Part shown: piece after piece, positions 1 to 61,972 of the stretch
Position numbering within the stretch: position 1 is the stretch's first letter
How the letters are laid out: each line of letters begins with the position of its first letter
Assembly: GCA_934153655.1 (NCBI GenBank)
Contig: CAKPFH010000002.1
Location: 1 to 61,972 of the forward strand
Length of the DNA: 61,972 nucleotides
Origin: an uncultured Bacilli bacterium
Lineage (GTDB): Bacteria; Bacillota_I; Bacilli_A; RF39; UBA660
Direction of reading: 5' to 3'
The notes under the pieces: model-generated
Told to the model about the DNA's origin: nothing
What the model saw: the letters and a program-made list of their open reading frames with translations, nothing else
Database searches by the model: none
Program-made: the position numbers and the translations under genes

Positions 1-1
1 T

Positions 2-304
2 CGTAAATATAATACTGGTACTATTATAATTACTCAACAACCAACGGACTTTTCTGATCCAGCGGTTATAACCCAAGGTAAAGCAATTTTTGATAATGCT
101 TCTTATTATATGATTATGCAACTTAGAAAACAAGCTGTTGAAGATTTATCACGTTTAGTTGATTTAAATGAAAATGAAATTGAAAGTATTAAAAGATATA
201 GTCAAGGACAAGCTTTGTTTGTATGTGGATCAAGACGTATGCAAATAGATATTGTTGTTACTGAAGATGAACTTTCTTCATTTGGTTCTGGTGGCGGATT
301 ATAA
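2..304 (+). CDS. VirB4-family conjugative T4SS ATPase, C-terminal fragment (5' end lies outside the window)
   Basis: Frame 2 is open from the window edge. The translation RKYNTGTIIITQQPTDFSDP...QALFVCGSRR resembles the C-terminal RKxN..TQ..D region of VirB4/TraE/TcpF-type ATPases. Wall hydrolase and coupling protein genes follow directly. Confidence 0.55.
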   Translation, partial: RKYNTGTIIITQQPTDFSDPAVITQGKAIFDNASYYMIMQLRKQAVEDLSRLVDLNENEIESIKRYSQGQALFVCGSRRMQIDIVVTEDELSSFGSGGGL

Positions 305-334
305 AATTTAAGTAGTAAAGGAAGGTGAAGCCGT

Positions 335-2824
335 ATGAATAATGATGAAAAACAAAACGAAAAACAAGCTAAAATAGAAGCTGGTAAAAATACGGCTCAT
401 GTTGCCGGTAAAGCAACCGCTAAATATTTAGGTGGATCAGTAGGAGGGATGGCATATAATGCTTTAAGTAAAACAAGAGCTGGTCAAAAATTAGAAAATA
501 GTGTAGGAAAAAGAATTGCTAGAACTCCTCGTCTTGGTAAACTTAATAAAAAATTAAATGATTCTGGGGCTATAGATGCTGCTGATAAAGCAATGGATTT
601 ATTAAGTAAAAATCCTAATGGTGCAAATGGTTCAAAGGCTTCAAAAGCTTTATCACCTGAAAATCGAAAATCAAGACTTAATAGTCTTCAAAAACAAAGA
701 AGGCTTTCAATAAATAAAGGAAATGGTTCCAATAGTCAAGATGACGAGAATAGTAGTGCAACAGAAACTGAAAATGATACTTCGGAAGATATAGAAGATG
801 AAAGCAGTGGTAGTACTATTACTAGTATAGAAGATATTAAAAGAAAGATACTTGTTACTAAGATAGCAGGAGTTGTTATTCTTGCTTTGGGTGGTATATT
901 ATTAATTTTTATTCTTTTATCACCTATAATTGCTCTTGTATCATCAGTTGTTTCAATCTTTAGTTTGAATTCCAATAAAGAAGCATCTAAAAGTTATGTT
1001 TATAACGAAGGTGATAAAGAAGCTTTACAGGCTGAAATAGATTTTAATAATGCTATTGTTGGTAGTGAAGATGGATCGGTTCAAGGAATTATTGCTGAAT
1101 ATCAGATAAAATATAATGTTACTTTAGATAAATATGCTTTAGTTGGACCACTTTTATATGCTTATAGTTCTGATGCAGTATCAAGTTCTGATAATATGGA
1201 TCAAGCATCAGAAGCAGAACTTGAAAATCGTTTAGAAGAATTAAATAAAACTGATGAAGATTCATCTTCTAGTTCTTCTGATACTTCCTCTGGAGGTATT
1301 GATTATGATGCTGCTAAAAAGCAAATTACAGCAGTAGCGGCTTTGATGATTACTAAAAGTGGCGGTACTTATTATTCAAATGTGGAAAAAGATGGAGATT
1401 TTTATAATAACTTAATTAATAGTGAATTTTTAAAGAGCTATTATAAAAATTATTTACCAGATGCTAGTAATTTAGAAGCTAGAAAAGAATTAGTAGATGA
1501 TATATTTGAGTATATTGAATTTATAAGAACAGTTGGAGAAGACAAAGTAAATAGTTCTGATGTTCTTAGTGAAATTATTCAAGTATATTTACAAACATGT
1601 GATTTACCATATAATATTACTACTATTAATAATGTAAGAGTTTTTAATAATCCATCAGCAAGTTCTGGTTCTTCTTATCCTGATTCCGTTAGTTTTAAAG
1701 ATTATTTAAAAGGTGTTGTTGAAGGAGAAGTAAATTCTTATATAAAAGAAGAATATAGAGAAGGCTTAAAAGCCATGATGATTGTTGCTACTTCTTATAT
1801 AGTAGGGGATAGTAGATCAGGATTTGATTTACATTCTGGTAAAATGTATTTTCCAACCGGAAATTGTCGTCAGGTATCATGTGATCCAGTTCATGGATGT
1901 GATTATCGTTCTAAAAAATATAATGTTGATGGGAAAACTTCAACCTATGGAACAGCTTATGTTGGAGCTGGTAATCATGCTCCATTAACAGCTGAAGAAA
2001 ATCAATTATTAGATAGTATCTTAGATGAGATTTTTGGAGAAATTATGGTTAAAAAAGGAGTAACTTCAGCTACTTTTACTGGTAGTAAAGATGTTGGTAA
2101 TTCTTCTCACCGTAATAATAAAAATAATTCTGAGTGTGGAGATGGTTGTTTTGGTCAAGAAGATGCTATGGCTGATGCTAAAAATGGCATGAGTTATAAA
2201 GATATACTTGCTAAATATTATGATGCTTCAACTTTTGATGTTATTAATATTAAAGAAGGATTATATGTTGATTCTTCTGATTATGCTAATGGTTCCTTTG
2301 ATGGAAATGTAATATTTTACGATCAAAATGATTATAAAGTAGCCTTTTGTGGTAGAAGGAGTGGTACTATTTCAACATCAGGTTGTGGGGTTACCTCAGC
2401 TGCAATCGTAACTTCATCTTTTACTAAAAATAGACAATATGATCCAGTATATATGATGAAATTAGCTCAAAGTACAGGAGATTGTGGACCTAATATTAGT
2501 GGTACTAATGCTGGTTTCTTTAGAAAATTTGCTAGTAGATTTGGCTTTGGCTATCAAGAAGTAGGAAGAAGTCAATCAGCTAAAGTTTTAGCAGCTCTTA
2601 AAGGTGGTAATGCTATGGTAATTGCTCATATGGGACCAGGTACATTTACTAATAATGGTCACTACATAGTTTTAACTGCTACTAATAATTCAGGTATGGT
2701 TTATGTTCATGATCCAAATAACCGTCGTAATAAGGCTGGTAAAGGTTCAGGAAATGGTTGGTATAGTGTAAACTTAATTGCATCCCAATTAAGAGGAAGT
2801 TTTCATATTATAACAAAGAGGTGA
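335..2824 (+). CDS. T4SS-associated bifunctional cell-wall hydrolase: K/N/S-rich N-tail, one TM segment, SpoIID-like domain, C-terminal papain-like (C39-like) Cys peptidase
   Basis: RBS AAGGAAGGTGA lies upstream. TM segment at aa 176-210. SpoIID hallmarks are YLKGVVEGEV..GLKAMMIVATSY and GQEDAMADAKNGMSYKDILAKYY. The C-terminal candidate triad is SGC684GVTSAA, NGH776YIVL and VHD793P. Confidence 0.65.
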   Translation: MNNDEKQNEKQAKIEAGKNTAHVAGKATAKYLGGSVGGMAYNALSKTRAGQKLENSVGKRIARTPRLGKLNKKLNDSGAIDAADKAMDLLSKNPNGANGSKASKALSPENRKSRLNSLQKQRRLSINKGNGSNSQDDENSSATETENDTSEDIEDESSGSTITSIEDIKRKILVTKIAGVVILALGGILLIFILLSPIIALVSSVVSIFSLNSNKEASKSYVYNEGDKEALQAEIDFNNAIVGSEDGSVQGIIAEYQIKYNVTLDKYALVGPLLYAYSSDAVSSSDNMDQASEAELENRLEELNKTDEDSSSSSSDTSSGGIDYDAAKKQITAVAALMITKSGGTYYSNVEKDGDFYNNLINSEFLKSYYKNYLPDASNLEARKELVDDIFEYIEFIRTVGEDKVNSSDVLSEIIQVYLQTCDLPYNITTINNVRVFNNPSASSGSSYPDSVSFKDYLKGVVEGEVNSYIKEEYREGLKAMMIVATSYIVGDSRSGFDLHSGKMYFPTGNCRQVSCDPVHGCDYRSKKYNVDGKTSTYGTAYVGAGNHAPLTAEENQLLDSILDEIFGEIMVKKGVTSATFTGSKDVGNSSHRNNKNNSECGDGCFGQEDAMADAKNGMSYKDILAKYYDASTFDVINIKEGLYVDSSDYANGSFDGNVIFYDQNDYKVAFCGRRSGTISTSGCGVTSAAIVTSSFTKNRQYDPVYMMKLAQSTGDCGPNISGTNAGFFRKFASRFGFGYQEVGRSQSAKVLAALKGGNAMVIAHMGPGTFTNNGHYIVLTATNNSGMVYVHDPNNRRNKAGKGSGNGWYSVNLIASQLRGSFHIITKR

Positions 2825-2826
2825 AA

Positions 2827-3522
2827 ATGAAAAAAATATTATTTTTAATACCAATGTTATTAATAATTACTGGATGTAGTGTAACCAATAATATAACAAT
2901 TAATAAAGATTTAACTGTTGAAGAAAAAATAAATATGGCTGAAAGTTCTGAATTTTTTGCAAGTAGATATAAAGAATTACCAATTACAGTAATTAAATCA
3001 ATTTTAGATACAGGCAATCGCAAAAATACTTTAATTGAAAATGGTTATAGTTATGAAATTGTTGAAAATAATGCTTATCCATCAGTTGATGCTACCAAAA
3101 AATATAATTCATTAGAAGAATTTGCTAATTCTTCAATTTTTAATAAGCAATTATATCAAAATATTACTGTTACTGAAAATAATGGCTTGATTACTTTACA
3201 TGCAAGTGATATTATATTTCAAGATGAATTTGATCAAGAAATTTATACTTTTGATACATGTTCAATTTCTATTACTTTGCCGTATGTTGTTGAAGACAAC
3301 AATGCTAATACATTTTATAAAAAGACAAATACTTATACCTGGAATTTTAAAAAAGATGAGATAAGAGATATTACTTTAACATTTAATAAAAATAAAATAT
3401 ATGTATATGATTTAGCAAGATATATTTCTTATTTAATTCTTGTTTTAGTAATAATTGCTATTATTGTAATAATTGTAAAAATGTATAAGAAAAATAAATT
3501 TAATAATCAAATTTCTAGTTAG
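2827..3522 (+). CDS. Lipoprotein with C-terminal TM anchor, unknown function (T4SS cluster)
   Basis: ATG at 2827 sits behind AGAGGTGA (the ORF track starts at GTG 2821). Lipobox LLIITGCS is present. A C-terminal hydrophobic helix YLILVLVIIAIIVIIV follows. Confidence 0.55.
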   Translation: MKKILFLIPMLLIITGCSVTNNITINKDLTVEEKINMAESSEFFASRYKELPITVIKSILDTGNRKNTLIENGYSYEIVENNAYPSVDATKKYNSLEEFANSSIFNKQLYQNITVTENNGLITLHASDIIFQDEFDQEIYTFDTCSISITLPYVVEDNNANTFYKKTNTYTWNFKKDEIRDITLTFNKNKIYVYDLARYISYLILVLVIIAIIVIIVKMYKKNKFNNQISS

Positions 3523-3533
3523 GAGAATAAAGT

Positions 3534-5894
3534 ATGAAATTAAAAATGCGTTTTGATGCTGACGATATGAAAAAGTTTTTATTAGTTTGCTTAGCTCTTT
3601 TATATGTAGTTTGTATTGCAATTTCAAATTTATCATCTGTGACTGCTACAGGAGAATTTACCGGATTAAATCCTTTACCTGCTTTTAGTAAAGATTTACT
3701 TATGGCAACTATAGTTTTTTATATTTTTGCTTTAGTTGCTTTACTTGTTAGTTGTAAAAGTTATTTCTTTGAATTTGATAAAGGAATTGGTTTTTCAACA
3801 GAAAAAAAATCAGGTGATGGCTATAGTAAATGGTGTGATGATAAGGACATGAAAAAGCAATTAAAGCTTGTTCATCCAATGGATGAACATACTGATTATG
3901 CTGGAGTTGCTTTAATTAATGATGGTAAAAAAATATATGTTGATAACAGTGAATATCATAACTTAGTAATTGGTTCAACTGGATCTGGTAAAACAACGGC
4001 TATAATTTTCCCGATGATTGAACTTCTTGCTAAGCATGGAGAATCAATGATTTTAACTGATCCTAAAGGAGAGTTATATGAAAAGAAAAGTAATATGCTA
4101 CGTTCTAAAGGATATAAAATTGTTCTTTTAAACTTCCGTGAACCAGGAAAAGGTAATGCTTGGAACCCTTTAACTTTACCATATAGATTATGGAAAAGTG
4201 GAAATCAAGATAAAGCAATTGAGCTTTTGGATGACTTAGCTTTAAATATCCTATATGATGAATCTAATAAAAATAGTGATCCTTTCTGGGAAAAAACTTC
4301 AGCTGATTATTTTTCAGGTTTAACTTTAGGTCTTTTTGAAGATGCTAAAGAAGAAGAAATTAATTTAAATAGTATTAGTTTAATGACAACTATTGGAGAA
4401 GATAAAATAGGGGGTAGTACGTATGTAAAAGAATATTTTAATACTAAAGATCCTAATAGCCCAGCTTATATTAACGCATCATCTACTATTCTTGCTCCTA
4501 GTGATACTAAAATGAGTATTATTGCTGTTTTTAAACAAAAAATAAAATTATTTGCTTCTCGTGCTAATTTATCTGAAATGTTATCACATAGTGATTTTGA
4601 TATAGCAGATATTGGAAGACAAAAAACAGCTGTATTTATAATTATTCAAGATGAAAAGAAAACATATCATTCATTAGTAACAATTTTAATCAAACAAATT
4701 TATGAAACTTTAATTGATGTTGCTCAAAGTAATAATGGTAAACTTCCAATAAGAACTAACTTTTTATTAGATGAATTTGCTAATATGCCACCATTAAAAG
4801 ATGTTACAACTATGATAACTGCTGCACGCAGTCGTTTAATGCGATTTACGATGATTATTCAAAATTTTGCTCAATTAAATGAAGTTTATGGTGAGCAAAA
4901 TGCTGAAACTATTAAAGGTAACTGTGGTAACATGATTTATCTTATTTCAACTGAATTAAGAGCTTTAGAAGAAATTAGTAAAATGTGTGGAGATGTTAAA
5001 GTTAAAACTGGTAAAGGTGATAAAGAAAAAGAAGAAACAAGACCTTTAATTACTATAAGTGATTTACAAAAACTAAAAATGAATGAAGTAATCATTAGAA
5101 GACTTCGTATGGCTCCTTTTAAAACTAAGTTAACTCCTGATTATAAAATGAATTGGGGTAGAACTTATAAACCAGCTTTAACATCTAATATAAAAGAAAG
5201 ACCAAGAAGAGAAGTTAAAGTATTTGATATTCGCGAATTTGTCAAAGAAAAGAAAAAAGAAAACAATCCATTTGCTGGTGGCTTCCCATCTTCTGGCGGA
5301 ATGACTTCACCTTTTGGAGGTGGATTTGATCAACCTTTCCCTAGTATGTTTGGAGGAGGCAATGACTTTGATTTCCCAAGTTCTCCAAAGCCTAATAATC
5401 AATCAAAAATTGATGTTGATAGAATTCTTAAAAATATTGATGCTAAAATAGCTGAACTTGAAGAAGAAGAGAAAAAAGCTAATGAACAAGAAAATTTACT
5501 TAATAAAACTGTTTCTCAGACTGACTCTAAAGCTACTATAGATACTAATTCAAATAATAGTCAAGAATTAGTCAAACCAAATATCAATGAAGCAATTAGT
5601 AATGCTTTTAAAGATGATTTAGAAGAACTTACTTCTCCTTCGAATATTTCTGATAATAATACTAATATTCAAAATATTATATCTGATTTTAATGATGAAA
5701 AATTTATTTCTAAAGATGATGATAATAATATTGTTGAACATAAAGATACACCAGAAAACATTGATGAATTAATTGATAAAATAAAAGAGCAAACTAAAAA
5801 TAATGAAAATATCACTCCTAATATGAATTTAGTAGAAGAAAATAAATATCAAGAAGTAAATGATGATGAATTTTTTGATGATTTCTTTGATTAA
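3534..5894 (+). CDS. Type IV coupling protein (VirD4/TraG/TcpA-like) with long low-complexity C-terminal tail
   Basis: RBS AGGAG. Two N-terminal TM helices. Walker A is VIGSTGSGKTT and a Walker B-like motif is FLLDEFANMP. The last ~230 aa are G/F-rich and then N/D/E-rich. Confidence 0.8.
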   Translation: MKLKMRFDADDMKKFLLVCLALLYVVCIAISNLSSVTATGEFTGLNPLPAFSKDLLMATIVFYIFALVALLVSCKSYFFEFDKGIGFSTEKKSGDGYSKWCDDKDMKKQLKLVHPMDEHTDYAGVALINDGKKIYVDNSEYHNLVIGSTGSGKTTAIIFPMIELLAKHGESMILTDPKGELYEKKSNMLRSKGYKIVLLNFREPGKGNAWNPLTLPYRLWKSGNQDKAIELLDDLALNILYDESNKNSDPFWEKTSADYFSGLTLGLFEDAKEEEINLNSISLMTTIGEDKIGGSTYVKEYFNTKDPNSPAYINASSTILAPSDTKMSIIAVFKQKIKLFASRANLSEMLSHSDFDIADIGRQKTAVFIIIQDEKKTYHSLVTILIKQIYETLIDVAQSNNGKLPIRTNFLLDEFANMPPLKDVTTMITAARSRLMRFTMIIQNFAQLNEVYGEQNAETIKGNCGNMIYLISTELRALEEISKMCGDVKVKTGKGDKEKEETRPLITISDLQKLKMNEVIIRRLRMAPFKTKLTPDYKMNWGRTYKPALTSNIKERPRREVKVFDIREFVKEKKKENNPFAGGFPSSGGMTSPFGGGFDQPFPSMFGGGNDFDFPSSPKPNNQSKIDVDRILKNIDAKIAELEEEEKKANEQENLLNKTVSQTDSKATIDTNSNNSQELVKPNINEAISNAFKDDLEELTSPSNISDNNTNIQNIISDFNDEKFISKDDDNNIVEHKDTPENIDELIDKIKEQTKNNENITPNMNLVEENKYQEVNDDEFFDDFFD

Positions 5895-5922
5895 TGCAAC
5901 TTTTTTTAAGTTGCATTTTTTT
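5893..5922 (+). terminator. Rho-independent terminator after the coupling protein gene
   Basis: Stem AATGCAACT / AGTTGCATT with a 7-nt loop, followed by a T-run. Confidence 0.6.
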
Positions 5923-5926
5923 CTAC

Positions 5927-5955
5927 TTGATAATAGTCTTATTATTTGCTATAAT
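5927..5955 (+). promoter_or_regulatory. Sigma-A-like promoter
   Basis: TTGATA - 17 nt - TATAAT, with TG one base upstream of the -10 (extended -10). Confidence 0.5.
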
Positions 5956-5981
5956 GAATAAGTAATATAGAGGTGTTAAAT

Positions 5982-7400
5982 ATGAAGAAAATAAAAAAAG
6001 TCTTATTATTTTTAATAATTTGTTGTTCTTGGTTTAATGTTTTAGCTGAGCCAACAACAGAAGATGAGACTAAAAAAAGTAGTGATGCTACTTTAAAAGA
6101 TGTATACATAAATGATGAAAAAGTTGTTTGTTCTAACTACGTATGTGAAAAAATAATTGAAGATAATGATGTTAAGAAAGTTATAATTACTTATAAAGTA
6201 AATGATGAAAAAGCAACAGTTGCTAAAGAAAAATTAGAAGTAGATTTAAAAGATGGCTTAAATGAATTTAAAGTAAAAGTTACAGCTGAAGATGAAACAG
6301 TTAAAGAATATACCTTTAAAATTAATAAAAAAGTATTATCTACTGATAGCTCTTTAAAAAAAATAAATGTAAACGGAGAAGAAGTAACTTTAAAAAGTGG
6401 TGTAACTAAATATAATGTTAGTGTTAGTTATGCTGCTAAAAAAATTGAAATAGAAGCAACTCCTAATAATGCATCAGCTAAAATAGATGGTTTTAAAAAT
6501 AATAAAATATCTTATGATTTCTTTGATGATACTAAAGAAATTAAAATAAAAGTAATAGCTGAAGCTGGAGATGTAACAACTTATATATTAAATGTAAGTA
6601 AAAGAGAAGAAAAAAATACTGATTTAAAAAGTTTAACTATTAAAAATGTAAAATTAAACTTCGAAAGTGGTGTTTATGATTATGAAATAACAGTTGTTAA
6701 AAGCTTTACTAGTTTAGAAATAGTTGCCGATGCTGTTGATCAAAATGCTAAAGTAACTGTAAATGGTGGTAAAAACCTTGAAATAGGTGATAATACCGTT
6801 ACTATTTTAGTTGAAAATGATGGTAATAGTAAAACTTATACCTTAAATGTTAAAAGACTTGAAAGTGAAGATAAAACTTTAACTAATTTAAAAAGTCTAA
6901 AAATAGAAAAATACGAATTAGATTTTAAAGAAGACAAATATGAATATGATTTAAAAATAGGTGATGATAATTATCTTGTAATTGAAGCCTTACCTTTAGT
7001 TGATACTTGTGATGTTAGTGTAACAGGTAATTTAGATTTAGTAGATGGTAGTGTTATTAAAATAAAAGTTTCTTATGATGATGATAATTATAATATTTAT
7101 AAAATTAATATTATAAAAGAAGTATCTAAAACTAAAGAAAATAATACAAGTAAATTAGTAATAATAATTGTTATAGCTTTAATATTAACAGCTATTATAG
7201 TATTACTTGTTATTCAACTTAAAAATAGAAAAAACAAAGATAAAAATAATAAAAATAATGAAAATAATAAAAATGATAAAAATGATAAAAATAATATAAA
7301 TTTAATGGAAGATGAGAAAAAGGAAGAAGTAAAAGAAGAAATAAAAAGTTCTAATCTTATTTCCATTAGTGATGATTCAGAAATTGAAGATATAATTTAA
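5982..7400 (+). CDS. Surface protein with ~4 cadherin-like beta-sandwich repeats, C-terminal TM anchor and K/N-rich tail
   Basis: ATG at 5982 behind AGAGGTG. Signal peptide present. A repeated pattern recurs: SDATLKDVYIN.., DSSLKKINVNGEEVTL.., NTDLKSLTIKNVKLNF..YDYEITV, DKTLTNLKSLKIEKYELDF..YEYDLKI. TM segment LVIIIVIALILTAIIVLLVI. Confidence 0.6.
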   Translation: MKKIKKVLLFLIICCSWFNVLAEPTTEDETKKSSDATLKDVYINDEKVVCSNYVCEKIIEDNDVKKVIITYKVNDEKATVAKEKLEVDLKDGLNEFKVKVTAEDETVKEYTFKINKKVLSTDSSLKKINVNGEEVTLKSGVTKYNVSVSYAAKKIEIEATPNNASAKIDGFKNNKISYDFFDDTKEIKIKVIAEAGDVTTYILNVSKREEKNTDLKSLTIKNVKLNFESGVYDYEITVVKSFTSLEIVADAVDQNAKVTVNGGKNLEIGDNTVTILVENDGNSKTYTLNVKRLESEDKTLTNLKSLKIEKYELDFKEDKYEYDLKIGDDNYLVIEALPLVDTCDVSVTGNLDLVDGSVIKIKVSYDDDNYNIYKINIIKEVSKTKENNTSKLVIIIVIALILTAIIVLLVIQLKNRKNKDKNNKNNENNKNDKNDKNNINLMEDEKKEEVKEEIKSSNLISISDDSEIEDII

Positions 7401-7415
7401 TAAGGAAATGATTTT

Positions 7416-8540
7416 ATGCTAAAAAAGATGGATAAATGGTTAGTTATTTGTAGTTTTATATTATTAGTACTTGGCTTAATCATGATATTTTCAGCTAGTA
7501 ATGTTACTAGTTATATGAAATATTCAAAAAGTCCATATTACTATTTTATTAAACAATCTGCTTTTTTAGTTATAAGCCTATTTCTTTCTTTTTTTATTTT
7601 AAAAATAGATACAAGGAAATATCATTATATAAGTTTTCCTTTAATACTTGCTATTATAGCTTTACTTGTTATTGTTTTATTTAATGGTAAAGTAAGTAAT
7701 CAAGCTAAGAGTTGGTTTAGTATTTTTGGTATATTTACAGTTCAACCAAGTGAATTTGCTAAAATATTTACAATTATGTGGTTTAGTTCTTATTATAGTA
7801 TTCCTAAAAATTGTCAAGATTTAAAAAAAGTTTTATTTCCTTTAGTATTAGCAGTTTCTATTGCTTTTCTAATAGCTTTACAACCAGATTTAGGTACTAC
7901 TACTTTATATTGTGCTTTAGTATTTTTAATGTTTTTGATTTTACCTATTTCTAAAAAAATAAAAAGAAATAGTATAATTTCTGTTATTGCTATTATCGGA
8001 GGCGCTCTTTTATTACTTTTAAATAATGGAGTTAAACTAGTATTTGCTAGACAAATTCAAAGGTTTAATTTTTTAAATCCTTGTGAAAGAATATATAGTG
8101 ATGGTAATCAAGTATGTAATGGTTATATAGCAATTAATAATGGTGGTTTATTTGGAAAAGGTCTTGGTAATAGTACTCAAAAATATTTATATTTACCCGA
8201 GGCTTATACTGATTTTATTTTTGCTATTGTTGTTGAAGAATTAGGTCTTATTATTTCAATTGTAATTATTCTTTTGATGTTTATTGTTCTTTGGCGAATA
8301 TTTTTGATTGCCAAAAGAAGTACAACTACCAGAGGAGCTTTACTTTGTTATGGGGTTTTCTTTTACATTTTACTTCATATTATTATAAATTTAGGTGGCT
8401 TGTTAGGTCTTATTCCTTTAACTGGTGTACCACTTCCATTTTTATCTTATGGAGGAAGTTATTTAATGTGTTTAGTTTCAAGTATTGCTATTGTTCTTAA
8501 AGTTGATTTAGAAAATAAATCTTCTAAAAAAATAAAATAG
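7416..8540 (+). CDS. SEDS-family peptidoglycan glycosyltransferase (FtsW/RodA/SpoVE)
   Basis: About 10 TM segments. Motifs QPSEFAKI, LQPDLGT, LPEAYTDFIF and PLPFLSYGGS are present. Confidence 0.85.
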   Translation: MLKKMDKWLVICSFILLVLGLIMIFSASNVTSYMKYSKSPYYYFIKQSAFLVISLFLSFFILKIDTRKYHYISFPLILAIIALLVIVLFNGKVSNQAKSWFSIFGIFTVQPSEFAKIFTIMWFSSYYSIPKNCQDLKKVLFPLVLAVSIAFLIALQPDLGTTTLYCALVFLMFLILPISKKIKRNSIISVIAIIGGALLLLLNNGVKLVFARQIQRFNFLNPCERIYSDGNQVCNGYIAINNGGLFGKGLGNSTQKYLYLPEAYTDFIFAIVVEELGLIISIVIILLMFIVLWRIFLIAKRSTTTRGALLCYGVFFYILLHIIINLGGLLGLIPLTGVPLPFLSYGGSYLMCLVSSIAIVLKVDLENKSSKKIK

Positions 8541-8597
8541 ACTACTTGTATAATTATTTTGATAATGATATAATTAATTTATGATAGAGAGGTGCTT

Positions 8598-11099
8598 ATG
8601 AAAAACAAAAAAATATATCCTACAGTTATTGCTTTAACATTTGTTGTAACTTTTATGATTATGGGAATTACTAATAAATCTTATTCTTATTCTGATAATG
8701 CAACTGGTAATATACCAAATGGTACAATTTACCGTTTAGTATCTAAAAATATGTATACCCATTATCATATTTCAAACACTGGTTTTAGAAATTCTGCAAG
8801 TGGAACTAAATTAATAAATTCTCCTACTTATGGTGAGGCTGTAGTTTATTGTGCGGAAGCTGGTAAAAAATTAGGTAATACAAATAAGAAATTAACTAGA
8901 TATTCTCTTGATAAAAGTGGTCTTAGTCAAGATAAACAAAATCAATTGAATGCTATGATGCAATATGCATATCCTTATATTACTTTAACCGAGTTAAAAC
9001 AAGTTCTTAAAAATCAAACAGATTATAATTTTGATAATTTAACAGCTCAAGAAGCTATAGCAGCTGTTCAAGCATCTATTTGGGCTATCGTAGAAGGTGA
9101 AAATGAACATTATTATAAAATTGATCGTTACATTGATACCAATGAATTAAAAAGTTTTAAATCATGTGAAGATTATTATAAAAATAAAATAGTAACCAGT
9201 GAAGAAGAAGCTTGGTATAAGAGTAGTGGTTGTTCTAAAACAGGTAATTTTTATAAATATGTTTATCAATCTACAAATAGTAGTGAGGCTATAAATAGAA
9301 TTAATCAATTATATTATTGGTATCGTGCTAAAGTTGCATATGGTAGTTATAATACTGCTAGTAATTATTATAAAGTTAAAAATAAAACCTTTAATGATGA
9401 TGGAACAGTTGAAATTGAAATAGACACTAATGTAACGAAATATAGTGGTATTTTTAAAGATAGTAGTGGTAATAAATTATATGAGTTTACAGAAAATCCA
9501 AGTAATAACAAATTTAAGTTTGAAGTTTCAGATACTGTTGATGTTATAATTGCTGAATTTGGTACTAATCATGGTAAATTAAATGTATCTATTTATAATT
9601 CAGGCAATAGTACCCAAGACTTTATAGGAGCTGATAGAACAATTGAATATAAAACTATTCAAATTACAAGAGATATTACTCCTGGTAAAATTATCATTTA
9701 TAAAGTAAAAGATAAAAAAGAAAATGTTCAAATTAAATATGATTTAAATGGTGTTGATGAAAGTATTTGTGGTGGTACTAAACAGGAATGTTTAAATGGA
9801 GCTAAATTTGAAATTTATTATAAAGATTATACTAAACCTAATAATTTACAAAAGGTAATTGTAACTAAATATTATGAAAGAATATCTTCAAGTAGTGAAG
9901 AAAAAAGTGATTCTAATTTAGAAAGTACCATTAAATCTAATGAATATGGATTTCAAACAGCAACTCTTACTGATTTACCACCAGGAAAATATTATATAAA
10001 AGAAACTCGTGCTCCAATTGGCTATGATGTTTATGATTATAACACAACTAATGTTGATAAAAATGGTTATATTGAAGTAGAAGTAAAAGCTGGTAAAACA
10101 ACTTCTGTTATTGTTAACAATAATGAAAGTAAAATTTGTTTTAGTAAAGTAGAAACAGGTACTAAAGATAAAATCTTAGATGGTGCAACTATTCAAATAT
10201 ACGATACTTTTGATGAAGTTTTATATGCTGATTTTAATACTTCTAGCACAGAAGGTGCTAAATGTTTAACTAATTTACAATTTGGAGATTATTATTTAGA
10301 TGAAATAGTAGCTCCTCCTAATTATGTTAAACCAGGTACTAGATATCATTTTGTTTATCGTAGTAAAGCTGATACATCATCATCTGATACTTCTTTAGAT
10401 AAAGATGTTATAGAACTTGAAGTTGTAAATAACCATGTTTATATTGAAAATGATCCAGGTGTATATGTTACTAAAAGTGATGCATCAACTGGTAAATGTC
10501 TAGAAGGTGCTAAATTAACGATTAAGGATAAAGATGGTAAAGTAGTTGATGAATGGACATCAACTTGTAAAAAAGCTGATGGAACTGGAGAAGACAGTCA
10601 TCAAATCACTCTTAAACCTGGTACTTATACTTTAATTGAAACATCAGCACCAAATGGTTATGCAACAGCAGAATCAATTGAATTTACAATCAACGAAAAT
10701 GGTAAAGTTGATAAAACTCTTGATATGAAAGATGCTCCTTTAGAAGCATGTATTAAAAAAGTATCTAAAGATGGTCAAGAATTATCTGGAGCAACCTTTG
10801 AAATATATGATAAAAATAATACTTTAGTTGATACTATTCAAGGTAATACTTGTTTAAATTTACCAATAGGTGAGTATACAGTTAAAGAAACCAAAGCTCC
10901 AGATGGATATCAAAAAGCCAATGATACCGTTATTAAAGTAGTTGATAAAGGAACATCACAAGTATTTGAAATAATAAATGAATTAGAAGTACCAAAAACT
11001 TCTCTTGATGCTTCTAAAGTTATTTTAATGATAGCTTCTATATTCATAATATTTGGCTTAGGATTGGTTGGTTATTATGTTTATCAACAAAAACATTAA
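8598..11099 (+). CDS. Wall-anchored adhesin: N-terminal thioester domain plus four SpaA/CnaB-type (prealbumin-like) domains, with a VPKTS sorting signal
   Basis: ATG at 8598 behind GAGAGG. Thioester-type Cys in VVYC87AEAG and Gln in AAVQ160ASIW (numbering from the 8592 ORF). A repeated pattern G(A)x(F/L)xI(Y/K)D...PxGxYxxxETxAPxGY occurs four times. The C-terminus is VPKTS + hydrophobic helix + QQKH. Confidence 0.75.
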   Translation: MKNKKIYPTVIALTFVVTFMIMGITNKSYSYSDNATGNIPNGTIYRLVSKNMYTHYHISNTGFRNSASGTKLINSPTYGEAVVYCAEAGKKLGNTNKKLTRYSLDKSGLSQDKQNQLNAMMQYAYPYITLTELKQVLKNQTDYNFDNLTAQEAIAAVQASIWAIVEGENEHYYKIDRYIDTNELKSFKSCEDYYKNKIVTSEEEAWYKSSGCSKTGNFYKYVYQSTNSSEAINRINQLYYWYRAKVAYGSYNTASNYYKVKNKTFNDDGTVEIEIDTNVTKYSGIFKDSSGNKLYEFTENPSNNKFKFEVSDTVDVIIAEFGTNHGKLNVSIYNSGNSTQDFIGADRTIEYKTIQITRDITPGKIIIYKVKDKKENVQIKYDLNGVDESICGGTKQECLNGAKFEIYYKDYTKPNNLQKVIVTKYYERISSSSEEKSDSNLESTIKSNEYGFQTATLTDLPPGKYYIKETRAPIGYDVYDYNTTNVDKNGYIEVEVKAGKTTSVIVNNNESKICFSKVETGTKDKILDGATIQIYDTFDEVLYADFNTSSTEGAKCLTNLQFGDYYLDEIVAPPNYVKPGTRYHFVYRSKADTSSSDTSLDKDVIELEVVNNHVYIENDPGVYVTKSDASTGKCLEGAKLTIKDKDGKVVDEWTSTCKKADGTGEDSHQITLKPGTYTLIETSAPNGYATAESIEFTINENGKVDKTLDMKDAPLEACIKKVSKDGQELSGATFEIYDKNNTLVDTIQGNTCLNLPIGEYTVKETKAPDGYQKANDTVIKVVDKGTSQVFEIINELEVPKTSLDASKVILMIASIFIIFGLGLVGYYVYQQKH

Positions 11100-11727
11100 A
11101 CAAGAAGAGATCATGCTTATAGTAGGATCTCTCCTTTTACTTATAGCTTTAATTTTATTTCATTATGAAAAGATATTAACAGTTAATAATGAAATTTATA
11201 ATGATATTCAAGCCAATATTTATAAAGAAAAAAATAGTATAAATATAACCCTTGATGTTGATGTTGACTATGTAACTGATGATACTAAACAAGAAGAAAT
11301 AATTAATAAACCTGAAATTAATTATATGGCTTTTTTAGAAATACCTAAAATTAATTTAAAACAAGGAATATTATCTAAAAACTCATATTACAACAATGTT
11401 AATTATCATGTAGAAGTTTTAAATATCTCTGATTTACCAGATAAAGTAAATGGAAACTTTATTCTAGCAGGTCATTCAGGTACTAGTAATATAGCTTATT
11501 TTAGAAATTTATATAAATTAGAAAATAATGATTTAGCTTATATTCTTTATAATAATAAAAAATATTCTTATAAAGTAGTAAATATTTATAAACAAGAAAA
11601 AAAAGGAAGTTTAACTATTTATCGTGATCTTAATAAAAGTACTTTAACTTTAATTACATGTACTAAAGATGATAAAACTAGTCAAACTGTCTATATATTA
11701 GAATTAATTGGGGTAGAAACCTATTAG
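11068..11727 (+). CDS. Sortase (transpeptidase) adjacent to the adhesin
   Basis: N-terminal TM segment, ILAGHSG (catalytic His) and TLTLITC198 (catalytic Cys). The start is uncertain (11068, 11077 or 11113). Confidence 0.75.
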   Translation: MVIMFINKNIKQEEIMLIVGSLLLLIALILFHYEKILTVNNEIYNDIQANIYKEKNSINITLDVDVDYVTDDTKQEEIINKPEINYMAFLEIPKINLKQGILSKNSYYNNVNYHVEVLNISDLPDKVNGNFILAGHSGTSNIAYFRNLYKLENNDLAYILYNNKKYSYKVVNIYKQEKKGSLTIYRDLNKSTLTLITCTKDDKTSQTVYILELIGVETY

Positions 11728-11735
11728 GAGGTAGT

Positions 11736-12227
11736 ATGAATGATCCTTTTATGATTAGTAGTATTATATTAGCTTTAACTTTTATGTTCTTATTAATTTA
11801 TAATTATAATTTAAAAAGTAAAGTTTTAAAAATAATATTTCTTATATTATCATTTATATATTTATTTTTAATTATTTTATTTGATAATAAATATGTCTAT
11901 GATTTATTAAAATTTCTAATTACTTATATATGGTATCCAAATTATTTATTATTTGTTACTACTATTTTAATAAGTATAATTAACTTTATTTATACTTTAT
12001 TAACTAATCTAAGTTATAAAAGAAAATTAATTAATTATTTTCTCTTTTGCTTAAATTTTTCTTGCTATATTATCTTTTTAAGAATGAATATAGATTTAGA
12101 TATTTATAGTAGTTATTATTCTTCTAATTCTTTAACTATTTTAAGAATTAGTTCTCTTAGTTTTTTAATATGGTTTATTTTAACTATGATATTTAAATTT
12201 TTAGATCGAGGTAAAAATGAAAAGTAG
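11736..12227 (+). CDS. Polytopic membrane protein, unknown function
   Basis: RBS AGGAGG. About 5 hydrophobic helices. No recognisable motif. Confidence 0.5.
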   Translation: MNDPFMISSIILALTFMFLLIYNYNLKSKVLKIIFLILSFIYLFLIILFDNKYVYDLLKFLITYIWYPNYLLFVTTILISIINFIYTLLTNLSYKRKLINYFLFCLNFSCYIIFLRMNIDLDIYSSYYSSNSLTILRISSLSFLIWFILTMIFKFLDRGKNEK

Positions 12228-12615
12228 ATATTTATTTATGAAAATATTAGGTTTAATCTTAGTAATAGTTGGATTTAGTTATTCTATAACAAGTTTTTAT
12301 AATTTTTTTGAATATATATTTGGTTATAAAATATATTTTGAAAATTTAAATATTTATTTAGCAATAATAGGTCTTATAGTACCTGTATATGTTTTTGTTT
12401 ATGGGGTTTATTTTTATTTTTATACTGATTTTAATATAACAAAGGTTAATAAGTTTTTGCTAATAAATAATGTTTGTTTTTTACTTATAAGTTTAGGTAT
12501 GAATATTTTAAAAAATAGTTTAGATATATTTACTTTTATTCATATTTCTTTTAGTTATTGTTTATTTATTTTAGCTATTATTGGTATATATGGTTGTATG
12601 AAGTATAAATATTGA
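12217..12615 (+). CDS. Polytopic membrane protein, unknown function
   Basis: RBS GAGGT. Overlaps the upstream gene by 11 nt. About 4 hydrophobic helices. Confidence 0.5.
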   Translation: MKSRYLFMKILGLILVIVGFSYSITSFYNFFEYIFGYKIYFENLNIYLAIIGLIVPVYVFVYGVYFYFYTDFNITKVNKFLLINNVCFLLISLGMNILKNSLDIFTFIHISFSYCLFILAIIGIYGCMKYKY

Positions 12616-12717
12616 TTTACATGTTTAGACAAATTTTGTTTGACTTAGATATTTAATTTTGATATTATTGATAATGTGCGTAAAAATTTGGCACATGATT
12701 GAGGTGTTTTATCAATA

Positions 12718-13722
12718 ATGAAATCAGATAATAATTTAAGTTGCCCCCGGTATAATAATTTAATTATTAGTATCTTGACTTTAGTTTTTTGTTTAAATTT
12801 TAATCAAGAAAAAATAGTTAGTTTAAAGGGTAGTAGTAATTCTTTAAGACCTATTTATGAGATTAATAATGAAGTTGTTTTAGAAAGTATTAATAATGTA
12901 ACAACTGCTGTTGTAACTAAAAAAGAAGTACAAAGTCAAAATACATATCATAATTATTATGTTAGGCCAAGCTATAATAGTTTAACAGGTGCTAATTTAG
13001 TAAACTATGCTAAGAAGTATTTAGGTTTACCTTATATTCCAGCTGGTTCATCTTTAGCAAGTGGAACAGATTGTAGTGGTTTTACAAGACTTATCTTTCA
13101 AGAGTTTGGTATTGGCTTAGGAAGAACTGTTGCAAGTCAACTTTATAGTGGGTCTTATGTTGCTAAGGAAGACTTAAGACCTGGTGATTTAGTCTTTTAT
13201 GGTTATTCACAAGGTTATTCAAGTCATGTGGCAATTTATGTAGGTGATGGTTTGATTATTCATGAATCAAATCCAAGAGATGGAGTTAAAATTAGTTCCG
13301 TTAATATCATGGTTTATCAAACAGCTAGAAGATTAATAACGGAAAATGTTGTAAGTAATGTTAAACAAGTTGAAGAAGTTAAAAATGATAACCATGAAGA
13401 AACCAAAGAAGTTCCATCAGATACTAAAGAAATTATTAACGATAATAATAATAGTAGTAGTGATACTTCTTTAGATTTAAAAAAAGATGAGAAAATCGAA
13501 GAAATTAAAAAAGAAGAAACTAAAGAAGATATAAAAAATGAAGAAGTAGTAGAGGTAAAAGAACCAGATGATGTTAAAGAAAATTTGAATGAAGAAAAAG
13601 AAGAAAATAATACTTTAACAGATGTTAAATCTAGTTTGGAAGAAACAATAACTGACACAAATGAAAGTACTACTACAGAAATCAAAGAAAATAATATAGA
13701 TGTTGATAATTCAACAAATTAA
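12718..13722 (+). CDS. NlpC/P60-family peptidoglycan endopeptidase with acidic low-complexity C-terminus
   Basis: GTDCSGFTRLIF (catalytic Cys), SHVAIYVGDGLIIHES (His) and an E/K/D-rich tail. A TTGACT-17-TATTAT promoter lies upstream. Confidence 0.8.
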   Translation: MKSDNNLSCPRYNNLIISILTLVFCLNFNQEKIVSLKGSSNSLRPIYEINNEVVLESINNVTTAVVTKKEVQSQNTYHNYYVRPSYNSLTGANLVNYAKKYLGLPYIPAGSSLASGTDCSGFTRLIFQEFGIGLGRTVASQLYSGSYVAKEDLRPGDLVFYGYSQGYSSHVAIYVGDGLIIHESNPRDGVKISSVNIMVYQTARRLITENVVSNVKQVEEVKNDNHEETKEVPSDTKEIINDNNNSSSDTSLDLKKDEKIEEIKKEETKEDIKNEEVVEVKEPDDVKENLNEEKEENNTLTDVKSSLEETITDTNESTTTEIKENNIDVDNSTN

Positions 13723-13742
13723 GAAAAAAATTTAAAAAGGTA

Positions 13743-13771
13743 TTGTCAAAACAATAATGTTGTTGTATAAT
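13743..13771 (+). promoter_or_regulatory. Sigma-A-like promoter for tRNA-Arg
   Basis: TTGTCA - 17 nt - TATAAT, ending 13 nt before the tRNA 5' end. Confidence 0.45.
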
Positions 13772-13784
13772 ATCTTTGTAATTT

Positions 13785-13861
<77 letters not shown>

Positions 13862-13872
13862 TATTGTAATTT

Positions 13873-13896
13873 AACCCTTATTTTTAAGGGTTTTAT
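13873..13896 (+). terminator. Terminator hairpin after tRNA-Arg
   Basis: AACCCTTA tttt TAAGGGTT, followed by a T-rich stretch. Confidence 0.55.
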
Positions 13897-13974
13897 TATA
13901 CCTAAAGGAATTTGAACCCCTTTATTTTATAAATTTTATATAAAATTTGATTATAAAAAAATAATCATTTTTTA

Positions 13975-13998
13975 TTTTTTCCGTCATTTTTTCCGTCA
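13975..13998. repeat. Perfect tandem duplication of a 12-mer, TTTTTTCCGTCA x2
   Basis: Read directly from the sequence. The two copies are 13975-13986 and 13987-13998. Confidence 0.7.
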
Positions 13999-14126
13999 CT
14001 TTATACCTACTCAAAGAAAGTATTAGGTATTTTTTAGATTTTATTATAGAAAATATTAAATCTACTTATTTTTAAATATACTTTACTTTTAACCCATAAT
14101 TTTATAAAATTAAAGTGAGGTGAAAC

Positions 14127-14807
14127 ATGAATATAGATATAGAAAAATATTTAGATTTAGATAAAACTATTACTAAAACTTATTTATTAAAATATGGTTA
14201 TCCAGAAATTCTAAATCATATTAAAGAAATAATAATTAAACTTGGTAATAATTTAGGAAGTGATTATAAAAAAATAGGTGATGATGTTTGGCTTCATCAA
14301 AGTGTAAAATTAGCTAACAATGTTAATATAACTGGTCCATGTATAATTGGAGAAAACTCAGAACTAAGACCAGGTGCATATATTAGAGGTAGTGTAATAA
14401 TAGGAAATAATTCAGTTATTGGAAATTCAACTGAACTTAAAAATGCTATTTTATTTGATGGTGTTAAAGTTCCTCACTTTAATTATATAGGAGACTCCGT
14501 TTTAGGTTATAAAGTTCATTTTGGAGCCGGTAGTATAACTAGTAATGTTAAAAGTGATGAATCTTTAGTTAGTTTGGTAATAAATGAGGGAAAAGTTTTA
14601 ACTAATAGAAAAAAAATAGGAGCTTTAGTAGGAGATATGACTGAAATTGGTTGCAATGCTGTTTTAACTCCTGGAACAATAATAGGAAGAAATACAACTA
14701 TTTATCCCCTTGTTATGGTTCGAGGCTTAATTAAAGAAAACTCAATTGTTAAAAAAGAAGATGTTATAGTTAGAAAGGTTAAACATGAAGATTTACCTAG
14801 ACTTTGA
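14127..14807 (+). CDS. Hexapeptide-repeat (left-handed beta-helix) transferase family protein
   Basis: RBS GAGGTGA. Successive [LIV]-G-x4 hexapeptide turns (ITGPCIIGENSELRPGAYIRGSVIIGNNSVIGNS...). Confidence 0.6.
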   Translation: MNIDIEKYLDLDKTITKTYLLKYGYPEILNHIKEIIIKLGNNLGSDYKKIGDDVWLHQSVKLANNVNITGPCIIGENSELRPGAYIRGSVIIGNNSVIGNSTELKNAILFDGVKVPHFNYIGDSVLGYKVHFGAGSITSNVKSDESLVSLVINEGKVLTNRKKIGALVGDMTEIGCNAVLTPGTIIGRNTTIYPLVMVRGLIKENSIVKKEDVIVRKVKHEDLPRL

Positions 14808-15351
14808 TGGAACTTTATTTAATACTGATAAATTTTACCAAGACTATCTTAAATTACTTCAAGAATATAATATAGATGAACTTACAATTAATAAGATTAA
14901 ACCTAAACTATTTAAATCATCTTTGTTTAATCTAGATATTTTAACTAATTATTTAGTTAAAGAATATAATATAAATAATAATATTTTAGCAAGAGTAAAT
15001 AACTTATATAATAGTAGTTATGTTTTTAAAGATGTTATTCCTTTTTTAGAAAAATATAATAATTTAGAAATTAATTTATTAACTTATGGAGACTATAATT
15101 ATCAATTAAAAAAAATAGAAGGATCTAACTTAAAAAAATATTTTAAAAATATAATTATAACTGATAAAGATAAATCTAAACTTAATCTTGATTATCAAAC
15201 TAATTTATTTATTGATAATAATCCTAAAGAAATTAAAAAGTTTTTAGAAGTATCTAATCAGGTTATTAGAATAAGGAGAGAAGAAGATAAATATTCTAAA
15301 TTAGATAGTAATTCTTTAGAATATAAAAGTTTATTAGATATAAATTTATAA
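14785..15351 (+). CDS. HAD-superfamily hydrolase
   Basis: Motif I is MKIYLDFDGTLF. A late IDN acidic motif is present. Overlaps the upstream gene by 23 nt. Confidence 0.6.
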   Translation: MKIYLDFDGTLFNTDKFYQDYLKLLQEYNIDELTINKIKPKLFKSSLFNLDILTNYLVKEYNINNNILARVNNLYNSSYVFKDVIPFLEKYNNLEINLLTYGDYNYQLKKIEGSNLKKYFKNIIITDKDKSKLNLDYQTNLFIDNNPKEIKKFLEVSNQVIRIRREEDKYSKLDSNSLEYKSLLDINL

Positions 15352-15401
15352 TAAAAAATGAAAAATTAATTAATTCTTACATATATTTAAGTGGTGAGTA
15401 T

Positions 15402-17309
15402 ATGTTTAATAAAAAAATAGATAGTAGGATTAAATTAATATTTCTTTTTTTTATATCTTTTTTTGTAGTTATCTTTTTAAAAGTTGTTTATATAGAAATG
15501 GTTGACTATAAAAAATTATCAAGTTTAGCTCTTGATTTATGGAGTAGAGATTTACCAATTGAAGCTAATCGAGGTTTAATATTAGATAGAAATGGAGTAG
15601 TTTTAGCAGATAATATTACAACTACTAGTTTAGTTCTTGTACCAAGTCAAATAAAAAACAAAGAAGAAGTTAGTAAAACTTTAGCAAGTATTTTAAATGT
15701 TAGCCTTGATGAAATGAAAAAACATGTTTATAAAAACACTTCAATTGAAAGAGTTCATCCTGAAGGAAGACGACTTGATTATGAAACAGCTGATAAAATT
15801 GAAAGTTATAAATATGATGGGGTATACCTAGTTAAGGAATCTAAAAGATATTATCCTTATGGAACAACTTTATCTCATGTTTTAGGTTATGTTGGAATTG
15901 ATAATCAAGGACTAGGGGGAATAGAACTTATTTATGATAAATATTTAACTGGAGAAAATGGAGCGATTAAGTATTTTAGTGATGCTAAAGGAAATAAAAT
16001 TAATTTATCGGAAATATATTTAGAACCAGCAAGTGGTATGAATATAACTTTAACCATTGATATAAATATCCAACTTTCTTTAGAAAGGGAACTTAATAAT
16101 GTTGAAAGTACTTTAAAACCTGATAATTCTTTAGCTTTAGTAATTGATCCTAATACAGGTGAAATATTAGCAATGGCAAGTAGACCTACTTTTAATCCTA
16201 ATAGTTATAAATTATTTACAACTGAGGTATTAAATCGTAATTTACCAATTTGGATGACTTATGAACCAGGTTCAACTTTTAAAATTATTACCATGTCATC
16301 AGCCGTGGAAGAAAAAGTAATTGATATTTATAATGATCATTTCTATGATTCAGGAAGTGTTCATATAAATGGCACAAGAATTGGTTGTTGGAAATCAAAA
16401 GGACATGGTGATCAAACATTTTTACAAGTTTTAGAAAATTCTTGTAATCCAGGATTTGTTAAACTTGGTCAACTTCTTGGTAAAGAAAGATTGTTTTCCT
16501 ATTTTGATTTATTTGGATTTGGTTCTAAAACGGGAATAGATTTAAATGGGGAAGCAGCTGGTATTATGTTTCCTCTTGAAAAAGTAGGAGAATTGGAACT
16601 AGTAACTTCAGCGTTTGGCCAAGGAATAAGTGTAACACCTATTCAACAAGTAGTAGCCGTTTCAAGCGTTGTAAACGGAGGTAATTTATATAAACCATAT
16701 ATTGTTAAAAGTGTTAATGAACCTATTACTAATAGTGTAATTCTTGAAAATAAAACTAAATTTGTTAGAAAAACTATCAGTAAAGAAACGAGTGAAATTA
16801 TGAAATATGCTCTTGAAAGTGTTGTAGCTAGAGGTGGAGGAAGATATGCTTATATTGATGGGTATAGAGTAGGAGGAAAAACCGGAACGGCTCAAAAAGT
16901 AAAAAATGGAGCTTATTTAGTTAATAACTATATTATGTCTTTTATGTCAGTTGTTCCAAGTAATAACCCAGAAGCCATTTTATATGTTGCTATTGATAAT
17001 CCGAAAAATACAGCTCTTTTATCAAGTTATACAACAGCTCCTGTTGCTAGAAAAATCTTACTTGATATAATTGATGCTTTAGACATTAAACGCCAAGAAA
17101 ATCAAATAGAAAAAGTTAAGTATTGGGACGATGAAGTATACTATGTCTTACCAAATGTTGTTGGTAAAACTAAAAAAGAAGCTGTTAAAGATTTATTTTA
17201 TTATAATATTGAATATTCCGGATCAGGTGATGTTGTTCTAACTCAAAGTCCAAAAGAAGGAACTTACTTAGCAGCTGGTTCTACCGTTAGAATCTTATTA
17301 GGAAATTAG
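15402..17309 (+). CDS. Class B penicillin-binding protein (PBP2B/SpoVD/FtsI-like) with C-terminal PASTA domain
   Basis: N-terminal TM segment. Motifs GSTFK, SCN (ENSCNPG) and KTGTA. C-terminal PASTA-like LPNVVGKTKKEAVKDL... Confidence 0.85.
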   Translation: MFNKKIDSRIKLIFLFFISFFVVIFLKVVYIEMVDYKKLSSLALDLWSRDLPIEANRGLILDRNGVVLADNITTTSLVLVPSQIKNKEEVSKTLASILNVSLDEMKKHVYKNTSIERVHPEGRRLDYETADKIESYKYDGVYLVKESKRYYPYGTTLSHVLGYVGIDNQGLGGIELIYDKYLTGENGAIKYFSDAKGNKINLSEIYLEPASGMNITLTIDINIQLSLERELNNVESTLKPDNSLALVIDPNTGEILAMASRPTFNPNSYKLFTTEVLNRNLPIWMTYEPGSTFKIITMSSAVEEKVIDIYNDHFYDSGSVHINGTRIGCWKSKGHGDQTFLQVLENSCNPGFVKLGQLLGKERLFSYFDLFGFGSKTGIDLNGEAAGIMFPLEKVGELELVTSAFGQGISVTPIQQVVAVSSVVNGGNLYKPYIVKSVNEPITNSVILENKTKFVRKTISKETSEIMKYALESVVARGGGRYAYIDGYRVGGKTGTAQKVKNGAYLVNNYIMSFMSVVPSNNPEAILYVAIDNPKNTALLSSYTTAPVARKILLDIIDALDIKRQENQIEKVKYWDDEVYYVLPNVVGKTKKEAVKDLFYYNIEYSGSGDVVLTQSPKEGTYLAAGSTVRILLGN

Positions 17310-17395
17310 ATTTAAAAAAAAACTAATTTCTTTTTATTAACCAATTGCTTATTCTAATTACATTTGTTATAATATAAAAGAATTGGGAGAAGAAT

Positions 17396-18295
17396 ATGTC
17401 GAAATTTGATAAAGATTATTTAACCTTATGTGAAAAAATTTTAAATGAAGGGGTTGAGGTAGAAAATAGAACAGGTATTAATACAATTAAAATACCAGGT
17501 TACTTTTTTGAATTTGATTTACAAAAAGAATTTCCTATTTTAACAACCAAACAATTATTTTTTAAAAATGCTATTACAGAACTTTTATGGATATATCAAG
17601 AACAAAGTAATGATGTAAGATGGTTAAAAGAAAGAAATAATCATATTTGGGATGAATGGGAAATAGATGATAATGGTTTATGGCATGCAACTCAAAATGT
17701 CTTAGAAGATGGTAAATTAGTAAAAAAAGAAGTAACTAAGAAATTTGATAAAAAATATGCTCATACGATAGGAACTGCCTATGGTTATATTGTTAAAAAA
17801 TATCATTTAATTGATGAGTTGATTGAAAAAATTAAAAATAATCCAACGGATAGAAGAATGATTATGAGTTTATGGCAAAATGAATTCTTGGAAACTGCGG
17901 TTTTACCATCATGTGTTTGGTGTAGTGAATGGGATGTAACTGATGGTTATTTAAATTGTATGGTTCATCAAAGATCATGTGATGTTCCTTTAGGACTTCC
18001 TTTTAATATAACGCAATATGCAACCCTTCTTTGTATGATAGCTCAAGTTACTAATTTAAAACCAGGTAAACTTTTCTGGACGATAAAAGATGCTCATATC
18101 TATGTTAATCAAATAGATGGAATTAAAGAGCAAATTAGAAGAGGAAAAGAACTAGAAGACTTAGAGGCTCCTAAACTTTGGTTAAATCCTGAAATTAAAG
18201 ATTTTTATAAATTTGATAATTCAAGAGAATTAAAAGATATTAAAATAGTTGATTATAAACACCATGGAAAAATCGAATTTCCATTGGCACAATAA
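17396..18295 (+). CDS. thyA: Thymidylate synthase
   Basis: DRRMIMSLW, LPSCVW (catalytic Cys) and HQRSCDVPLGLPFNI. Confidence 0.9.
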   Translation: MSKFDKDYLTLCEKILNEGVEVENRTGINTIKIPGYFFEFDLQKEFPILTTKQLFFKNAITELLWIYQEQSNDVRWLKERNNHIWDEWEIDDNGLWHATQNVLEDGKLVKKEVTKKFDKKYAHTIGTAYGYIVKKYHLIDELIEKIKNNPTDRRMIMSLWQNEFLETAVLPSCVWCSEWDVTDGYLNCMVHQRSCDVPLGLPFNITQYATLLCMIAQVTNLKPGKLFWTIKDAHIYVNQIDGIKEQIRRGKELEDLEAPKLWLNPEIKDFYKFDNSRELKDIKIVDYKHHGKIEFPLAQ

Positions 18296-18307
18296 AATGG
18301 AGGTAAT

Positions 18308-18802
18308 ATGAAAATATCAATGATAGCAGCTGTTGGTAAAAACTTAGAACTTGGTAAAAATAATGATTTGATTTGGCATTTACCAAATGATTTAAAATAT
18401 TTTAAAAATACAACATCAGGTAAAACAGTTGTAATGGGAAAAAATACTTTTAAATCTTTACCTAAAGTTTTACCAAATAGAAAAAATATTGTTTTAACAT
18501 TTCCAGATGATACCGAAGACTTAGGAAATGAAGTTGAAATATTTCATGGAATAGATGAATTTCTTGAAGCATACAAAGATACTCAAGAAGAAGTATTTAT
18601 TATAGGTGGTGCAAGTATTTATAAACAATTTTTAAAATATGCTGATACTTTGTATTTAACTGAGATTGATGATACTTGTTCTACTGCTTCAGTTTATTTT
18701 CCTGAGTTTGATAAATCTTTATACGAAAAAGAAATAGTAGGAAAAAATAGTGATAATGGAATTAATTATTTACATGTAATATATAGGAGGGTTCATGGGT
18801 AA
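18308..18802 (+). CDS. folA: Dihydrofolate reductase
   Basis: ISMIAAVGKN..IG..N.LIWHLP.DLKYFK..T.G..VVMGKNTF.SL, then IIGGASIY. Confidence 0.85.
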   Translation: MKISMIAAVGKNLELGKNNDLIWHLPNDLKYFKNTTSGKTVVMGKNTFKSLPKVLPNRKNIVLTFPDDTEDLGNEVEIFHGIDEFLEAYKDTQEEVFIIGGASIYKQFLKYADTLYLTEIDDTCSTASVYFPEFDKSLYEKEIVGKNSDNGINYLHVIYRRVHG

Positions 18803-19463
18803 ATTTATTGTAATAGAAGGAACAGATTGTTCTGGTAAAGAGACACAAAGTAAATTATTAGTTGAAAAATTAGAAAAGATGGGTAAAAAAGCCATTCGTT
18901 TGACTTTTCCAAATTATGATTCACCAACTGGAAAAATTGTAGGAGGACCATACCTTGGTAAAAAAGAAATATGTGAATGTTGGTTTAAGGAAGGTGCTGT
19001 TAACTTAGATCCAAAGGTTGCAAGTTTATATTATGCAGCTGATCGAAAATACAATGAAAATAGTATTAAAAAATATCTAGATGATGATTATTTTATTATT
19101 TGTGATAGGTATGTAAGTAGTAATATGGCTCATCAAGGAAGTAAAATTAAAAATGATGAAGAAAGATTTCACATGTATGAATGGATTGATAAATTAGAAT
19201 TTTGGTTACTATCTTTGCCAAAACCTGATAAAACAATTTTCTTGCATGTTCCATATACTTATGCAGCTAAATTAAAGAAAAATCGTGCATCTTTAGATGA
19301 ACATGAAATGAGTGAAGAACATTTAAAAAACTCTGAAATTGCTTATGTTGAATTATCTGAATTATATAATTGGAAAAATATTAATTGTATTAAAAATGAT
19401 GAAATAAGAACAATAGAAGATATAAATGAAGAAATAATTGAATGTTTAAAAGAATATTTATAG
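18795..19463 (+). CDS. tmk: Thymidylate (dTMP) kinase
   Basis: P-loop FIVIEGTDCSGKETQ, FPNYDSPTGK, and a DRY motif (CDRYVSS). Confidence 0.85.
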   Translation: MGKFIVIEGTDCSGKETQSKLLVEKLEKMGKKAIRLTFPNYDSPTGKIVGGPYLGKKEICECWFKEGAVNLDPKVASLYYAADRKYNENSIKKYLDDDYFIICDRYVSSNMAHQGSKIKNDEERFHMYEWIDKLEFWLLSLPKPDKTIFLHVPYTYAAKLKKNRASLDEHEMSEEHLKNSEIAYVELSELYNWKNINCIKNDEIRTIEDINEEIIECLKEYL

Positions 19464-19471
19464 GAGGATTT

Positions 19472-20173
19472 ATGTATAAAAACATATTACTTAAATTAAG
19501 TGGAGAATCACTTATGAGCGATTCTGAAAATATTAATAAAGAAAAAACTAAAGAAATTGCTAAGCTAATAAAAAGAGTTCATGATATGGGAGTTAATATT
19601 GGTATAGTTGTTGGCGGAGGTAATTTCTTTAGAGGAAGAAGTCATCAAGATATGGAAGCTATAAATGCTGATTCTATGGGAATGCTTGGGACAACCATGA
19701 ATGCCCTAGCTTTAAGAGATGCTTTTACTAAAGAAAATATTCCAAACCTGGTTTTTTCACCTTTCGATTTTCATGAACTAATTGAATATCATAGTGAAGA
19801 AGAATTAAAAAAATTATATAAAGAAGGAACCGTTATTGTTTTTAGTGGTGGAACAGGTCATATAGGATGTTCAACTGATACAGCAGCAAGTATGAAAGCT
19901 ATTATGATAGGTGCTGATGTTATTATTAAACTTACTAATGTTGATGGTGTTTATGATAAAGATCCTAATAAATACAGTGATGCTTCAATGTATAAAAAAC
20001 TAACTCATCAAGAAGTTTTGGATAATCCTGAAATAAAAGTAATGGATTTAAAATGTATAAAAGATTGCATGGAAGAGAATAAAGATATTTTAGTAATCAA
20101 CTTCAATGATAAAGAAAACTTAATTAAAGTTTTAAATGGAGAAGATATAGGAACGGTGATTTCTTGTGAATAA
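19472..20173 (+). CDS. UMP kinase family protein (divergent PyrH-like)
   Basis: ATG at 19472 directly behind AGGAGG (the ORF track starts at 19442). Motifs LLKLSGESL, VVGGGNFFRG, ADSMGMLGTTMNALAL and NVDGVYDKDP. The usual GTGNP(F/Y)FTTD loop reads GTGHIGCSTD instead. Confidence 0.75.
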   Translation: MYKNILLKLSGESLMSDSENINKEKTKEIAKLIKRVHDMGVNIGIVVGGGNFFRGRSHQDMEAINADSMGMLGTTMNALALRDAFTKENIPNLVFSPFDFHELIEYHSEEELKKLYKEGTVIVFSGGTGHIGCSTDTAASMKAIMIGADVIIKLTNVDGVYDKDPNKYSDASMYKKLTHQEVLDNPEIKVMDLKCIKDCMEENKDILVINFNDKENLIKVLNGEDIGTVISCE

Positions 20174-20648
20174 TGAAGAAAAAGTAAAAAATTATAAGAA
20201 AAAAAAGCTTTATAAAAATATGATAATAGTTTTAAGTCTTATAACTATTACCTTAGAATCTCTTGCTTTATTTCAAATGATATCTTTCCTATGGGGATTT
20301 ATTCCTTTCTTTTTAACTTATTATTTTAAAGGTTTATATGAAGAAGTTAGTTTTAAAGAAATGTTTAAAAGAAAGAAAAAAACTAATTCTAAAGAAACTA
20401 TAGAAAAAGAAGAAGTAAAAGAAGAGAAAAAAGAAATAAAAGATGAAAAAACAGAAGTAAAAAAAGAAATAGAAGATACAAAAACTATTAAAAAAGAAAC
20501 TAAACCTAAAACTTCTAATTCAAGAAATAATCAAAATAATAAGAATAAACAAAATAATAAAAATAATAATAGAAATTATAAAAATAATTCTAATAGAAAT
20601 AATAATAAAACTAAAAATTATTCTAAAAAAGATAAAAATTCAAAGTAG
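20166..20648 (+). CDS. Small membrane protein with K/E/N low-complexity tail, unknown function
   Basis: GTG start overlapping the upstream stop. Two hydrophobic helices, then a K/E-rich and N-rich tail. Start uncertain. Confidence 0.4.
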   Translation: MNNEEKVKNYKKKKLYKNMIIVLSLITITLESLALFQMISFLWGFIPFFLTYYFKGLYEEVSFKEMFKRKKKTNSKETIEKEEVKEEKKEIKDEKTEVKKEIEDTKTIKKETKPKTSNSRNNQNNKNKQNNKNNNRNYKNNSNRNNNKTKNYSKKDKNSK

Positions 20649-20711
20649 TAATATTTTGAATTTTTTAATTGTACATTTTTACATATTTTTACATTTTCTA
20701 ATATGAGATGT

Positions 20712-20740
20712 TTTACATTATTCATAACTTTTGTTATAAT
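20712..20740 (+). promoter_or_regulatory. Sigma-A-like promoter of the autolysin gene
   Basis: TTTACA - 17 nt - TATAAT, with TGT immediately upstream (extended -10). Confidence 0.5.
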
Positions 20741-20763
20741 ATTACTAGAATAGAAGGATAGTT

Positions 20764-23700
20764 ATGAAGAAGAAAATAATTTTATTACTTAGTATATATT
20801 TTATTATTTTACCAGTTAAAGCTCTTACTTATAAAGAAATAGAAGCAAGAAGTGTTTGTCCTAATTTTGAACTTGCAATTGCTAATACTTCTAAAAATTT
20901 AGATAGTGTAGCATGCTTTGATACTTATCTTGATGCTAAAAATAAATTTAATGAAACTAATAATGATGATTTAGTTATTCTAGAAAGAAAAAATAATATA
21001 ACTAAAATAATAGATGCTAAATATGCTCTTGTCTACCTTGGAGTTAGAAGTATTTCGGAAAATACTAATTATTATTCAAATAGTAATTTAACAAGTAGTA
21101 TAGCTTATATGAATCATCATCCAAACTATGGAGCAACTGATGGAGTTTTTTTAGATTTTAATTATGATAATCATGCAGCTTTAGTCTATTCAAATGGAGT
21201 AAAAGGTTGGTTAAAAGATGATTATTACCGAATAATTCCTCTTAATTTTTTAGGAACTACAAGCTATTATAAAATAGTTAATAATGAATTATATCATTAC
21301 TATGGAAAAGATATTCAAACTAATTATTCAAGTTATGGAAGAGTAATTGATAAAAAACCAGATTATTTAGAAAATAAATCTTATTATAGCTTTGATGGTA
21401 CTTATTTTTATAATAGTTTTAAAGAATTAATAACTGATTTAAAAAATAATAATTATAATTTAAGTGTAAACAAGGATAATCCTTATTATAATTATTATAT
21501 GTATTTGCCTCATAGAGGAATATCTAATTATTCAGGTGATGATATTGATTCTTATTTAAAAAATAATAAAGGTTTAATTGGAACTATTTATGGCAACAAA
21601 GCTATAACTCATTACTCTAATATGTATCAAACTGGTAATTTCTTTAAAAATAGTGAATATTTATACGGAGCTAATGCTATTTTAATGATGTCTTTAGCAA
21701 CTAATGAATCTGCTCTTGGTCAAAGTAGTATAGCAATTTATAAAAATAATTTATTTGGTCATTCGGCATATGACTCTAGTGCTTTTGATTCAGCAACTGG
21801 TTATTTAAATCCTTATCAAAGTATAATAGGACATGCTAAAAGTTATATAAATTGTGGTTATGCAAATCCTAATGATTCTAGATATTACGGATCTAATATG
21901 GGTAATAAAAGTAGTGGTATGAATATAAAATATGCAAGTGATCCGTATTGGGGTGAGAAAGCTGCTAATTATTATTATTTATTTGATAAAGATAATGGTT
22001 TTCTAGATTACAATTATTATCAATTAGGAATAACTACAAATTATGGTTTTAATGTAAGATCAGAACCTAATCAAACAAGTAGTATTCCTTTTACGATAAA
22101 ATCCTTGAATATTTCAGTTATTATTTTAGAAGAAGTAAAAGGAACTTACTATAATGGATCAGATATTTGGTATAAAGTTGTATCAGATATGAATCTTAAT
22201 GGAACTAGAACCAGTGGAGTTAGTTGTAGTTATGCTAATTATTATAACTATAATTCTTATGTTTATATACATTCATCTTTTATTAAAAAAATTAATAAAA
22301 CTATAAATGGTAAATACAATAGTGTTAATTTACAAAATAATAATTATATTTATAAAGAATATTCAAGTGGAGCTAAATATACTCCTAAAACTGGTACTAT
22401 TTTAAAAAATACTAATATGTATACAACTTCATCTTTAAATGATAAAATTGGCTCTTTAAATAAAGGTATGATTGTTCCTGTATTTATGACAGCTTATTTA
22501 AATGATAAACCAGTTGCTTATTTAGTAGAAAGTATCTATAGTAAAAATCAAAAAGCTTGGATAGATGCAAGTAGTTTAGAATTTGTTAATAAAGATTTAT
22601 TAATAACTAACTTGGATACTAATTATTTAAATGTTTTTAATGATGTATCCGGAAGTGTTGTAGGAAGTATTTATACTAATAATTATTCAGTTATTGTAGA
22701 TTCTAAAAAATCTAATAATGATTTATGGATAAAAATCCATTATGATAATAATACCTATGCTTGGTTAAATACTAATATTTCAACAAGTTTAGGATCAATT
22801 TCTTATACAACTGATTTAATAAATCAACCTCCAACTATAACTGCAAATGATAAAACTATCTTTATTAAAGATGAATTTAATCCTTTAAAAGATGTAAAAG
22901 CAATTGATCCAGAAGATGGAGATATTACTAAAAATATAAAAGTATCAGGAAGTGTTGATATAAATAAACCAGGAACTTATCAACTAACTTATGAAGTAGT
23001 AGATTCAAAAGGTGAAAAAGCTACTAAAACCATTAAAATTGTTGTTAAAGATTATGAGGCAAGAAACAGTTTATTCATGTATGAATCACTAAAACATGTA
23101 AGTGGTAATACCTTTGAATTTAAAGGATTTTTAGGAACTATTAAAGAAGATAATAAAAATAACTATCATACTATAACTTTTAAAAATGAAGATACTAATA
23201 AAGAATATACTTATAAATTAGATAAATACATGGATTATCCATATGAAATGTCTAGTTTAGAAGATGATAAAAAATATGATTATTCAGCTGGTTGGTTTCA
23301 AGGTAAAATAGATTTATCTAACTTAGAAAACGGGAATTATTTAATTTATATTAATTCTTATAATTATACAAATGGTACTAAAACAACTTCATATTTTACT
23401 AATATTGCTTATTTAGATATGCCAAGAAGGGTAAAAGGAAATAATTTAGGATTTGCTTTTAATGTTGATTTTTCTCATCAAGGAAGTCCTATGATTTTAG
23501 AAGTTAGAAAAGATTTAGTTAGTTATGACGAACCAACTAGTATGGATCCTATGTATAATTACTTTAATGAATTAAAACTTAATGAAGATAATTTAACTAT
23601 AACTGGAACAAGTCATAGTATAGGAGTAAACTATTCTAAAAATGATACAATAAAAAGAGAAATAATCTTTGAAAACTTATCTACTTATGAAAGAACAAGT

Positions 23701-23979
23701 TATGATTTATCTTATATTGACAATGGTCCTTATAAAATAGAATTACCAGTATCAGATAATAAAGATAAAACAAGAGCTTGGTTTAAAAAAACAATTAGTT
23801 TAAAAGACTTAAAAAAAGGAAAATACTCAGTTCTTATTAAAACAACATCTAATAATAAAACTTATTATGGAGAACTTATTGATATCGCTTATACAAACTT
23901 TTCTAATTTAAATACAAGTAATTATATTTTTTCAAGAATTGATGAAAAAAGATTAAGAATAGAACTTGAAAAGAAGTAA
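20764..23979 (+). CDS. Large secreted autolysin: GH73-type N-acetylglucosaminidase, SH3b-like domains, Ig-like (DUF5011-type) domain
   Basis: Signal peptide. LMMSLATNESALGQSSIAIYKNNLFGHSAYD (glucosaminidase). NVRSEPNQTSS...WYKVV (SH3b). PPTITANDKTIFIKDEFNPLKDVKAIDPEDGDIT...GTYQLTYEVVDSKGE (Ig-like). Confidence 0.75.
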   Translation: MKKKIILLLSIYFIILPVKALTYKEIEARSVCPNFELAIANTSKNLDSVACFDTYLDAKNKFNETNNDDLVILERKNNITKIIDAKYALVYLGVRSISENTNYYSNSNLTSSIAYMNHHPNYGATDGVFLDFNYDNHAALVYSNGVKGWLKDDYYRIIPLNFLGTTSYYKIVNNELYHYYGKDIQTNYSSYGRVIDKKPDYLENKSYYSFDGTYFYNSFKELITDLKNNNYNLSVNKDNPYYNYYMYLPHRGISNYSGDDIDSYLKNNKGLIGTIYGNKAITHYSNMYQTGNFFKNSEYLYGANAILMMSLATNESALGQSSIAIYKNNLFGHSAYDSSAFDSATGYLNPYQSIIGHAKSYINCGYANPNDSRYYGSNMGNKSSGMNIKYASDPYWGEKAANYYYLFDKDNGFLDYNYYQLGITTNYGFNVRSEPNQTSSIPFTIKSLNISVIILEEVKGTYYNGSDIWYKVVSDMNLNGTRTSGVSCSYANYYNYNSYVYIHSSFIKKINKTINGKYNSVNLQNNNYIYKEYSSGAKYTPKTGTILKNTNMYTTSSLNDKIGSLNKGMIVPVFMTAYLNDKPVAYLVESIYSKNQKAWIDASSLEFVNKDLLITNLDTNYLNVFNDVSGSVVGSIYTNNYSVIVDSKKSNNDLWIKIHYDNNTYAWLNTNISTSLGSISYTTDLINQPPTITANDKTIFIKDEFNPLKDVKAIDPEDGDITKNIKVSGSVDINKPGTYQLTYEVVDSKGEKATKTIKIVVKDYEARNSLFMYESLKHVSGNTFEFKGFLGTIKEDNKNNYHTITFKNEDTNKEYTYKLDKYMDYPYEMSSLEDDKKYDYSAGWFQGKIDLSNLENGNYLIYINSYNYTNGTKTTSYFTNIAYLDMPRRVKGNNLGFAFNVDFSHQGSPMILEVRKDLVSYDEPTSMDPMYNYFNELKLNEDNLTITGTSHSIGVNYSKNDTIKREIIFENLSTYERTSYDLSYIDNGPYKIELPVSDNKDKTRAWFKKTISLKDLKKGKYSVLIKTTSNNKTYYGELIDIAYTNFSNLNTSNYIFSRIDEKRLRIELEKK

Positions 23980-24011
23980 AAATATGATATAATTAAAAAG
24001 AATAGGAGACT

Positions 24012-25949
24012 ATGAAAATGAAAGAATTTTTTAGTATGAATAAACCATTTAAAAAATATTTACCAATTTATATGATAATGTTATCAATAGTTCTATTGAT
24101 GGGAACAAGTTATGCTCTTTTAAGAAGTTCGCATCAAGGAGAAAACACTTATACAATGAATGTTGGAACTCTTCAAGTGACATTTGTTGATAGTGCAACT
24201 AATGCTTTAACTCTTGAAAATGCTTATCCAATGACAGATGATGAGGGCATGAGTGAAACAAAAGAACTTACTTTTACGGTTAAAAACACCGGAACTATTA
24301 CAGCTAAATATTCAGTTTATATCGAAGAAACCTCAACTAGTCCTGAGTTTAAAAGTGTAATTAGATTTATTTCTAATAAAAATGATGCTGGTTATAATAA
24401 TCCTAAGACTTTATCAGAAGATAAATATATTGATAGTGAGTCATATCTTAAAGTATCTGAAACAGCTGTTTACAAGGTAAAAGCTTGGATATCTGAAACT
24501 GCTGATAGTACTTATATGAATAAAACATTTACAGCTAGAATTGTTGTTTATAGTGAACAAGCAACTTTAGCTTCTGAAAAAATTAAAGATAATTTAAAAA
24601 ATAAAAATAATGATAGTTGTCAAACTTATCAAGAAAGTGATGGAATATATTATGTTTCAGCAGATGATTGTGTTGACTTTAACTATGTTTGGTATAGTGG
24701 TAAAATGTGGCGTATTGTATCAGTTAATTCTGATGGAACTATTAAAATGATGACTGATAATAATATAACAACAATTGCCTTTGGTGCTAACCATAGATTT
24801 TATGATTTTAAAAACAATATAACTTCCTTTGCTTATCAATTTTTAAATGAAGATTTTTTAGATACTTTATATAATTATCAAAATGTAATAGTTACTGATA
24901 ATACTTGGAATGAAAGTTCAACTTCTTCTATTGATACCGAACTTCCAACAACAGGTGATACTGCTAAAATAATTAATAATGCAACAACTGGTAAGAATAC
25001 CCCGGTAGGACTATTGAACACTTATGAATACTATATGAGTTTTAGTGATGACTATGCTGAGTGTAATAGTAAAGCTGATACTTTTTGGCTTTTAAATAGT
25101 GAGAATTATGATGCTTCAGCAACTGCTGGATCAATATTTGCAAGTTGTAATGATGGTGGAGGAGCTGATAATTCAATTAGTGGTATAAGACCGGTTGTAA
25201 GTTTATTATCATCAATTAAATTTACATCAGGAAATGGTACTAAAACTAATCCATATCGTGTATCAGGTGATATGGAAGACGCAACAGCTAATACAACCCT
25301 TTTAAATACTAGAAATAGTGGTGAATATATTAAAATTGATAATGAATTATATCGAATTTCAAGTATTAATAATAACATAACTAAAGTGATAAAAGATACT
25401 TATGTTTCAAGCAGTGGAACCTCTTTAACTAAAAAGTTTAGTACATCTTATAAATTTGGTGGTGGTTCAACTGTAGATTATTGGGATTATTATTTAAATA
25501 ATAATTGGTATAATAGTTTATCAGTTAAAAGTTTAATAACAAGTGGAACTTTCTATATAAATTATGTTGATGGTGGAAATCATATTGGTAGTGATAATAT
25601 TGAAATGATTTCAGATCCCATAAATTATAAGAATGGTATTTGTTCTACTGTTAATACAACGGATACAATTAAAAATTGTACTAAAACTACTAATATTTGG
25701 TCAGGAAATATAGGACTTCCAAGATATGGAGAGATGTTTGCCTCTTTAAGAGACGGGAATACAACAGATTTTTATTTAATAACTCCATATGATAATACTT
25801 ATGTTTGGTCTATAAGTAGTACATCTAGTTTTTCGTTTAATATAGATCCATCTACTTCTTTAAGTGTAACACCAATGTTTAATTTATCAGCAAGTACTAA
25901 GATAACAGGAGGAACTGGATTACCAAATGATCCGTTTACAATAGGCTAA
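24012..25949 (+). CDS. Secreted/anchored protein of unknown function
   Basis: RBS AGGAG. N-terminal signal anchor followed by a TasA-like segment (LLRSSHQGENTYTMNVGTLQVTF). No catalytic motif recognised. Confidence 0.5.
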   Translation: MKMKEFFSMNKPFKKYLPIYMIMLSIVLLMGTSYALLRSSHQGENTYTMNVGTLQVTFVDSATNALTLENAYPMTDDEGMSETKELTFTVKNTGTITAKYSVYIEETSTSPEFKSVIRFISNKNDAGYNNPKTLSEDKYIDSESYLKVSETAVYKVKAWISETADSTYMNKTFTARIVVYSEQATLASEKIKDNLKNKNNDSCQTYQESDGIYYVSADDCVDFNYVWYSGKMWRIVSVNSDGTIKMMTDNNITTIAFGANHRFYDFKNNITSFAYQFLNEDFLDTLYNYQNVIVTDNTWNESSTSSIDTELPTTGDTAKIINNATTGKNTPVGLLNTYEYYMSFSDDYAECNSKADTFWLLNSENYDASATAGSIFASCNDGGGADNSISGIRPVVSLLSSIKFTSGNGTKTNPYRVSGDMEDATANTTLLNTRNSGEYIKIDNELYRISSINNNITKVIKDTYVSSSGTSLTKKFSTSYKFGGGSTVDYWDYYLNNNWYNSLSVKSLITSGTFYINYVDGGNHIGSDNIEMISDPINYKNGICSTVNTTDTIKNCTKTTNIWSGNIGLPRYGEMFASLRDGNTTDFYLITPYDNTYVWSISSTSSFSFNIDPSTSLSVTPMFNLSASTKITGGTGLPNDPFTIG

Positions 25950-25994
25950 AAAAATTATTTCCTTATGGGATAAGGTTTTGAAAAGAAGTTTAAC

Positions 25995-26023
25995 AAATTG
26001 TTGCAATTGCAACAATTTTTTTT
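25995..26023 (+). terminator. Rho-independent terminator
   Basis: Perfect 24-nt palindrome AAATTGTTGCAATTGCAACAATTT, followed by a T-run. Confidence 0.7.
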
Positions 26024-26141
26024 GTTATTTAGAAATATAATTAGGGTACAAAAGAAGATAAAAAAATTATATATGTCTTTTTATGTAAGTTTAATTGTAA
26101 ATGATTAAACTAATTTATATAATGTAATTGAGGAGGATTTT

Positions 26142-28490
26142 ATGATTACTGATGTATGTAAAAGTGATACTTTAAAAGTTATTAAAAGAGATGGAAAGAA
26201 AGTTCCTTTTAATGAAGATAAAATAGGTCTTGCAATTAAAAAGGGCTTTGATAGTTTAGGAGAAAAATATAAACCAGATGATAGTAGTTTAGTTTATAAA
26301 AAAGTAATTGAAGATATTAATGAAAATTATAGTGATAGTAAAACTATTAAAATAGAAGATATTCAAGATTTAATTGAAAATAATTTAAGAGAACTAGGGT
26401 ATGTTGATGTTCTTGAAAGTTTTGCAAGTTATAGAGAAGCTAGAGATAAATCAAGAAGTATGTTTCAAAGTCGTCAACATAAACTTATTAAAGCAATTGA
26501 AGCTTTGTCTTTAAAAGATGCTAGTGAAGAAGATAGTAAAAGAGATAATGCTAATGTTAATGGTGATACAGCTATGGGAACAATGCTTCAATATGGAAGT
26601 ACTATCTCAAAAGAATTTTCTAAGTCATATTTTATTAAACCTGAGTTTTCAGATATGCATGATTCTGGAATGATACATATTCATGATATGGACTTTTTAC
26701 CAATGGGTACAACTACTTGTTGTCAAATAGATTTAGCTAGTTTATTTGAAAAAGGTTTTTCAACAGGACATGGATTCTTAAGAAGTCCTAATAGCATTAT
26801 GAGTTATGCTGCTCTTGCTGCTATTGCTATTCAATCTAATCAAAATGATCAACATGGTGGTCAATCAATTCCAGCCTTTGATTACTATATGGCTCCTGGG
26901 GTTGTTAAATCATTTAGAAAAGAATTTAAATCACTTTTATTTGACTTTTTAGAACTTGAAGGATTTGATAAATTCTTAAATATGAAAGGTATTGAAAAAG
27001 AAATATCTAAAATTAAAGAAGTTAATTTTAATATGAATGCTTTTGAACATTTCTTTAAAGGTTCAGGAGATGTTGAATTATTATTTAGAAAGGCTCACAA
27101 AAAAGCTATTGTTAAAGTTGAAAAACTTACATATCAAGCAATGGAAAGCTTTATTCATAATTTAAATACCATGCATTCAAGAGCAGGGGCACAAGTACCA
27201 TTTTCATCTATTAACTTTGGAACTGATACAAGTTTTGAAGGAAGAATGGTAATGAAAAATTATTTACTTGCAACTGAGGCTGGTCTTGGTCATGGAGAAA
27301 CACCAATTTTCCCAATTTCAATATTTAAAGTAAAAGAAGGTGTTAACTATAATAAAACTGATCCAAACTATGATTTATTTGAACTTGCTTGTAAGGTTTC
27401 AGCTAAAAGATTATTTCCAAATTTCTCATTTATTGATGCTCCATTTAATAAACAATATTATAAAGAAGGTAATATCAACACAGAAATTGCTTATATGGGA
27501 TGTCGTACAAGAGTTATAGGAAATGTTGTTGATCCAGATAGAGAAATTGTAACTGGTCGTGGTAATTTATCATTTACATCAATTAACTTAGTTCGTTTAG
27601 GAATTAAATACGGAATTGTAAATGGGGCTAAAAAAGCCGATATGGAAGGATTTTATAAAGAATTATCTGAAACTATGGATAAAGTTCGTGATCAATTACT
27701 TGATAGATTTGATATTCAGTGCAAAAAACACGTTTATAACTTCCCATTCTTACTTGGACAAGGTATTTGGATAGATTCTAAAAACTTAAAAAATAAAGAT
27801 AATTTAAGAAAAGTTTTGAAACATGGTACTTTAACTGAAGGATTTATTGGTCTTGCAGAATGCTTGAAAGCTTTAACTGGTAAACATCATGGAGAATCTA
27901 AACAATCTCAAGAATTAGGTCTTGAAATTGTTAAATTCATGCGTAATAAGTGTGATGAATACACTAAAGAATATAAACTTAATTTCTCTTTAATTGCAAC
28001 TCCAGCCGAAGGTTTATCAGGCCGTTTTACAGCAATTGATAAATCAATTTATGGTATTATTCCAGGAGTAACTGATAGAGAATACTATACAAATTCTTTC
28101 CATGTACCAGTTTATTATCAAACAACTATTTCCAATAAAATTAAAACTGAAGCACCATATCATGCTTTAACTAATGGAGGACATATTTCATATATTGAAC
28201 TTGATGGTGATTTATGTGAAAATGTTGATGCTTTCATTAAAGTTATTCGTATGATGAAAGAAGCAGGAATAGGTTATGGAGCAGTTAATCATCCAGTAGA
28301 TAGAGATCCAGTTTGTGGTTTCACTGGTGTTATTGGAGATGTTTGCCCAGGATGTGGTAGACGTGAAACAGACGGGGTTAAATTTGAAAGAATTAGAAGA
28401 ATTACCGGTTATTTAGTTGGTACTGTTGATAGATTTAACAATGGTAAAAAAGCTGAAGAACATGACCGTGTAAAACATACTTTTAAATAA
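26142..28490 (+). CDS. nrdD: Anaerobic ribonucleoside-triphosphate reductase (class III)
   Basis: N-terminal ATP-cone (VIKRDGKKVPFNEDKI). C-terminal Zn site CPGCG. Glycyl radical motif RRITGYLVG. Confidence 0.95.
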   Translation: MITDVCKSDTLKVIKRDGKKVPFNEDKIGLAIKKGFDSLGEKYKPDDSSLVYKKVIEDINENYSDSKTIKIEDIQDLIENNLRELGYVDVLESFASYREARDKSRSMFQSRQHKLIKAIEALSLKDASEEDSKRDNANVNGDTAMGTMLQYGSTISKEFSKSYFIKPEFSDMHDSGMIHIHDMDFLPMGTTTCCQIDLASLFEKGFSTGHGFLRSPNSIMSYAALAAIAIQSNQNDQHGGQSIPAFDYYMAPGVVKSFRKEFKSLLFDFLELEGFDKFLNMKGIEKEISKIKEVNFNMNAFEHFFKGSGDVELLFRKAHKKAIVKVEKLTYQAMESFIHNLNTMHSRAGAQVPFSSINFGTDTSFEGRMVMKNYLLATEAGLGHGETPIFPISIFKVKEGVNYNKTDPNYDLFELACKVSAKRLFPNFSFIDAPFNKQYYKEGNINTEIAYMGCRTRVIGNVVDPDREIVTGRGNLSFTSINLVRLGIKYGIVNGAKKADMEGFYKELSETMDKVRDQLLDRFDIQCKKHVYNFPFLLGQGIWIDSKNLKNKDNLRKVLKHGTLTEGFIGLAECLKALTGKHHGESKQSQELGLEIVKFMRNKCDEYTKEYKLNFSLIATPAEGLSGRFTAIDKSIYGIIPGVTDREYYTNSFHVPVYYQTTISNKIKTEAPYHALTNGGHISYIELDGDLCENVDAFIKVIRMMKEAGIGYGAVNHPVDRDPVCGFTGVIGDVCPGCGRRETDGVKFERIRRITGYLVGTVDRFNNGKKAEEHDRVKHTFK

Positions 28491-29011
28491 TGCAAATTCG
28501 TCTTGCCAATCCTTTACAAAAAGATAGTGTAGTTGATGGACCAGGAATTAGAATGGTCGTTTGGACTCAAGGATGTCCCCATCACTGCCTAAATTGTCAT
28601 AACCCCGAAACTCATTCTTTTGATAAAGGATTTATAACTGATACTACTAATATAATCAATGAAATCAAAAATTCGGAACTTCAAGATGGCTTGACTTTTT
28701 CTGGAGGAGATCCCATGATGCAACCACTTCCTTGTTTAGAAATTGCTAAATCTGCTAAAGAAATGGGACTTAATGTTTGGTGTTATACCGGTTTTCTCTT
28801 TGAAAAATTATTAGAAATACCAGATTGTGTTGAATTTTTAAAATATGTTGATGTCTTAGTTGATGGACCATTTATTGATTCTTTAAAAAGTTATAGCGCT
28901 AAATATCGAGGTTCTAAAAATCAAAGAATAATAAATGTTAAACCATCTTTAAAAAAACAAAAAGCTGTTCTTGTAAAAGAATATATAATAAGAGATAAGT
29001 TAGTTAATTAA
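28490..29011 (+). CDS. nrdG: Anaerobic RNR activating protein (radical SAM)
   Basis: TAATG overlap with nrdD. CPHHCLNCHNP (CxxxCxxC). GLTFSGGDP. Confidence 0.9.
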   Translation: MQIRLANPLQKDSVVDGPGIRMVVWTQGCPHHCLNCHNPETHSFDKGFITDTTNIINEIKNSELQDGLTFSGGDPMMQPLPCLEIAKSAKEMGLNVWCYTGFLFEKLLEIPDCVEFLKYVDVLVDGPFIDSLKSYSAKYRGSKNQRIINVKPSLKKQKAVLVKEYIIRDKLVN

Positions 29012-29314
29012 TTCTAACTTATCTCCTTTTTTTAAATCTTTTAAAAAATTATTAGGTAGTTCATAGATATAATAAGCATTTTTATTAAAAACTATTTTAT
29101 TTTTTTCTAAATTCTTTTTAAAATCTATTGTAATATTATCTTTATTTGTTATAATAACATCTATATTTTCTTTCATAAGAAAAGTATGAATACTTTTAGT
29201 TTTAAAAACTAAAGCTTTGTTAATATTTCTTTGAAACATAAAACCAATTAATCTTTTAATTGGAGTATTAGCTTTTTCTAAATAAATTATTTGATTGTTA
29301 ACTTTTAGTTTCAT
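29000..29314 (-). CDS. DUF192-like small protein
   Basis: The start is taken at the internal ATG 29314 (MKLKVNN...) behind AAGGTGA. The sequence pattern P..R..GFMF......ALVF....SIHTF is typical of the DUF192/COG1430 family. The 72-codon upstream extension in the ORF track has no support. Confidence 0.55.
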   Translation of the reverse strand: MKLKVNNQIIYLEKANTPIKRLIGFMFQRNINKALVFKTKSIHTFLMKENIDVIITNKDNITIDFKKNLEKNKIVFNKNAYYIYELPNNFLKDLKKGDKLELIN

Positions 29315-29382
29315 TTTATCACCTTGACTTTTCCCTAATTTTAATATAACATAATATATGAATATGTCAAGGTGGTGATTAA

Positions 29383-30132
29383 ATGGGGCAAGAAAGAATG
29401 ACTGTTGATGAATGGAATGAAATTCGTGTTTTAGTTGATGAATATGTTCAAAAACTAGATGATGAAAAAAGAATGGTAAGACCAGAAAGTAGTAAAACCG
29501 AAGACGAGAAATTAATTGAAGAATTAGCAAGAAGAGTTTATGAAAGATCAGTTATGATTGAACCAGCTATAACTAATGATATTCGAGAATTAACAAGAAG
29601 CACCAATGGAAGTTTGTTAGGTAGATATGATTATCAAGAAGGAGTAATTATCCCATCTCATGTTTTAAAAGAAAAAGCAAGTATTAAAAGAAAAATTGTA
29701 GGTGATAGTGCTGCTTATCATGGTAGTTTTGAAGAAGCTGCTAATCATCTTCGCGATAGTGTAAGATATACAATTATTTTTGATGATGATAGTTATATTC
29801 AAGGCGTAGATAGTTTTTTGCATCAATTAGAAGACTTAGGTTACTATGATATAGAAGTTAAAAATAACTGGGGATCTGAAACTTGTCAAGGAATAAATGC
29901 TAAGTTAAAAACAAGTGATGGTATCTATTTTGAAATACAATTTCATACTCCATACGGTCATCACATAAAAGAAGAGTGTACAAGAACTTTATATCGAGTT
30001 ATCCGTGATGATGATGCACCAGGTAAATTAAAGTTTAAAGCTAACAAATTAAGAAAAATATTACAGGCAAGTGTAAAAATGCCAGTTAATGCCAAAGATT
30101 ATCAATTTCAATCAGGAATGAAGAGGAGGTAA
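29383..30132 (+). CDS. RelA/SpoT-fold nucleotide pyrophosphokinase-like protein (toxSAS-like candidate toxin)
   Basis: RBS AAGGTGGTGA. By-eye alignment to small alarmone synthetases: LKEKASIKRKI ~ RVK..SI.EK; LRDSVRYTIIFDDD ~ D.AG.RI.C..  .D; CQGINAKLK ~ GYRS.H..V; FEIQFHT (nt 29932-29949) ~ EIQIRT. Confidence 0.6.
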   Translation: MGQERMTVDEWNEIRVLVDEYVQKLDDEKRMVRPESSKTEDEKLIEELARRVYERSVMIEPAITNDIRELTRSTNGSLLGRYDYQEGVIIPSHVLKEKASIKRKIVGDSAAYHGSFEEAANHLRDSVRYTIIFDDDSYIQGVDSFLHQLEDLGYYDIEVKNNWGSETCQGINAKLKTSDGIYFEIQFHTPYGHHIKEECTRTLYRVIRDDDAPGKLKFKANKLRKILQASVKMPVNAKDYQFQSGMKRR

Positions 30133-30133
30133 T

Positions 30134-30574
30134 ATGCAATATTTTATTTATACAAATGGTTCATCTGTTGAACAAATTATTATTAGACTTAATGATTCTA
30201 AAAATGCTGAATATTTTGATTATGATGGTTCATGGAAAAAATGTGATTTATCAAAATTAAAATTATGTGGAGAAGTTCAAGAAATTACAGAATCTCAATT
30301 TAGAAAAATTCAAGATAATAATTATAAATATTATTTTTGCAAGAAAAGAGAACCTAAATTATTAGTTCGTATTTTCAATGAAATTTATTTAGAAATCTAT
30401 GATGAAAATTCTAATACTTGGAAAAAAGCTCCTAATAGTACATGGTTATCTAATATATTATATGATGGTGATTCTGATTTTGAAGAAATAAATGCTAAAG
30501 ATGCTTTTATTTATAAAAATAGTATCATTGAAAAAAATATAAATAATGAAAATAATAAAAAGATGACAAGATAA
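30134..30574 (+). CDS. Hypothetical protein, internally duplicated. Candidate antitoxin/immunity partner of the upstream gene
   Basis: The AGGAGG RBS lies inside the 3' end of the upstream gene, and the ATG starts 1 nt after its stop. Two similar halves: IIIRLNDSKNAEYFDYDGSWKK and LLVRIFNEIYLEIYDENSNTWKK. Confidence 0.5.
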   Translation: MQYFIYTNGSSVEQIIIRLNDSKNAEYFDYDGSWKKCDLSKLKLCGEVQEITESQFRKIQDNNYKYYFCKKREPKLLVRIFNEIYLEIYDENSNTWKKAPNSTWLSNILYDGDSDFEEINAKDAFIYKNSIIEKNINNENNKKMTR

Positions 30575-30627
30575 TTCTTGTTATTTTTTCTTTATGATAG
30601 TATAATTATGATAGAAAGTAGGTAATT

Positions 30628-32883
30628 ATGGCTAAGAGAAAGAAAAGAAAAGAAACAAAAAAATTTGGTTATCAAGCAGAATTATATGGACTTTTATATA
30701 TATTAATTGGCATACTTGGAATATGTGGATATGGTCCTTGTGGGGAACTTATCTGTGCTTTTTCAGCTTTTTTGTTTGGATGTTTATATTTAGTATTTTT
30801 AGTTGGGTTAATTATAATAGGTTTATATATTTTATTAAAGAAAGAATATCCAGATTTTTTAAATACCAAATTAATAGGCTTTTATATTTTATTGATTGGA
30901 CTATTGATGATGTTACATGTTTCTTATATTAATATTGAATTTACTACCTTCTTAGATACTTTAACTAAAACATTTACAAACTTAATGAAAGTATTTGATA
31001 TTGTAGATGGTGCTAATCGTACCTTAACATTTACAAATATAGGTGGAGGTATGATCGGTGGTTTCTTTGTTAGTTTATTTGCAACTCTTTTTGCAACTAA
31101 TGGCGTTAAAATAATTTATATTTGCTTAATAGCCTTTGGTATTTTAATAATAACTGGTTTAAGTATAGCTGATACTGTATCTAAGATAGTAAGTAGTAGT
31201 AAAAAGATGTTACCTCATAAAACAAAGGTTGAAAGTCCTTTAGTAAATGCTAGTCATGATGTTAAAATAAATGATAATGTAAACGAAGATGATGGTAAAG
31301 TAGTAATTTCCAATATCAATGAGCTAAAAAAAGCTAAAATAGTTGATACAAATGCTGAAACTAATCAAGAGGTTGATACAAAAGAACCAGTAAAAGAAGT
31401 TGTTCAAACCAATGAAAATTATAAATTGCCACCTCTTAGTTTATTAGATGAACCTAAAAAAACTAAAAATAATAATCAAGCTAATATAGAATCTAATATT
31501 AAAAAACTAGAAGAAGTATTATATGAATTTGGTATAGTTGGTCATGTTGTTGAAGTAACCGTAGGACCTGCAATTACCCAGTATGAACTTGAATTAAAAC
31601 CAGGTACAAAGTTATCTAAATTAACCGGAATTAATAAAGAAATAAGTTTAGCTCTTGCTAAAAAAGATGTTCGTATTCAAGCTCCTATTCCGGGAAAAAG
31701 TACAGTAGGAATTGAAATTTCTAATGAAAATCCAACAACCGTTTATGTAAAAGAAATCATGGAAAAATTAGTTTCTGAGAAATCTGATAATAAATTATTA
31801 GTAGCCCTTGGAAAAGATATTTTAAGTAAACCAAAGTACTGTGAAATAAATAAAACACCCCATCTTTTAGTAGCAGGAGCAACTGGATCTGGTAAATCAG
31901 TTTGTATTAACTGTATCCTTGCTAGTATTTTAATGCGAGCTAAACCAGATGAAGTAAAACTTTTATTGGTTGATCCGAAAAAAGTTGAATTATCAATTTT
32001 CAATGGTGTACCTCATTTATTAGCACCAGTTGTAACCGATCCTAAAAAAGCTAGTGTTGCCTTAGCTAAAATTGTTAAAGAAATGGAAGATAGATACGAT
32101 TTATTTGAAGAAAAAAAAGTAAAAAATATTGGTTCTTACAATGAAATGATTGAAAAGAAAAATAAAACTTTACCAGAAGATAGTAAACTTAAAAAAATGC
32201 CATACATTGTTGTTATTGTTGATGAACTTGCTGATTTAATGCTTGTTGCTTCTAAAGAAGTTGAAGATTCAATCATGCGAATTACCCAAATGGCTCGTGC
32301 TGCCGGAATTCATTTAATTATAGCAACCCAAAGACCATCAACTGATGTTATCACAGGTGTTATTAAAGCCAATATTCCATCTCGTATATCATTTGCTGTT
32401 TCATCAGGAATCGATTCAAGAACCATCCTTGATATGACCGGAGCTGAAAAATTACTTGGTCGAGGTGATATGTTATTTTTACCTATGGGAGAATCTACTC
32501 CAACAAGAATTCAAGGTGCTTGGATAACCGAAGAAGAAGTTGATAGAATTGTTAAGTATACAATTAGCCAACAAACAGCTATGTATGATGAAAAAATGAT
32601 GAACTTAAATTCTCCAGTTGAATCTACCGGTAAAATCGATGCTAACACCGAGGTTAAAGAAGAATACGACGATCCTTTATATGATGAAATCGTTGAATTT
32701 GTAATTACTAGTGGTAAAGCCAGTGCTTCCCTTTTACAAAGAAGATTTAAACTAGGTTATAACAGAGCTGCAAGAATAGTTGATTTACTAGAAGAAAGAG
32801 GAATAATTGGACCTCAAAACGGTTCAAAACCACGGGAAGTATTAGTAAAATTACAAGACAATGATGTTGAAACAATAGATTGA
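30628..32883 (+). CDS. ftsK: DNA translocase FtsK/SpoIIIE
   Basis: Four N-terminal TM helices, a linker, Walker A GATGSGKS, Walker B VVIVDELADL, and a C-terminal gamma (winged-helix) domain SASLLQRRFKLGYNRAARIVD. Confidence 0.9.
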   Translation: MAKRKKRKETKKFGYQAELYGLLYILIGILGICGYGPCGELICAFSAFLFGCLYLVFLVGLIIIGLYILLKKEYPDFLNTKLIGFYILLIGLLMMLHVSYINIEFTTFLDTLTKTFTNLMKVFDIVDGANRTLTFTNIGGGMIGGFFVSLFATLFATNGVKIIYICLIAFGILIITGLSIADTVSKIVSSSKKMLPHKTKVESPLVNASHDVKINDNVNEDDGKVVISNINELKKAKIVDTNAETNQEVDTKEPVKEVVQTNENYKLPPLSLLDEPKKTKNNNQANIESNIKKLEEVLYEFGIVGHVVEVTVGPAITQYELELKPGTKLSKLTGINKEISLALAKKDVRIQAPIPGKSTVGIEISNENPTTVYVKEIMEKLVSEKSDNKLLVALGKDILSKPKYCEINKTPHLLVAGATGSGKSVCINCILASILMRAKPDEVKLLLVDPKKVELSIFNGVPHLLAPVVTDPKKASVALAKIVKEMEDRYDLFEEKKVKNIGSYNEMIEKKNKTLPEDSKLKKMPYIVVIVDELADLMLVASKEVEDSIMRITQMARAAGIHLIIATQRPSTDVITGVIKANIPSRISFAVSSGIDSRTILDMTGAEKLLGRGDMLFLPMGESTPTRIQGAWITEEEVDRIVKYTISQQTAMYDEKMMNLNSPVESTGKIDANTEVKEEYDDPLYDEIVEFVITSGKASASLLQRRFKLGYNRAARIVDLLEERGIIGPQNGSKPREVLVKLQDNDVETID

Positions 32884-32927
32884 TAAAATAAAAAAAATAT
32901 GATATATTAATTAATATAGGAGGGTGT

Positions 32928-33452
32928 ATGACAATAGGATATTTATTAAGTGTTTTAGATTTATATTTACTAAAAGAAAAAAATAATACTTTATTAATTC
33001 AAGTAGATAATAAAGAAAACTTAGTTAAATTTAATTTTACTTATTCATTTGATTCTATTAATCAAACATTTGTTAAAATAGATAAAGATTTATTCTTTAA
33101 TAATTTAGATGAAATAGTTAAAAAAATAATTGGTAATTTAGAATTAGTTAAAGAAGATTTAGAGACTAAAAATAACAAAAATATTTATACTTTAAATTAT
33201 TCTAGTAAAAGAATAGTAACATTTGTTGGTTTTAACAAAGATGAAATGGTAAAAATAAGAGATAAATTTAATTTAAAAGAATCTTTTAGTTTTGATATTT
33301 TAAAAGATACTTATGATAATAAATTATTAGTTAATTCTAATTTAAAATTACAACTTGGTTTTTCAAGTTATATGTCTTTGTTTTTATCCTCTATATTTTT
33401 ACTTGATGTATTAATGATTTCACTTTGGGTATTTAAAGCATTTTTAGCTTGA
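32928..33452 (+). CDS. Hypothetical protein with C-terminal TM helix
   Basis: RBS AGGAGGG. No recognisable motif. Confidence 0.45.
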   Translation: MTIGYLLSVLDLYLLKEKNNTLLIQVDNKENLVKFNFTYSFDSINQTFVKIDKDLFFNNLDEIVKKIIGNLELVKEDLETKNNKNIYTLNYSSKRIVTFVGFNKDEMVKIRDKFNLKESFSFDILKDTYDNKLLVNSNLKLQLGFSSYMSLFLSSIFLLDVLMISLWVFKAFLA

Positions 33453-33471
33453 TATGTGTTTAGGGGGACTT

Positions 33472-34761
33472 ATGGAAAAATATGATTTAGCACCAGCTGA
33501 TAAATATCTTGTTTACAGTAAGGGCATAATAAATGAAGATAAACAAAAAGTATTAACAAATTTATATCAACCAATAATTGGATCAACAGCTATTTCTTTA
33601 TATTTAACTTTATTAGATGATTTAAATAAAAAAGATTTAAGTAATAACTTTAATCATCATCATTTAATGACCCTAATGCAATTAAAACTTGAAATAATAA
33701 AAGAAGCTAGATATCGTCTAGAAGCAATTGGTCTTTTAAAAACTTATTTAAAAAAAGGAGAAATAGATGAATATTTATATGTTTTATATGCACCTATTTC
33801 CGCTTATGATTTTTTTAATCATCCTATTTTAAATATAGTTTTATATAATAATATTGGTACAACTGAGTATCAAAGATTACAAGAATACTATAAAACAACT
33901 AAAATAAATACAAAAGAATATGAAGATATAACTTCTAGTTTTGAAACAGTTTTTACCTCTTCCGTTAATCAAAATTTATTATTTGATAATAGTAATATTA
34001 TTAATAATCAAAAACGAAGTATTGTTGTTAAAAGTGATATAGATATAGATTTATTAATTTCTAGTATTCCAAAGAGATTAGTAAATAATAAATGTTTTAC
34101 AGATGATATAAAAGAATTAATAATAAACTTAGCTTATATTTATAAAATAGATAATTTAAATATGCAAGGTTTAGTTAGAAATAGTTTAAATGAAAGAGGT
34201 TTAATTGATAAAACGGAATTAAAAAATAATTGTCGCAATTATTATCAATTTGAAAATAATGGTAGACTTCCAACTTTAATTTATAATAAACAACCTGAAT
34301 ATTTAAAAACTCCTTTAGGAGATGATTCTAAATTAGCGCATTTAATTTATACATTTGAAAATACTAGTCCATATGATTTTTTAAAGAAAAGTTATGGTAA
34401 TATAGAACCAACTAATAGAGATAAAAAATTAATAGAAAATTTAATGTTAGAACAAAAATTAAATCCAGGAGTTGTAAATGTCTTAATTGATTATGTTTTA
34501 AAAGTAAATAATAAAAAATTAAATAAAGATTATGTAGAAACCATAGTAGGACAATGGAAAAGATTAAAGGTAGAAACAGTTGTAGATGCTATGGAAATAT
34601 GTAAAAAAGAACATAAAAAGATTAAGAAAATCATGGTAAAAAATGATATTAAAATAAATAATAATATGGAAGAAAATGTTCCTACTTGGTTTAATAAAAA
34701 TCAAGTAAAAGAAGAAACAGGGTTAGATGAGTTGAATGATGTATTAAAGGAGTTTGATTAA
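33472..34761 (+). CDS. dnaB: Replication initiation and membrane attachment protein (Bacillus DnaB/DnaD family, not the helicase)
   Basis: ATG at 33472 behind GGGGGA. N-terminal VLTNLYQPIIGSTAISLYLTL. C-terminal DnaB_2-like YVLKVNNKKLNKDYVETIVGQWKRLKVETVVDAM. Confidence 0.7.
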   Translation: MEKYDLAPADKYLVYSKGIINEDKQKVLTNLYQPIIGSTAISLYLTLLDDLNKKDLSNNFNHHHLMTLMQLKLEIIKEARYRLEAIGLLKTYLKKGEIDEYLYVLYAPISAYDFFNHPILNIVLYNNIGTTEYQRLQEYYKTTKINTKEYEDITSSFETVFTSSVNQNLLFDNSNIINNQKRSIVVKSDIDIDLLISSIPKRLVNNKCFTDDIKELIINLAYIYKIDNLNMQGLVRNSLNERGLIDKTELKNNCRNYYQFENNGRLPTLIYNKQPEYLKTPLGDDSKLAHLIYTFENTSPYDFLKKSYGNIEPTNRDKKLIENLMLEQKLNPGVVNVLIDYVLKVNNKKLNKDYVETIVGQWKRLKVETVVDAMEICKKEHKKIKKIMVKNDIKINNNMEENVPTWFNKNQVKEETGLDELNDVLKEFD

Positions 34762-34764
34762 TTA

Positions 34765-36159
34765 GTGAAAAAAGTATTTTTAAAGTTAATAATACCATGT
34801 TTCTTATTTTTATCATTAATTATTAATGTAAAAGCTTATAGTTTGCATTGTGAATATCAAATAGGTGATAATGAAAATATTAAAATTACAATCGATTATG
34901 ATAAAGATAAAGAAGAATATAAAACTCCTAATGTAGTTCTTAAACTTCCTCATCCGTCTCTTAGTAGTTATTATCACGTTTTTTCTTATATCCCAGTTGA
35001 AGCTTTACAAAAGTCAGAAACTGATTCAACTCTTGCTTGTCCTAATCTTTTTCTAGAACAAAAACAACAAAAGGCATATATTCATAATTATGTTTATTAT
35101 CGTAAAGCTGATTGTACTCAAACTGGTAGTTGTTCAGAAATAAAAATATTAACTGATAAATCAAAAGTTGATAATACAGGCAAGCCAAATAATGGTGGCA
35201 CAACAGATAATCCTAGTAATCCAGGTGATTCAACTCAAGATCCAAATACTTCAACTACAGACTCAGGATTACCTTGTTATTGTGAAAGTCAAACTAAAAG
35301 CAGTAAAAATATTAAATTTACTATAAAAAAAGATAATAATGGTAATTTTACTTATATTGATGTAAAACAAAATAATATAATAACATCAACTAATAATTAT
35401 CGATTTATTTATAATATAACTGATTATAAGTGTCCAGATTATTTAGATATAAAATTTCTTCATAATACTGGTGTATTTCAAGATTATTCAGTGACACCTG
35501 GGACTTCTTCTTCAGAATATAAATGTAATAAGTATGATTATACTTATCGTAATGATAATGACTTTCAATTAAATTATTATTTACTTCCAAGTGGTACAAC
35601 AACTTGTAGAATTACTAAAGATTCAAATAATAATTATGTTGCTAATATAAAAGATCAAAAAATTGAAATAACTAACATGTCAACTTTTAATCCTAATAGT
35701 CCTCCAAGTTACATTATAAAAGATGGGGTAACCGGTAAGTATTCATTTTCAGAAAAAGCTGATAGTAGTGGTAATAATAAAATTTATACTCTTGCTTCTA
35801 AAATTAGCGAGTTTGGAAATCTTTCAATAGGTGAAATTGAAAAAACTTGCGAAGCTATCTTCGGAGAAGATTTCATTTATTTTGTAAAAAAGAATGTTTT
35901 AAATGTTATTTATATAGTTGTTCCAATTCTTTTATTAGTTTTAACAACAATTGATTTTGTTAAAGTAGTTATGAGTAATGAAAAAGATGGAGTTAAAAAA
36001 GCCGGAACTAGATTTGGTAAAAGAGTAATAGCTGCTATTTTAATTTATTTAACTCCAACAATTCTTATATTTTTAGCCGAAATCATGGGTGCTAGTCCTA
36101 TAAGTGATTGTGCTAAATATATTCAAAAAATAAGTAAAGAGGAGAATAGTAGCGAATGA
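34765..36159 (+). CDS. Secreted Cys-rich two-module protein with conserved C-terminal two-helix membrane hairpin (paralogue A)
   Basis: GTG start 13 nt after AAGGAG. Signal peptide ending VKA. Two C-x-Y...I-K-x-T-I...C-P modules separated by an N/P/T/S-rich linker. C-terminal 120 aa are shared with the next gene. Confidence 0.6.
   Translation: MKKVFLKLIIPCFLFLSLIINVKAYSLHCEYQIGDNENIKITIDYDKDKEEYKTPNVVLKLPHPSLSSYYHVFSYIPVEALQKSETDSTLACPNLFLEQKQQKAYIHNYVYYRKADCTQTGSCSEIKILTDKSKVDNTGKPNNGGTTDNPSNPGDSTQDPNTSTTDSGLPCYCESQTKSSKNIKFTIKKDNNGNFTYIDVKQNNIITSTNNYRFIYNITDYKCPDYLDIKFLHNTGVFQDYSVTPGTSSSEYKCNKYDYTYRNDNDFQLNYYLLPSGTTTCRITKDSNNNYVANIKDQKIEITNMSTFNPNSPPSYIIKDGVTGKYSFSEKADSSGNNKIYTLASKISEFGNLSIGEIEKTCEAIFGEDFIYFVKKNVLNVIYIVVPILLLVLTTIDFVKVVMSNEKDGVKKAGTRFGKRVIAAILIYLTPTILIFLAEIMGASPISDCAKYIQKISKEENSSE
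35785..36144 (+). repeat. Conserved 3' block of paralogue A (copy 1 of a dispersed direct repeat)
   Basis: Encodes YTLASKISEFG...KYIQKISKEE. By hand count, 102 of 120 residues are identical to the block at 37407-37766. Confidence 0.75.
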
Positions 36160-37790
36160 AAAAATTAAATTTAAAAATATTATTGATACTGGCTATATTT
36201 TTGATGTTTAATATAAGTCCTAAGGCTTATGTTGCCCAATCTTATGAATGTTACTATAAAAGTTCTAGTGGACAAAAAATAAAAGTTACTATTGGACAAG
36301 GATGGGATCCAAATTTATTATATCCTAATCCTAGTTCAAATTCTGATGCTTTTAAATTTTATCCAGCAAATAGTGTTTCTCCTATTAATAATAGGACTTG
36401 TGGGTTCTTGTGGTTTAATTGTAAAGATCATTATATTTTTCAGCAGGGGTCATTTGAATATGCTGTTGGTCAGGCTTGTCCAGTTACAATGACTAATTAT
36501 TATTTAAAAAAAGAGGCAGAAAATGAATATTTTATAGATGGCAATAATGGTTATAAAATATATTCTAGTGATGCAACTCGAGGTAAAACGTATAGTACTT
36601 ACTTTAGTACTAAAAATAATGCTGATGAGACTTTTCCATCACTTATAATTGAATTTTCTAAAAAGGGTAGATTATTACAGAAAATAGAAGGCTTAGATAC
36701 TATGGAAATTGATGCCGTTATAACTCCATATGATAGTGATGTAACTCTTTTAGATAAGATTAAAAATAATGATAAATTTACAAGTACAACTTTTTACTAT
36801 GATGAACAAATTCAAGAAGAAGAGAAACCAACTATTGATGATCAAGGTTTCATGGATTGTACTTATCGAAATCGAAAAAAAGAAAATATATCTTTTCATT
36901 TAAAAAAAGGAAATATTTTATCAGATGATAAAGAAACGGTTACAGTAGGTGATAATACTAAGGAAGTTTATAGATCGATAATTGCTGGTACTACAGTTAT
37001 TTCGACTTGTCCAGATAATATAATTTATCCATCTAATGGAAATAAGGAAGCTTATAGTATTTTAAGTTGTCCATCTGGGGAATCTGAATTTGACTCAATT
37101 TGTTATTATAGAAGTGATTTACCAATTGAATATGATAATAACGAGAAAAAAAGAATTAGATATTTAAATACTAGAACTTCAGCTGGAGAAATTGATGTAT
37201 ATCTTTTAACAGCTCCTAATTCAAATGGTAAAATGGTAATTGCTAAGCAAAATGAAACAGAACTTAATTTTGAATGTGATGAAAACAATTATTTAACAGG
37301 AACAAATTATCCTACTTATCTTATAAAGGTAGGTGAAGGATCATCAGCCAAAATAACAGCAACTTATAAATTAGATAGCAGTGATAAAAGTGTTGCTAAA
37401 AAAGTTTATATGTTAGCTTCTAAAATCGGTGAATTTGGTGATTTGAAATTAGGCGAGATTGAAAAAACTTGTGAAGTTATCTATGGTGATGATTTTATTC
37501 ATTTTTTGAAAAAGAATGTTTTAAATGTTATTTATATAATTGTTCCAATTATTTTATTAGTTTTAACAACAGTTGATTTTGTTAAGGTGGTTATGAGTAA
37601 TGAAAAAGATGGAGTTAAAAAAGCAGGAAGTAGATTTGGTAAAAGAGTAGTAGCTGCTATTTTAATTTATTTAACTCCAACTATACTTATTTTCTTAGCA
37701 GAGATATTAGGGGCAAGTACAATAAGTGATTGTGCTAAATATATTCAAAAAATAGCTAAAGAAGAACAAACTAATCAAAGCGATAGTTGA
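36156..37790 (+). CDS. Secreted Cys-rich two-module protein with conserved C-terminal two-helix membrane hairpin (paralogue B)
   Basis: ATGA overlap with paralogue A. RBS GAGGAG. Signal peptide ending PKA. Same module logic and the same C-terminal hairpin. Confidence 0.6.
   Translation: MKKLNLKILLILAIFLMFNISPKAYVAQSYECYYKSSSGQKIKVTIGQGWDPNLLYPNPSSNSDAFKFYPANSVSPINNRTCGFLWFNCKDHYIFQQGSFEYAVGQACPVTMTNYYLKKEAENEYFIDGNNGYKIYSSDATRGKTYSTYFSTKNNADETFPSLIIEFSKKGRLLQKIEGLDTMEIDAVITPYDSDVTLLDKIKNNDKFTSTTFYYDEQIQEEEKPTIDDQGFMDCTYRNRKKENISFHLKKGNILSDDKETVTVGDNTKEVYRSIIAGTTVISTCPDNIIYPSNGNKEAYSILSCPSGESEFDSICYYRSDLPIEYDNNEKKRIRYLNTRTSAGEIDVYLLTAPNSNGKMVIAKQNETELNFECDENNYLTGTNYPTYLIKVGEGSSAKITATYKLDSSDKSVAKKVYMLASKIGEFGDLKLGEIEKTCEVIYGDDFIHFLKKNVLNVIYIIVPIILLVLTTVDFVKVVMSNEKDGVKKAGSRFGKRVVAAILIYLTPTILIFLAEILGASTISDCAKYIQKIAKEEQTNQSDS
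37407..37766 (+). repeat. Conserved 3' block of paralogue B (copy 2)
   Basis: Encodes YMLASKIGEFG...KYIQKIAKEE. Long runs of identical nucleotides are shared with 35785-36144. Confidence 0.75.
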
Positions 37791-37814
37791 CAAATTAAAA
37801 ATAAATGCTATAAT
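37787..37814 (+). promoter_or_regulatory. Sigma-A-like promoter of the thrS leader
   Basis: TTGACA - 16 nt - TATAAT with TGC immediately upstream (extended -10). The -35 overlaps the stop codon of the upstream gene. Confidence 0.6.
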
Positions 37815-37824
37815 AAAAACAAAT

Positions 37825-38016
37825 ATGTTGATTAGGACATGGTTTATAAACTAATTTTTAAGAGAGTTAGTGGTAGGTGCAAACTAATAAATTACTTATA
37901 AATTACTACCTATGAATAGAACTCGAAAGAGATTTCCAGGATGTTCCTGTTATCAAATTAAGAAAAATAAGGGATGGTACCGTCTTTAAGACTCCTTGGT
38001 ATCATTTCTTTTTTTA
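37825..38016 (+). promoter_or_regulatory. T-box riboswitch leader (threonine specifier) with intrinsic terminator
   Basis: AGAGAG and GGTGCAA stem I elements. ACT ACC in the candidate specifier loop (37905-37910). T-box sequence AATAAGGGATGGTACCG (37966-37982). Terminator stem ATGGTACC/GGTATCAT (37974-38005) plus a T-run. Sits directly upstream of thrS. Confidence 0.8.
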
Positions 38017-38038
38017 CATATTTTAGAAAGAAGGATTT

Positions 38039-39790
38039 ATGAAAAAAATTAAAGAAGATGAAAAATTAAGTGTTTTAAATCATAGTTGTGCTCATTTATT
38101 AGCTCAAGCTGTAAAGCATTTATACAAGGATGCTAAGTTTTGGGTTGGACCAGTTATAAATGAAGGATTTTACTATGACATTGATTTAGGTGATATTAAA
38201 TTAAATGATGATGACCTAGTAAAAATTGAAAAAGAAATGAAAAAAATAAGTAAGGATGGTAAAAAAATAATTCGTCATGAATTATCAAAAAGTGAAGCTT
38301 TAGATATGTTTAAAGACGATCCTTATAAAATTGATTTAATTAATGAAATGACAAGTGATACTGTTATTACTTGTTATACGCAAGGAGACTTTACTGATCT
38401 TTGCCGTGGTCCTCATGTTGATTCGGTTAAAGAAATTAAATATTTTAAATTATTAAAAGTAAGTGGAGCTTATTATAAAGGAGATTCCAAAAATAAAATG
38501 CTTCAAAGAATCTATGGTGTTGCTTTTTATGATGAAGAATCTTTAAATGATTATTTAAAAGAATTAGAAGAAGCAAGAGAAAGAGATCATCGAAAAATTG
38601 GTAAAGATTTAAGTATTTTCATGAACCATGATTTAGTTGGAAAAGGTATGCCTTTATGGCTTCCAAATGGAGCAATTGTTAGAAAACAACTTGAAAATTA
38701 TATTTATGAAAAAGAACAAAAATTAGGTTATTTACATGTTTATACTCCATGTGTTGGAACAGTTGATTTATATAAAACATCAGGACACTGGGATCATTAT
38801 AAAGAAAATATGTTCCCATCAATGAAAGTAGATGATGAAGAATTTGTTCTACGTCCTATGAATTGTCCTCATCATATGTTAATATATGGTAATGAAATTC
38901 ATTCTTATCGTGATTTACCAATTAGAATAGGTGAATTTGCAACTGATTTTAGATATGAAGCAAGTGGGGCAGTTAAAGGACTTGAAAGAGTTCGTTGTAT
39001 GTGTCAAAATGATGCTCATTTATTTGTAACACCTGAGCAAATTAAAGATGAATTTAAAAAAGTAGTATCATTAATTCTAGATGTTTACAAAGACTTTGGT
39101 ATTAAAAACTATACCTTCAGATTATCTTTAAGAGATAAAGAAGACAAAGAAAAATACTTTGATGATGATGATATGTGGAATATGGCTGAAGATAAATTAA
39201 GAGAAGTTTTAAATGAACTTGAGGTAGATTATCATGAAGCAATTGGAGAAGCCGCTTTCTATGGTCCAAAATTAGATGTTGAGGTTAAACCTGCAGTTGG
39301 ACCAGAAGTAACTTTATCAACTTGTCAATTAGATTTCTTACTACCAAGAAGATTTAACCTATCTTATATAGATTCAAATGGTGAAAAACAAGTACCAGTA
39401 GTACTTCATAGAGCAATATTTGGTACATTTGATAGATTTACAGCCTTTATTCTAGAAGAAACTAAAGGAGCTTTCCCATTATGGCTTGCTCCAATTCAAA
39501 TAAACATTATTCCTGTTAATAATGAATTCCATTTTGAATATGCATCTTCTATAAAAGATATGTTATTAACTCATGATATAAGAGTAAACCTAGATAGTCG
39601 AAATGAAAAACTTTCTTACAAAATGCGTGAAAGTCAAATTAAAAAAATCCCTTTAACTTTAATCTTAGGTGATAAAGAAAGAGATGAAAATACTATTAGT
39701 TATCGTACTTTTGGAAGTAATGAAACTAAGACATTATCAAAAGAAGAATTTGAAAATTTTGTTATAAATAAAATTAAGAATAGAGATTAA
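38039..39790 (+). CDS. thrS: Threonyl-tRNA synthetase (short form lacking the N-terminal TGS domain)
   Basis: [11 protein letters not shown] editing-domain motif at aa 15-25. Class II core MNCPHHM and FRYE. Anticodon-binding C-terminus. Confidence 0.9.
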
Positions 39791-39791
39791 T

Positions 39792-40505
39792 CTATTCTTT
39801 TTCTAATTCATCTAATAATTCATATACTTGATTATAACCTTTAATACAAACATCTTTAATTCGATTATTTACATTTCCAATATAATAACCCTTAAAATCT
39901 TTTAACATATTATAATCATTTTCACTATCACCAACTGTATAAATATTATTCTTATCAAGATTTAATAACTTTTCTAAATATTTAACAGTTGTACTTTTAT
40001 TAATACCTTTATTCTTTAAACAAAAATAAGTAATTCCAGCATGATCATATATTAAAAAATCATAAGTTTTATATTTCTCTTGTAATTCTTTTATTTTATC
40101 TAAAAAAATATTATTAATATTTTCATTTACAACAACAATATTACAACCAATTATATCATTGTTTAAATAACTATTATAATAATTATCTGGATAGGAATAT
40201 TGAATTTCTAAATAATTTACTAAATCTTTTAAACTTAAAAATTCAGTTAAAATACTTTCATCTAAATTATATTTAATTACCATTTTATCATTTTTATCAT
40301 ATAAAATAGAACCATCACAACATGATAAATAATCATAAGGAATATTATATTTTAAACACATATTTTTTAAAGAATTAAAACTTCTTCCTGATGATAACAT
40401 AAATAAATTATTATTTTTAAATTTATTTAGTTCTTCAACATTTTTTATAATATTTATATCATCTGTATAAAAACTAGAATCAAAATCACTTACTAATAAC
40501 TTCAT
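39792..40505 (-). CDS. Cof-type HAD-IIB phosphatase
   Basis: Start taken at ATG 40505 (MKLLVSDFDSSF) behind AGGTGA. GDSENDYNML motif near the C-terminus. Confidence 0.7.
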   Translation of the reverse strand: MKLLVSDFDSSFYTDDINIIKNVEELNKFKNNNLFMLSSGRSFNSLKNMCLKYNIPYDYLSCCDGSILYDKNDKMVIKYNLDESILTEFLSLKDLVNYLEIQYSYPDNYYNSYLNNDIIGCNIVVVNENINNIFLDKIKELQEKYKTYDFLIYDHAGITYFCLKNKGINKSTTVKYLEKLLNLDKNNIYTVGDSENDYNMLKDFKGYYIGNVNNRIKDVCIKGYNQVYELLDELEKE

Positions 40506-40593
40506 AATTTCACCTAAATCATTATAACAAATTTTTATTATTTTGACAAAATCTTTTATTTTTGATACAATAGACAAGAAATTTGGGGGTACT

Positions 40594-41757
40594 ATGAAAA
40601 AAATAAGAATTTTCTTTACTGATATTGATGGTTATTTAGTTAAAGCTAATATTCAAGAATATGTTAGTCAAATAGAATTATTTGGTGATGAACCTATTAA
40701 AGATTTTGAATATATTAAAAATTGTATTAAATATATGTTAGATGAAGCGAGAATTAATGGTACTAACAAGGATGCTATTCATTTTATTGAAAATGTTTAT
40801 AATTATGTTTCTAGTAATATGTTTGAAATGTTAAAAGAACATCGTGATTGTTTTTTAGAATATGATAATTTAGCAAGTTTTGAAGATAGAAAAAGATATA
40901 TTGAAGCTTATCAAAGACAACCTGTTAGTAATACTTCTTTAAAAGAAGAGGCTTTTTATATGCAATATATATTAAATGCTTTATATTATGCTAAAGGATT
41001 AATAGAAAGAGCTTATGTTGAGGCTAAGAATAGTGGGGATTTGAAATTACCATTTCCAACTATTAACTTAAATAATGATATTATAAAATATGATGAAGAT
41101 GAAGATCCAATAAAAAGAGCAACTTCAGCTTTACAAAGAATGGAAATATATGCTATGAATAGAGAAAAAGGTCGAGATGATTTTTTAACCGCTTGTAGTA
41201 TGGTTTCAACTAAAGAAATAGTAGATTATAATAGTATTTATCAAGCTAAAAATATTATACCAGGAGCCGTTGATAGTTTAAAATATATGTTAAATTCCTC
41301 TATGGTTGATATGATAGTTGCTTGTTCTCATTATACTGGGTATAGAGAAGGTATGGCTAAAATGAAATTATTTAGAGAAGAATTTCCCTTTATTTTAATG
41401 CTACCAGAATCTCTTCTTAAATTTCACCAAGAATCACCTTGTATGGGAAAAAGAAGAACAAGAAGTTCTAAAGATAAACAAATTGATTTAATGAAACAAA
41501 AAATATCAGAATTATTTGGTTATGATTATGATTCAATAGAAGTAATATTAGGAGATGATTCTTTTCCTAATTTAGATGGTTTAAATGAAAAAGAAGGAAT
41601 TTTATATCGAGAAAGAAGTCATGAAGAAACTAAAAATGGTATAGATAAACCAGTAGATTCTCGTTTTGTTAGACAATTTTCTTGGAATAAAGAGGAAATA
41701 GATCGTATCTTTAGTGAAATACATAGTAAAAAAGAAAATAAAATACTAAAAAAGTAA
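40594..41757 (+). CDS. HAD-like protein with a very large cap insertion, unknown function
   Basis: ATG at 40594 behind GGGGG. FFTDIDGYL (DxDG motif I). Later IVACSH and LGDDSFPN. Confidence 0.45.
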   Translation: MKKIRIFFTDIDGYLVKANIQEYVSQIELFGDEPIKDFEYIKNCIKYMLDEARINGTNKDAIHFIENVYNYVSSNMFEMLKEHRDCFLEYDNLASFEDRKRYIEAYQRQPVSNTSLKEEAFYMQYILNALYYAKGLIERAYVEAKNSGDLKLPFPTINLNNDIIKYDEDEDPIKRATSALQRMEIYAMNREKGRDDFLTACSMVSTKEIVDYNSIYQAKNIIPGAVDSLKYMLNSSMVDMIVACSHYTGYREGMAKMKLFREEFPFILMLPESLLKFHQESPCMGKRRTRSSKDKQIDLMKQKISELFGYDYDSIEVILGDDSFPNLDGLNEKEGILYRERSHEETKNGIDKPVDSRFVRQFSWNKEEIDRIFSEIHSKKENKILKK

Positions 41758-41859
41758 ATTTAATTTAGTATTTTTTTTGTAAAAAATTGTCAATTACTTA
41801 TTTTCCTATTAATATGTCATTTATTTTGTAGTATACTTATAGGGATAGGAGAATTTATA

Positions 41860-42840
41860 ATGTATTTATTAACGAAATCAATACTAGCTGCTATGTTAGG
41901 TTTTATCTCTTCTGTAATATTAGGTTTTATTTTAATACCAATATTAAAAAAAATGCATGCTGGTCAAAAAATTAGTAGTTACGTTTCTGAAAGGCACCAA
42001 GTAAAAGAAGGTACTCCGACCTTTGGAGGTTTAATATTTATAATTCCAACGTTATTAATTGTCTTTGCTTTAATTATAACTGGTAAAATGGAATTATCAG
42101 AAGACTTAAAGATAGTTTTATTTGTTTTTATTAGTTATGCTTTTATAGGCTTCTTAGATGATTATTTAAGTCATAAAAAAGGTAAAAATGAAGGTCTTAC
42201 AACTGTTCAAAAGTTTTTAATGCAATTATTTGTTGCTTTAATAGTTTTCTATTTATATATTAAAAATGGAGGACAAACTAAGTTAGTAGTTTCAACTTTA
42301 GGAATTAATATTGAAATGAAATGGATGTATGGAATATTTATTCTATTTATCTTGGTTGGTAGTAGCAATGCTGTTAATTTAACCGATGGATTAGATGGTT
42401 TAGCTGGGGGATTATCTGCTATATCTTTTATAGCTTTTAGTTTAATTTCTTTAATGGTAGGCTATACTGATATGGGAATATTTGCTCTTATTTTAACTGG
42501 TGCTTTATTGGGATTCTTGTTTTATAATGCATATCCAGCTAAAGTATTTATGGGAGACACTGGTTCTCTTGCCCTTGGAGCTGTCATGGGAGTAATTGCT
42601 ATTTTAACACATAGAGAGGTTACCTTATTAATTGTAGCTTTTGTCTTTGTAATTGAAACTTTATCAGTTATTTTACAAGTAATTTGGGTTAAATGCTTTG
42701 GTAAAAAATTATTCTTAATGACACCACTTCATCATCACTTTGAAAAATTAGGTATGCCAGAAGTAGATATTGTCCGTATGTTTTGGTTAGTAGGCTTAAT
42801 CCTTGCTATGGCAGGAATTGTATTCGGGGTTTGGATTTAA
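41860..42840 (+). CDS. mraY: Phospho-N-acetylmuramoyl-pentapeptide transferase
   Basis: GTPTFGG, DDYLSH.K, NAVNLTDGLDGLA, MGDTGSLALG, PLHHHFE. Confidence 0.9.
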   Translation: MYLLTKSILAAMLGFISSVILGFILIPILKKMHAGQKISSYVSERHQVKEGTPTFGGLIFIIPTLLIVFALIITGKMELSEDLKIVLFVFISYAFIGFLDDYLSHKKGKNEGLTTVQKFLMQLFVALIVFYLYIKNGGQTKLVVSTLGINIEMKWMYGIFILFILVGSSNAVNLTDGLDGLAGGLSAISFIAFSLISLMVGYTDMGIFALILTGALLGFLFYNAYPAKVFMGDTGSLALGAVMGVIAILTHREVTLLIVAFVFVIETLSVILQVIWVKCFGKKLFLMTPLHHHFEKLGMPEVDIVRMFWLVGLILAMAGIVFGVWI

Positions 42841-42862
42841 CAGGTTTTACCTGTTTTTTTTC
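42839..42862 (+). terminator. Rho-independent terminator after mraY
   Basis: AACAGGT ttt ACCTGTT followed by T8. A second hairpin, AGAAACTT..AAGTTTCT (about 42871-42897), serves the convergent minus-strand gene. Confidence 0.6.
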
Positions 42863-42894
42863 TTTAAAAAAAGAAACTTTAAGTTTTTAAGTTT

Positions 42895-43332
42895 CTATTT
42901 ATTAATTACAACTTTATCATTATCAATTACAAATTCATATTTGGTAATATTATCATATTCAAACTCAGGATTAGCATTAATATAAATACTTTCATCTGCT
43001 TGTAAATCCATTATTTTATAATCATATGTATATAATAACTTATCTTTATTATATAAATTAATACTTAAGTATTTATCATTAATCGTTTCTTTACTTTTAT
43101 TAGTTAATTTAAAACTCATATCTACTTTATTTTTATTTAAAGTTGCTTCAAATAAAGATATTTCAAAATTACTAATTTTATTTGGCTTTTCTTCAGTATT
43201 ATTTTTATTATCATTTGGTTTATTATTATTACTACTATCTCCTTTATTAGTAATTAAATAGATACAAGCTATTATTAATAAAATTCCAATTAATGATCCT
43301 AAAATAATAATTAGTTTTTTCTTATCTTTCAT
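42895..43332 (-). CDS. Membrane-anchored beta-rich protein, unknown function
   Basis: RBS AGGAGG. N-terminal TM segment, an N/K/P-rich linker, and a ~90-aa beta-sandwich-like domain. Confidence 0.5.
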   Translation of the reverse strand: MKDKKKLIIILGSLIGILLIIACIYLITNKGDSSNNNKPNDNKNNTEEKPNKISNFEISLFEATLNKNKVDMSFKLTNKSKETINDKYLSINLYNKDKLLYTYDYKIMDLQADESIYINANPEFEYDNITKYEFVIDNDKVVINK

Positions 43333-43433
43333 ATTTCCTCCTATTATTAATATATCAAATAATAGTAATTATTTCAATTATTAATTTGAAAATTTATTAT
43401 ACTTATGATATTATAAAGTCAAAGGGAGATGTT

Positions 43434-44966
43434 ATGAAATATTTAGTTAAATTAAGCTTTGATAAAGTAGATGAATTTGATGAAATTGATGATGAATTTG
43501 ATGAGAATGATGAAGAATTTGATGAATTTGATGTTGGAAGAGGATTTGTTTTCTTTGAAAATGAAGGAAATGGCTTGTTAGCTATTAATTTATCAGTTGA
43601 TCCTAGTAAAAAATTAACAAATGACTATATAAGAAGTTTATTAAAAAATTATTTATCAGGATATGATTTTATGATAAATGAAACAGCTGATGTTAAAATA
43701 GCCAAAGCTCTTTTAAAAAAGAAAATTAATATTTTAGATAATACTCTTGGTTTTGTTTTACCAAATGATTTAAAAACAAGTGATTATCTTAAAAATCTTG
43801 ATATTCAAGATAAAAAATTATATTTAGATGGTATATATGATACTACTCAAAGTGATTTAGATTTAGTTTTAAATGTAGTAGGAGATAAAAAAGATATTTA
43901 TTTAAAAGTAGAAGGTAATAATGATTATGTAACAGTTTTAGAATATGAAAATACTGTTAAAGCTATAAATGAAATAGTAGAAAAAATTAAAAAATATAAT
44001 CTAAGTCCTTTTGAACAAATCATGTATGCATATGATTTAGTAAGAGAAAGAATTTATAAATTTGAAGATAAAGGTGATTCTCCAACTAAGTCTAGAGATT
44101 TAACTTCAGTTTTAAGTGGAGATAGAATAGTATGTGTTGGTTATGCTGTTTTATTAAAAGCTATTCTTAGAAATTTTTCTATTAATGCTGAAAACTATAT
44201 AATTGAACATAAAACTAAACCTTTAGCTCATCAAAGAAGTATGATTTATGTTTTAGATCCTAAATATAATATTGATGGAGTTTTCTTTTTTGATCCAACA
44301 TTTGATAGTAGAAAAAAAGAAAATGATAATAGTTATTTAAATAATTATCGTAATTTTGCTGTTACTAAAGAAAAATCAGAAGTAGGATTAGAAGATTTTG
44401 TTTCAAGAAATTTACCTGGATTTGATAGAGATTTTATTCCTAAACTAAAAACAATTATTCTAGAAAAAGGTCTTAAAAATGTTCCAGCTGATATGATTAA
44501 TACAATTAATCGGGTAGCAATTTTTCTAGATGGAGAAGTTCTTATTAAAAGAGTAATGCTTGATACATTTAATTCTGTAAATATACCAGAGATTTTTAGA
44601 AAGAATTATACATTTGACCAAGAAAAAACTTTTGAAACTCTTGATCGTTACCAAAGATTATTCTTTGAAAGTAGTATTAGTGGACCAGATTTTTTAAGAG
44701 CTTTATATAATGTAAGAAAAGTTGAATATTATGATGATCCAAAAAAATATCCATTTGATGCAGTAGCAATTGAAAAAGCTGCAAGAGCATATCCTGAGAA
44801 TATTTATACAAGAATGTTTTATGAAATACATGGTAATCCAGATGAAAGAATAGATGAAGAAGGTTTAGCAAAAGTTTTTGAAGAAGATAAAATAGCTGAG
44901 AATATTGAACAAGTTAAAATAACTAATTTAGTAAGAGATTATTATGAAAGAAAGAAGAGTAGATAA
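43434..44966 (+). CDS. Transglutaminase-like (papain-fold) domain protein with acidic DEFDE-repeat N-terminus
   Basis: ATG at 43434 behind AGGGAGA. DEFDEIDDEFDENDEEFDEFD. Candidate Cys-His-Asp: RIVCVGYAVLLKAILRNFSINAE ... AHQRSMIYV ... FFFDPTFD. Confidence 0.5.
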   Translation: MKYLVKLSFDKVDEFDEIDDEFDENDEEFDEFDVGRGFVFFENEGNGLLAINLSVDPSKKLTNDYIRSLLKNYLSGYDFMINETADVKIAKALLKKKINILDNTLGFVLPNDLKTSDYLKNLDIQDKKLYLDGIYDTTQSDLDLVLNVVGDKKDIYLKVEGNNDYVTVLEYENTVKAINEIVEKIKKYNLSPFEQIMYAYDLVRERIYKFEDKGDSPTKSRDLTSVLSGDRIVCVGYAVLLKAILRNFSINAENYIIEHKTKPLAHQRSMIYVLDPKYNIDGVFFFDPTFDSRKKENDNSYLNNYRNFAVTKEKSEVGLEDFVSRNLPGFDRDFIPKLKTIILEKGLKNVPADMINTINRVAIFLDGEVLIKRVMLDTFNSVNIPEIFRKNYTFDQEKTFETLDRYQRLFFESSISGPDFLRALYNVRKVEYYDDPKKYPFDAVAIEKAARAYPENIYTRMFYEIHGNPDERIDEEGLAKVFEEDKIAENIEQVKITNLVRDYYERKKSR

Positions 44967-46046
44967 TTATTCTTCTTTTTCTATGTTTAAAATGATACCA
45001 ATTGCAACTAAACTAGTAAGAAGACTAGAGCCACCATATGATAAAAAGGGTAAAGTAACTCCTGTAACTGGAATTAAACCAATTACAACTGATAAATTCA
45101 TAATAACTTGTACAATTAATTGAAAAGTTAAACCAAAAGCTAAGTATTTAGGAAACTTTTCTGTTTGTCTTAAACTTATTTTTAAACAAAATATTAAAAG
45201 AATGGAAAATAAACCAAGTACAATTAATACTCCCATAACCCCAAATTCTTCTGAGATAATCGAAAAAATAAAATCCGTTTGGGGTTCTGGTAAATAAAAG
45301 TTTTTTTGTCTACTATTTAAATAACCAGTTCCAAATAATCCCCCTGGTCCAATTGCATATAAACTTTGAATTATTTGAAAACCAGTTCCAAGAGGATCTG
45401 ACCAAGGATTTAAAAAAGATGTTATTCTATCCATTCTGTAAGGTGCAATTATAATAAGTCCAACTATACCAAGTACTCCAACTAGTCCTAGAATAAGAAA
45501 AAATTTCATGTTAACTCCAGCAATAAATAACATAGCAATTATACTAACAACTATTATCATACCAGTTCCAAAATCTGGTTCTAACATAATAAGACCAAAA
45601 ATAAATAATAAAATAAAAAGAATTGGAAATACCCCTTTTTTATAATCTTTTAAAAATTTATTGCTATTTGCTAAGTATTTACTAGTAAAAATAATTAAAC
45701 CAATTTTAGAAAACTCACTTGGTTGCAAGGAGAAAGGACCAACAACAAACCAACTACGACTACCATTTCTTATATTACCAAGTCCAGGAATTAATACAAG
45801 AATTAAAAGAATTACACATATTAAAAGAATTAAACTGGCTTTTTTATAATAAATTTTATAATTAATTTTACTAATAATATATAATAAAACTAAACCAATT
45901 AAACTAAAAATAGCTTGATTAATAACATATTTAAAAGGATTAGAAAACTTATAATTAGCCCAAACAAAACTTGCTGAATAAATCATAAAAAGAGATAAAA
46001 TCATAAGACATATAACACTTAATATTAGTAATTTTCTATTTTTCAT
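44967..46046 (-). CDS. SEDS-family peptidoglycan glycosyltransferase (RodA/FtsW), second copy in the window
   Basis: RBS GGTGAAG. QPSEFSKI, LEPDFGT, LPEPQTDFIF, TLPFLSYGGSS. Confidence 0.85.
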   Translation of the reverse strand: MKNRKLLILSVICLMILSLFMIYSASFVWANYKFSNPFKYVINQAIFSLIGLVLLYIISKINYKIYYKKASLILLICVILLILVLIPGLGNIRNGSRSWFVVGPFSLQPSEFSKIGLIIFTSKYLANSNKFLKDYKKGVFPILFILLFIFGLIMLEPDFGTGMIIVVSIIAMLFIAGVNMKFFLILGLVGVLGIVGLIIIAPYRMDRITSFLNPWSDPLGTGFQIIQSLYAIGPGGLFGTGYLNSRQKNFYLPEPQTDFIFSIISEEFGVMGVLIVLGLFSILLIFCLKISLRQTEKFPKYLAFGLTFQLIVQVIMNLSVVIGLIPVTGVTLPFLSYGGSSLLTSLVAIGIILNIEKEE

Positions 46047-46240
46047 GACTTCACCATTTAATTTTATGTTTAATATATAAAAAAATAAATAAAATATGTT
46101 AAATGTCTTTTAATAAATTAATAGATTTCTATTAATTTAAAAGATTGTTTATGAATTGGTCAGTCACGACCAATCAATTTAAAATAAGTTAAATAAAATA
46201 ATGATATTTTTTTAAAAATTAAAGACTTTTTATTAGAAAT

Positions 46241-47947
46241 TTGATAAAATTAACTTGTGATGATTATATGTATGAATGTTATAAAGAATATTTAACTGGG
46301 ACTTTTGTTTTTTTAGATTATATTATTAATATTGATAATCCAAATGGATATGCTAAAGAAATAATTAATAAAGAATATATAACAGGTAGTAAAGTAGCTA
46401 TTCTTGCTAATATTTTGTTATCTATTAAAGAAAGTGTCGTTGAAAAAGAAAAAGATAATGGTTTAAACTTTTTAACTAAAATATTTGATTATTTAATAAA
46501 TGATGCAACTAGTATAATTGCTACTAATAAACAAGATAATACTTATTCTTTAGATAATTATAAAGATACACCTTCTAATATATTAGCAAGAATTAGAAAT
46601 AGATTTGCTCATGGAGGATATTTAATAGATTTTAAAAATAATAAAATACTTATAAATATTGCTAAGAAAAAAGAACCAGAAGTATTTTATCAAATAGATG
46701 TAGATAAATTAACAAAATACATAAGAGAAAATGTAAAAGGTTATTTAAAAGAGAAAAAAACAAATGAATATAAAAGACATTTAATTGAATTTACTGATAA
46801 AAACAATAATAATAAACCTATAAGTTTAAAAAGTGATGCTAAAAATATTTTAAAACAAGTTAAATATCAAGAATTTATTCTTATAAGTGATAAAGAAATA
46901 AATAAAGAAGTTTTAAAAAACTTTAATAAAGTAATTGATTATTATCAAGAAACTTTAGATATTAATATTATAAATAAATTTGAAGAGGAAATAAAAAAAC
47001 AAGGTTATAAAATTATTCGAAAGACTAAGAAAATAAATAACCAAGAATTTGATAATATTTTAACTAATACTAGTTATTTAACTTATAATAGTAAAAATCT
47101 TGGTTATCATGATCAAATTAATTGTTTAGAAGAATATTTATTATATTACTTTAATGAAGATGAAGAAAAACTAAAGCAATTAATTGCTAATTTAAGTTCT
47201 TTACAAATATTAGAAGGAATTAATACTTTAAAAACAATTAATATAGAAGAAATTTCTAAAAACTTTTTAGTTCAAATTAAAAGAGATCAAGAACTAATAT
47301 TAGCAAGCATTCTTGCTATGTTTAATTCCTTATTTATTTATCCAATGGATAATATTTTTTCTAATTCAAATGAATTTACAAATAAAGAAAATACTGGTTT
47401 TCCATATGAATTATTAGATGTTAGTTTAATTAAAAATTGTAAATATCAATTAGATACTAATAATATAGCAAATTTAAAAGAACAAGAACAAGCTTTAGTA
47501 AAAAGTATTAAAAGATTAGATAATAACATTTTAAAAATTTCAAATAACTTAGACAATATTCCTAAAGAAAACCAAGATACTATTACTAAAATGAAAATTA
47601 GTTTACAAAATTATAAATTAGAATTAAAAGATTTAGTTGAAAATCTTAAGTTAATTCAAGAAGAATTGCAAGCAAAAGAAAATTATTTTTCTAATAATCA
47701 AGTTTATTTAAAAAACAAAAGTATAATAGAAGGTATTAGAAATTCTATATGTCATGGTAATATTAAAACTAAATTAAATGGTACTATGGATGAGACAATA
47801 GTAATATTTGAAGATATTTATGATGGTAAATTAACATTTAAATTAGAAATAACTTTAAATGATTTATATAAGTTTTTATATAGTAATTTCTTTATTGTAA
47901 TAGATTATTTAAAAACTTTCGAAAAAGATAAGAAAAGTGTGTTATAA
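46241..47947 (+). CDS. Tandem-HEPN protein (two RNxxxH motifs). Putative RNase of unknown system
   Basis: R119-N-R-F-A-H124 (nt 46595-46612) and R500-N-S-I-C-H505 (nt 47738-47755). K/N/E-rich helical middle region. TTG start (the alternative ATG is at 46268). No clear Shine-Dalgarno for either start. Confidence 0.6.
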   Translation: MIKLTCDDYMYECYKEYLTGTFVFLDYIINIDNPNGYAKEIINKEYITGSKVAILANILLSIKESVVEKEKDNGLNFLTKIFDYLINDATSIIATNKQDNTYSLDNYKDTPSNILARIRNRFAHGGYLIDFKNNKILINIAKKKEPEVFYQIDVDKLTKYIRENVKGYLKEKKTNEYKRHLIEFTDKNNNNKPISLKSDAKNILKQVKYQEFILISDKEINKEVLKNFNKVIDYYQETLDINIINKFEEEIKKQGYKIIRKTKKINNQEFDNILTNTSYLTYNSKNLGYHDQINCLEEYLLYYFNEDEEKLKQLIANLSSLQILEGINTLKTINIEEISKNFLVQIKRDQELILASILAMFNSLFIYPMDNIFSNSNEFTNKENTGFPYELLDVSLIKNCKYQLDTNNIANLKEQEQALVKSIKRLDNNILKISNNLDNIPKENQDTITKMKISLQNYKLELKDLVENLKLIQEELQAKENYFSNNQVYLKNKSIIEGIRNSICHGNIKTKLNGTMDETIVIFEDIYDGKLTFKLEITLNDLYKFLYSNFFIVIDYLKTFEKDKKSVL

Positions 47948-47970
47948 TATTAAGTTAATGAGGGGGATTT

Positions 47971-48207
47971 ATGAATGGTATTAACAATTATTTTGAAAGA
48001 ATAAAAGATCCTACTAAAGAAATAATCGATTTTAGTTATTTATATATGCATCCTGAAGCAATTTATTTAGTATGGGAGAAATATTCTTTTGATTTAACTT
48101 TTAAAATGGAAGTAAATAGAAAAATGTATTTAGATAATCTATTTAAAAAAAGATTTAATGAGGTATTTAAAAATTTTTTACCTAAAGATAAAGTTAAAAA
48201 AAGATAA
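47971..48207 (+). CDS. Hypothetical 78-aa protein
   Basis: Strong RBS GAGGGGGA. Lies 23 nt downstream of the HEPN gene and 11 nt upstream of the trmH-like gene. No motif recognised. Confidence 0.45.
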   Translation: MNGINNYFERIKDPTKEIIDFSYLYMHPEAIYLVWEKYSFDLTFKMEVNRKMYLDNLFKKRFNEVFKNFLPKDKVKKR

Positions 48208-48218
48208 AAGGAGTTTAT

Positions 48219-48947
48219 ATGGTAATTACTAGTTTAGATAATCCTAAAATAAAAAAATATTTAAAATTAAAAACCAAGAAATACAGGGATAATTTTAAAT
48301 TATATTTAGTAGAAACTGATAATTTAATTAAAGAAGCAATTAATAATAATTGTTTAGTAGATTTATTAGCTCTTGATGGTAGTATTGATAAATATGATTT
48401 TAATATAACTTATGTATCTAAAGAAATTATTAAGAAATTATCTAGTTTAGATACAACTTCTAATTTTATTGGGGTTGTTAAAATGAAAGAAATGAATGAT
48501 AATTTAGGTAGTAGAATACTTATTTTAGATGATATTCAAGATCCTGGTAATTTAGGTACAATTATAAGAAGTTCAGTTGCTTTTAATATAACAGATATTA
48601 TTTTAAGTACTAATTCTGTTGATTTATATAATGATAAAGTTATTCGTAGTAGTGAAGGAATGATTTATAAAATTAATATAATAAGAACTGATTTAATTAA
48701 AGTTATTAATAAATTAAAAGAAAATAATTATTTAATCCTTGGTACTAATGTTAGAAATGGTGTTGATGTAAAAGAAGTTAACTCATCACGTTTTGCTCTT
48801 ATTATGGGAAATGAAGGAAAAGGAGTTAAAGAAGAAATACTTAATTTATGTGATAAAAATTTATATATAAAAATGAATAAAAATTGTGAAAGTTTAAATC
48901 TAGGTGTTGCAACTGGAATACTTTTATATGAATTAGGTGAGAAATGA
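48219..48947 (+). CDS. TrmH/SpoU-family RNA 2'-O-methyltransferase
   Basis: DDIQDPGNLGTIIRSS, LIMGNEGKGV, SLNLGVATGILLYE. Confidence 0.8.
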   Translation: MVITSLDNPKIKKYLKLKTKKYRDNFKLYLVETDNLIKEAINNNCLVDLLALDGSIDKYDFNITYVSKEIIKKLSSLDTTSNFIGVVKMKEMNDNLGSRILILDDIQDPGNLGTIIRSSVAFNITDIILSTNSVDLYNDKVIRSSEGMIYKINIIRTDLIKVINKLKENNYLILGTNVRNGVDVKEVNSSRFALIMGNEGKGVKEEILNLCDKNLYIKMNKNCESLNLGVATGILLYELGEK

Positions 48948-49399
48948 TATACATTGGTAAATATGTTAATACACATGGTATTAAAGGTGAAATAAGAATT
49001 AAATCAGATTTTAAATATAAAGATAAAGTATTTTTTGTTGGTAATACTTTAATAATTAATAATCAAGAATTTATAATTAATAGTTATAGACGTCATAAAG
49101 AATATGATATGGTTACCTTTAAAGGAATTACTAATATAAATCAAATAATTGATTTAAAAGGAAGTAAGGTATATGTATTTAATATTTCACTTGATGCTGG
49201 AGAATACTTAGATTCTACTTTAATTGGTTTTAAAGTATATATGAATAATATTTATAAAGGTGATGTTTTAGATATTAAATATTTAAATAATTCTAAAAAA
49301 ATCTTAGTAGTTAATAATAAATATGTTCCTTTTGAATTAGTAAATGTTAATTTAGATGAAAAAAGAATAGATGTTATGGAGGTTGATGGCTTATTATGA
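48944..49399 (+). CDS. rimM: 16S rRNA processing protein RimM
   Basis: IGKYVNTHGIKGEIRIKS N-terminus. ATGA overlap with the upstream gene. Immediately precedes trmD. Confidence 0.8.
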   Translation: MIYIGKYVNTHGIKGEIRIKSDFKYKDKVFFVGNTLIINNQEFIINSYRRHKEYDMVTFKGITNINQIIDLKGSKVYVFNISLDAGEYLDSTLIGFKVYMNNIYKGDVLDIKYLNNSKKILVVNNKYVPFELVNVNLDEKRIDVMEVDGLL

Positions 49400-50064
49400 G
49401 AATAGATATTTTAACGCTTTTTCCTAAAATGTTTGATGGATTTTTATCAGAATCTATTATAAAAAGAGCCATTGAAAGTAAAAAAGTTGAGATAAATATT
49501 ATTGATTTTCGAAAATTTTCTAAAGATCCTCATGGAAGTGTTGATGATACTCCTTATGGAGGAGGGGCAGGAATGGTTTTGATGCCTCAACCTATATTTG
49601 ATTGTATTAGAAGTATTAAAACAAAGGACTCCTTAGTTATCATGTTAACTCCTGAGGGAAAAACTTATAAACAAGAAATGGCTTTAAAGTTAAGAAATTA
49701 TAAACATTTAATTCTTTTATGTGGTCATTATGAAGGATTTGATGAAAGAATAAAAACAATATGTGATATGTTTATTAGTGTAGGAGACTTTATTTTAACC
49801 GGAGGAGAAATACCTAGTATGTTAATTACTGATAGTATTGTAAGACTACTTGATGGGGTAATTGATAAAGAATCCTTAGAATCCGAATCTTTTAATAGTA
49901 AACTTCTTGATTACCCAACTTATACTAAACCTCGTGATTTTGAAGGTATGTTAGTTCCTGATGTATTATTATCAGGTGATCATAAAAAAATTGCTGAATA
50001 CAGAAAAAATGAGCAAATTAAAAAGACTAAAGAACTAAGACCGGATTTATTGGAGGAAAAATGA
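49396..50064 (+). CDS. trmD: tRNA (guanine37-N1)-methyltransferase
   Basis: MRIDILTLFP, DDTPYGGGAGMVL, CGHYEGFDERI, GDFILTGGE. Confidence 0.9.
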   Translation: MRIDILTLFPKMFDGFLSESIIKRAIESKKVEINIIDFRKFSKDPHGSVDDTPYGGGAGMVLMPQPIFDCIRSIKTKDSLVIMLTPEGKTYKQEMALKLRNYKHLILLCGHYEGFDERIKTICDMFISVGDFILTGGEIPSMLITDSIVRLLDGVIDKESLESESFNSKLLDYPTYTKPRDFEGMLVPDVLLSGDHKKIAEYRKNEQIKKTKELRPDLLEEK

Positions 50065-50501
50065 ACTATTTAATAATAAAAAACAAAGATAAAAAATCAG
50101 CAACTTATTTTACGGTAGATGGATATTCACTTAATGCTAAAAATAAAAATATTAAATTAAAAGATGCCATAAATGTTAATAAAATGGTAATAATTAACCA
50201 AAGTTTAATTGATAAAGTAATAGATAGAAATATAGATTCTAAATTCAAAAAATTAATTAATTTAATTCTTGGTATCTATGACACCTCAGATGATCCAGCT
50301 GGTAATATGATGTTAGCTTTAAATGAAGTTGAAAAGTTTAAAAGAGAAGTTATTAATAAATATGTAAATTATATGAATAAAAAACAACTAGAAAAGTTAG
50401 AAAGAAAAATAAGATTATTAGAAGGAGAAATAGCTAAAAAATCTTATTTAATGAATGAAAGAATAGATGAAGTTGAATATGAAACCAGAAAATCTAGATA
50501 A
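50061..50501 (+). CDS. Hypothetical protein (helical/coiled-coil C-terminus)
   Basis: RBS GGAGG. Overlaps the trmD stop. No motif recognised. Confidence 0.45.
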   Translation: MNYLIIKNKDKKSATYFTVDGYSLNAKNKNIKLKDAINVNKMVIINQSLIDKVIDRNIDSKFKKLINLILGIYDTSDDPAGNMMLALNEVEKFKREVINKYVNYMNKKQLEKLERKIRLLEGEIAKKSYLMNERIDEVEYETRKSR

Positions 50502-50919
50502 ATTAAATAAAATACTAAGTATTATTTTTCTTATCTTTTGGTGTTTTCTAATATTTTATTTTTCCAATCAACCAGGAAGTGTATCTGATGTTAGTAGTGG
50601 GGTAATTGTTAATATTATTAAAAAAATAATTCCAGGTAATTATCATACTATAACCTTTATTGTTAGAAAACTTGCTCATGTATCAATTTACTTTATTTTA
50701 TATTTACTAACATTCAATTGTTTTAAAAGATTTAATGTTTCAAAATATGCTTTCTATTTTTGTTTGTTATATGCAGTAAGTGATGAAATCCATCAGTTAT
50801 TTATTGTAAATAGAAGTTGTGAACTAAGAGATATTTTAATTGATACAACAGGAATAACACTTGCTTATTTAATTACTAAAAAAATAAGAAAAAGAAAAGA
50901 AAAACTTGCTAAAATTTAA
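50467..50919 (+). CDS. VanZ-like membrane protein
   Basis: Four TM helices. RKLAHVSIYFILY and DEIHQLFIVNRSCELRDILIDTTG. Start uncertain (50467 or 50479). Confidence 0.65.
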   Translation: MKLNMKPENLDKLNKILSIIFLIFWCFLIFYFSNQPGSVSDVSSGVIVNIIKKIIPGNYHTITFIVRKLAHVSIYFILYLLTFNCFKRFNVSKYAFYFCLLYAVSDEIHQLFIVNRSCELRDILIDTTGITLAYLITKKIRKRKEKLAKI

Positions 50920-50955
50920 AAAATATGATATTTTATTGAAAGTGAGGGTGATAAT

Positions 50956-51171
50956 ATGCAAATAGTTTTATTAATTATAGCAATTTTATTAATTATAATA
51001 GTTTTACTTCAAAGTGGAAAAGCTGAACCTGCTAGCCAAATAATAAGTGGGGGAAGCATGGATTTATTTAGTAAAAGAAAAGAAAGAGGTTCTGAATTAG
51101 TTATTAGTCGTATAACTCTTATCTTAGGATTTGCTTTCTTTATTATAAGTTTAATAATGGAATTTATGTAA
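50956..51171 (+). CDS. secG: Preprotein translocase subunit SecG
   Basis: 71 aa with two TM helices. LLQSGKA motif after helix 1. Confidence 0.8.
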   Translation: MQIVLLIIAILLIIIVLLQSGKAEPASQIISGGSMDLFSKRKERGSELVISRITLILGFAFFIISLIMEFM

Positions 51172-51198
51172 AAATTAATTTTCACATATTTTTTTTAA

Positions 51199-51230
51199 CA
51201 AAAAAATATCCAACTTTTATAGTTGAATAT
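51199..51230 (-). terminator. Terminator downstream of tRNA-Trp (minus strand)
   Basis: Hairpin ATATTCAACT/AGTTGGATAT (one G-U pair), followed by a T-run when read on the minus strand. Confidence 0.5.
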
Positions 51231-51242
51231 TAATAAACAAAT

Positions 51243-51316
51243 TGGCAGGGAATGAGAGAATCGAACTCCCATCAAAGGTTTTGGAGACCCCTATTTTACC
51301 ATTAAACTAATTCCCT
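51243..51316 (-). tRNA. tRNA-Trp (anticodon CCA), CCA encoded
   Basis: The reverse complement folds by hand. Acceptor AGGGAAT/ATTCCCT, anticodon stem GGGGT/ACCTT with loop CTCCAAA, T-arm GGGAG TTCGATT CTCTC, discriminator G, then CCA. Confidence 0.85.
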
Positions 51317-51402
51317 AAAACAAATTTATTTTAACATTATTTTTTCTACTTGTCAATTAATATTTTTTTTTATATAATATTACTTGTTTAGGAGTGGTGT
51401 AT

Positions 51403-52359
51403 ATGTCAAAAAAAGTAAAAGTAACTAATAATTTACAAAAAACTTTAAATTCTAATAGTAAAAATAATCAAACTAAGAAAAAAGCAACTAATAGTCAAAC
51501 AAAAACTAATAATATAGAAAAAACTCCTAATAAAACTAATAATCATTATCAAAAAATTCAAAAACAAGTAATTGATAATGCTAAATTAGCTAAAACAAAA
51601 AAAGTTGCAAAAGTAAAAAAAGAAAATGATAAAAAAGAACTTGCTAAAAAAATAGATGATAAAAAAACAAATAATAAAAAACTATTAGATAAGAATAAAG
51701 TTAAAAAAGTAGAAAAAATTAAAAAAATTAAAACTAAGAAAAATATTCTTTTAAAAATTAAAATTGTTTTATTAAAGATAGGTAAAATTATTAAAAATAT
51801 TCTATTAAAAATAGGTAGAATTATTAAGAATATTTTTAGAAAAATTATAAGTTTTTTAGTAACAATTAGTAAAAAAATATATTTTGGTATATTTAAATTA
51901 ATAAAAATAATTAAAGTTAAAATTAGTAGTTTGTTTAATACTAAAAAGAAAGTTAAATTAAAAAACGAAAAAGTAAAAGAAATTAAAGTAGAAAATGAGA
52001 ATAAAACTTTAAAAAATGAAAAGACTAAATATGAAATTGTAAGTTCTAGTTATCCAATTATTAAAAGTTTAACTGGAAGAATATTACCTTTAAGTTTAAC
52101 TAAATGGGATAAGAAAAGACGAAAGAATATTTATTTAAAAGAAGCTCTTTTATTTTCTATAACTTTAACTTTGATTGATGTTTATTGTTTTTATAATTTA
52201 TCATTTATGAATATTTTAAATATATTTGATAATAGTATTTGGAATTTAATTGCAACAATAACTTTAACTTTAGTAATTTTATTAGTATTAAGTTATTTAA
52301 TTGATTATCTTATTACAGAAAGTATAGTAAGAAAGTATCAAAAGAGATTAAAGAAATAA
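51403..52359 (+). CDS. Lysine-rich protein with tandem amphipathic repeats and two C-terminal TM helices, unknown function
   Basis: ATG at 51403 behind AGGAGTGG. K/N/T-rich N-terminal half. LLKIGKIIKNI / LLKIGRIIKNI tandem repeat. C-terminal hydrophobic helices. Confidence 0.45.
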   Translation: MSKKVKVTNNLQKTLNSNSKNNQTKKKATNSQTKTNNIEKTPNKTNNHYQKIQKQVIDNAKLAKTKKVAKVKKENDKKELAKKIDDKKTNNKKLLDKNKVKKVEKIKKIKTKKNILLKIKIVLLKIGKIIKNILLKIGRIIKNIFRKIISFLVTISKKIYFGIFKLIKIIKVKISSLFNTKKKVKLKNEKVKEIKVENENKTLKNEKTKYEIVSSSYPIIKSLTGRILPLSLTKWDKKRRKNIYLKEALLFSITLTLIDVYCFYNLSFMNILNIFDNSIWNLIATITLTLVILLVLSYLIDYLITESIVRKYQKRLKK

Positions 52360-52360
52360 G

Positions 52361-53677
52361 GTGATTAAAATAGAAATTAGAGGTTTGAACTTAGATAATA
52401 TTAAAAAAATATCAAGTTTAAAAAAAGAAGATAAGTATTTTTTTGATTATCGAGTTAAAAGTTATGAAATATTTAAAAAATTAGATGATCCAAGTTTTGG
52501 ACCAAATTATAAAGTAGACTATGATAATATTATTTATTATAAATCTATTCAAGATGATATTAAGAATAATTGGAATGATGTTAACACTTCAGTTAAAGAT
52601 GAATTTAAAAATTTAGGAGTAATTGAAAGTGAAAAGAATTTAGATGGAATAGGTATTCAATATGAAAGTGAAGTAATTTATCATAATATGTTAAAAGAAT
52701 TAGAAGAAAAGCAAGTTATTTTTACTTCAATTGATGATGCTATTAAAAAGTATCCTGATTTAGTTAAAAAGTATTTTGGTAAATTAGTTTCTAATAGTGA
52801 TAACAAGTTTGCTGCTTTAAATTCATGTGTATTTTCAGGAGGTAGTTTTATTTATGTACCTGATAATACTTCTTTAGATAGACCTTTACAAAGTTATTTC
52901 CGTATTAATAGTAGACAAATGGGACAGTTTGAAAGAACTTTAATTATTGTTGGTGATAATAGTAATTTACATTATATTGAAGGATGTACCGCTCCTACTT
53001 ATAGTGATTCTAGTTTACATGCTGCTGTTGTTGAAATATATGTTGGTAAAAATAGTAAATGCCGTTATTCAACTATTCAAAACTGGGCTACTAATGTTAA
53101 TAATTTAGTTACTAAAAGAGCTTTAGTAGAAGAAAATGGTGTGATGGAGTGGATTGATGGTAATATAGGAAGTTTGAATACTATGAAATACCCAGCTTGT
53201 ATTTTAAAAGGTGATAATGCAAGTGGTACTTGTATAACAATTAGTGTTGCTTCTAAAGGTCAATTTCAAGATACTGGTAGTAGGATGATTCATCTTGGTA
53301 AAAATACTAAAAGTAAAATAATTTCTAAAAGTATAGCTATGAATGGTGGTAATGCAACTTATAGAGGCAAAATAGAAATAAAAAAAAATGCCATCAATAG
53401 TGAAGCAAGTTTAAAATGTGATACTTTAATTTTAGATTCTCTTAGTAAAAGTGATACATATCCTGTTAATATTAATAATAATAACTCAAGTAGTCTTAAT
53501 CATGAAGCAACGGTATCTAAGATAAGTGAAGAAAACCTTTGCTATTTAATGAGTAGAGGAATATCAAGAGAAAAAGCTATGGAATTAATTATTCTTGGTT
53601 TCATTGATGAATTTAAAAAAGAATTACCAGTTGAATATGCTGTTGAATTAAATCAATTAATTAAAAGAAATTTATAA
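52361..53677 (+). CDS. sufB: Fe-S cluster assembly scaffold, SufB/SufD family (SufB-like)
   Basis: FSGGSFIYVP, LHYIEGCTAP and a beta-helix repeat region. GTG start 1 nt after the upstream stop. Confidence 0.75.
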   Translation: MIKIEIRGLNLDNIKKISSLKKEDKYFFDYRVKSYEIFKKLDDPSFGPNYKVDYDNIIYYKSIQDDIKNNWNDVNTSVKDEFKNLGVIESEKNLDGIGIQYESEVIYHNMLKELEEKQVIFTSIDDAIKKYPDLVKKYFGKLVSNSDNKFAALNSCVFSGGSFIYVPDNTSLDRPLQSYFRINSRQMGQFERTLIIVGDNSNLHYIEGCTAPTYSDSSLHAAVVEIYVGKNSKCRYSTIQNWATNVNNLVTKRALVEENGVMEWIDGNIGSLNTMKYPACILKGDNASGTCITISVASKGQFQDTGSRMIHLGKNTKSKIISKSIAMNGGNATYRGKIEIKKNAINSEASLKCDTLILDSLSKSDTYPVNINNNNSSSLNHEATVSKISEENLCYLMSRGISREKAMELIILGFIDEFKKELPVEYAVELNQLIKRNL

Positions 53678-53688
53678 AAAATAAAAAA

Positions 53689-53721
53689 AGTTCAATTTTC
53701 CATTTTGAACTCTTTTTTTTT
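53689..53721 (+). terminator. Rho-independent terminator after sufB
   Basis: AGTTCAA (9-nt loop) TTGAACT, followed by C + T9. Confidence 0.6.
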
Positions 53722-53856
53722 ATCTTTTTTCACATAAGGGGGGAAAAAATTGGTAGTAAAAGGTCAATTTGAAAAACTTTTTTCTTGAAATTAACAAATC
53801 ATGCTTTTGACATTACTTAACATATTTTGTTATGGTTTTAGGGAAAGGAGGTTTCT

Positions 53857-54198
53857 ATGGTTAATATGGTTATGTTAATTGGAAGATTAACAAGAGATCC
53901 GGAAGTTGTTGAAAATGAAAGTGGTAGTAAAGTATCAAGAATTACTTTAGCTATTAATCGTAAATTTAAAAATGCTGATGGAGTATATCATACAGATTAC
54001 ATTGATTGTGTATTATGGAATAATTGTGCTAAAAATGTTAATACCTATTGTAATAAAGGTGATTTAATTGGTGTACGAGGAAGACTTCAAGTAGATACCT
54101 ATGAAAAAGATGGGATTAAGAAAAAAGTAACTGATGTTATAGCTGAAAGTATAACGTTTTTGTCTTCTAATAAAAATAAAACAATAGAAGAAAATTAA
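53857..54198 (+). CDS. ssb: Single-stranded DNA-binding protein, short form without the acidic C-terminal tip (SsbB-like)
   Basis: RBS AGGAGG. OB-fold N-terminus MNMVMLIGRLTRDPE ... ITLAINR ... DCVLWN ... KGDLIGVRGRLQ. Ends ..SNKNKTIEEN. Confidence 0.8.
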   Translation: MVNMVMLIGRLTRDPEVVENESGSKVSRITLAINRKFKNADGVYHTDYIDCVLWNNCAKNVNTYCNKGDLIGVRGRLQVDTYEKDGIKKKVTDVIAESITFLSSNKNKTIEEN

Positions 54199-54206
54199 AT
54201 TTCTTG

Positions 54207-54300
54207 AAAGAGAACTATTTAAAATTTATCTAATTTTATTTAAATTTATATAATATATTTCTATACCACTATGCCTATTTTTTTATAAATAGTTCTCTTT
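54207..54300. repeat. 15-bp perfect inverted repeat enclosing 64 nt, just downstream of ssb
   Basis: AAAGAGAACTATTTA (54207-54221) and TAAATAGTTCTCTTT (54286-54300), followed by GCCTTTTT. Confidence 0.7.
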
Positions 54301-54431
54301 GCCTTTTTATATTTAAAAATTATTATATTTTTTTATCTATTTTACAAAAATATTTAAAAGAAAAAATAGTTTCAAAAATTTAAGATGGTTTTATCAAGTT
54401 AAATTTTTTTAAAAAAATGTGTTAAATTAAA

Positions 54432-54460
54432 TTGACAAGTTGAATAAGTTTTGTTATTAT
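54432..54460 (+). promoter_or_regulatory. Sigma-A-like promoter for tRNA-Ser
   Basis: TTGACA - 17 nt - TATTAT, ending 14 nt before the tRNA. Confidence 0.5.
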
Positions 54461-54474
54461 ATATTTAGTCATTT

Positions 54475-54567
54475 GGAGTAGTACTCAAGAGGCTGAAGAG
54501 GCTCCCCTGCTAAGGGAGTAGATCGGGTTAAACTGGTGCGAGGGTTCAAATCCCTCCTGCTCCGCCA
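54475..54567 (+). tRNA. tRNA-Ser (anticodon GCT), long variable arm, CCA encoded
   Basis: Acceptor GGAGTAG/CTGCTCC, anticodon stem CTCCC/GGGAG with loop CTGCTAA, a ~21-nt variable arm, T-arm GAGGG TTCAAAT CCCTC, then G CCA. Confidence 0.9.
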
Positions 54568-54578
54568 TAAATGATAAC

Positions 54579-54606
54579 AAACTCTTATCAATTTAAGAGT
54601 TTTTTT
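54579..54606 (+). terminator. Rho-independent terminator after tRNA-Ser
   Basis: AAACTCTTA tcaatt TAAGAGTTT followed by a T-run. Confidence 0.6.
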
Positions 54607-54667
54607 CATACATTTGTTGTTATTTAAATCATTTTATTGTATAATAACAAAGGAAAAGGAGAAGTTT

Positions 54668-55849
54668 ATGAAAATATTATCAGTTAATGCAGGTAGTTCA
54701 TCATTAAAGTTTCAAATGTATGAGATGCCTGATGAAGTTGTATTAATTAGTGGCGTTTTTGAACGCATTGGTATGGAAGGAAGTTTCTATACAATTAAAT
54801 TAAATGGAGAAAAAATAGAAAAGAAAGTAGAATTAGAAGATCATAAAAAAGCTTTTGAATTATTAGTTAAAGAATTAGTAGATAACAATATTGTTGATAG
54901 TCTAGATGATATCAAAGGAATTGGACATAGAATAGTTCAAGGTGGATCATATTTTGATCGTAGTGTTATTGCTAGTGAGGATGTTATTCAAAAAATTGAT
55001 GAATTATCACCACTTGCACCACTTCATAATCCAGCTGCAATCATTGGTATTCGTGCTGCTCAAGCAGTTGTTCCTGGTGCTATTCAAACAGTAGTTTTTG
55101 ATACAGCATATCATCAAACTATGCCAGAAGAAAATTATTTATATGCACTTCCTTATGATTTATGCAAAGATAACTTAATTAGAAGATATGGAGCTCATGG
55201 TACAAGTCATAGATATGTTGCTAATAAAATGAATGAAATATTAGGAAGAGAAGATACTAAATTAATTACTTGTCATATTGGAAATGGAGCAAGTATTAGT
55301 GCTGTTTTAAATGGAAAATGTTTAAATACTTCTATGGGGTTAACTCCAAATGCTGGTTTAATTATGGGAACACGTTGTGGAGATATTGATGCAACAATTT
55401 TACCTTATTTAATGGAAAAACAAAATATTTCATGTAAAGAAATGGATAGAATCATGAATAAAGAAAGTGGTCTACTTGGCATAAGTGGTGTTAGTAGTGA
55501 TTCAAGAGATATTGAAAATGGTATTAAAGAAGGAAATAAACGTTGTGAATTAGCCCAAAAAATGTATGTTAGAAGAATAATTGATTATATAGCTAAATAC
55601 TATGTTGAACTAGAAGGATGCGATGGTATCGTATTTACTGCTGGTGTTGGGGAAAATAGCGTTCCAGTTCGTAAAGCTGTTATGGAAGGACTTGCTGTTT
55701 TAGGTGTTAAACTAGACGAAGAAAAAAATAATATTCGTGGTAGTTTACAAAAAATTAGTGCTAATGATTCAAGTATTCCTGTTTATGTTATACCAACTGA
55801 TGAAGAATTAATGATAGCTCGTGATACTTTAAATTTAATAAATAGTTAG
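54668..55849 (+). CDS. ackA: Acetate kinase
   Basis: ATG at 54668 behind AAGGAGAAG. ILSVNAGSSSLKFQ, GHRIVQGG, HGTSH, TAGVGENS. Confidence 0.9.
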   Translation: MKILSVNAGSSSLKFQMYEMPDEVVLISGVFERIGMEGSFYTIKLNGEKIEKKVELEDHKKAFELLVKELVDNNIVDSLDDIKGIGHRIVQGGSYFDRSVIASEDVIQKIDELSPLAPLHNPAAIIGIRAAQAVVPGAIQTVVFDTAYHQTMPEENYLYALPYDLCKDNLIRRYGAHGTSHRYVANKMNEILGREDTKLITCHIGNGASISAVLNGKCLNTSMGLTPNAGLIMGTRCGDIDATILPYLMEKQNISCKEMDRIMNKESGLLGISGVSSDSRDIENGIKEGNKRCELAQKMYVRRIIDYIAKYYVELEGCDGIVFTAGVGENSVPVRKAVMEGLAVLGVKLDEEKNNIRGSLQKISANDSSIPVYVIPTDEELMIARDTLNLINS

Positions 55850-55858
55850 GATGATTTT

Positions 55859-56836
55859 ATGTTTTTAGAAATTTATAAATTAATAGAAGAGTTTGATACT
55901 ATTGTTTTAGCAAGACATGTTGGACCAGATCCTGATGCTATGGCTAGTACAATGGCTTTAAAGGATAGTATTTTACTAACTTTTAATAACAAAAAAGTCT
56001 ATAGTGTTGGAAGTGGAAGTAGTCGTTTTACTTATTTTGGTAAACTTGATAAAGTAGAAAAACCTTTAAATGCTTTATTAATCGTTTTAGATACTCCTGA
56101 TATTAGAAGAATTGATGGAGTTAATCTTGATGATTATCAAAAAATAGTAAAAATTGATCATCATCCATATGTAGAAACATTTGCTGATATTGAGTATATA
56201 AATGATAAATCTAGTAGTGCTTCCGAGTTAGTATTAGATTTAATTGATAGTACACCTTTATTAATGAATAAAACTATTGCATCTAAACTATATTTAGGAA
56301 TTGTTAGTGATACTAATCGTTTCATGTTTAATAATTCAACAGGTTTAACTTTTAAAAAAGTTGCTAAACTAATTGATGATTATGATTTAGAAATAGATAA
56401 ATTATATGTACCTTTATATTTAAGACCAATTAATGAAGTTAGATTAGAAGGATATATTGGACTTAATTTAAGTGTTACCGAGAATGGTGTTGGTTATATT
56501 AAATTAACTAAAGACTTATTAGATAAATATGGAGTAGATGCAGCTTCCCCTGGTAACATGGTAAATAATTTTAATTATATTAATGAAGTAATTGTTTGGG
56601 CTTTCTTTACCGAGGATGTAAAAAATGAAAATATAAGAGTTTCTGTTCGTTCTCGTGGTCCAGTTATTAATACAGCTCTTTCTAAATATAATGGAGGAGG
56701 GCATAAGTATGCAAGTGGAGCGAGAATTAAATCAATGGATGATGTAACTCCAATAATAGAAGATTTAGATTATTTATGTAAAAAGTATGTTGAAGGATTA
56801 GGTGATAATGGTGAAAATAAGCAAGTGTTGTCTTGA
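55859..56836 (+). CDS. nrnA: DHH/DHHA1 phosphoesterase (NrnA-type oligoribonuclease / pAp phosphatase)
   Basis: ARHVGPDPDAMAS, IDHHP, GGGHKYASGA. Confidence 0.8.
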   Translation: MFLEIYKLIEEFDTIVLARHVGPDPDAMASTMALKDSILLTFNNKKVYSVGSGSSRFTYFGKLDKVEKPLNALLIVLDTPDIRRIDGVNLDDYQKIVKIDHHPYVETFADIEYINDKSSSASELVLDLIDSTPLLMNKTIASKLYLGIVSDTNRFMFNNSTGLTFKKVAKLIDDYDLEIDKLYVPLYLRPINEVRLEGYIGLNLSVTENGVGYIKLTKDLLDKYGVDAASPGNMVNNFNYINEVIVWAFFTEDVKNENIRVSVRSRGPVINTALSKYNGGGHKYASGARIKSMDDVTPIIEDLDYLCKKYVEGLGDNGENKQVLS

Positions 56837-57404
56837 TATTGTTGCTGTAAGACGTAGTCAATATCCAACTGATGGTAAAAATGAGTTTTTACTTGTTGGA
56901 AGAAGTAATGTTGGTAAAAGTAGTTTTATTAATACTATTCTAGGCCAAAAAAACTTGGCTAGAACTTCATCTCGTCCTGGAAAAACCCAAACCTTAAACT
57001 TTTATCTTGTAAATGACTTATTTTATTTAGTAGATGTTCCAGGTTATGGATATGCCTCAGTTAATCATGAGACTCAAAAGAAAATGGGACTTATGATTGA
57101 AGAATATTTAGAAAAAAGAAAAGAAATGAAAAGAGTTTTCATGTTAGTTGACTTTAGAATTAAACCAACTGAAAATGATATCATGATGTATAAATTCTTA
57201 AAATATTATAATATTCCTGTAACCTTAGTTTTAACAAAAGCTGATAAAGTTTCACCTTCTAAAAAAGAAAGAAATTTAAAAGTTATTAAAAATACTATTG
57301 AACTTGCTGTAGGTGATGATTTAGTAATATTTTCAAGTGTAAATAAAACCGGTAGAGATGAAATATTAAAAATAATTGAAAATTTATCTATTGAAACAAT
57401 TTAA
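56802..57404 (+). CDS. engB: Ribosome biogenesis GTPase EngB/YsxC
   Basis: GRSNVGKSSFIN (G1), DVPGYGY (G3), TKADK (G4). The exact start is uncertain. Confidence 0.85.
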   Translation: MIMVKISKCCLDIVAVRRSQYPTDGKNEFLLVGRSNVGKSSFINTILGQKNLARTSSRPGKTQTLNFYLVNDLFYLVDVPGYGYASVNHETQKKMGLMIEEYLEKRKEMKRVFMLVDFRIKPTENDIMMYKFLKYYNIPVTLVLTKADKVSPSKKERNLKVIKNTIELAVGDDLVIFSSVNKTGRDEILKIIENLSIETI

Positions 57405-57429
57405 AAAAATAAATACTAATAAAAATAAA

Positions 57430-57460
57430 ATACTGATAAAAATATATCGGTATTTTTTTT
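57430..57460 (+). terminator. Rho-independent terminator after engB
   Basis: ATACTGAT (8-nt loop) ATCGGTAT with one G-U pair, followed by T7. Confidence 0.55.
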
Positions 57461-57500
57461 AATATTATGATATAATAATTTTAGAATAGAAGAGGTTAGT

Positions 57501-58439
57501 ATGAATATTGTAAATTTAATACTTGGTTTTATTGTTATTATAAAAGCATCAGATATGTTAGTAAGTGGCTCCGTTAATCTAGCTAAATTTTTAAAAATAC
57601 CAACTTTAGTAATAGGTTTAACTATAATTGCAATTGCAACAGGAGTTCCTGAAATTGCTATTAGTATATCATCATCTTTAAAAGGATCAAATGGTTTATT
57701 ACTTGGTAATTTACTTGGTTCTAATTTATTTAATATTTTATTTATCTTAGGTTTAATAGCTTTAATAAGACCTTTGTATATCAAAAAAGAAATTATCTTA
57801 AAAAACTATGTCTTTGCTCTTTTATCATGTATAGTTTTATTAGCAGTTGCAAGTGATACAATACTTTTAGATAACAAGATTAATTTAATTACTAGATCAG
57901 AAGGAATTTTACTTCTTTTATTTGCTTTTATTTTTTCCTATTCAACAGTTTTAGATGCTACTTTAAATAAAAAAACCAAAGTAGAACCTTCTAAATTTAG
58001 TTTTAAAGATGCTTTATATATAGTTTTAGGAATTACTTTAATTGCTTTATCAGCTGAAGTAATAGTTAATAGCTGTGTTAATATTAGTAAATATTTAGGT
58101 GTATCTGAAGATTTAATTGGTTTAACAATAATTGCTGTTGGAACAAATTTACCAGAACTAGTAACCTCGATAGTAGCTGTTAAGAAAGGCGAAAGTGATA
58201 TAGCAATTGGTAATTTAGTAGGAACTAATATTTATAATATCTTTTTAATTCTTGGTCTATCAGCAACTATTAATCCCATTACTATAAGTACAAATGCTTT
58301 TATAGATATTATTATTTTAACTATTACTAGTTTTATAGTTTATATATTTATTAGACATAAAAAAGATATTAATAAAATAGAAGGTATTACAATGATATTA
58401 TTATATATTATTTACATTGTATATGTGGTGGTAAGATGA
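57501..58439 (+). CDS. CaCA-family Ca2+/Na+ antiporter (YrbG-like)
   Basis: Two alpha-repeats, GLTIIAIATGVPE and GLTIIAVGTNLPE. About 10 TM helices. Confidence 0.8.
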   Translation: MNIVNLILGFIVIIKASDMLVSGSVNLAKFLKIPTLVIGLTIIAIATGVPEIAISISSSLKGSNGLLLGNLLGSNLFNILFILGLIALIRPLYIKKEIILKNYVFALLSCIVLLAVASDTILLDNKINLITRSEGILLLLFAFIFSYSTVLDATLNKKTKVEPSKFSFKDALYIVLGITLIALSAEVIVNSCVNISKYLGVSEDLIGLTIIAVGTNLPELVTSIVAVKKGESDIAIGNLVGTNIYNIFLILGLSATINPITISTNAFIDIIILTITSFIVYIFIRHKKDINKIEGITMILLYIIYIVYVVVR

Positions 58440-61069
58440 ATTATTATAAAGAAAATATAGAGGAAGTTTTAGATAATTTACAAACTAGTTTAAATGGTTT
58501 AAGTACCAGTGTTGCCAAAGAAAGATTATCTCGTTATGGAAAAAATGAATTACCTAAAAAGAAAAATATTAGTATTTTTAAAATATTTTTTAAAGAAATG
58601 CTTGATTCTATTGTAATAATATTATTAGTAGTAACAATTATTTCTTTTCTAATAGGAGAGAATTTTGATGCTTTTTGTATTTTATTTATTATTATAGTAG
58701 ATTTAGTAACTGGAACAATTCAAGAGTATTCGGCTACTAAAAAAGCTTTATCTTTAAATGAATTTATTAAAGTAAAATGTAAGGTCTTAAGAGATGGCAA
58801 AGAAACTTTTATAGATTCAACTAATTTAGTAATAGGAGATATTATTTATTTAGAATCTGGTAATAAAATATCAGGTGATTTAAGAATATTAGATTCTTAT
58901 AATTTAACGGTTAATGAAGCTATTTTAACAGGTGAGAGTACTTCTATTTATAAAGATAATGAAATTATTCTTGAAAATACGATGGTTCAAGATAGGAAAA
59001 ATATGTTATATGCAGGTTGTAGTGTTATAACAGGACGTGCTACTTGTGTTGTCTGTGAAACTGGAAGTAATACCGAAATAGGTAAAATTGCTACTTCTAT
59101 GAATAGTTTACAAGAAGAAAAATCACCTCTTGCAATTAGAATTGAAAAGTTTTCTAAACAAATTAGTTTAATTTTAATAGTTATTTCTCTTCTTTTAACA
59201 ATTTTATTAATTCTTAAAGGTAATAAATTAAGTGATGTTTTTATGATGGTAGTTGCTCTTACGGTCTCAGCTTTACCTGAAGGATTACCTCTTGCTTTAA
59301 CTATGGCTTTAACTATAGCATCAGGTAGAATGTTAAAGAAAAATGTAATAGTTAAAAAATTAAATTCGGTGGAATCTCTTGGTAGTTCAACAGTTATTGC
59401 AAGTGATAAAACGGGAACTTTAACTGTAAATGAACAAACTGCTAAAATAATTGTTTTACCAAATAATAAAAAATATGAAATAACCGGAAGTGGTTATAAA
59501 AATGATGGTAAAGTTATTATAAATGATGAAAATGATACTTCTGAAATTTTAGATTTAATAAAACTAGGCTTAATCAATAATGAAGCTAGTTTTCTAAAAG
59601 ATGAAGAAACTTATTTAGGAGACTCAATTGATATAGCCTTTCTAGTTCTAGCTAAAAAAATGGAAGTTTTAAAAAATGATATAAAAATAATTGATGAAAT
59701 TCCTTATGAATCTGTTAATAAATATTCTGCTGTTTTCTATAAAATCAAAAATGATGATAAAGTTTATTGTACTGTAAAAGGTTCAATTGAAAAAATTCTA
59801 GAGTTTTCTAAATATATGGATAACAGTTTAATTAATAAAGAATTATTAATTAAACAAAATGAAGAATTAGCCAAAGATGGATACCGAGTAATTGCTCTTG
59901 CAAGTGGTATTGTTAAATCCGATAAATTAGATGAAAAAGAAATTAAAGATTTAACTTTTAAAGGTTTAGTAGGTTTTATTGATCCAATAAGAGAAGATTG
60001 TAAAGATGCCATTAAAGAATGTATGAATGCTCATATAAAAGTTGTCATGATAACAGGAGATCATCCTTTAACCGCTTTAAAAATAGGAAAAGATTTAAAC
60101 ATAGTTAGTAAAAACTCAGAAGTTACAACAGGCATGGAACTAGAAAGAAAATTCAAAGAAGGCTTACTTAGTTTTGATGAATTTGTAGGTCAAAAGAAAA
60201 TATTTGCGAGAGTTTCGCCTAATCAAAAACTAGAAATAGTAAAATCATTTAAAAGGCAAGGGGAGTTTGTTGCTGTAACTGGTGATGGAGTAAATGATGC
60301 CCCTGCTTTGAAAGCTGCTAATCTTGGTATTTCCATGGGAAGTGGAACCGATGTTTGTATAGAAACTTCTAATATGATTTTAACTGATGATAAATTCTCA
60401 TCAATTGTAGCCGGTATTAAAGAGGGAAGATGTGCTTACAATAATATTAGAAAAATTATTTATATGTTAATATCATGTGGCTTAGCTGAAGTATTATTCT
60501 TTACCTTATCAATTATTTTTAACTATGAAGCTCCTTTAATTGCTATTCAATTATTATGGTTAAATTTAGTAACTGATGGTATGCAAGATATGGCTTTATC
60601 ATTTGAAAGTGCTGAAAGTGGTATTATGGAAGAATATCCAAGATCACCAAAAGAAAATTTATTTGATAAAAGACTTATAAGTGAAGTTTTAATATCAGGT
60701 TTTACTATTGGTATTTTAGTATTCTTGTTGTGGACATATCTAATTGATATTTTAAACTTTGAAGTAGTAGTTGCAAGAGGTTATGTAATGGCTTTAATGG
60801 TCTTCATTCAAAATATGCATGTATTAAATAGTCGAAGTGAAACTAAATCAATCTTTGATAAACGTCTAAAACCTAATAAATATGTTTACTTTGCTATTAT
60901 TAGTTCTATTATTTTACAAATATTAGTTATGGAAGTACCAGTTTTAAGTAGTATTTTAAAAACTAATTCTATTCCTGTTATTCATTTAATATTTTTATTT
61001 CTTTTATCACTTACAATCTTATTTGTCATGGAATTATATAAAATATTCATAAATAAAAGAGGTCATTGA
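58436..61069 (+). CDS. P-type (E1-E2) cation-transporting ATPase, Ca2+-ATPase-like
   Basis: TGES, DKTGTLT, MITGDHP, TGDGVNDAPALK. ATGA overlap with the antiporter gene. Confidence 0.9.
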   Translation: MNYYKENIEEVLDNLQTSLNGLSTSVAKERLSRYGKNELPKKKNISIFKIFFKEMLDSIVIILLVVTIISFLIGENFDAFCILFIIIVDLVTGTIQEYSATKKALSLNEFIKVKCKVLRDGKETFIDSTNLVIGDIIYLESGNKISGDLRILDSYNLTVNEAILTGESTSIYKDNEIILENTMVQDRKNMLYAGCSVITGRATCVVCETGSNTEIGKIATSMNSLQEEKSPLAIRIEKFSKQISLILIVISLLLTILLILKGNKLSDVFMMVVALTVSALPEGLPLALTMALTIASGRMLKKNVIVKKLNSVESLGSSTVIASDKTGTLTVNEQTAKIIVLPNNKKYEITGSGYKNDGKVIINDENDTSEILDLIKLGLINNEASFLKDEETYLGDSIDIAFLVLAKKMEVLKNDIKIIDEIPYESVNKYSAVFYKIKNDDKVYCTVKGSIEKILEFSKYMDNSLINKELLIKQNEELAKDGYRVIALASGIVKSDKLDEKEIKDLTFKGLVGFIDPIREDCKDAIKECMNAHIKVVMITGDHPLTALKIGKDLNIVSKNSEVTTGMELERKFKEGLLSFDEFVGQKKIFARVSPNQKLEIVKSFKRQGEFVAVTGDGVNDAPALKAANLGISMGSGTDVCIETSNMILTDDKFSSIVAGIKEGRCAYNNIRKIIYMLISCGLAEVLFFTLSIIFNYEAPLIAIQLLWLNLVTDGMQDMALSFESAESGIMEEYPRSPKENLFDKRLISEVLISGFTIGILVFLLWTYLIDILNFEVVVARGYVMALMVFIQNMHVLNSRSETKSIFDKRLKPNKYVYFAIISSIILQILVMEVPVLSSILKTNSIPVIHLIFLFLLSLTILFVMELYKIFINKRGH

Positions 61070-61602
61070 TCTCTTTTAATATACTTATTTAATTTTAATT
61101 TTTTCTTTTTATTTTTATTTCTATATACTAAATATATAGGTTCTTTTTTCATATTTAAATATTCTTCTTTACTTAATTTAACTTTTAAATGAACTTCTTT
61201 TACTTCAAATGAAACCAAGTTAAGATATTTAATTTTCTCATAAGTAGTAGAACCAGATACCATTTTCATAGAATCTACTAAATTTAAATTATGATATTCA
61301 CTTAAAACTAATTTTCTCTTTTTCTTTTTATAAATATCTAAGTTATAAATACTATTATTAGTATTTTTATTATTAAATACTTGTAAGATAAAATCTAATT
61401 CTATGTATTTAGTTGTATCATCAATATTATTATTAGAATCTAACCAAGCGGTGTTTTTATTAATAATATTTATTTTCATTTTAAAAATATTTAAATAAAG
61501 TTTACCAAGATTTTTTAGTTTATCATAGATTAAAATCATGAAAAATGGTACTAAAATAATGGTTAAAATGATTTCAAAATCACTATCAAAAAAATTTGTC
61601 AT
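61063..61602 (-). CDS. Hypothetical protein with N-terminal TM helix
   Basis: RBS GGGGGA. Its 3' end overlaps the convergent ATPase gene by 7 nt. No motif recognised. Confidence 0.45.
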   Translation of the reverse strand: MTNFFDSDFEIILTIILVPFFMILIYDKLKNLGKLYLNIFKMKINIINKNTAWLDSNNNIDDTTKYIELDFILQVFNNKNTNNSIYNLDIYKKKKRKLVLSEYHNLNLVDSMKMVSGSTTYEKIKYLNLVSFEVKEVHLKVKLSKEEYLNMKKEPIYLVYRNKNKKKKLKLNKYIKRDQ

Positions 61603-61621
61603 ATATCCCCCAAAATATTAT

Positions 61622-61972
61622 TTAGTAAGCACTAGTATTTTTAGATTTCTTAAGTGGTTTAAAGCCAGCTTCTATAAGTTCATCCATAGTAACAATTTTA
61701 TTATTTAAAGCATATTTAATATTATATTCTTGATTATCTATTTTAACAAAGATACTACTACTTATAACACAAGTAAAATAATATTTATAATTACTGTCTT
61801 CATAGTAATATTCAATTGCTTGTGGACAATTACCACTACTTCTATCAATAATAGTTATTTTTTTATTACTACCAATTATATTATCATCAATTCTATTATC
61901 AATTATTGGATTGTCTTTAATAATATCATCTTTTTTATCATTGCTGTTATTGTTATCATTTTTATTACCATT
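61622..61972 (-). CDS. Hypothetical protein, C-terminal fragment (5' end outside the window)
   Basis: The minus-strand frame is open from the window edge to the TAA at 61622-61624. It translates NGNKNDNNNSND...GNCPQAIEYYYEDSNYKYYFTCV...IEAGFKPLKK. Not in the supplied ORF track because it lacks a start. Confidence 0.4.
   Translation of the reverse strand, partial: NGNKNDNNNSNDKKDDIIKDNPIIDNRIDDNIIGSNKKITIIDRSSGNCPQAIEYYYEDSNYKYYFTCVISSSIFVKIDNQEYNIKYALNNKIVTMDELIEAGFKPLKKSKNTSAY

Follow-up and report, generated by a model that had tools for sequence, protein, structure and literature searches.

The window (that is, the whole stretch of 61,972 nucleotides that was analysed, from an uncultured gut Bacilli bacterium) carries two closely spaced genes on the plus strand, ORF1 and ORF2, which lie between a minus-strand DUF192 gene and ftsK and are surrounded by housekeeping genes. 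The features of the locus, in which the ORF assignments follow from the comparisons given below, are:

29000-29314, minus strand: DUF192 gene, divergent (104 aa; Pfam DUF192, E=2.2e-6)
29324..29352, plus strand: candidate promoter of the SAS–partner operon (TTGACT, 17 nt, TAACAT), low confidence
29370 to 29343, minus strand: promoter-like site for the DUF192 gene, divergent, facing the candidate promoter above
29370..29378, plus strand: Shine–Dalgarno sequence of ORF1, AGGTGGTGA, read from the sequence, 4 nt 5′ of the ATG
29383-30132, plus strand: ORF1 (249 aa), predicted stand-alone small alarmone synthetase (SAS) with an RSH SYNTH domain of the Tas1/Apk/EAS branch
29755-29757 (D125), 29764-29766 (R128), 29932-29934 (E184) and 29938-29940 (Q186), with K160 and N172, plus strand: predicted catalytic residues of ORF1
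30124..30129, plus strand: Shine–Dalgarno sequence of ORF2, AGGAGG, inside the last codons of ORF1 (K-R-R = AAG AGG AGG)
30134-30574, plus strand: ORF2 (146 aa), predicted tandem IapK-like partner
30134..30319, plus strand: N-terminal half of ORF2 (aa 1-62), putative diverged first IapK-like copy
30320..30574, plus strand: C-terminal half of ORF2 (aa 63-146), IapK-like domain (phrog_3514) and, after it, a helical tail that ends in K-K-M-T-R

Inspection of the sequence upheld the coordinates of both ORFs given in an earlier note on this DNA, together with their 1-nt spacing and the embedded AGGAGG: the TAA stop of ORF1 occupies 30130-30132, a single base (T) stands at 30133 and the ATG of ORF2 begins at 30134. 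The motifs quoted from ORF1 are likewise all present, with FEIQFHT at nt 29929-29949 and not at 29932-29949. ORF1 is not, however, immediately beside nrdG, because the DUF192 gene stands between them. Related loci repeat the C-terminal KRR and are likewise tightly coupled, the two genes overlapping by 4 nt at one extreme and lying 11 nt apart at the other, and relatives keep AAGG(T/A)GGT at the position of the ORF1 Shine–Dalgarno sequence. The candidate promoter is a 9/12 match in a consensus scan, in a region where such sites do not exceed the shuffled background; its TTGACT and the preceding bases are kept in six related lineages, and the remaining intergenic DNA is variable. Both ORFs are real genes, with dN/dS below 1 in many lineages and confident predicted folds (pLDDT 89 and 81), and no anomaly in composition was seen at the pair (GC content 30.9% for the SAS and 20.6% for ORF2, the window as a whole having 25.1% and nrdD and ftsK 29-30%).

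ORF1 and its relatives

The assignment of ORF1 to the RSH/SAS fold, made by eye in the earlier note, is borne out by the agreement of a subfamily profile, an AF2 model and the ranking of Foldseek matches. A phmmer search of the PDB returned SaEAS (8vx3, E=1.1e-7), and the subfamily profile matched the same entry among solved structures at E=1.5e-18. The AF2 model (pLDDT 89.4, pTM 0.84) has the synthetase fold of the RSH superfamily, that is, a central antiparallel β-sheet flanked by helices, and its best Foldseek match in the PDB was again 8vx3 (E=3.6e-12, TM 0.81), followed by Tas1, RelQ and RelP, with RSH synthetases making up all 39 of the 39 top-ranked matches. What had been described as a helical leader of ~90 aa is helical, but consists mostly of the first helices of the synthetase domain itself, given that the SaEAS profile alignment begins at residue 51 and a tblastn alignment to Apk2 spans residues 6-236. 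The Pfam model PF04607 (RelA_SpoT), which the earlier note had proposed for verification, gave no match to ORF1 even at E<=10 and matches 11 of 20 subfamily members (best E=4.1e-6); judged by its sequences, the branch is divergent and barely within reach of this model. Neither ORF1 nor ORF2 could be assigned to a family directly from Pfam, PADLOC or NCBIfam, and PADLOC models did not match ORF1. The partial matches of ORF1 to the C-termini of NCBIfam XopAD (E=4.5e-22) and of phrog_7625 (MuF C-terminus; E=1.5e-17, profile positions 321-497 of 504 only) arise because the SAS domain is known to occur fused to XopAD and MuF delivery modules (PMC12691689). Sequence and model together place ORF1 in the Tas1/Apk/EAS branch of RSH synthetase-fold enzymes, among the relatives of (p)ppApp- or (p)ppGpp-making toxins that are phage-borne or secreted.

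Its nearest kin appear to be SaEAS, Apk2 and Tas1, and not FaRel, PhRel or CapRel, which the earlier note had named. SaEAS (Streptomyces albidoflavus, PDB 8VX3; PMC12691689) is the best match in both sequence and structure and shares FE(V/I)QFHT; however, it has a Sec signal peptide and neither an adjacent immunity gene nor a conserved chromosomal position, whereas ORF1 lacks a signal peptide, always occurs with a partner and is only ~22% identical to it. Apk2 toxins belong to Apk2–IapK(–Aph1) modules, which are MuF polymorphic toxins of temperate phages known from the SPNA45 prophage of S. pneumoniae and from Mannheimia, Pasteurella and Bacteroides caccae (PMC12226406, PMC10083569). In tblastn alignments that span residues 6-236 and 49-242, ORF1 and the toxin domains of phage Apk2 are 27-32% identical, with D-x-(L/V)-R-Y-T, K-(V)-K-N-x-W, G-(I/V)-N and F-E-x-Q-(F/Y)-H-T in common. 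Unlike Apk2 (~525-590 aa), ORF1 has no N-terminal MuF/SPP1 gp7 domain, although its relatives in Clostridia do carry one, and the locus has neither a prophage context nor the Aph1 HD hydrolase that is often encoded downstream in Apk2 modules (no Aph1/SAH hydrolase was found in the window or related loci). [quoted passage not shown]

Of six active-site (ATP-site) residues named for SaEAS (PMC12691689), five (D121, R124, N169, E182 and Q184) align with ORF1 (D125, R128, N172, E184 and Q186, respectively) and stay invariant in 15 lineages, although overall SAS identity drops to ~35%; phage Apk2 toxin domains share the aligned residues. The remaining equivalence is uncertain because SaEAS K154 pairs with E158 of ORF1 and not with the conserved K160 two residues further on. 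FEIQFHT has as its counterparts FEVQFHT in SaEAS and FE(I/M)QYHT in Apk2. The His that replaces the canonical Arg here had been read as a hint of altered chemistry, but it is the norm in SaEAS and Apk2, that is, usual for a branch of (p)ppApp and/or (p)ppGpp makers, and therefore gives no sign of new chemistry. By inference from these alignments and the model, we predict that ORF1 is a small alarmone synthetase whose catalytic machinery is intact. Its acceptor specificity cannot be read from sequence; motif swaps in Apk2 failed to convert the enzyme and defined no specificity determinants (PMC12226406).

ORF2 and the IapK family

The profile comparison that had been suggested for the downstream ORF proved informative. 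The C-terminal half of ORF2 matched phrog_3514 (E=2.8e-10), a profile that also matched the small ORFs directly 3′ of the MuF–Apk2 genes of Streptococcus phages Javan452 and IPP60 (E=5e-29 and 3e-37), and hhalign aligned the partner profile with the IPP60 protein (probability 96.1%, E=3.1e-9); BLASTP of the partner against the phage protein in the IapK position gave E=2e-6. Through phrog_3514, ORF2 and the partners of other lineages are tied to the gene that, in phages of S. pneumoniae and S. pyogenes, stands between apk2 and the HD hydrolase gene, which is the position of iapK (order SPNA45_00317-00319). As with Apk2 and IapK, a homologous small protein is encoded 1-2 nt past the toxin gene. 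IapK is reported to neutralise Apk2 in a cognate-specific manner, by occluding the acceptor-nucleotide site of the toxin (PMC12226406). A tblastn search with ORF2 found no match in 50,697 phage genomes, and the link between ORF2 and phages runs solely through the PHROG profile and the hhalign route.

IapK is a single domain of ~70 aa, whereas ORF2 is, by sequence and model, a tandem duplication of such a domain in which the N-terminal copy is weakly IapK-like. A single-domain partner HMM matched aa 62-146 (E=4.5e-10) and, weakly, the N-terminal copy (E=0.017); hhalign of the N-halves with the C-halves and phage IapK-position proteins gave a probability of 95.1% (E=3.1e-8), and in the AF2 model (pLDDT 81) both halves have the same strand–helix pattern. 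Single-copy forms of the partner are present in other lineages of the clade. Neither the single sequence of ORF2 nor its profile matched a solved structure, and Foldseek of the model found no significant match in the PDB and BFVD libraries, including none to Tis1. Because the model has no structural counterpart in PDB or BFVD, the proposed mode of inhibition rests on homology to IapK.

A small coupled partner lies 3′ of the SAS in every Bacilli locus with sufficient downstream DNA, and the MuF-fused Clostridia versions (L051, L057 and L070) also have one; a search with the IapK-family profile yielded no more than 24 proteins out of 1.84 billion representatives. The layout of toxin and antitoxin or immunity gene that the earlier note had recognized thus stands as regards the coupling and the homology to the IapK-position gene of phage Apk2 toxins, and toxicity and rescue are predicted by homology. 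We regard this reading as homology-supported because ORF2 is a duplicated form of the domain found directly 3′ of MuF–Apk2 genes.

Conservation and rates of change

Across a clade of gut Bacilli metagenome-assembled genomes the order DUF192 (minus strand)–SAS–partner–ftsK is kept, and every sampled relative with DUF192 beside ftsK carries the pair in between. The same core locus is found in lineages with FtsK identity down to ~79% and SAS identity down to ~35%, and Pfam annotation shows no mobile or phage genes within ±10 kb of the pair. Contrary to the earlier description of the locus as inserted, the pair is therefore neither an insertion nor a mobile cassette. That note had also considered the possibility of a universally conserved metabolic gene; the position is indeed conserved across the clade, but not as that of a metabolic gene.

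One allele (99.3-100% identical) is shared by 14 contigs that come from around twelve samples, so that the pair is monomorphic in the population of the window; the JGI metagenome collection, probed at the DNA level in an allele-agnostic way, contained no exact match. Across lineages, the identity of the SAS correlates with that of the partner (rho=0.61), and dN/dS is 0.27-0.49 for the SAS and 0.16-0.71 for the partner versus 0.03-0.11 for NrdD and FtsK, that is, 3-8 times the values of the neighbouring housekeeping genes. Judged by these sequences, the co-variation and fast change are consistent with an evolving protein–protein interface.

The DUF192 gene adjoins the pair in nearly all Bacilli loci. 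As a candidate third component it was rejected in view of its slow evolution (dN/dS 0.16-0.46) and of 55 of 58 DUF192-anchored loci of other lineages, which have no SAS and no shared synteny; the gene probably lies outside the SAS–partner system.

DNA identity to one related locus (L010) falls sharply, and this was first taken as the swap of an allelic cassette. Such a swap is unproven, as the dS of the pair (0.7-1.2) is modestly above the background (0.4-0.8) and the population is monomorphic. In all-versus-all matrices the left flank of L010 groups with the window, and its SAS, partner, ftsK and o174 group with those of another lineage (L002); these groupings, with the modest dS and the monomorphism, therefore point to fast evolution and a recombination tract that ends at the promoter.

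Proposed function and alternative readings

The fold of ORF1, the conservation of its active site, the homology to phage Apk2–IapK, the coupling, the clade-wide synteny and the fast co-variation are observations. We consider it probable that the two genes form a translationally coupled toxin–immunity module that resembles type II toxin–antitoxin systems, that is, a vertically inherited pair of the phage Apk–IapK type, for which we infer enzymatic activity, product, toxicity, binding and a releasing trigger as follows. ORF1 would move the β,γ-pyrophosphate of ATP to the 3′-OH of a purine nucleotide, most likely forming (p)ppApp and possibly also (p)ppGpp, and, if unchecked, would drain ATP and arrest growth. 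Both effects have been shown for its relatives Apk1/Tas1, Apk2 and SaEAS. ORF2, made in step with ORF1 via translational coupling, may bind it one-to-one and block the acceptor-nucleotide site, as homology to IapK suggests, until some trigger frees the enzyme. We envision that fixation of a phage-type Apk–IapK module at the DUF192–ftsK junction took place in the ancestor of this uncultured gut Bacilli clade and that vertical inheritance followed.

The N-terminus of ORF1 (MGQERMTVDEWNEIRVLVDEY) is acidic and, by inspection, free of any hydrophobic or signal peptide-like stretch, and the model shows it as a packed helix; the delivery domains MuF, Rhs/PAAR, LXG/WXG, DUF4157 and XopAD found no match in Pfam, NCBIfam and PHROG searches. 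This agrees with the lack of a secretion or LXG-type N-terminus described in the earlier note. Because MuF, PAAR, LXG, a signal peptide and Aph1 are all absent, the module most likely acts inside the producing cell. In this it would resemble, by analogy, the toxSAS type II modules FaRel, FaRel2, PhRel, PhRel2 and CapRel (Jimmy et al. 2020, PMC7229694), which likewise pair a stand-alone SAS with a small protein that specifically neutralises it, encode both in a conserved bicistronic operon with tight coupling, and act within the cell that makes them. The pair differs from them in the branch of its SAS (RelV/Tas1-like), in the family of its antitoxin (IapK-like) and in its fixed core-genome locus, toxSAS modules being patchy or mobile and their PADLOC models missing the window SAS; from phage Apk2–IapK it differs in being chromosomal and vertically inherited.

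An alternative that we hold to be rather unlikely, yet worth weighing, is that the SAS supplies these gut Bacilli, whose genomes are small, with (p)ppApp or (p)ppGpp as a housekeeping enzyme of growth control, the IapK-like protein being its regulatory subunit and not the antidote to a poison. The constancy of the core locus down to ~79% FtsK and ~35% SAS identity, the absence of mobile or phage genes within ±10 kb, the single allele shared by the 14 contigs, an overall dN/dS below 1 and the invariant catalytic residues all speak for it, and clade-wide vertical conservation, monomorphism and dN/dS<1, which are odd for a selfish or defence toxin–antitoxin system, would suit a physiological role equally well. 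However, both proteins are homologous to a characterised toxin–immunity pair, a dN/dS 3-8 times that of the neighbours is atypical of a core regulator, and those relatives that have been characterised show toxicity at their native activity (PMC12691689, PMC12226406). There is perhaps a minor chance that the pair was domesticated as a core growth switch, in which (p)ppApp or mixed alarmones serve as second messenger and the duplicated inhibitor, by virtue of its two IapK-like domains, acts as a sensor and not just as an antidote, for example one released by phage or stress.

That ORF1 instead pyrophosphorylates the 3′-CCA end of tRNA, as do FaRel2, PhRel2 and CapRel, is improbable. The combination of a stand-alone SAS and a small type II-like partner does recall FaRel2/ATfaRel2 of the gut Bacillota Coprobacillus sp. 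D7, and 8pu3 appears in the fold search; but FaRel2, the one validated toxSAS subfamily compared with ORF1, is a distant structural match (rank 32, E=2e-3, TM 0.29-0.34), well below SaEAS, Tas1 and RelQ, and is absent from both sequence searches of solved structures, PADLOC is without a match, and motifs and partner family link ORF1 to the (p)ppApp or (p)ppGpp producers Apk2 and SaEAS. That ORF1 is a polymorphic toxin or alarmone synthetase exported into other cells, with ORF2 as self-protecting immunity protein, seems very improbable: the nearest solved relative is a secreted enzyme, and toxin-then-immunity order with fast co-evolution is typical of interbacterial toxin–immunity loci (PMC12691689), yet the N-terminus is hydrophilic with the packed-helix model and without delivery features, Pfam annotation shows no secretion-system genes within ±10 kb of the pair, and the allele is monomorphic. 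Scarcely credible is an inactive remnant of a prophage MuF–Apk2 module stripped of its head-protein part, to which the homology to a MuF C-terminal toxin domain with its immunity gene and the missing MuF and Aph1 parts might point, since both ORFs are intact in all lineages with invariant active-site residues, dN/dS<1, confident models and preserved coupling.

To our knowledge, (p)ppApp-making synthetases have so far been met as weapons, that is, as T6SS, phage MuF, secreted or mobile toxin–antitoxin toxins. The locus described here would combine a weapon-type enzyme and the same kind of inhibitor, without a delivery device, at one housekeeping locus of abundant, uncultured gut bacteria, and what appears unusual from the sequences is that the pair is a fixed and fast-evolving component of their core chromosome. 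The small IapK family thereby gains a chromosomal, tandem-duplicated branch, and the naturally diverged cognate pairs of the clade may be used to study toxin–immunity specificity. Such a locus may serve as a natural test case for whether toxin–immunity pairs can become endogenous growth-control or abortive-infection switches, and for a physiological role of (p)ppApp.

Gene layout and surroundings

Both open reading frames that the earlier note had taken for a toxSAS-like toxin and its antitoxin or immunity protein are found where it placed them, the ORF list and the sequence being in agreement:

29000-29314, reverse strand: DUF192 gene, 104 aa, between nrdG and ORF1 and divergent from ORF1
29383-30132, forward strand: ORF1, the small alarmone synthetase (SAS) gene, 249 aa, stop codon TAA at 30130-30132
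30124-30129, forward strand: AGGAGG within the final ORF1 codons
30134-30574, forward strand: ORF2, the partner gene, 146 aa, ATG at 30134, one base after the ORF1 stop

The AGGAGG embedded in the 3' end of ORF1 and the ORF2 start 1 nt past its stop, both pointed out earlier, are seen in the sequence. The motif falls within the closing codons of ORF1, so that the AAG AGG AGG encoding the C-terminal K-R-R of ORF1 also serves as the Shine-Dalgarno sequence of ORF2. The pair does not lie directly between nrdG and ftsK, as had been claimed, given that the minus-strand DUF192 gene had been overlooked. In the automatic ORF list it runs over 29000-29530 (176 aa, with a TTG start overlapping the ORF1 start); because DUF192 homologues have 102-104 aa, we take the shorter frame as the real gene. 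It shares 12 nt with the 3' end of nrdG, which lies on the opposite strand. The surroundings are otherwise housekeeping (nrdDG, ftsK, a DnaB_2-type replication gene, thrS and a cell-wall glucosaminidase), and no phage, mobile or secretion genes were found among the genes around the pair. The window has a G+C content of 25.1% and three tRNA genes (Arg(tct), 13785-13861; Trp(cca), 51243-51316, reverse strand; Ser(gct), 54475-54567), with no other Rfam family at the gathering threshold.

Fold and family of ORF1

Sequence and model place ORF1 among the small alarmone synthetases with the RSH fold, in the Tas1/Apk/EAS branch, and predict the corresponding activity. The Pfam RelA_SpoT check came out divided, that is, negative for ORF1 itself even at E<=10 but positive for 11 of 20 subfamily members (best E=4.1e-6). 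The fold itself, as earlier proposed, is borne out by other comparisons: a search of solved structures with ORF1 returned a single significant relative, 8VX3 'SaSAS' (E=1.1e-7), which a profile of 20 homologues matched at E=1.5e-18 (residues 51-235). This structure is SaEAS, an exported alarmone synthetase of Streptomyces albidoflavus that synthesises (p)ppApp as well as (p)ppGpp (PMC12691689). Partial matches of ORF1, one to the last ~160 residues of the XopAD/skwp type III effectors (E=4.5e-22) and one to the C-terminus of phrog_7625, a phage family labelled 'head morphogenesis' (E=1.5e-17), arise because the SaEAS-type domain occurs fused to delivery modules, reported to be XopAD, MuF, LXG, DUF4157 and PAAR (PMC12691689). 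An AlphaFold2 model of ORF1 built on the alignment was confident (pLDDT 89.4, pTM 0.84), and Foldseek against the PDB placed SaEAS first (E=3.6e-12, target-normalised TM 0.81) and Tas1/Apk1 second (E=1.4e-6), followed by RelQ/SAS1, RelP and long Rel enzymes, with FaRel2 only at rank 32.

Five of the six active-site residues named for SaEAS (PMC12691689), D121/R124/N169/E182/Q184, align with ORF1 D125/R128/N172/E184/Q186, which do not vary across 15 lineages that are overall as little as about 35% identical. The sixth, K154, is paired with E158 in the alignment, and a conserved K/R160 lies two residues on in the same strand. The earlier idea that His in place of Arg might signal a different chemistry or substrate does not hold, as ORF1 FEIQFHT (canonical EIQIRT) corresponds to FEVQFHT in SaEAS and FE(I/M)QYHT in phage Apk2; on these alignments, the His is a mark of the Tas1/Apk/EAS branch and no sign of new chemistry. 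Likewise, the supposed ~90-aa helical leader consists for the most part of the domain's opening helices, given that tblastn matches ORF1 residues 6-236 to MuF toxins of Streptococcus pneumoniae prophages.

ORF2 and the phage immunity protein IapK

ORF2 has no relatives in Pfam, NCBIfam, PADLOC or the PDB; it matches phrog_3514 (68 positions, E=2.8e-10), a family whose function is not known. In Streptococcus phages Javan452 and IPP60, a MuF-SAS gene is followed after 1-2 nt by a 68-69-aa ORF belonging to phrog_3514 (E=5e-29 and 3e-37, respectively) and then by an HD pyrophosphohydrolase, which is the apk2-iapK-aph1 order (SPNA45_00317-00319). IapK is reported to neutralise Apk2, a toxin that synthesises (p)ppApp, by covering the site at which the acceptor nucleotide binds; its specificity is mostly for the cognate toxin, and Aph1 hydrolyses the Apk2 product (PMC12226406, PMC10083569). 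The partner-family profile aligned with the IPP60 small protein over 65 columns (hhalign probability 96.1%, E=3.1e-9), and pairwise BLASTP of ORF2 against the phage protein (E=2e-6) aligned DFEEINAKDAFIY with DFEEISENDAFTYI. It is the C-terminal half of ORF2 that aligns here; the fit of the N-terminal half to this profile is weaker (probability 95.1%, E=3.1e-8), and the strand/helix pattern occurs twice in the AlphaFold model (pLDDT 81). By its sequence, ORF2 consists of the IapK immunity domain duplicated in tandem. The partners of two related loci (L016 and L017) likewise have two clear copies, and those of other lineages have one (76-112 aa). The IapK-like family is tiny, with 24 proteins at E<=1e-3 in an exhaustive profile search over 1.84 billion representatives; nine of these were inspected, eight being small proteins of this kind and the ninth a false positive with FN3 repeats.

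Partner C-termini end in K-K-(M/I)-T-R clade-wide (loci L001-L017 and P0024-P0058; window 30557-30571), even in partners that can hardly be aligned elsewhere, and this ending is absent from the phage proteins in the IapK position. It may be a functional tail (for example, a degradation signal) or reflect constraint from the DNA upstream of ftsK.

Descent, divergence and possible role

The closest ORF1 homologues (33-62% identity) are confined to MAGs of uncultured gut 'Bacilli' from humans (Hadza), rabbits and ruminants; below them, at about 30%, comes the actinomycete EAS group. Essentially all Bacilli loci have the order DUF192 (reverse strand)-SAS-small partner-ftsK, even where the genes upstream of DUF192 change. 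In a second sample anchored on DUF192 rather than SAS (58 loci with sufficient upstream DNA), SAS was present in three, all with an IapK-like ORF, and ftsK came next in both of those with DNA long enough. The remaining 55 have no gene order in common with the window, so the block is restricted to one clade and DUF192 is not an obligatory partner. No DUF192-ftsK adjacency lacking the pair was found in either sample; together with the kept synteny, this leaves the earlier description of the pair as 'inserted' unsupported, and the simplest reading is that the pair was acquired once, long ago, and then passed on vertically. Clostridia have this SAS domain at the C-terminal end of MuF (SPP1 gp7-type) proteins of 566-593 aa (L042, L051, L057, L061 and L070), directly followed by an IapK-like ORF in three of these five full-length cases (L051, L057 and L070). 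These look like uncharacterised Apk2-type prophage toxins (Thermotalea, Sporanaerobium, Lacrimispora), and their association with IapK-like ORFs suggests that the Bacilli pair derives from, or is sister to, a phage-type module. In L053, an IapK-like ORF comes after a MuF fragment.

Several loci are irregular. L018 (CAYTGK010000045.1), labelled 'uncultured Muribaculaceae', carries the Bacilli-type DUF192-SAS-partner block and is thus probably mis-binned; it has an unidentified 238-aa ORF next to the partner and no ftsK in the 5.7 kb past it. In L095 (ERZ28614945 scaffold_451), SAS and partner are called as a single 388-aa gene and ftsK is in two pieces, probably through assembly frameshift errors. 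L097 has a truncated nrdD and then a different 440-aa gene.

The pair evolves fast: in relatives with NrdD 92-99% and FtsK 77-95% identical to the window, identity is only 33-62% for SAS and 27-59% for the partner, where the latter can be detected at all, and the identities of the two co-vary (rho=0.61). The distinctive feature is their dN/dS (SAS 0.27-0.49, partner 0.16-0.71; NrdD and FtsK 0.03-0.11), which is similar to that of two fast-evolving neighbours, membrane or surface proteins; their dS of 0.7-1.2 (near saturation) is only modestly above the background of 0.4-0.8. These neighbours, both unannotated and on the forward strand (dN/dS 0.3-0.5; 43-71% identity in the four closest lineages), are 32928-33452 (174 aa, hydrophobic C-terminus, between ftsK and the DnaB_2-type gene) and 24012-25949 (645 aa, downstream of a glucosaminidase). 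Within the window's population (14 contigs from about a dozen samples that encode the exact window DUF192 or ORF2 protein), the pair is 99.3-100% identical.

DNA identity between the window and the related locus L010 is 97-100% across nrdD-DUF192, 52-76% in the pair and 85-96% in ftsK; window 26142-29314 and L010:865-4037 (nrdD-nrdG-DUF192) are near-identical (dS about 0.1; ftsK 0.36). The left flank of L010 clusters with the window, and its SAS, partner, ftsK and 174-aa protein gene cluster with locus L002, which indicates a recombination tract ending in the DUF192|SAS intergenic region. A cassette swap of the pair in L010 is weakened by this grouping with L002, by the modest dS excess and by the near-uniformity of the pair within the window's population. 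L010 also has an 816-aa gene (7614-10064) between ftsK and the 174-aa gene that is not in the window; by eye, its product resembles a surface protein: it contains repeats and a long poly-Asn stretch, and its C-terminus may be glycoside-hydrolase-like.

The fold, an active site that is intact and conserved, the relationship of both proteins to Apk2-IapK, the translational coupling and the co-variation are observed. ORF1 would pyrophosphorylate a purine nucleotide with ATP as donor, most likely yielding (p)ppApp, given that toxin and partner both link it to Apk2, although a mixed output, as SaEAS shows, is possible. ORF2 would bind ORF1 and block the acceptor site, and ORF1 left unbound would drain the ATP pool and halt growth. 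The module contains no delivery domain, signal peptide or hydrolase, in keeping with the earlier remark that ORF1 lacks a secretion or LXG-type N-terminus, and should therefore act within the cell that makes it, in the manner of a type II toxin-antitoxin pair. It may work similarly to Apk2-IapK and to toxSAS toxin-antitoxin modules, yet it lacks the MuF domain, prophage context and Aph1 of Apk2 and the PAAR domain of Apk1, and so counts as neither; nor is ORF1 an EAS, since it has no export signal and does have an immunity gene, and it falls in none of the validated toxSAS subfamilies compared. Known parts (an Apk-type synthetase and an IapK-type inhibitor) are thus combined with variant features, namely no delivery, no hydrolase, a duplicated inhibitor and core-chromosome fixation in the gut Bacilli clade. 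The module could serve in abortive infection, in addiction or in physiological control of growth, and the last of these gains real weight from clade-wide fixation. Specialists would expect stand-alone synthetase-inhibitor pairs; fixation in a core genome is the unusual part, and it allows a physiological role of (p)ppApp to be tested directly.

Follow-up and report, generated by a model that had tools for sequence, protein, structure and literature searches.

A protein of 559 amino acids from an uncultured gut Bacilli bacterium was found to carry two homologous modules with the sequence signature of HEPN RNases, one at each end of a single chain, and to be the product of an accessory, hypervariable gene whose alleles have been swapped whole between near-identical genomes. 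The best explanation is that it is a stand-alone, hypervariable two-HEPN RNase that serves in defence or as a toxin; we infer its activity, a composite active site and its role, and place the probability of this reading at about 0.5. The gene lies in the window, that is, the whole stretch of 61,972 nucleotides of DNA that was analysed. A first-pass annotation had regarded it as an orphan, but 39 close homologues were recovered, and the family comprises at least 366 representatives after clustering at 50% identity (E ≤ 1e-3). Nearly all members are full length (~555 aa), and among the sequences searched they were confined to metagenome-assembled genomes (MAGs) of uncultured gut Bacilli; phage, plasmid and viral-contig collections contained no member. 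Literature searches returned no description of this family, and there is no PADLOC model or PHROG for it. HEPN RNases as such are already known, and what is new here is the architecture, with two HEPN modules in one chain.

The features of the locus are:

46047..46267, + strand: leader and divergent promoter region shared with the FtsW/RodA-type gene (221 nt, of which ~140 nt are species-specific)
46100..47880, + strand: hypervariable cassette, with boundaries good to ~100 nt (unrelated-looking alleles in near-identical genomes)
46268..47947, + strand: coding sequence of the two-HEPN protein, 559 aa plus stop (ORF list, gene-caller start, N-terminal alignment with relatives L011 and L012)
46268..46762, + strand: N-terminal HEPN-like domain, aa 1-165 (secondary structure in two independent AF2 models)
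46427..46432, + strand: K54-E55, where helix 2 ends; candidate counterpart of the acidic residue conserved in HEPN domains (family conservation; PMC3710099)
46595..46612, + strand: N-proximal Rx4H motif R110-N-R-F-A-H115, followed by G116 (DNA sequence; C-terminal end of helix 102-115)
46763..47287, + strand: alpha/beta middle region, aa 166-340, poorly conserved (AF2 secondary structure)
47288..47452, + strand: conserved island, aa 341-395, FNSLFxYPxD ... LDYSxLD (family conservation)
47459..47695, + strand: long antiparallel helical hairpin, aa 398-476, recorded as the least conserved part (AF2 helices 398-430 and 436-476)
47696..47944, + strand: C-terminal HEPN module, aa 477-559, with motif helix 3, three-strand meander and helix 4 (hhalign)
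47738..47755, + strand: C-terminal Rx4H motif R491-N-S-I-C-H496, followed by G497 (DNA sequence, family alignment)
47971..48207, + strand: 78-aa ORF with a strong ribosome-binding site, adjacent (23 nt downstream) and not a conserved family partner

Two duplicated modules and their motifs

The start of the gene had earlier been placed at TTG 46241, which is nine codons too early. Gene callers begin the protein at ATG 46268 (P0001, 559 aa), and the N-termini of homologues line up with this position (MYECYKEY, MDECYKEY and MTKEECLKEY). The same annotation had also mentioned a weak ATG lacking a Shine-Dalgarno sequence; the ATG stands, but a partial Shine-Dalgarno sequence, GTGAT, is present 6 nt 5' of it, the corresponding sequence in relatives being GGTGAT. 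Residues are numbered from ATG 46268 throughout, which places the two motifs at R110..H115 and R491..H496.

Both motifs reported by the first-pass annotation were confirmed by direct reading of the DNA, as R-N-R-F-A-H-G at nt 46595-46615 and R-N-S-I-C-H-G at nt 47738-47758. They are not readily produced by chance in a protein of this composition, which contains only 9 arginines and 4 histidines: the expected count of RNxxxH is 0.008, two or more copies appeared in 3 of 200,000 shuffles, and this is the only one of the window's ORFs of 150 aa or more to contain the motif. Across 126 diverse family members, the N-proximal motif retains R in 122, N in 113, H in 123 and the following G in 121, while the C-terminal motif retains R in 125, N in 117, H in 124 and G in 119; both arginines and both histidines are intact in 119/126. 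These residues form the best-conserved columns of the family, at 90-99% compared with a mean column identity of 23%. Position 54 is K in 120/126 members and position 55 is E or D in 124/126. Judged from the family alignment, the two Rx4H motifs together with the helix-2 K-E pair are shown to be under the strongest constraint in a family that evolves fast.

HEPN domains have a conserved acidic residue in helix 2, beside the motif, and carry the motif itself at the end of helix 3, ahead of the loop to the next helix (Anantharaman 2013, PMC3710099). An Rx4-6H motif with a polar residue (N, D or H) directly after the arginine, as is characteristic of HEPN domains, is present twice in this protein (R-N-x3-H), and in the AF2 model (pLDDT 87.5, pTM 0.83) E55 is placed at the end of a helix (35-52/54-57), consistent with the helix-2 acid near the motif. 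The predicted order in the N-terminal domain is helix 1, helix 2, a beta-rich insert, motif helix 3, a three-strand meander and helix 4. The modelled elements around the motifs run H102-115, three strands and H145-161 in the N-terminal domain, and H478-495, three strands and H530-558 in the C-terminal module. Helix 102-115 is predicted to end at H115 and helix 478-495 just before H496, each being followed by a non-helical stretch and a long helix. This secondary structure agrees with an earlier proposal, made from the sequence, that a hairpin and then a helix follow each motif.

Profile-profile comparison (hhalign) of the N- and C-terminal modules gave 96.8% probability (E 2e-10), compared with <1% for control segments from the middle region. 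The proposal that the two ends are duplicated HEPN-type copies is borne out by this homology and by the strong constraint on both, and at the level of sequence profiles the modules are shown to be a duplicated pair. What separates the motifs had been described as K/N/E-rich helical or coiled-coil sequence, which applies to the long hairpin at 398-476, whose PDB matches are coiled coils alone, but not to the segment at ~166-395, which is alpha/beta. Conservation is lowest in the alpha/beta middle region (aa 166-340); it matched nothing in Pfam, PDB or BFVD, and is proposed to be a sensor or regulatory part. Between this region and the hairpin lies the conserved island (aa 341-395), in which D361 is D or E in 121/126 members. 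The island is possibly helix 2 of the C-terminal HEPN module, with D361 as a candidate for its acidic residue. The hairpin was deleted to see whether residues 280-366 supply helices 1 and 2 of the C-terminal HEPN module, and the hhalign alignments with pEK499_p136 and with the N-terminal domain did not extend into this part or the stretch at aa 341-395, so that the position of helix 2 there is something that we infer.

Profile comparisons also bear on the assignment to the HEPN superfamily. Against an alignment of the pEK499_p136 family built for this study, the C-terminal module gave 93% probability (E 3e-7, 58 columns) and the whole-protein profile 88%, while the match of the N-terminal domain was weak (22%, E 1e-3, 89 columns), with K54-E55 falling on the conserved K-E of that family. 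A precomputed match to PF18736.8 (E ≤ 1e-5) is recorded for the window protein and for many homologues. In a local Pfam scan with PF18736.6 the window protein was unmatched, and 3/87 relatives gave sub-threshold matches, the best at 2.9e-5 and 15.5 bits against a cut-off of 26.6 bits. Other sub-threshold HEPN matches in family members were to PF18737 and to the PADLOC models RTasHEPN and CARF_HEPN, the last being weak and found in 5/87 relatives. Searches of the window protein against Pfam, PADLOC, NCBIfam and PHROGs gave no significant match. Foldseek searches, using the full AF2 model against PDB and BFVD and the N-terminal domain against PDB, returned no HEPN structure and nothing at E < 0.1; phmmer and profile searches of PDB sequences returned only coiled coils (keratin, Rad50) or noise, with no solved relative by sequence for either the two-HEPN family or pEK499_p136. 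The pEK499_p136 family is itself HEPN by computational prediction only; it has no solved structure, and a literature search gave no biochemistry for it. The HEPN fold of both modules is in this way a prediction from profiles and models, with no structural match.

Two further kinds of profile match were seen among the 87 relatives. Matches to FlgM in 21 of them covered 18-22 residues round each motif ('I..AI.HG.Y.ID'), were far below cut-off and were dismissed as short-motif similarity. Matches to MauJ, in eight members, cover the C-terminal module.

Allele replacement at a housekeeping locus

The gene is located between a divergent FtsW/RodA-type gene and the co-directional SpoU-RimM-TrmD genes. 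It had been noted from the sequence that it interrupts a run of housekeeping genes, and this is supported by relative L064, in which FtsW directly adjoins SpoU, an empty site. Breakpoints were located by comparing the window with relative L140 in steps of 100 nt. Nucleotide identity was 90-97% up to 46066, fell to 22-69% from 46067 to 47830, was 79% from 47831 to 47930 and 91-99% beyond. The breakpoints are sharp, with flanks sharing 94.0% and 97.3% nucleotide identity, while the gene between them shares 63.4% (41% at the amino acid level). Relative L011 has more distant flanks than L140 (~92%) yet a closer allele (74% aa), so that gene and flanks give conflicting trees. The two-HEPN protein is also more divergent than its surroundings within a single comparison, sharing 74% identity with its L011 counterpart where the housekeeping neighbours share 89-100%; for L012 the corresponding values are 45% and 58-94%. 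Within one allele class, dN/dS was 0.51, compared with 0.04-0.31 in the flanks, and dS was below that of the flanks.

These comparisons show that the gene is accessory and hypervariable, and that whole alleles have been swapped between near-identical genomes. Tandem divergent paralogues (30-36% identity) occur in the family, and a disrupted copy, a pseudogene, is present in L042. As far as its evolution is concerned, the toxin or defence role suggested in the first-pass annotation fits with the allele replacement, fast evolution, tandem paralogues and pseudogene. The gene behaves as a conflict gene, and such variability is typical of anti-phage or toxin genes. The genes around homologues do vary between lineages; they are housekeeping and miscellaneous genes rather than those of classical defence islands, which counts against the preferred reading.

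Alternative explanations and candidate partners

One alternative, which we consider unlikely, is a housekeeping role peculiar to this lineage, the protein being an RNase, or a factor in RNA processing or quality control, that is expressed together with the TrmH-type methylase, RimM and TrmD and works on rRNA or tRNA. Its location gives this idea some basis. The gene is head-to-tail with an essential tRNA/rRNA-modification operon, it is 11-23 nt from its neighbours with no terminator between, and all genomes sampled from the genus have it at the FtsW|SpoU site; this fixation and the head-to-tail arrangement count against our preferred reading. In other lineages, too, its neighbours are often housekeeping genes (MutS, HrcA-GrpE-DnaK, U32 peptidase), and the family is absent from the phages and plasmids searched. 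However, only one genus-level group has the gene linked to SpoU-RimM-TrmD. A set of 80 metagenomic loci containing SpoU relatives yielded no two-HEPN gene in the flank covered (up to 6 kb), and L064 carries the empty site. None of the features described above would be expected of a housekeeping enzyme whose substrate is fixed: alleles of 41% identity inside flanks of 94-97% identity, tandem divergent paralogues, decay and a dN/dS above that of the flanks all argue against such a role. We also consider it improbable that the motifs belong to something other than an RNase, with a nucleotide- or nucleic acid-binding role, or another catalytic or structural role on the helical hairpin, and with hypervariability arising from a different conflict or from relaxed constraint. 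HEPN domains lacking nuclease activity are established, the protein has no structural match to any HEPN, the Pfam support is weak, and the prototype, pEK499_p136, has no biochemistry in the literature searched. Against this, the full catalytic signature (R, polar N, H and the helix-2 acid) is kept twice in ~95% of members, at identities down to ~20%, and the histidines of the two motifs have been lost jointly. Two members, P0087 and P0145, which share 24% identity, each lack both histidines, and only one other member has lost a histidine, a pattern that points to a coupled function of the two motifs.

Partners, whether protein or RNA, were sought beside the gene, and readings that depend on them fared poorly. 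It is very unlikely that the protein is the toxin of a toxin-antitoxin pair, with an antitoxin that is the 78-aa ORF here, one of the other small downstream ORFs elsewhere, or a trans-encoded protein. The 78-aa ORF, with its strong ribosome-binding site 23 nt downstream, is a constant companion in the genus, and unrelated small ORFs (71-152 aa) are found just downstream at several other loci. Nonetheless, all homologues of the 78-aa ORF are at least 77% identical and restricted to the genus; it is missing elsewhere and from L012, which keeps the HEPN gene, and it lies in the conserved flank, with the recombination breakpoint upstream of it, remaining 87-100% identical while the HEPN allele falls to 41%. 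The earlier inclusion of this ORF in the module is not upheld by such restriction, loss and lack of co-variation. Across 40 species loci no downstream family recurs as a conserved partner, at many loci the next gene, 0-12 nt downstream, is large and unrelated, and a nucleotidyltransferase gene beside the two-HEPN gene, as in the HepT-MntA type VII layout, was found at none of the 40. Also highly improbable, in our estimation, is an RNA-guided or RNA-antidoted effector akin to AbiF or Cas13 ancestors, for which the leader or another part of the genome would supply a small RNA. Its attractions are the Cas13-like pairing of two HEPN motifs within a chain, and a 221-nt leader with a stable hairpin (TTGGTC-agtcac-GACCAA at 46156-46173, unique within the window; fold z-score -2.8), together with the description of AbiF-type HEPN toxins with cis ncRNA antitoxins as Cas13 ancestors (review PMC12737573). 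But the leader is species-specific: the same spacer is 76 nt in L011 and 65 nt in L012, both without the hairpin, and 110-265 nt in L140-L149. Around family members the spacers are mostly <100 nt, often 0-12 nt or overlapping, and no upstream element is conserved. No CRISPR-like arrays or repeats were detected in the 62-kb window, in agreement with the original observation that it holds no CRISPR array, cas or minimal nucleotidyltransferase (MNT) gene. Rfam gave no match, a PADLOC scan of the two-HEPN protein, the 78-aa ORF and a 526-aa ORF found nothing, and no Abi_2, Cas13 or cas profile of Pfam, PADLOC or NCBIfam matched. The modules resemble the pEK499_p136 type, and these profile results, the short spacers, the Rfam result and the lack of any significant Foldseek match in the PDB give no support to the suggested kinship with Cas13 or with RNA-guided or RNA-antidoted systems. 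A conserved ncRNA or array as partner was rejected on the basis of the Rfam and repeat searches, the short spacers and the loss of the leader in relatives.

The preferred reading, that of a stand-alone RNase for defence or toxicity, can be set out as follows. The product would be a cytoplasmic, stand-alone protein of nuclease type, with a pEK499_p136-type HEPN module at each end of the chain. The two modules may pack like the subunits of a HEPN dimer and so create a single intramolecular composite RNase site, the evidence that suggests this being the co-loss of both histidines in the two unrelated members. The alpha/beta body and the helical hairpin would hold the site inactive until a trigger is sensed, most likely a phage component, upon which the activated enzyme would cleave cellular or phage RNA and, much as abortive infection systems do, stop growth or infection. 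Allele replacement would then follow from recombination among relatives together with diversifying selection acting on the surface that senses the trigger. The protein appears to need neither a guide RNA nor an antitoxin gene or partner enzyme. Several points count against this reading: Foldseek returned no HEPN structure, the local Pfam scan left the window protein unmatched, pEK499_p136 is a HEPN family by prediction only, no member turned up in phage, plasmid or viral-contig collections, and an unpartnered RNase raises a problem of self-toxicity.

Comparison with known HEPN systems and significance

The closest known proteins are those of the pEK499_p136 family (PF18736; Anantharaman et al. 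2013), for which the prototype is WP_000528932, a 'HEPN family nuclease' of the E. coli plasmid pEK499. They share with the present protein a helix ending in (I/M)RNS(I/V)AH, a short beta meander (I.V ... I.F.D ...) and a long C-terminal helix, as well as a conserved K-E at the end of helix 2, which is also found in the N-terminal domain here, and both are predicted to be nucleases of conflict systems. However, pEK499_p136 proteins are stand-alone proteins of ~160 aa (136-200 aa) with one HEPN, and must pair with another subunit, whereas the two-HEPN protein has two modules in a chain of 559 aa with an alpha/beta body and a helical hairpin between them. The motif is followed by HG in the two-HEPN family and by HF in pEK499_p136. 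Their distributions also differ: Proteobacteria and Bacteroidota are the main hosts of pEK499_p136, whose genes often lie close to R-M, Pgl, ART or Macro genes, and the two-HEPN family is found in gut Bacilli MAGs only, without conserved neighbours.

In Cas13, two HEPN motifs build an intramolecular composite RNase site, and the present protein resembles it in having two Rx4H motifs per polypeptide, one N-proximal and one C-terminal. It differs in that the locus has no CRISPR array or cas genes, and most loci have no room for a cis RNA gene. The PDB should contain Cas13 structures, and no sequence or structural similarity was found; the modules appear instead to be recent duplicates of the pEK499_p136 type, so that a composite site, if there is one, would have been invented independently of Cas13. 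AbiF and AbiD (Abi_2, type III toxin-antitoxin systems) are similar in having an RNxxxH-type HEPN in a single-protein effector with a predicted role resembling abortive infection. AbiF forms dimers of single-HEPN subunits and is neutralised by a repeat ncRNA encoded in cis (review PMC12737573, which cites the AbiF structure 8VZ6), whereas the two-HEPN protein has two modules per chain and neither an Abi_2 match nor a conserved upstream RNA. Csx1 of the MJ1666 type, with 'a dyad of HEPN domains' (Anantharaman 2013, PMC3710099), likewise has an intramolecular HEPN dyad, giving a site without dimerisation, but it is fused to a CARF/Rossmann sensor and takes part in type III CRISPR signalling, while the two-HEPN protein has neither a CARF domain nor a CRISPR context.

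A bolder form of the preferred reading, which we put forward only tentatively, is that of an independently invented, non-CRISPR, compact single-chain two-HEPN RNase of ~560 aa that combines immune sensor and effector in one protein in gut Bacilli. Phage factors would be recognised by its hypervariable body and hairpin, and whole alleles would be exchanged between strains like restriction specificity genes; in a rarer version, it would be programmed by a trans-encoded RNA.

If the explanation proves to be an ordinary one, the protein will be one more unverified HEPN-domain prediction. The locus is also a clean natural case of allele replacement, and could be used for mapping what the variable part recognises. 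If the defence or toxin reading is correct, an autonomous, switchable RNase of ~560 aa would be of interest for the engineering of RNA-targeting tools. It would also represent an anti-phage or toxin family that has not been described before and occurs only in uncultured, little-studied gut Bacilli, and in it a Cas13-like layout would have arisen a second time, by duplication of a pEK499_p136-type module and without CRISPR or an RNA partner.

The two-motif protein and its predicted modules

The reading frame singled out in the first-pass annotation does carry two RNxxxH motifs, both read directly from the DNA: AGA AAT AGA TTT GCT CAT GGA (R-N-R-F-A-H-G) at 46595-46615, and AGA AAT TCT ATA TGT CAT GGT (R-N-S-I-C-H-G) at 47738-47758.

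Features at the locus (window coordinates)
46047-46267: leader of the HEPN gene, 221 nt
46268-47947 (+): HEPN gene, 559 aa
47971-48207: 78-aa ORF with a strong ribosome-binding site

The start had been left as TTG or a weak ATG; the ATG at 46268 was adopted and the TTG at 46241 set aside, because gene callers gave a 559-aa product (P0001) and the N-termini of homologues line up with this ATG in the alignment. Numbering from there puts the motifs at R110..H115 and R491..H496. With just 9 Arg and 4 His in the protein, 0.008 RNxxxH motifs would be expected, and two or more occurred in 3 of 200,000 shuffles; the motif is found in no other window ORF of at least 150 aa.

AF2 run on a 17-sequence alignment yielded a model of high confidence (pLDDT 87.5, pTM 0.83), and a separate model of residues 1-166 had the same secondary structure as the full model. 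The earlier description of a hairpin and then a helix after each motif was right, as three strands followed by a helix are predicted in both places. Of the approximately 370 aa of coiled coil proposed between the motifs, the part at 398-476 is a predicted helical hairpin, while 166-395 is predicted to be alpha/beta.

Predicted anatomy of the window protein (AF2)
Residues 1-165: N-terminal part; helices 2-20 and 35-52, beta-rich insert, motif-ending helix 102-115, three short strands, helix 145-161
Residues 166-395: middle, alpha/beta
Residues 398-476: single long helical hairpin
Residues 478-559: C-terminal part; helix 478-495 ending at the second motif, three strands, helix 530-558

Both motifs are canonical in form, with N after R. 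In HEPN domains the motif closes helix 3, just ahead of the loop that leads into helix 4, an acid is conserved in helix 2, and variable inserts, helical hairpins among them, occur between helices 2 and 3 (Anantharaman et al. 2013, PMC3710099); in the predicted structure of the window protein, the motifs likewise sit where a helix gives way to a loop. The N and C modules matched each other by hhalign at 96.8% (E 2e-10, 62 columns), against less than 1% for controls with the middle region, which bears out the proposal that the two ends are duplicated copies of one module.

For comparison with pEK499_p136 (Pfam PF18736, a predicted HEPN family), a 53-sequence family alignment was built together with the prototype WP_000528932, annotated 'HEPN family nuclease'. 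The match of the C module to this alignment (93% by hhalign, E 3e-7) covers helix 3, the beta meander and the beginning of helix 4; the whole-protein profile scored 88%. The N domain matched weakly (22%, E 1e-3, over 89 columns), and in the same weak alignment its K54-E55 aligns with the conserved K-E of pEK499_p136. In precomputed Pfam annotation with model PF18736.8, the window protein and many of its homologues are recorded as matches; our own scan with PF18736.6 gave no match for the window protein and sub-threshold matches for relatives. The only defence-library models matched by more than one of 87 members were HEPN models (RTasHEPN, 8; CARF_HEPN, 3 and 2), and Pfam PF18737 was matched in a few members. 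MauJ (PF17419, methylamine utilisation protein MauJ) was seen below threshold over the C-terminal module in 8 of the 87 members of alignment A4, with a best E of 3.3e-4. Foldseek searches with the full-length and residue 1-166 models returned no HEPN structure, and no solved relative was detectable by sequence for either the window family or pEK499_p136, whose own HEPN identity is a prediction only. Judged by sequence and secondary-structure position, the modules are very probably HEPN-type, with fold and activity predicted.

A widespread family with four conserved islands

The protein is not the orphan it was first taken for. A word-indexed search found 39 homologues, from 100% down to 27% identity, and an exhaustive profile search extended this to 366 representatives (50% identity, E<=1e-3), 183 of them below 1e-30 and nearly all full length (540-600 aa). 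Scanning a single genome for each GTDB species gave 40 loci, nearly all from uncultured gut 'Bacilli', 'Tenericutes' or Bacillota MAGs; a neighbouring protein carries the NCBI label Erysipelotrichaceae. Members are annotated 'hypothetical protein' in every source, with no other name. Searches of GenBank phages, PLSDB plasmids and IMG/VR contigs turned up no relatives, and the window protein had no PHROG match.

Mean column identity among 126 diverse members was 23%, with conservation in four islands.

Conserved islands (members of 126)
K54-E55: K in 120, E/D in 124
First motif: R 122, N 113, H 123, G 121
Residues 341-395: F352; Y358; D/E361 in 121
Second motif: R 125, N 117, H 124, G 119, plus F514 and F524

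The R and H of both pairs were kept in 119 of the 126. P0087 (RDNLAY / RNSIYN) and P0145 (RDNFVK / KNSIVE; both from alignment A3), which share just 24% identity, have each lost the histidines of both motifs and may be inactivated derivatives with another role; histidine loss was seen in just one further member. With events treated as independent, the hypergeometric probability of this co-loss is about 4e-4, which suggests that the two motifs work together.

Genomic setting and allele replacement

The order FtsW/RodA-type gene (minus strand), HEPN gene, SpoU/TrmH-type methylase, RimM and TrmD is common to the window and the related loci L011 and L012, where the HEPN protein is 74% and 45% identical, respectively, to that of the window. 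Other lineages have different neighbours: MutS; HrcA-GrpE-DnaK; a P-type ATPase and U32 peptidase; amidoligase; response regulators; or an AAA/DUF4143 ATPase, itself variably present. In one lineage an AAA_14/DUF4143/NERD-type ATPase gene lies between the P-type ATPase and HEPN genes in L019 and L021 (2587-3903, L019 coordinates) and not in L017, L018 or L023; there too, then, the position immediately upstream of the HEPN gene varies. Most spacers around family genes are shorter than 100 nt, and many measure 0-12 nt or give way to an overlap. When metagenomes were scanned with the SpoU protein, 80 loci were returned, and for none of them did the retrieved flanking DNA (up to 6 kb) contain the HEPN gene; in L064, FtsW (81% aa) stands directly beside SpoU (64%) with a 133-nt spacer, and this junction is an empty site.

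The most telling comparison is with contigs L140-L149, which carry an almost identical 78-aa ORF and a 559-aa HEPN gene. Their flanks closely match the window DNA (FtsW 94.0%, downstream 2.5 kb 97.3%), against 63.4% DNA and 41% protein identity for the HEPN gene. In 100-nt steps, identity was 90-97% up to 46066, 22-69% at 46067-47830, 79% at 47831-47930, and 91-99% thereafter. In L011 the flanks are more distant (~92%), yet the allele is far closer to that of the window (84% nt, 74% aa), so the trees of gene and flanks conflict. In the L140 class, dN/dS of the HEPN gene was 0.51 versus 0.04-0.31 in flanking genes, and its synonymous divergence was below that of the flanks, a pattern consistent with an allele that has spread recently and is under relaxed or diversifying selection. 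L022, L034 and L035 have tandem paralogues that share only 30-36% identity, and L042 has a disrupted second copy.

The 78-aa ORF had been considered part of the module. Every homologue shares 77% identity or more with it, it is absent from L012, and it lies outside the variable cassette, remaining 87-100% identical where the HEPN allele changes completely; with so narrow a range and no co-variation, it is neither a cognate antitoxin nor a conserved partner.

The leader holds a GC-containing hairpin at 46156-46173 (TTGGTCagtcacGACCAA), unique in the window, with a modest fold z-score of -2.8. L011 and L012 instead have spacers of 76 and 65 nt with a TATAAT/TATACT box and a GGTGAT Shine-Dalgarno, and L140-L149 have 110-265 nt between FtsW and HEPN genes. 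The leader is thus a variable spacer, not a family element; its length ranges from 65 to ~265 nt among close relatives, with ~140 extra nt, the hairpin included, in the window's species. A perfect 7-bp-stem terminator-like palindrome (TAGCAAGcattCTTGCTA) at 47301-47318, within the HEPN codons for ASILAM, is probably a chance match.

Other variable loci were seen in the window. Across the FtsW-type gene, a 526-aa ORF (43386-44966, +) is fast-evolving, 57% identical in L011 versus 93-96% for its neighbours, and its presence varies: L012, L141 and L144 lack it and have MraY and a 141-146-aa gene directly beside FtsW. The ORF contains an acidic tandem repeat of DEFDE type (43458-43533) and gave a weak transglutaminase-core match (E 0.055). 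Downstream of SecG, the gene past a tRNA gene (51246-51316, minus) differs among close relatives: a K-rich 321-aa protein in the window, an AbiEii-family gene with HTH genes in L001 (15230-16183), a PpiC-type rotamase in L140 (from 7275) and Fic in L144 (from 7261). Some 3 kb away from the HEPN gene, this region (51246-52359) seems to be a second variable spot. Adjacent ORFs at 34765-36159 (464 aa) and 36156-37790 (544 aa) both match one 547-aa L011 protein of no Pfam family, at only 40-46% identity over ~150 residues versus 98% for the adjacent ThrRS, and may be another rapidly diverging locus, possibly duplicated.

Proposed mechanism and place among HEPN systems

The protein has two duplicated HEPN-type modules with conserved catalytic-type residues, and two unrelated members of its family have lost both histidines together. 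Its gene is accessory and hypervariable, with no conserved partner. The two modules may pack like a HEPN dimer into one composite RNase site within the chain, which the variable body and hairpin would keep inactive while sensing a trigger, probably from phage; activation would lead to RNA cleavage and a stop to growth or infection. Such a stand-alone, trigger-sensing two-HEPN RNase is given a probability of about 0.5.

That the protein is instead a housekeeping RNase, its gene being fixed at the FtsW|SpoU site in all sampled genomes of the genus and lying in an operon-like run without a terminator, is unlikely: replacement, divergence, the empty site, paralogues and decay are typical of genetic-conflict genes, not of housekeeping enzymes. 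A role other than RNA cleavage is just as unlikely. A toxin with a putative antitoxin is considerably less probable; no gene family recurs beside the HEPN gene across lineages. Least probable, by a little, is an RNA-guided or RNA-antidoted effector. The window has no CRISPR-like array, in agreement with the first-pass annotation, an Rfam scan of it gave three tRNAs and nothing else, and PADLOC had no match for the window protein, the 78-aa ORF or the upstream 526-aa ORF.

The suggested Cas13 or AbiF relationship is not upheld. The likeness to Cas13 is confined to two HEPN motifs in one chain, and all its other defining features testable here are absent, as are those of AbiF/AbiD and of HepT-MntA. 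The closest family is pEK499_p136, which has the same module, but one copy in ~160 aa rather than two in 559 aa, and which differs in taxa and genomic contexts. The original observation thus stands with corrections and its interpretation in part: a self-contained RNA-targeting toxin or defence protein is still the best reading, independently supported by allele replacement, with its activity a prediction. The window protein is classed as a new architecture and family among HEPN conflict nucleases.
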